Origin: Ginkgo biloba
Lineage: Eukaryota > Plantae > Ginkgophyta
Direction: 5' to 3'
Assembly (NCBI GenBank): GCA_024626585.2
Contig: JANKJI020000004.1
Location: 140,105,052-140,126,637 of the forward strand
Length of the DNA: 21,586 nucleotides
Shown here one piece after another: positions 1-21,586 of this stretch. The stretch's first letter is position 1. Every line of letters starts with the position of its first letter. The notes under the pieces were generated by a model, which was not told where the DNA came from, did no database searches, and was given only the letters and a program-made list of their open reading frames with translations. A program made the position numbers and the translations under genes.

Positions 1-130
1 TGAAGTTTCATCAACATTGTACAAGGATTCCAAGGTGATAAGTCCCCCTGAAATATTATTAGACTTCAATTGAATAATCCCTTATTATGTTATTATATAA
101 TTTATAAACTTTTCATTAGATAGAATCAAT

Positions 131-164
131 ATGACCATCCTTAATGCCATAAAGATCCCATCCC
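131..164. repeat. 34-bp inverted repeat, partner at 1359-1392
   Basis: atgaccatccttaatgccataaagatcccatccc vs reverse complement of 1359-1392 atgaccatccttgatgccataaagatcccatccc: 33/34 identical. Confidence 0.95.
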
Positions 165-308
165 TAAAGGAACTTGAGGATCTGATTGTCAGTATAAAAA
201 TTTGCCANNNNNNNNNNNNNNNNNNNNNNNNNNNNNNNNNNNNNNNNNNNNNNNNNNNATTTCAACTAAAAACTTATTCATAGAGATACCTAAGTGGGGT
301 GAAATTAT

Positions 309-689
309 TGATGCTTCTATAACCATTGAGTCATCTAATTGGTTTTGTTCTCTTAGGATATAGTTAATGGAGTATTCCTAAAAAATATCAATTAGATCCC
401 AAACTCTATGCCTATAATATTTTAATCTTCTATTCTTAGTGGCATAGGCACCTTAAAATTGATTGACGATGAGTTTATAATCTCCATTTATTTAGAGAAA
501 TTTGATATTTAGATCTATTACTTGATGAAGGATAAGGACAAGGGATTCCTATTCTATAATATTATTGGTACATTCAAGCTGTAGTCTATATGAAGAAGGA
601 ATGATACTTCCATTAGGGGATTTAAGGATCACCCTTACTCCAAAGCTAGATTTTTCTTAGGCCTTATAAAAAAATATTTCCTAAAGATG
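309..689 (-). pseudogene. Archaeal-type (RNase HI-like) RNase H domain remnant downstream of the protease
   Basis: Translation L*EIFFYKA..KSSFGVRVILKSP...YRLQLECTNNIIE*ESL...INGDYKLIVNQ...ILREQNQLDDSMVIEAS matches the FDGA / TNNxAEYEAL / GDSxLIVNQ / PRExNxxAD pattern. Confidence 0.85.
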
Positions 690-867
690 ATTATCATCTT
701 CTTCATATTGNNNNNNNNNNCCTTTCGTTGTAAGAATCGTCTCCTTCATCAAAAGTGAGATCCAACTCTGTAAGAATGGTATAAGTTCCAAAATCCACAT
801 CAGTAAAAATAGTTTCCTCGCTTTCTTATTTAATCAACTGCATATGTTCCTTGTGCTTGGCATCCCT

Positions 868-1239
868 TTATATTCTTACTAGGTCCCTCTTATAAGGGAC
901 CATTATATACCCTTCTTTAGTATTTATCAAACCTCCCAAATAAGAATTCCATTCTTTCCCCAATAACAGTGAATAGGCAAGTGGCATATATACTACTATT
1001 ACATTGATCACATTGATTATATCTAGAAAAGAGTGGAACTTGACTACTAAGTCCTTCAATTTCTGAATTGCCCTTATTGGTCTAGAATCCATGGCCAGTA
1101 TCGATTATTGGTTTATATTGCATTCCAATTTTATATTCCTAATTACTTCATAGGGAATGATATTGTGAGCTACCCCAGTATCCACTATATAGTTATGCAA
1201 AATTAAGTCTTAAACATTCAAAGAGAAATAAAAAGGAGG
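868..1239 (-). pseudogene. Retroviral-type aspartic protease domain remnant
   Basis: DTG catalytic motif at 1174-1182 (IVDTGVAHNII), followed in frame by ...KDLVV...VIVVYMPLAYSLLLGKEW..LGG (ORF 868..1092). Confidence 0.85.
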
Positions 1240-2286
1240 GTTTAACTGACTAATAGGGGTTTGTTTTTTTGTTAACATGGTGGATTAGAGAGGAGCATAA
1301 TAATAAGTGGTTGATGTGTGATCATATTCATACATAAATATATTAGTATTCTCCACATGGGATGGGATCTTTATGGCATCAAGGATGGTCATGTTGGCAA
1401 GGTATTTTTCTAGGGCCTGAATAATATTGTATTCAACAAAAGTGATTGGGTTGATCCTGATGTCATGCATATGTGGTTGATCATTTTTAGTGAAAGTTGG
1501 CCTATTTATTACAATATCTATACATGATCAAATCTATTCTATCTACTTTAACTATCATTCTTGTCCCTATTTTGGGTAGTTATGACCCTTATTTAAACAA
1601 TCAAGTCAACATTAGCTTCATTGAAGTGTTGATATTCCATGTTGGCTACTTCCAAGTGAGACCAACTAGCATCCACCATAGTGTTTGAGGAGGATGGTAT
1701 ATACTATTTTACTTCTATATCAATTAGGGATAAGTATCAAAAGGTGATATGGGCCTCCTTGGCTTGTTTCTCTTCCATGGACCTTTCTGATAACATGGCA
1801 TTTGTAGGTAGAGGAAGTAAGTTGGGTCTTTAGTTTGGGTTCCTATTTATTAGCAAGATAATTCTTTTTTCAATACTTACTTGTACAAATCCAACTTATA
1901 TATTTAGGGCAACAATATNNNNNNNNNNNNNNNNNNNNNNNNNNNNNNNNNNNNNNNNNNNNNNNNNNNNNNNNNNNNNNNNNNNNNNNNNNNNNNNNNN
2001 NNNNNNNNNNNNNNNNNNATTAGTTTTTTAGATTCTCTATTTTATGTGAAGGTTCTTCATATGTAACCACTTGGCTCAATTGAATGTGTGAAAGAATCTT
2101 CTCAGGTGTTTTTAGTTGTAGGAAAAAGTCATGGCATCATTAGTAAAATCTATAATGATGGGTAGGAAAAGGCACAATGCACTTAGAAAAAGTCACGGTG
2201 CTTGGAAAAAGTTGCGATGCACGATAAAGGATTGAACAACAAAATATTCTAATAATCATTTTCTTTTGTATATGGTATAGTACAAT

Positions 2287-2593
2287 TGTAACATCAAAAG
2301 TAGATGATTACTAAGATTGTAATGAAATACAACTTCATAATGATAAATGTACCATAATATCAAGATGAGGCAACACATTGCTACCAAAATGATGGGAGGA
2401 TCACTCTACTCGAAGATATGATTTTCTCACAAAGAGGAAAGGAGAAGAGATATTAGTCGATGATGATTTAAATGATTAATGAAGATACTCTTTTATAGTG
2501 ATAAGGGGGTATTAAATATCCTATGTAGACTTATATTTCTTAATTATGACTTGAATTATGATTAAGATTAGTTGTGTAATTGTTTACACAACA
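2287..2593 (-). repeat. 3' LTR of the chromovirus
   Basis: Starts TGTTGTG on the minus strand immediately after PPT GGGGAGGGAA; aligns to 4735-5036 (e.g. ttttatagtgataagggggtattaaatat is shared). Confidence 0.88.
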
Positions 2594-2605
2594 TTCCCTC
2601 CCCAT

Positions 2606-3900
2606 TAAATAAGCCTTTCCCTCAAGGCATTAACTCAGGAAATTATAGCACAAATTCTTCTAACTATCATGTGGATTCCTCTTTGAGTAGATCTATCCAT
2701 TTGATCTTGTATCATTAAATATACTTATTTCATAACTACTTTATCTAGACTTTTAGGACCTTCTCTGGCCTGATGATAGTTCACCCTTACTTATCTATTA
2801 GTGGTATGATGGTTTATGGTACAACTTGATCCACTAGTTATCATTTTACGATAGATACATGAAATATGTTATGTATATTACTTTTTACGGGTAGTTCTAA
2901 TTCGTACCCTACTTCACCAATTCTCCTTATGAATTGATAGGGCCCAATGTATTTTGGTTGGAGCTTGGCTTGAATTTTACTTTTTAATAATGTTTGCTTG
3001 TAAGGTTGTAAAAGTATGAACACCATATCACCTTCCTCAAACTTCTTTTGATTCTTTATTTTTATGCTTGTTGATTCATTTCGTTAGCTACTGTGTTTAG
3101 GTTGTCTTTTAGGTTTTGGATGATCTCCTACATTTCTTCAAGGGTGTTTTTTTCTATTGGACATTTGGACTCTCAGATGATTAGGTATAGGATGGATGGG
3201 GGGTCATACCCATATAATTATTTAAAGGAAGACATCCCTATTGATTTATGGTGGGTGGTTGTTCTACAAAATATAACCATTTTGTCCATTTCCCTTGCTT
3301 ATCCCCATTGTAAATGCACAAGTAGCCTTCTAAGAATTAATTTATGATTTTTGTTTAACCATCCATTTATGGGTAGTATGCTAAGCTCATGTTTAAGGTT
3401 ACTCCAACCGATTTAAATAATTCTTATAAGAAGTGGGTATTAAACTTGGAGTTACAATCATAAATAATTCTCTAGATTTTATCTAATTATGGGGTATATG
3501 GGGTATATTTACTTGAATGGTCGTGAAGTGGGTATATTTGGTAAGCCAATCAAAGACTATGAATATGACACTTTTTCCTTATGAATTTGGGAGGCATATG
3601 ATAAAATCCATAAAAATATCTTCCCACTTTCTATCTAGAATATTTAGAGGTTGTAGAAGATTGTGCAGTGCAGTGTTTCTCCCTTTTTCCTTTGACAAAT
3701 ATCACATTCTGAGACTTATTTTTCCACTTCCTTCATCATTCTAGAGCAAAAGAATAACTTTTAATTTTTTGGTAGGTCTTTTGAGCTCTAATGTGACTTG
3801 ATTCTAGTGTGGCATGTCCTTCTTGTATGACCTTAGATATCATAGGAAAATCTTTATTTAAGAATATATTGTCTTTATATAGAATGAGTCCATCCCTGGA
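2606..3900 (-). pseudogene. Integrase (core, GPY/F module) plus chromodomain remnant
   Basis: LLQPLNILDRKWEDIFMDFI (~3600-3660); KLQPKYIGPYQFIRRIGEVGYELELP..IHNIFHVS (ORF 2841..3026); KIKWIDLLKEEST*...FPEL chromodomain (~2620-2720). Confidence 0.88.
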
Positions 3901-4734
3901 TTTCTATCTTTTATCATTTTTCCCTTTTAATATGTCTTTTCCTTATTGTGCTTATCTTCCTCTTGCATAATTTTCTTTCCCTTATCTAGTTCCTCTTGCT
4001 TGAACCGAGCATTCATTTCTCCTCTCACATCATATGTCACATTTGTGATGAACCTATCTAGCCTTTTGTTCATCTCCTAAACCTATACAGATATGTAATT
4101 TAGTTCTTAGATTTTCCTTCGACCTCATAGATTATTTTCCATAGATCAGTTGCTTGTCTAGTTTTGGTCATCTTCTCTTCTTTCAAGTCCTTTCCTAGGA
4201 TTAACTTTGGTGCTTAGGTTTTATTTAAAGAGGAAAATTTCTTTCAAGAATATTCTCTTAAGAATATTTAAAAAAATACTCTTAAGAATATCTTAAAGAA
4301 TTTTCTTATTTTAATTTTTACCCTACCTTTCAAAAATATGTTTTGATTTTGTTTGACGTTATTTTTTATTTTGATATAGTTTGTAGCTTTATTTTTCTTG
4401 TTTATGGATGTGACCTTTTGCAAATGGATCACAAGTTTTAATGTCGCAATTATGAAGGATGGTGATTATGGTTGAGCCCAAGTGGACGGAAATGGACAAA
4501 CAATGAATGATGGTGAAGGACTATTCATCTATGGTGAGATTGTGACTATTGTGATTGTGTTGGATTGATGATGTGAAGGAGAATAGTAGCAGATGGTAGA
4601 TGTGATATTGAGAAGAAATGATATGTATGGGAAGTCATGTAGAGTAGTGAGGATGGTAATGATGGACGTGACCATAGGGAATTTTCAAGGAATGTAGAGG
4701 TGATAGGCTGGCAAGATCTTTCTCTGATATAAGG

Positions 4735-5036
4735 TGTAATGTGAAAAGTAGAATGTTACTAATATTGTAATGAAATACATCTTCATAATGATAAATGCAC
4801 CATAATACTAGTATGAGGTAGCATTGTACTACCAAAATAACTAGAGAAGCACTCTTCTCCAAAAATTGATGTTCTCACAAAGAGAAAAAGAGAATAAATA
4901 TTAATCAATAATGATTAAAATGAGTAATGAAGATACCCTTTTATAGTGATAAGGGGGTATTAAATATGCCACACAAACTTATGTTTCTTGCACAACAATT
5001 AAGATTAAGATTAGTTATATAATTATTTGCACAACA
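4735..5036 (-). repeat. 5' LTR of the chromovirus
   Basis: TGTTGTG...TTACA on the minus strand, followed by TTATATCAGAGA (degenerate TGGTATCAGAGC). Confidence 0.85.
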
Positions 5037-5070
5037 AATCTATGATTAATAAGGAAAATATATGCGTGTA

Positions 5071-5168
5071 AAGTTCTCACAAGGAAAATAAGATAAAATA
5101 ATGTCTGAATTAGTTAGAAGAAATAAGATGAGATATCCTTATATAGGATAAAATATGATGCCTCAATC
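5071..5168. repeat. Fragment of the LTR family seen at 7832-8410
   Basis: aagataaaataatg..tccttatataggataaaatatgatgcctcaatc also occurs at ~8068-8165. Confidence 0.8.
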
Positions 5169-5249
5169 AAAGGGTTCCATCCCTTAACGTCATATCTAAT
5201 CTTCTTATAAAGGCCCTATATGATACCTAAATAATATGGGATTCTATTA

Positions 5250-7021
5250 TCATCCTTGCTTCTGTACTTATCTAAAAAAACCTCCCAACCAACTTTTGTG
5301 GTCTCTTGAGTTCGTGCATTGATACTAGCTGCTAGCTAGATTTGAACTAGGTTGAATTTCTTGTGTTCTAGAGCATGATCATGTACATATTACCTCAAGA
5401 TATTAAACTCTTCTTTGGCTACATAAAACTTCCCCTTTCATTTAAAAATAACACATTCATAATATTCATCATCATTAGCCAAAGGTTCAGTGATTTTGAG
5501 TGGATCTATAATTTGATTGAAATTATTTTGATGAGGAAGAAGTGACATTGAAATAAAACTATACACTCCTCTTCTTCCATTCTATAGCCTTCAGATGACT
5601 CTCCATATTTGTTGGAGAGATTTATGTAACTTGGACGATTCTCCCTAGAGAAGAGTTAGGCNNNNNNNNNNNNNNNNNNNNNNNNNNNNNNNNNNNNNNN
5701 NNNNNNNNNNNNNNNNNNNNNNNNNNNNNNNNNNNNNNNNNNNNNNNNNNNNNNNNNNNNNNNNNNNNNNNNNNNNNNNNNNNNNNNNNNNNNNNNNNNN
5801 NNNNNNNNNNNNNTTCCCTTGAATCCATTAATGGGTTCTCAAACTTAAAATTCTTCTCATGAACAACTAATGGTGTGGAAACCAAGGCAACCATTATTAT
5901 TGTCTGGGCATTAATAATGATACCTGGCACAGTCATATTAGATTCTATGGTGGTGATAGATTCATGAGATAGAGAAAGATGATGGGGGGGATACATAGGT
6001 ATCTTCCTTGGGATTATTTCCTACATACCTGCTACTACTTCTGCCTTCTAAATATGGCATAGTTTCACTTTCAATAACTATGTTTGTCGTATATTTGTCG
6101 TTTGAACACATTTCTAGATCCATCTCTTCCTAGGGAATTAACGTTCCATCTTCTCCCCCATGATAATTTTTGGCCATGTCTTCACATCCAAGTTCATTTC
6201 CTTCTTCATTTTTATAACACCCTTTGTAACCCATTTCTTTATAATCAAACTTGTCTTCCAGCTGCTTGCCTAACTCTTCATTAAAATTTTCCTTAGGAGT
6301 ATTCTCTTCCTCTATTTTTGATTACTTAATTGGTTCTTCTTTTTAAGTTATTTGTGTGGCCCTTCTTCTTTATCATGAGGTCCCTCCAAATGAATTTTTT
6401 CTACAGTAGTAGGAAGGGTTCCTATCTCTCTGGTGATCACATTTTGATTGACTCAGTGTCTCGTAGATTGACCCCCTGAGTTCATTAGAAGGAAGTCACT
6501 TCCACCGAATAGGTAATATTCCCTCTTTACCAGGGTATTTCCTTATCCAATTTGATGTAGATCAACCTCCTTATGAAATGACATATGGGGGTGTGCCACA
6601 GGCCAACTTTATAGGTCGGTGCCTCTAAGATTTGATCATAAATTTAGGGTGTGCGCTCTGTGGAAACCCTAAAGTAAATCCAAGCACCATGGATCAGTGA
6701 GAAGAGAAGGATGATCCTAAGAGGAGTAGGGGGTGCAACATTCACCCACTCATATTGTCAATTGCAAAGAATATCTAATGGCCAAGGAAATGACATGGTC
6801 CCTTGAAGTTGGTATCTTTGGCTTGGATAAATCTATAAAGGGGGTACAAGAAGATCTTAGGAAAGTCAAGGATGCCACCCAAAGTGTCTCAATTTCTATA
6901 ATTTACATCCTACAAGAATGATCATATATCCATCATAAGATCTCATCAGGAACTCGACATCACCCATCAAAGGATGAAGCCACTTGTACGTGACCCACCT
7001 TAGTGAACCTTGATAGAGAGA
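5250..7021 (-). mobile_element. Gypsy 5' LTR end, leader and decayed gag (probably the 5' part of the element at 1-1918)
   Basis: LTR-like end ...CTACATCA at 6553 followed by a TGG-initiated candidate PBS. Gag-like fragments KNFKFENPLMDSRE and SL*GESSKLHKSL (cf. SLxGEAxxWxxSL). Same strand and correct domain order relative to 1-1918. Confidence 0.5.
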
Positions 7022-7121
7022 NNNNNNNNNNNNNNNNNNNNNNNNNNNNNNNNNNNNNNNNNNNNNNNNNNNNNNNNNNNNNNNNNNNNNNNNNNNNNNN
7101 NNNNNNNNNNNNNNNNNNNNN

Positions 7122-7800
7122 CAAATGTATTACAAGTTATACAAAAATAATACAAATATAACAACATAGATGCAATGGAGATAATACGAAGATTAGAAAG
7201 TAAAATTTTAGACTATAAACAAATAATAGCACAACAGGCGATTTACTTGATTTTATCTATTACTATGCATCTCTTAAATGCATTTTCATAAACACTAGTC
7301 TAAGGGAGGAATAAGCATTTGTTTTAAGGCCAAATAAGTTGTTATAATTCTTAGAAGATTATTTTACTAGACATGAAATGCAAATTGAAATCTAAAATAT
7401 GTCTAGTTGAAAGNNNNNNNNNNNNNNNNNNNNNNNNNNNNNNNNNNNNNNNNNNNNNNNNNNNNNNNNNNNNNNNNTAATAAGAACACATTGAAATCCA
7501 TGCAAAAGAATACAAAAATTAAAAAATGAATGTCATAAGGTATGTGCATTATAATAAGCATAGAGATCCAAACAATTATTATAGGGAACACATATTATTA
7601 TATATTCCATTTAGAGAAGAAGATTATTTTACGAGGGAAAATGAACAAACATGGAAAGATGTATACATGTCCAATTCCAATTCTATAAATAAAAAATCTA
7701 AAATATTTTCATATGGAATAACTAATAATTTAGATAAATAATGGATAGAAATTAAAGATAGAAACATGGAGCACTTAAACATAAACAATGAAAATAATAT
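7122..7800 (+). mobile_element. Helitron-like (Helitron2/Helentron-type) RepHel pseudogene fragment, Rep-helicase linker region
   Basis: IDAMEIIRRLESKILDYKQIIAQQAIYLILSI...CIFINTSLREE*AFVLRP and VIRYVHYNKHRDPNNYYREHILLYIPFREE match the SAQEAxxxxLxLP / FINTSPPxER / IIRxxxxxxxDPENxYRExLxLxxPWR motifs. Confidence 0.75.
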
Positions 7801-7831
7801 GGATGAGATGTCTAGGACCCATGAGGGATAT

Positions 7832-8410
7832 TGTAATGTAAAAAGTAGGCAATGTCAAATAATAATAGAAATATTAATGCATAGATACGATGATAATGTA
7901 GTAATCCATAATAACAATAATAATGTCACATGATAATGTGATAATAATAACATAATTAAGATAACTATAAGAGAATAATAAAGGGATAACACTCTACTAT
8001 CGAAAATAAGCGTGGAAGCACTATGCTTCCCAAGTAGAAGAGACGAGAACTCTACTCCTAAAATGTAAATTTCTCACTAGGAGAAGAAGATAAAATAATG
8101 TTTGAATTGGTTAGAAGAAATGAGACAAGATGTCCTTATATAGGATAAAATATGATGCCTCAATCNNNNNNNNNNNNNNNNNNNNNNNNNNNNNNNNNNN
8201 NNNNNNNNNNNNNNNNNNNNNNNNNNNNNNNNNNNNNNTAAAATAGTGTGCCTAATTTTAGAAGATTTTCTAAATCCTATTTGAGGAATATTTTAATCCT
8301 TCTTAAGCATGCCTTAGGCCTAAGTATGTTTAAGGACACCATTAGGGTCTTTAGACTTAGTTGTGTATTTATTACATGACACTAACTAATTGTAGACAAA
8401 AAATACTACA
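7832..8410 (-). mobile_element. Probable solo LTR related to the 2287-5036 LTR family
   Basis: TGTA...TACA termini; ATAT on both sides (7828-7831, 8411-8414); terminus tgtaatgtaaaaagtag resembles tgtaatgtgaaaagtag at 4735. Contains an N gap. Confidence 0.6.
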
Positions 8411-8414
8411 ATAT

Positions 8415-9600
8415 TCTCTACCTGGACATATTTGAGGCAACCTTTGAGTATCACTTGCCTATATGCGTTTGCACATACATAACAAAAGGGGAAGTCATAC
8501 ATCATTTACTAGTTCCTGATAGACCTTAAGAGTCCATTTTTATGGATTTATTAGAATGATTACCTTTGACTTAATATGAATATGACTATATATTTTTAGC
8601 TATATAATANNNNNNNNNNNNNNNNNNNNNNNNNNNNNNNNNNNNNNNNNNNNNNNNNNNNNNNNNNNNNNNNNNNNNNNNNNNNNNNNNTGTTTGGGTC
8701 CACTATGGGCTACCTTCGTCAATCATTTTAGATAGGAACAATAGGTTCCTTAGTAACTCTTAGAGCAGTCTATGGGGGATGATGGACACTAGACTAAATT
8801 TTTTCATTATATTCCATCCAGAGACAAATGGAGGTGGTCAATGTGGCATTTATACATGCACTATAGATCTATAATCATCAACATTCTAAGATATGGGATG
8901 AGTTCCTTCCATACATTCAACATAACNNNNNNNNNNNNNNNNNNNNNNNNNNNNNNNNNNNNNNNNNNNNNNNNAGGATTTCTTCCTATCTCATCTAATG
9001 ATGCATATTTAATCTTTACCTTCCAATTCTTATTTTAAGGTAAAATCCAATGCACATTCTACTCATTTATAAGAACATTCAAAAAATTCAAAAGTAGGTA
9101 CATGAGGCTTTTTTAAAGGAAATATACAAATATAAAAAATTAATCGATAAGTATAAAACATATTATAGATTTCAGGTTAGGGATAGAGTATGGATCTATT
9201 TATCAAAGTAAAGGTTCATAGATGACATAAAAATCAAATCACTTTGGTATGGTCCCTACATAATTTTAGAGTAGCTCCAAAAGAATGCTTTCCATATAGA
9301 ATTACCTTTATATATGGATTTATATGTAATTTTTAATTTTGATAAATTAAATATTTATGATCCACTAATGTTGGATGAGTCATCTAAGGATTTAACTTAA
9401 CATTCAAATGGATCACAACTAGATTATGTAGAATCACTTAAAGATGATAGGATCTTAAAACATTAGGTTTTTATTACATTGATTCTTTCCTAGTGATAAA
9501 TAAGGGACAATATCCACATTAATTAAATTGCATTATTTTGGAAAGAGTGAAGAAGGAGTTTCCATATCTTTTGGTCCATTTCTCCCTTAAAGTGGAGGAA
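8415..9600 (+). pseudogene. Ty3/Gypsy integrase remnant with GPY/F module, chromodomain-like tail and PPT
   Basis: LLVPDRP*ESIFMDLL; VWVHYGLPSSIILDRNNRFLS...LWGMMDTRL...FHPETNG; DRVWIYLSK; WYGPYIILE; purine tract aaagtggaggaa at 9589-9600. Confidence 0.85.
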
Positions 9601-9601
9601 T

Positions 9602-10455
9602 TAATAAGAGGTCCTATTTTAGAGCCTAAGAGCATCTATCAGCCTAAGAGAGGATATTATATAACCTTGAGTTTCTAATGAGGAATATTGAACCTAATGG
9701 CTTATTTATGAGGATATTATCCTTATCTTATTTTATTTTACATATTTAAGAGTTTTTAATCATGTTAGGTTTTCTCCTAGGTGTCACTCTCATGCACCAT
9801 TCAAAACTAGAGAAGAACTCCTTGCATGGATAAACTCCTTGATGAAATGGATGGTAGTATAAATATATCTTTGGATAAAAAAGGGATGGTTACAGGATTA
9901 TATTTTTGAATAGATTTACTTAATTTNNNNNNNNNNNNNNNNNNNNNNNNNNNNNNNNNNNNNNNNNNNNNNNNNNNNNNNNNNNNNNNNNNNNNNNNNN
10001 NNNNNNNNNNNNNNNNNNNNNNNNNNCATGCACCATTCAAAACTAGAGAAGAACGCCTTGCATGGATAAACTCCTTGATGAAATGGATGGTAGCATAAAT
10101 ATATCTTTGGATAGAAAATGGATGGTTACAGGATTATATTTTTGAATAGATTTACTTAATTTTGGACTTAGGCTCATATATTTGAGAGAGCCTTAGGCTT
10201 TGTATTATATAACATATGTTCAATTTGAGAGAGCTTCTTCCATCCTTATTAAGACTATATATTATTCTCTCAAGTTATAAGAGATATAATTAATAAAATA
10301 TTCTTATTCTCTATCTAGAATCTTATTCTTCTTCTCTTATTACATCCTTAAATTATCATTCTGAAGACATGTTTCTTAATGATATTTTCTTGAGAGTGTG
10401 GAAGTCAACTTATATCTTATAAAAATCATCTATTAAATTTGGAATCTTGACATCA
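9602..10455 (+). repeat. Probable 3' LTR of the 8415-9600 element
   Basis: Directly follows the PPT, non-coding, ends ...gacatca. The 5' terminus reads TA rather than TG, so boundaries are approximate. Confidence 0.5.
9791..10162 (+). repeat. 136-bp direct duplication flanking a 100-N gap
   Basis: 9791-9926 and 10027-10162 differ at 4 positions and both abut the gap. Confidence 0.9.
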
Positions 10456-10875
10456 AACTATGTGTAGAAATTTACACATATGAAAGAGGAAGAATAAGAT
10501 TTTTCTCAGCCTTGAAAAAATCTTGATGTGTTATAGGAAAAACTTGTGGCATAATTTACGAAAATACGTAGCAAAATAGAAAAAGTTACATTTCCTTTAA
10601 GAAAACATATGACATAGATTACAAATGTTACGCCTTTATACTATAAATCAATTATTAATAATGAGAGAAAATTTTCAAAATTTAGATATAGATATTTGTA
10701 GTTTTCCATGGTTGTATAAGCTTGTCAAGAATTTCTTTGAGTTTTCTTAGTGATTTTTACACTTCTTCCTTTACAAAGGTTTCACTTTTAGGAATCACAT
10801 CCAAGGATGAATTGTATTCATCACAAATGTCATTCTTCCTAATATAATTCTTATCCCATGGAAAATGCTAACCAA

Positions 10876-12240
10876 TTTTTTTCTTTTTAGATTGAAGCTA
10901 AAATTTTATTAACAAAATTACTAATTACAATAATATAGTACATAATTACAAAGTATCAGAATTGGATACATAATTTGATTCACTGCACACTGATCAATCC
11001 TAGTGAACAAATATACCTATATATAATTGGCATACACTCACCAAGGATATCCATAAAAGTGTATATTTAAAGATCCTATGTCAATATGTTCTAAAAATAT
11101 TCCCGTAGAATTTATGTTATAATAACATGATGGATTTCCTTGAATTCATGGTCCCTTTTTAGTCTACATTGGATCATTTCATAATATGCGATGACTTTTA
11201 TATCTTGTGTGGGAACTTTTCTATCAAATGAAATAAATTTTCTAATTTACATTCGAACACATAAAATGAGAAAGTGGGTAGCACTAATAGCATATCTTTT
11301 CATCTATGTGATAAAATTTGGATGTTTTAGAACCTTATGAAAATTTATAATCTTGATGTAATNNNNNNNNNNNNNNNNNNNNNNNNNNNNNNNNNNNNNN
11401 NNNNNNNNNNNNNNNNNNNNNNNNNNNNNNNNNNNNNNNNNNNNNNNNNNNNNNNNNNNNNNCTTGATATCTTAATATATATATTGTGTGTGTCATGTTG
11501 GTTTAGAAGAAAATAAGAGGACCTATAAATGGTTAGAGACTAAGTAGTCCCATATAGGATCTATACTATGCTTATTTCAATCGTGTAATAAAAATCTTGG
11601 TCAATAAGAAATTAATTCTTATTGGTCCATACAAGCATATGGATTACTTTGGACACTATGTGAAAATTAGAATTCACATGAAATCTCAATCAATATGCCA
11701 AAATACCAATCATATCCAACCCTCAATTGATCTTCATTTTGAAATATGTCAATTTAAACATATTCTTGAAGGTCTGAAATATATCCCAAAGAATTTAGCA
11801 AGTTAAAATCCTCAAGATAAAGACCATAATGCATCTTGAATCTTATATATAGAGGTGTCTTTCATGAGTTCCATACTTGCATGGCATTTTAGATAATATG
11901 CATATCCATAACTAGAGATTAATATTTCTTTGGATCAGTGGATGGTATTAGATATCCCAACTTCCATAATGTATGGATTGAATAATGTATTTATAAATAT
12001 AAATAATAGAAGCAAGTTGTATGATATTGATGTGAATACATTGCCTTTGGAAGTGACAAATAATGTTAGGATTTGAAAAATTACCATAATGATTATGAAA
12101 TTACAAGGGAACTAAAACATAAAATATTTATATATGAGATGCATAAATATTTGCAATCCATCTAAGATAAGATCAATCACTTGGATTTTCATCAAAATAC
12201 TAAGCTAGGCCTCAATAACATAAAAATTGAATTTCATAGA
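10876..12240 (-). mobile_element. Highly decayed L1-type LINE 3' part
   Basis: Minus strand ends AATAAA (10905-10910) plus A-rich tail (10876-10888). Upstream, in correct order: traces of RQG (GNFSNP..RQC), KYLG (AKFFGIY) and a C-x2-C..H..FEC zinc knuckle (~11240-11300). Confidence 0.5.
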
Positions 12241-13766
12241 CACTATTATATGATTACAACAACAATAACAAGTTTATAGTGTACTAATTACATTTTATAT
12301 TAGGTGATGGATCAGGACACTGACTTCACCTTAAGCATAGGCACATGCCAAATTTAGTAAATGATTGCAAGTAGTACACATGAGAGACATATAATATCTA
12401 ATTAATGTTATGATATTATGATGTGGACTTGGTCACATGAGGCGCATATGACTTGAGTTCCTCTTAATAAGTTGAAGAATTAATAATAATTAATAAATAA
12501 ATTATGGGAAATATAAGATAGGGAAAATGACTACTATCTTTATCTTACTAAGATAAGACTAATTGCATTTTACTATACTAAGAACAAACATATGCAAAAT
12601 CATATATTCAAATATAAGAACATGCATTTAGATACAAAGGCATGAATATGTATAAGAACTACAATAAAAGAGGGAATAACAACCCTTTTTGCAACCAAAA
12701 CCTTTTTTTTTTTTTTTTTTACCTTGTGAGAATAGCCACCACTTATTTGTGCATCCCCCTTGACAGGTGGCGACTTGGCCACAACACAAACAACCTACAG
12801 ACCAATTTTTGCAACAATATTGATTCCTATCTTGAGTCACCAACAAACCTGAATCATCAAACTTTAACTTGATCTGCAACACACTTAGCATTCTCTTAAG
12901 GCTTCAAGAGAATGTAACAAAAGTTATCCCCTGTAGACAATTGTGTGGGACTTTCCCACCGTGTGAGTATAGTCCTTGCATATTCATGCATCCACTCTGA
13001 CATGTGGCAACGCCTGGCACTACACGAACACCCTGCAATACTGCATCACCTTCTGGATCTGCCAATGGTTAGCCTTGATGCTTGCAACCCTTAAGTGAAA
13101 ATGTCTTGGAAGTCCTGCTCATCGGTTCTCCAACTCCCACAATGCAGTCCCTCTAACTACATAACATAACTCACATTCAAAGGCTAAAAACTGAACCAAC
13201 TCAAGCTTTGCAAATACAAGATAACCATAATTCTCATCTTATGTAAAACCATAAACAGGAACCTCTCATTCTCCTACTCAACCCTCTATTAACACAGACG
13301 GGATCTGAGTTATTTCATGCAATGAACACAAACTTTAACAATAGGCAGGACTTGACTCTTGGGATTGGTTACCCAAAGATCACACTCAAAATTTTAACTG
13401 ACAAGACACACAACACCACACTTAGGCAACTGTTCACACCACACTCAAAAAACACAGTTTGCCTATTACCATCTTGTCAAATAACTCAGTGTTGAGAGTT
13501 AGGCCTCTCAGCCACTTCAACCTCCTGTGAAGTATAGGGAATCATATACTCCCTCTTGATCTGAACTCCTTGTTGACGCTTGACTTCCTCCACGGGAACT
13601 CCTCCTTCATTGGGCACGACGAGGACCTTCTTCAAGCTCATACCATAGGGTTCCAATTTTACCTTTTCATGTGCCTTCTCTTTGCTTCTCGCAGTAGAAT
13701 CCATTTGATTCACCTTCTCCAATGGCTGCCGAACTTCACAACATATGCCCTGGGAGTAAGCCATTC

Positions 13767-13952
13767 CCACGTGTGTAACATGCATGCACATCCACTTGCA
13801 TGCAAACTGTTTTCTGAGGACAAAACTCCTCCACTGCCTGCCAAACTTTGACCATATGTGTAGTAGACGCCGCTCCGCCACATGTCACATGCATGCATAT
13901 TCATCTGCATGCAAACCGGTTTCTTCAATGGGTATCATACTTTGACCATATG
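13767..13952. repeat. Degenerate tandem duplication rich in RY (CATGCA) and G/E-box motifs
   Basis: Units 13767-13858 and 13878-13952 share CAC(G/A)TG..ACATGCATGCA..TGCATGCAAAC..ACTTTGACCATATG. Confidence 0.8.
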
Positions 13953-14292
13953 CTCTCTCCCATATGTCACCTACACCACAATTCTAGAGAGACCCCTGTT
14001 CTTTGCCATCTTTCAAAAACACTTACGTTTTAATCACAAAAAGCAACTTCAAGATTTACTGAATCCAAAAAAAGCAGGCAACAAAACTTTAGCAAAAGCT
14101 ACCAAATCTTCACCTTATGCTCAAAAGACAGCGCTCCCTGACATACGTGACATGTGTGGACATGCACCTATATGCGGTCCACTTCTTCGATACTATTCTT
14201 TATTTTGATCACACATGCATCTTCCTTCGAAAAGCTCAAACACATAGATTGACTTCCGAAAAAGATCATGTCTTCTTAGAGCTCAAACCATA

Positions 14293-14304
14293 GCTCTGAT
14301 ACCA
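14293..14304 (-). other. Primer-binding site complementary to tRNA-iMet
   Basis: Plus strand gctctgatacca, immediately followed by tgttga. Confidence 0.92.
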
Positions 14305-14410
14305 TGTTGANNNNNNNNNNNNNNNNNNNNNNNNNNNNNNNNNNNNNNNNNNNNNNNNNNNNNNNNNNNNNNNNNNNNNNNNNNNNNNNNNNNNNNNNNN
14401 NNNNNNNNNN

Positions 14411-15709
14411 GGTATCTACTAAAATATTGTGAGGAGACAAGGAAGTCTAGTAATATTTTGGAAAAATTTAATTCTACCTTCATAGTTTTGACTTTGAAAG
14501 AGAAGGGTCCTCTAACTTTTGACAAATTTAGACCTATCTTCCTTTGTAACATCCTTTAGAAAATTATTACAAAGTCGATGGCAAACAAACTCAAGTGAAT
14601 TTTGCCTGAGTTAATTTCAGAAGAGTAAGGATGGTTTGTTCAGGGAAAGCGTATACTAGATAGTATGGTCCTAGCCTAAGAGGCTCTCCACTCACCAAAT
14701 CTTAAAAAGGAAAAAAGGATGCTCATCAGGATGGACATGGCTAAAGCCTATGATCGTATTGATAGGAACTTTCTACTAAGGGTGCTAGAAGGATTTGGTT
14801 TCTACAAAGAATATAGGCAATGGATAAAAGGATGCATCTCGAATCCTTCTTTTATAATGTTAGTGAATGGAAGCCCAATAAGATTTTTCAAAAGTAGTAG
14901 AGGTATAAGGAAGGGTTTCCCATTATCCTAAAGTCTTTTCATCCTAGAAGTGGAGTCTCTTCGTAGACTTTTGGGAAATAAGGAAGAGAGAGGTCTTTGG
15001 GTTGGGGTTGATGTAATAGCAAATTACAAGCATATTTCTCATGTTTAATTCATGGATGATACAATGTTATTATGAAAACCATTAATTCAAAATGCTAACG
15101 TTTTTAGAGAGGCATTAATTACTTTATTAATAAGCTCAAGCGAAATGGTAAATGAGGATAAAAATTAGGTCTATTTTCTAAATACTTCATGGAGATTGCA
15201 CAATAGAGTATGCAGGGTATTCTGATTCCAGCATGGTAATTTCGATAATCCAATGAGATATCAAGGAGATCATTTATCTATATCTTTGTTAAAGTGGAAG
15301 ACTAGTCTTCTTTGATCTAGAAGTTCAAAAGAATATAGAAGGTTGGTCTTTGATTTGGTTAACCTTGGAAGGTAAAGCAAACGTAATTAAATCAATGTCT
15401 GCTTCCTTTTCGATATTTCTATATTCCTTTTTGGATGCCCCAAAAAGAATCATAGAGGATTTTGAGAAAATCATGAGATCCTTCCTATGGAACAGTAAAA
15501 AAGAAAGACAGAGAATTGATTTGGTCAGTTGGGATACTATCTGCAAACCCAAGGAAGAAGTTGGCATGGGCATTAGAAGGTTGGAGAACATGGCATTTCC
15601 CTTACGGGCAAAGTAGTCATGGAGATTAGGTACAGGATGCCCGACTCTTTGCAAGGACATCTTACTAAATAAATACTATGGGGGAATCTCAAAAGCTTCC
15701 TTTCTTTGA
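14411..15709 (+). pseudogene. L1 LINE ORF2 reverse transcriptase remnant, copy 1
   Basis: FRPIFLCN, DMAKAYDRID, SRGIRKGFPLS, SHV*FMDD, RSFLW..VSWDTICKPKEEVGMGIR. Confidence 0.92.
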
Positions 15710-15799
15710 TTTTTACCCTTTTAGATTAAAATATGTTTATTTTAACTATCTAGTCACTATTCTAGTTATGATTCAAGTGTAGAATATTATATTAGGCTT

Positions 15800-18240
15800 G
15801 AGCTATGAATAGGTCCACAACATTAGGGGATTAGGAGGAAATTCTAGGGGGTGATTCTGAATTTTATCTTGGAAGGAAAAATGATTTTTTTGGTGATGTT
15901 AATATCCTTAGAAGAGCTAGAAGATAGGATCTCAAGAATGAAAGAGGATAAATAACTAGGGCCCTAGTGGGTTTTAGGTAAAAAATTTCAAGGCTTGTTG
16001 GGACATTCTCAAAGGGTATCTACTAAAATATTGTGATTCAAGGAAGTCTAGTAAGATTTTGGGAAAATTGAATTCTACGTTCATAGTTTTGAATTTGAAA
16101 GAGAAGGGTCCTCTAACTTTTAACAAATTTATACCTATCTCCCTTTGTAACGTCCTTTACAAAATTATTACAAAGTCGATGGAAAACAAACTCAAGCAAA
16201 TTTTTCCTGAGTTAATTTCAGAAGAGTAAGGATGGTTTTTTCAGGTAAAGCATATAGTAGATAATGTGGTCCTAGCCTAAGAGGCTCTTCACTCACCAAA
16301 TATTAAAAAGGAAAAAAGGATGCTCATCAAGATGGACATAGCTAAATCCTATGATCGCTTTGATAGGAACTTTCTACTAAGGGTGCTCGAAGGATTTGGT
16401 TTCTACAAAGAATAGAGGCAATGGATAGAAGGTTGAATCTCAAATCCTTCTTTCACAATGTTAGTGAATGGAAGCACAATAAGATTTTTCAAAAGTAGTA
16501 GAGGTATAAGGAAGGGTTTCCCATTATCCCAAAGTCTTTTCATCCTAGAAGTGGAGGCTCTTCGTAGACTTTTGGAAAATAAGGAAGAGAGACCTCTTGG
16601 GGTTGGGGTGGATGTAATAGTAAATTACAAGCATATATCTCATGTTTAATTCATATATGATACAATCCTATTGGGAAAACCATTAATACAAAATGCCAAA
16701 GTTTTTAGAGAGGCATGGAGGACTTTCTTAATAGGCTCAAGGGGAATGGTAAATGAGGATAAAAGTTAGGTCTATTTACTAAACACTTCATGGAGATTTC
16801 ACAATAGAATATGCAGGGTGTTCCGATTCTAGCGTGGTAACTTCGATAATCTAATGAGATATCTAGGAGATCATTTGTCTATATCTTTGTTAAAGTGGAA
16901 GGACTAGTCTTCTTTGATCTATAAGTTCAAAAAAAGATAGAAGGTTGGTATTCAATTTCGTTAAACTTGGAAGGTAAAGTAAACATAATTAAATTGCCTT
17001 CTTCCTTTTTGATATTTTGATATTCCTTTTTGGATGCCCTAAAAAGAATCATAGAGGATTTTAAGAAAATCATGAGATCCTTCCTATGGAACAGTAAAAA
17101 AGAAAGACAGAGAATTAATTTGTTCAGTTGGGATACTATCTGCAAACCCAAGGAAGAAGGTGGCATGGACGTTAGAAGGTTGGAGGATATGGCATTGCCC
17201 TTACGAGAAAAGTATGCATGGAGATTAGGTACAGGATGCCCGACTCTTTGGAAGGACATCTTACTAAATATATACTATGGGAGAATCTCAAAAGCTTCCT
17301 TTCTTTGACATTCATATCCTTAAAATAAGTGTTATGAGCTATGGAAAAATATTATTTAGGAGTTTCCCTTGATATACGATATCTTGGCTTGGGTTTGAGG
17401 ATATGGAAGTAGTATCCAATTTTTTATGAAGCCTTCTAACGCCTAACTCTGATAATTAAGGAGGTGGATATTGACCCTTTAAGTGACTTATTTTCGAGGA
17501 TTGGTCTATGGAGGTTAAGGGACTTTATCACGAGACAACCTCTAAAAATCCTTGGGGGTCTGGTATGGATGCACTATTGGAAAGGTTTCGACCTTCTATG
17601 GGAACTTATAATTTATTATGAGAGACTAGTGAAAATCTTGAATAGGAAAGAGCCCTTCCTATCAAAGGAGGAGGATAGATTGACATGGGTGGGAGCTCAA
17701 GGGTAGTGTGACTATTCGATTAAAGGAGGTTGGCAATTAGTGTCAAGGCAGAGAGGGGGGGTTAAGGACAAGAAGTGGCCATCCATATGGGACACTCTAA
17801 GTCTTCCAAAGCTTAACCCTTTTGTTTGGTTAACTTTTTATAATGAAGTCCTTACAAGGTATATTTTAAAATGAAGAGGTTTCAAGGGTCAATCATTTGC
17901 GTCCTTTGTGAAAGATAGGAGGAAAGAAAGGAAACAGATCTGGTTAACCAAGAAATAGAGTGTGCTCTTTTTTTATGGAGCCTCTAAAACCAATCTAGGA
18001 TAGGTAGGTTTGGTGGCCTCTTAGTAATCCCAAATCATAATAGCAAAATCACTTATTAGGAATGTCTAGGGATTTTATAGAACAATGTAGCAAAAGCTAA
18101 GGCCCTCCATAAGGCTCTGAGATTTTTGATGGAGAAGGAACCCTAGATGGATAGAATTTATGGAGATTCCCATCTAATTATCAATATGTGTTGCAAGATT
18201 AGTTGATTTGTAAGAAATCGATACTAGAAAATATAATAAA
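15800..18240 (+). pseudogene. L1 LINE ORF2 remnant, copy 2: RT, zf-RVT and RNase H
   Basis: LGPSGF..CWDILK, RT motifs as in copy 1, WDTLSLPKLNPFVWL..VLT..ICVLC (zf-RVT), then FYGASKTNLG, NNVAKAKAL, IYGDSHLIIN (RNase H, ~17970-18190). Confidence 0.92.
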
Positions 18241-18535
18241 AGAGATAAGANNNNNNNNNNNNNNNNNNNNNNNNNNNNNNNNNNNNNNNNNNNNNNNNNN
18301 NNNNNNNNNNNNNNNNNNNNNNNNNNNNNNNNNNNNNNNNNNNNNNNNNNGACAACAATGTTCACAACAATGCTGAGAATAATGAGATGAAGGTTGTTAA
18401 GCTTTTGTGATTTGGGAAGTTGATAATTTAAAATTGTACATGTTAGTATTCTATTGTATGCAACCGAATTAGTTGGCATGGATCAAAATCGATCAATTTG
18501 CATGGATCATAATCAAATCAAAGAATCTAAGATGT

Positions 18536-18751
18536 AATTAGTCAAACTCTATTTTGAAGACAACTCTACTAAACACATTAAATGCTATTAATAAAAATTT
18601 AGTTTTTATTTTTTAAATTTAGATTGCATTTGTTAGAATGGAAGAATTCAATATCTATTATTTGTAAGAGCAGCGAACAACAAGTAGTAGAATTAATCAA
18701 AGTCTCTTTTGAAGACAATTGTATCAAACACAATAAATGTTATTAATTAAA
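18536..18751. repeat. 61-bp dispersed direct repeat (18536-18596 and 18691-18751)
   Basis: aattaRtcaaa.tct.ttttgaagacaa...aaacaca.taaatgYtattaat; about 10 mismatches in 61. Confidence 0.8.
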
Positions 18752-19209
18752 AGACACCAACTATCACTTTGTAAAATATGTTCCCACCTTTTTAACATGA
18801 AGTTTATTTTTGGAATTTTTAAAATATTGAGAATAATTTGAGAAAAAAATAACAAAATATTCTATGACAAAAAATAAAATCGCACATAAAAATGGCTATG
18901 TTTTTCAAAAAATTATTGAATTATATTAACTTATTTTATCAACTTAAGTTACTAATTAATTTTATAAAAATAAAATGATATAAATGATTAACAAGTTTTG
19001 GATTAATTGGCAATCCATTGCTACAGTCCTTTGCCTGATACCAAGTACTAATAATATTTGCATAGTAAATTGTCAATTAAAGATATCAAATTAATTCCAT
19101 TGGAAATAATATTTACTTTAAAAGATAGAGAAATAATGATTAGAACAGAGCATTTTTTTAGGATAATAACAACATCTTTTGTTGTCCAAGAAATGAAATA
19201 TTTTGAATA

Positions 19210-19761
19210 TTAGTGATCTTGCACGTTAAAAGTGGGTCTAGATATTAATGTAGAGTGTAGAGATCCTATAGGTTGCATGTTATCATGCACGCTTGGCTGA
19301 GTCCACTTCTCAGTAAATACTTCCTTTGTCCTTCGGCATGATGGATAATTGGGATTACAATTTGCACCAGGAGTGGAGGTAATTACAAAATGATTATCAT
19401 TTCCTATAGGCTTCTTTTTATTTTTCACGCTTAACTGAACCCATTTCTTGGTAAATATTGCCTTTGCCCTTAGACATGATGGATAATTGGGGTTACAATT
19501 TGCAAGACCCTGTTCAATTGCAAAAGTATTATCATGCATACTTGACTGAGTCCACTTCTCAGTTAATACTTCCTTCACCTTAGATAATGGTGGGTATGAT
19601 TTATAATGGGGGTTACAATATGCAAGAGACTATTTGATCACAAAATTTTTATCATGTCAATAGGCATGTCGAGCAAAGACACAATGAAGATTGAGTAGAA
19701 ACCCAGTGAGAACAAAAAATATGATCGTTTTGGACTTGCATTGCATGATAGTAATCTCCAT
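19210..19761 (-). pseudogene. Secreted multi-repeat cysteine-containing peptide precursor with two in-frame stops
   Basis: Single frame: MEITIMQCKSKTIIFFVLTGFLLNLHCVFA-RHAY*HDKNFVIK*SLAYCNPHYKSYPPLSKVKEVLTEKWTQSSMHDNTFAIEQGLANCNPNYPSCLRAKAIFTKKWVQLSVKNKKKPIGNDNHFVITSTPGANCNPNYPSCRRTKEVFTEKWTQPSVHDNMQPIGSLHSTLISRPTFNVQDH*. Stops at 19657-19659 (TGA) and 19630-19632 (TAG). Confidence 0.8.
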
Positions 19762-19789
19762 AGACAAGATCTTGAGTCTACAATAATAC

Positions 19790-19846
19790 ATTGGACCTAG
19801 CACTCTTGAATGCCTACTTGGATATAGAGTGGCCTATCCAAATTGG
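19790..19846 (-). promoter_or_regulatory. Candidate core promoter of the peptide precursor gene
   Basis: CTATAT at 19822-19827 (~60 bp upstream of the ATG); CCAAT at 19842-19846 and 19790-19794. Confidence 0.3.
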
Positions 19847-21586
19847 CTTCTCTTTGATCTTTATGGNNNNNNNNNNNNNNNNNNNNNNNNNNNNNNNNNN
19901 NNNNNNNNNNNNNNNNNNNNNNNNNNNNNNNNNNNNNNNNNNNNNNNNNNNNNNNNNNNNNNNNNNTCATATTGTTTATTACTTTATTCATGTCCTTCAT
20001 CTCTTTCCCATCTTTACCATGTTGTTTTTATTTTGTTGTTTCATTTCGTTATCTATTTACAGTAATGAAAATGATGATTGATCTTTCCTCTTATAGCTCT
20101 AGTCACCTTCTTTATAATACCACATCAATCATTCAAGGTGTTCTAATTACTACCATAATTTGATAAATCAAGGACACTACACAATTAAAGAACACTAAAA
20201 ATGAAAGTACACAACATAAATATATAAGAATGGGCCTCACTACATAATCTNNNNNNNNNNNNNNNNNNNNNNNNNNNNNNNNNNNNNNNNTTCATTCCAT
20301 AATTTTTACAAGACTAACCAACCCTCCCCAAAATAAACTAAGGGTTTCAAAAATAATATTAGGATTAGAATGTTCTTAATAAAAAAAACATTAAGAAAAG
20401 GTCCTAGTTATATAGTTATTGAACTTGAGTAAGAAGAATAATTTTACATTTTATTGATATGGGATAGGTCAATTTAAGCCCATATTAATGGAATCCCAAC
20501 GAAATAATTTCTAGGAAAAATATATAAATGACAAGTTAGATATAGAATGAATAGATGTAATAAGAGATTATGTGTGCATCAAAGGCATGCATTTAATTAG
20601 ATATGATGCTAAGGATTATACGAAAATATAAGAATTTTTATACGAGGATCATAAATGATTAGATTACTATTATAAATTAATAAGTTTTTAAGAATACTTG
20701 TACTTTAGAAAAAAATTATCTTAAAATAGTCATGATGATAGTTTTTAATACTTAGTATTAAGTAATTTAGATGACTTTCAACAAAGAGTGTGGGAAAATT
20801 ATGAAGTATATTAAGAATTCACACCTAAAGAAAAGGACACATATTCATTCATATATTTTCTCAATAGCTTTGAAGTAGTAATTTTATAATAAGAGATATT
20901 CATTAAAGAAAATATACAATGTTAAATTGAGGAAAGTAAGGATCCACTAATAAAAAAGGTATCTCATGAAGAAGAATCAAAGTAGTCATCAGAGAAAAAA
21001 TATCATCAAGAAAAATACACTATTAAAGATTATAAGCATAAAGTAGAGTAAGAGGATATTAAAATTATAGAAAAGGATTGTATTGACATGAATGCACTAG
21101 AACATAAAGAAAAAAATAAATTTATTAGCGACAACTAACAAGAAAACTATTAAAAAATATATCATTTTATATGACAAGTATGAAATGAAGTAAGAGGCAA
21201 CTGACATCATAGATAATTAATATATTCACAATAGTAAGTATGAGCAAAATAAAAAAGGATGAGTTTATTGTTGATAGTTGACTTAATATCTTGACTAATA
21301 TAATAGAAAAGTAAATAAATTATCTAGATATGAAGGAAGGATTAAATAAAAACTAAGAATTATTTAGGATGTAACACAAGAAAAACCTCTATACATTCAT
21401 CTAATTAAAATAACCCTCATTATAATGGAAACTACACAACTAATAATATCAATCGTTCATGTTATAAAGATCATCATAAATACAAGAATTAATTCCCTTA
21501 GTCCATCCATATCAAAAAATATCCAATTACGTCAATTAATATAAAATAGTGGACTAATCCTAAGGACATGTCCTCACATTAAATGG

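Follow-up and report, generated by a model that had tools for sequence, protein, structure and literature searches.

A decayed gene in Ginkgo biloba points to a putative family of secreted precursors with repeated peptide cores

Introduction

Does a short stretch of Ginkgo biloba DNA, buried among decayed mobile elements, encode a secreted precursor of several small peptides, and is this gene still alive? The question was raised by a window of 21,586 nucleotides (the whole stretch of DNA analysed here). In this window, the open reading frame at 19210-19578 had been predicted, once extended upstream by 61 codons in the same frame, to be a hidden working gene that combines a signal peptide with three C-x6-C cores and may belong to an undescribed family. 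Few single-disulfide secreted peptides have been characterised in plants. If the family is real, it would provide a cheaply synthesised candidate ligand or defence peptide of 8-17 aa and show that polyprotein peptide precursors can arise independently. The surprise would be limited, as plants commonly have orphan peptide families confined to one lineage.

Results and Discussion

The frame has the layout of a secreted multi-core precursor

Translation of the minus strand, a detail that the original prediction had not given, from the ATG at 19761 to the TAA at 19210 yields a frame of 183 codons. This frame comprises a predicted signal peptide, three repeats of 40-46 aa and a C-terminal tail of 20 aa (Table 1). 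The proposed extension does reach an ATG at 19761, but it contains two in-frame stops, at which only the word read-through had hinted.

The signal peptide had been described by a KSK motif, a hydrophobic stretch and a VFA|R cleavage site, and simple heuristics agree with each of these elements. The n-region is basic (KSK), the h-region at 19693-19725 (IIFFVLTGFLL) has 11 residues with a mean Kyte-Doolittle value of 2.9, and VFA|R complies with the -3/-1 rule and is the likely cleavage site. When a crude signal-peptide filter was run over the 924 ATGs in the window, one other site passed. This second site, on the minus strand at about 21120-21210, consists of a hydrophobic stretch that meets a stop after about 37 codons and is probably a chance product of AT-rich sequence. 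Altogether, the frame joins an in-frame signal peptide to repeated conserved cores and variable spacers, as expected of a secreted multi-core precursor, and is cut by two stops in this copy.

Table 1. Features of the precursor frame and its upstream border. X1 and X2 are two public runs of the species.
Feature	Position	Strand	Remarks
Multi-copy relic, Ty3/gypsy aspartic-protease-like	about 19765-19866	-	A few bases upstream of the ATG, at the expected promoter/5'UTR; X1 depth 2553 vs base of ~78
Predicted signal peptide	19672-19761	-	30 aa from ATG 19761; 25 aa from alternative ATG 19746; heuristic prediction only
In-frame stop TGA, codon 35	19657-19659	-	Unchanged in X1 contig 19489-19714; Gly codon at the matching place in an X2 paralog contig (hand translation)
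In-frame stop TAG, codon 44	19630-19632	-	Gln codon at the matching place in repeat 2 and in an X2 paralog contig
Repeat 1, most decayed	19537-19656	-	Core AYCNPHYKSY at 19594-19623, second Cys missing; tail KEVLTEKWTQ
Repeat 2	19399-19536	-	Head HDNTFAIEQGL; C-x6-C core ANCNPNYPSC at 19474-19503; tail with conserved KW.Q
Repeat 3	19270-19398	-	Head DNHFVITSTPG; C-x6-C core ANCNPNYPSC at 19336-19365; tail RTKEVFTEKWTQ
C-terminal tail, non-repeat, and TAA stop	19210-19269	-	From translation

The three repeats of about 40-46 aa are present as described, with Cys-to-Cys spacings of 120 and 138 nt and a mean DNA identity of 75%. Cores 2 and 3 are identical and followed by basic residues (LRAK and RRTK, respectively), again as anticipated, and both hold a Tyr inside the Cys loop. 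The claim of three C-x6-C cores holds for these two, but not for core 1, which ends in Tyr and lacks the second Cys. In the tails, the W, K and Q residues are invariant across all three repeats. A single-sequence AlphaFold model reached a pLDDT of 38, too poor for a fold search; every tail carries a low-confidence helix in this model. Such values are what a propeptide would be expected to give, yet for a model built without an alignment they are uninformative.

Stop depletion and frame-keeping indels support a coding origin

Over the 183 codons, the gene frame contains 2 in-frame stops, compared with 10-19 in each of the other five frames. This depletion was matched in any frame by 5 of 2000 dinucleotide shuffles, a p-value that is optimistic because the repeats are not mutually independent. 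With the signal peptide and two repeats alone (repeat 3 and the tail omitted), 148 of 2000 shuffles matched; hence, the stop test is suggestive rather than strong. The indels between repeats (3, 9 and 27 nt) are all multiples of three and keep the frame.

Regarding selection, cores 2 and 3 differ by two synonymous and no non-synonymous changes, a marginal result over 10 codons (Fisher p=0.048). The 16 codons that follow the core look neutral between repeats 2 and 3 (dN/dS 0.93), and the nucleotide difference between core and tail gives p=0.07. No constraint is evident for core 1 (dN/dS 1.7); the tails compared with repeat 1 give 0.33-0.35, which is not significant. The strongest constraint falls on the core. 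These selection statistics are marginal and their numbers thin; together with the frame data they lend support to a coding origin.

Diverged paralogs reveal a gene family

Contigs of the two public runs, X1 and X2, were aligned to positions 17800-21586 of the window, and paralog snippets were translated by hand from the short contig letters. Both runs yielded contig pieces that differ from the gene and its 3' flank by 10-16%. Hence, paralogs do exist, and their presence in the same species makes this a gene family. The paralogs carry sense codons at both stop positions and have other repeat numbers. One contig reads ARHAYGH-DNTF across the first stop position, one reads IEQGLA across the second, one starts with CVSARHSCLH-DNTF, and one can be aligned with the entire signal peptide, as far as 19763. 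A jump of 120 nt at one joint corresponds to one repeat fewer, and a step back at another to one more. The spacers before the core read GLTSVPSEK-CNP and GLTSAPCPN-CNP in two paralogs and match that of repeat 3 (TSTPGAN-CNP); thus, the fuller unit seems to include a T-S-x-P stretch, placed four residues ahead of the first Cys. The position preceding the first Cys is occupied by N or Y, with K in a single paralog contig; in one paralog, a third Cys adjoins the core.

Among the X1 and X2 contig pieces we saw no complete intact paralog. One X1 paralog contig has two 1-nt deletions near 19627-19631, and some paralogs may therefore be broken too. In X2, paralog contigs reach a depth of 126-138 over a base of 4-5, and these high-depth contigs take in flanking DNA. 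If X2 represents ordinary whole-genome data, this depth would correspond to about 25-30 near-identical copies, and enrichment would look alike.

These data bear on the idea that the locus is not a host peptide gene at all, but a decayed tandem repeat or transposon-borne DNA with only the semblance of a signal peptide and a frame left open by chance. The transposon graveyard around it, the multi-copy retroelement relic that directly adjoins it, the lack of homologues and RNA in our searches (see below), the extension of high-depth paralog contigs into flanking DNA and the chance signal-like stretch elsewhere in this AT-rich window all fit such an origin. Against it stand the frame-keeping indels, a stop depletion confined to one frame, the purely synonymous changes between cores 2 and 3, paralogs that have sense codons where this copy has its lesions and whose spacer variants stay in frame, and a signal peptide that lies in frame exactly where paralog homology starts. 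We consider a non-coding mimic unlikely.

This copy is most likely a pseudogene

Both stops, nine codons apart, fall after the signal peptide and ahead of the first core, and each is a single-base change relative to repeat 2 or to the paralogs. An error-free X1 contig spans them, although this confirmation is not independent because X1 may be the source of the assembly. Just upstream of the ATG lies the multi-copy relic (Table 1). Since a paralog contig ceases to match at 19763, this copy appears to have lost its native 5' region. Hand translation of loose ends from related relic copies gives ...IMDLGSSVNVMP, including a DLGSSVNVMP stretch that we take to be a Ty3/gypsy aspartic-protease site; Pfam returned no match for the window's own decayed relic pieces. 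As to expression, one polyA run, 6% of which was read, gave no reads matching the gene even at an identity of 82%, and there was no RNA run among the recorded holders of the gene sequence. Tissue-specific expression of the paralogs may be compatible with the absence of reads in the polyA run. The two stops and the retrotransposon-like relic against the ATG make this copy most likely a pseudogene. The working gene first proposed therefore finds no support, in view of the stops, the relic at the start codon and the lack of RNA reads.

It has to be considered whether this copy could still function through stop-codon read-through, an assembly error or a downstream start. The first stop is a TGA followed by C, a mildly leaky context, and 139 codons are open downstream. 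However, two stops nine codons apart, both present in the error-free contig of X1 (possibly the source of the assembly), and an upstream region that looks replaced by a transposon relic make a functional copy highly improbable. A start at the ATG at 19539 was rejected: this codon is GTG in the paralogs, and no signal peptide would follow. Along with the non-coding mimic, a functional copy fits the data worst.

A separate observation comes from a small run labelled as another organism (RNA or DNA uncertain), which holds one 161-nt contig identical to 19304-19464 (repeats 2-3) at a depth of 5.5. The flanks of the gene are absent from this run and its other contigs are unrelated; the contig could represent host carry-over or a transcript.

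Searches return no homologue

The stop-free pieces flanking the stops served as separate queries, and the stops themselves were written as X in scripted analyses. Neither piece had a true Pfam match, only sub-threshold PH and glutaredoxin hits. A word-index search of a 5.8-billion index, queried with the 139 aa piece as well as an alignment of the repeats, found no homologue. A common plant LINE fragment of the window, used as a control, also went without a match, so the blanks of this index are weak. By phmmer, run without a positive control over 1.84 billion protein representatives, no true homologue was found; the three matches were rejected as long repetitive proteins with summed weak stretches, two of them with unrelated bacterial-type domains. 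PDB sequences, an exact cluster look-up and a search of metagenome contigs by protein gave no match, and two ESM Atlas queries scored at best 0.81 and 0.78, inside the shuffle range. Five metagenome matches to the core DNA pattern were also rejected: four lie in frames full of stops, and the fifth belongs to an unrelated protein rich in Cys. The core sequence was not found in a full-text literature search.

A pattern scan of the precursor detected none of the CLE, CEP, PIP, IDA, PSY, RGF, CTNIP, burpitide or PawS motifs, which bears out the view that the core fits none of the CLE, CEP, BURP-associated or PawS-type consensus motifs. The idea of an undescribed family stands in so far as paralogs exist and no homologue emerged from the databases; it is provisional, as the sets searched hold no plant genome or transcriptome collections. 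Judged from sequence, we provisionally regard the family as undescribed and lineage-restricted.

A model for intact family members

The explanation that we favour, with a probability of roughly 0.55, is that this locus is a dead member of a multi-copy, lineage-restricted family whose secreted precursors carry several cores and give rise to single-disulfide peptides. Intact members, if expressed, would encode an intronless preproprotein with a signal peptide, a variable number of repeats of about 40-46 aa and a short tail. Each repeat unit would comprise a head (HDNxFxIEQGL), in some cases a T-S-x-P stretch, an eight-residue loop (C-N-P-x-Y-x-S-C), a basic x-R-x-K site and a KW.Q spacer. The precursor would be secreted through the ER, with one disulfide formed between the two Cys of each core. 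Apoplastic proteases would then free the loop by cutting at an acidic or Asn position within the head and, on the other side, at the basic site that follows the loop, so that each precursor would yield several disulfide-looped peptides of about 10-20 aa. The computed monoisotopic mass of the oxidised core CNPNYPSC is 894.30, or 1522.58 with the seven residues that precede it in repeat 3. These peptides may act as extracellular signals or defence peptides, by analogy with SCREW/CTNIP and DEP, which act via LRR-RLK XI receptors.

SCREW/CTNIP and DEP, single-disulfide phytocytokines that are ligands of NUT/HSL3 and DEPR (PMC13261660, PMC9191895), would be the closest working model. They need their loop to bind NUT/HSL3-type receptors. 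Gymnosperms are the first plants in which the NUT receptor superclade appears, and NUT-clade receptors include a gymnosperm group (PMC13261660). The precursor described here resembles theirs in its predicted secretion, in the two Cys predicted to close one loop, in the Asn-Pro within this loop and in the S-x-P stretch just before the first Cys (in repeat 3 and the paralogs). Unlike in CTNIP, the two Cys are 7 rather than 9-11 residues apart (PMC9191895). In addition, the loop starts with CNP instead of CTNIP/CTNNP, only T-S-x-P is found upstream in place of PVPxSGP, several cores each followed by a long spacer replace a single C-terminal peptide, and no sequence homology was detected. Given these differences in Cys spacing, motif and layout, the peptides may work alike without belonging to the same family. 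Receptor signalling in particular is less certain than the release of disulfide peptides by this family. More tentatively still, intact paralogs might constitute an undescribed, possibly recently amplified, multi-core single-disulfide signalling family in a non-flowering plant lineage. They would then be the first polyprotein SCREW/DEP-like ligands and candidates for gymnosperm NUT-superclade receptors. Since the locus itself is a dead copy, its value lies in pointing to these paralogs.

The main rival accepts the same family and the same dead copy, but gives the product a direct part in defence, storage or reproductive secretion, as an antimicrobial, protease-inhibitor-like or structural protein rather than as a receptor ligand. 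The repeats would be released or kept together, and the KW.Q spacer would be part of the mature domain. A possibly high copy number, as the X2 depths may indicate, and multi-core precursors would suit an abundant product. The invariant W, K and Q of the tail, its low though not significant dN/dS relative to repeat 1 and the low-confidence helix modelled on every tail are also in line with such a role. However, constraint peaks on the core, and this core is neutral and, by pattern scan, free of a Bowman-Birk/SFTI motif. Moreover, the idea that the tails form amphipathic helices was rejected (hydrophobic moment 0.15-0.19, shuffle p 0.68-0.84). Next to the release of single-disulfide peptides, we thus regard such a direct part in defence or storage as possible but improbable.

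Comparison with other peptide precursors

Cyclisation of the cores had also been envisaged, so that the frame would encode a RiPP precursor with Tyr cross-links made by a split BURP cyclase or with head-to-tail ligation by AEP. A GL dipeptide, typical of cyclotide and PDP N-termini, precedes the core. The precursor further recalls split burpitide precursors (PF10950/ST proteins), which also have a signal peptide, repeated recognition and core units, a conserved Tyr and a multigene family (PMC10107690), and its YPS recalls the selanine core VLFYPSY (PMC11253845). In contrast to the burpitide precursors, there is no PF10950 match, Ax6YWx7PMP leader or F.PRP motif here, a Cys pair is present, and the C-x6-C core carries its Tyr inside the loop and not at its C-terminus. 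Inspection of stop-free stretches in the 21.6 kb window, ten of which were scanned in Pfam, revealed no gene for a BURP protein, AEP or subtilase; in a large genome, such a neighbour could lie outside the window. Tyr cross-linking by a BURP-type enzyme is therefore unsupported. Cleavage by AEP at N|C is doubtful as well, since the residue before the first Cys varies. PawS-derived peptides, including SFTI-1, do have a single disulfide, and spacer and core units are repeated in multi-core cyclotide precursors (PMC11253845). Unlike these, the present precursor has no Gly...Asp boundaries, albumin domain, six-Cys knot or Asx closing the core, and the AEP sites of such peptides (N|G at the start, D/N at the end) are absent. 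Altogether, we regard cyclised cores as unlikely and retain the reading of a dead precursor of single-disulfide peptides.

The combination of a signal peptide with tandem peptide domains in one intronless frame is shared with multi-domain CEP and CLE precursors. Neither the 15 aa CEP domain (xFRPTxPGxSPGxGH) nor, by pattern scan, the 12-13 aa CLE motif (RxxPxGPxPxHH/N) is present, and the core described here contains Cys. In a survey of CEP genes, those of gymnosperms had one domain each (PMC4197245, also the source of the CEP domain and of the multi-domain layout). The beta-Ginkgotides are likewise gymnosperm-restricted secreted Cys peptides whose pattern includes a C-x6-C loop (PMC5522442). 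Their six Cys (Cx2CCx6Cx2CC), YLDE.G loop, single core and precursor of about 80 aa have no counterpart here.

The surrounding window

The rest of the window consists of decayed LINE, gypsy-like and Helitron-like DNA, with a CpG observed/expected ratio of 0.24. Two closely similar relics of a decayed LINE ORF2 (reverse transcriptase) lie in tandem on the plus strand at 14400-15700 and 15980-17870, and an RVT_1 Pfam match was obtained at 14680-14928 (E=2e-8). On the same strand, 7526-7741 holds a fragment without a Pfam match that resembles the ORF of a Helitron/PIF1-type helicase. A gypsy-like fragment of the integrase-end/chromodomain-adjacent kind (...YIGPYQFIRRIGEVGYELELP...) lies at about 2600-3800 of the minus strand. 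At 13480-13950, a GC-richer island (47%) has several open frames with HMH/MHV-type internal repeats and no Pfam match.

The assembly around the gene is interrupted by N gaps. The one at 18251-18350, within 17800-19627, possibly marks a misjoin of two paralogous units. In X2, 17800-18250 exactly matches a contig of depth 115, whereas to the right of the gap contigs of depth 126-138 are about 10% diverged and the exactly matching contig has a depth of about 5. X2 also holds a contig of depth 4.6 that is a 15% diverged version of 17966-18109. Finally, an X1 contig joins both sides of the gaps at 19867-19966 and 20251-20290 with no letters between, and these gaps may therefore be empty.
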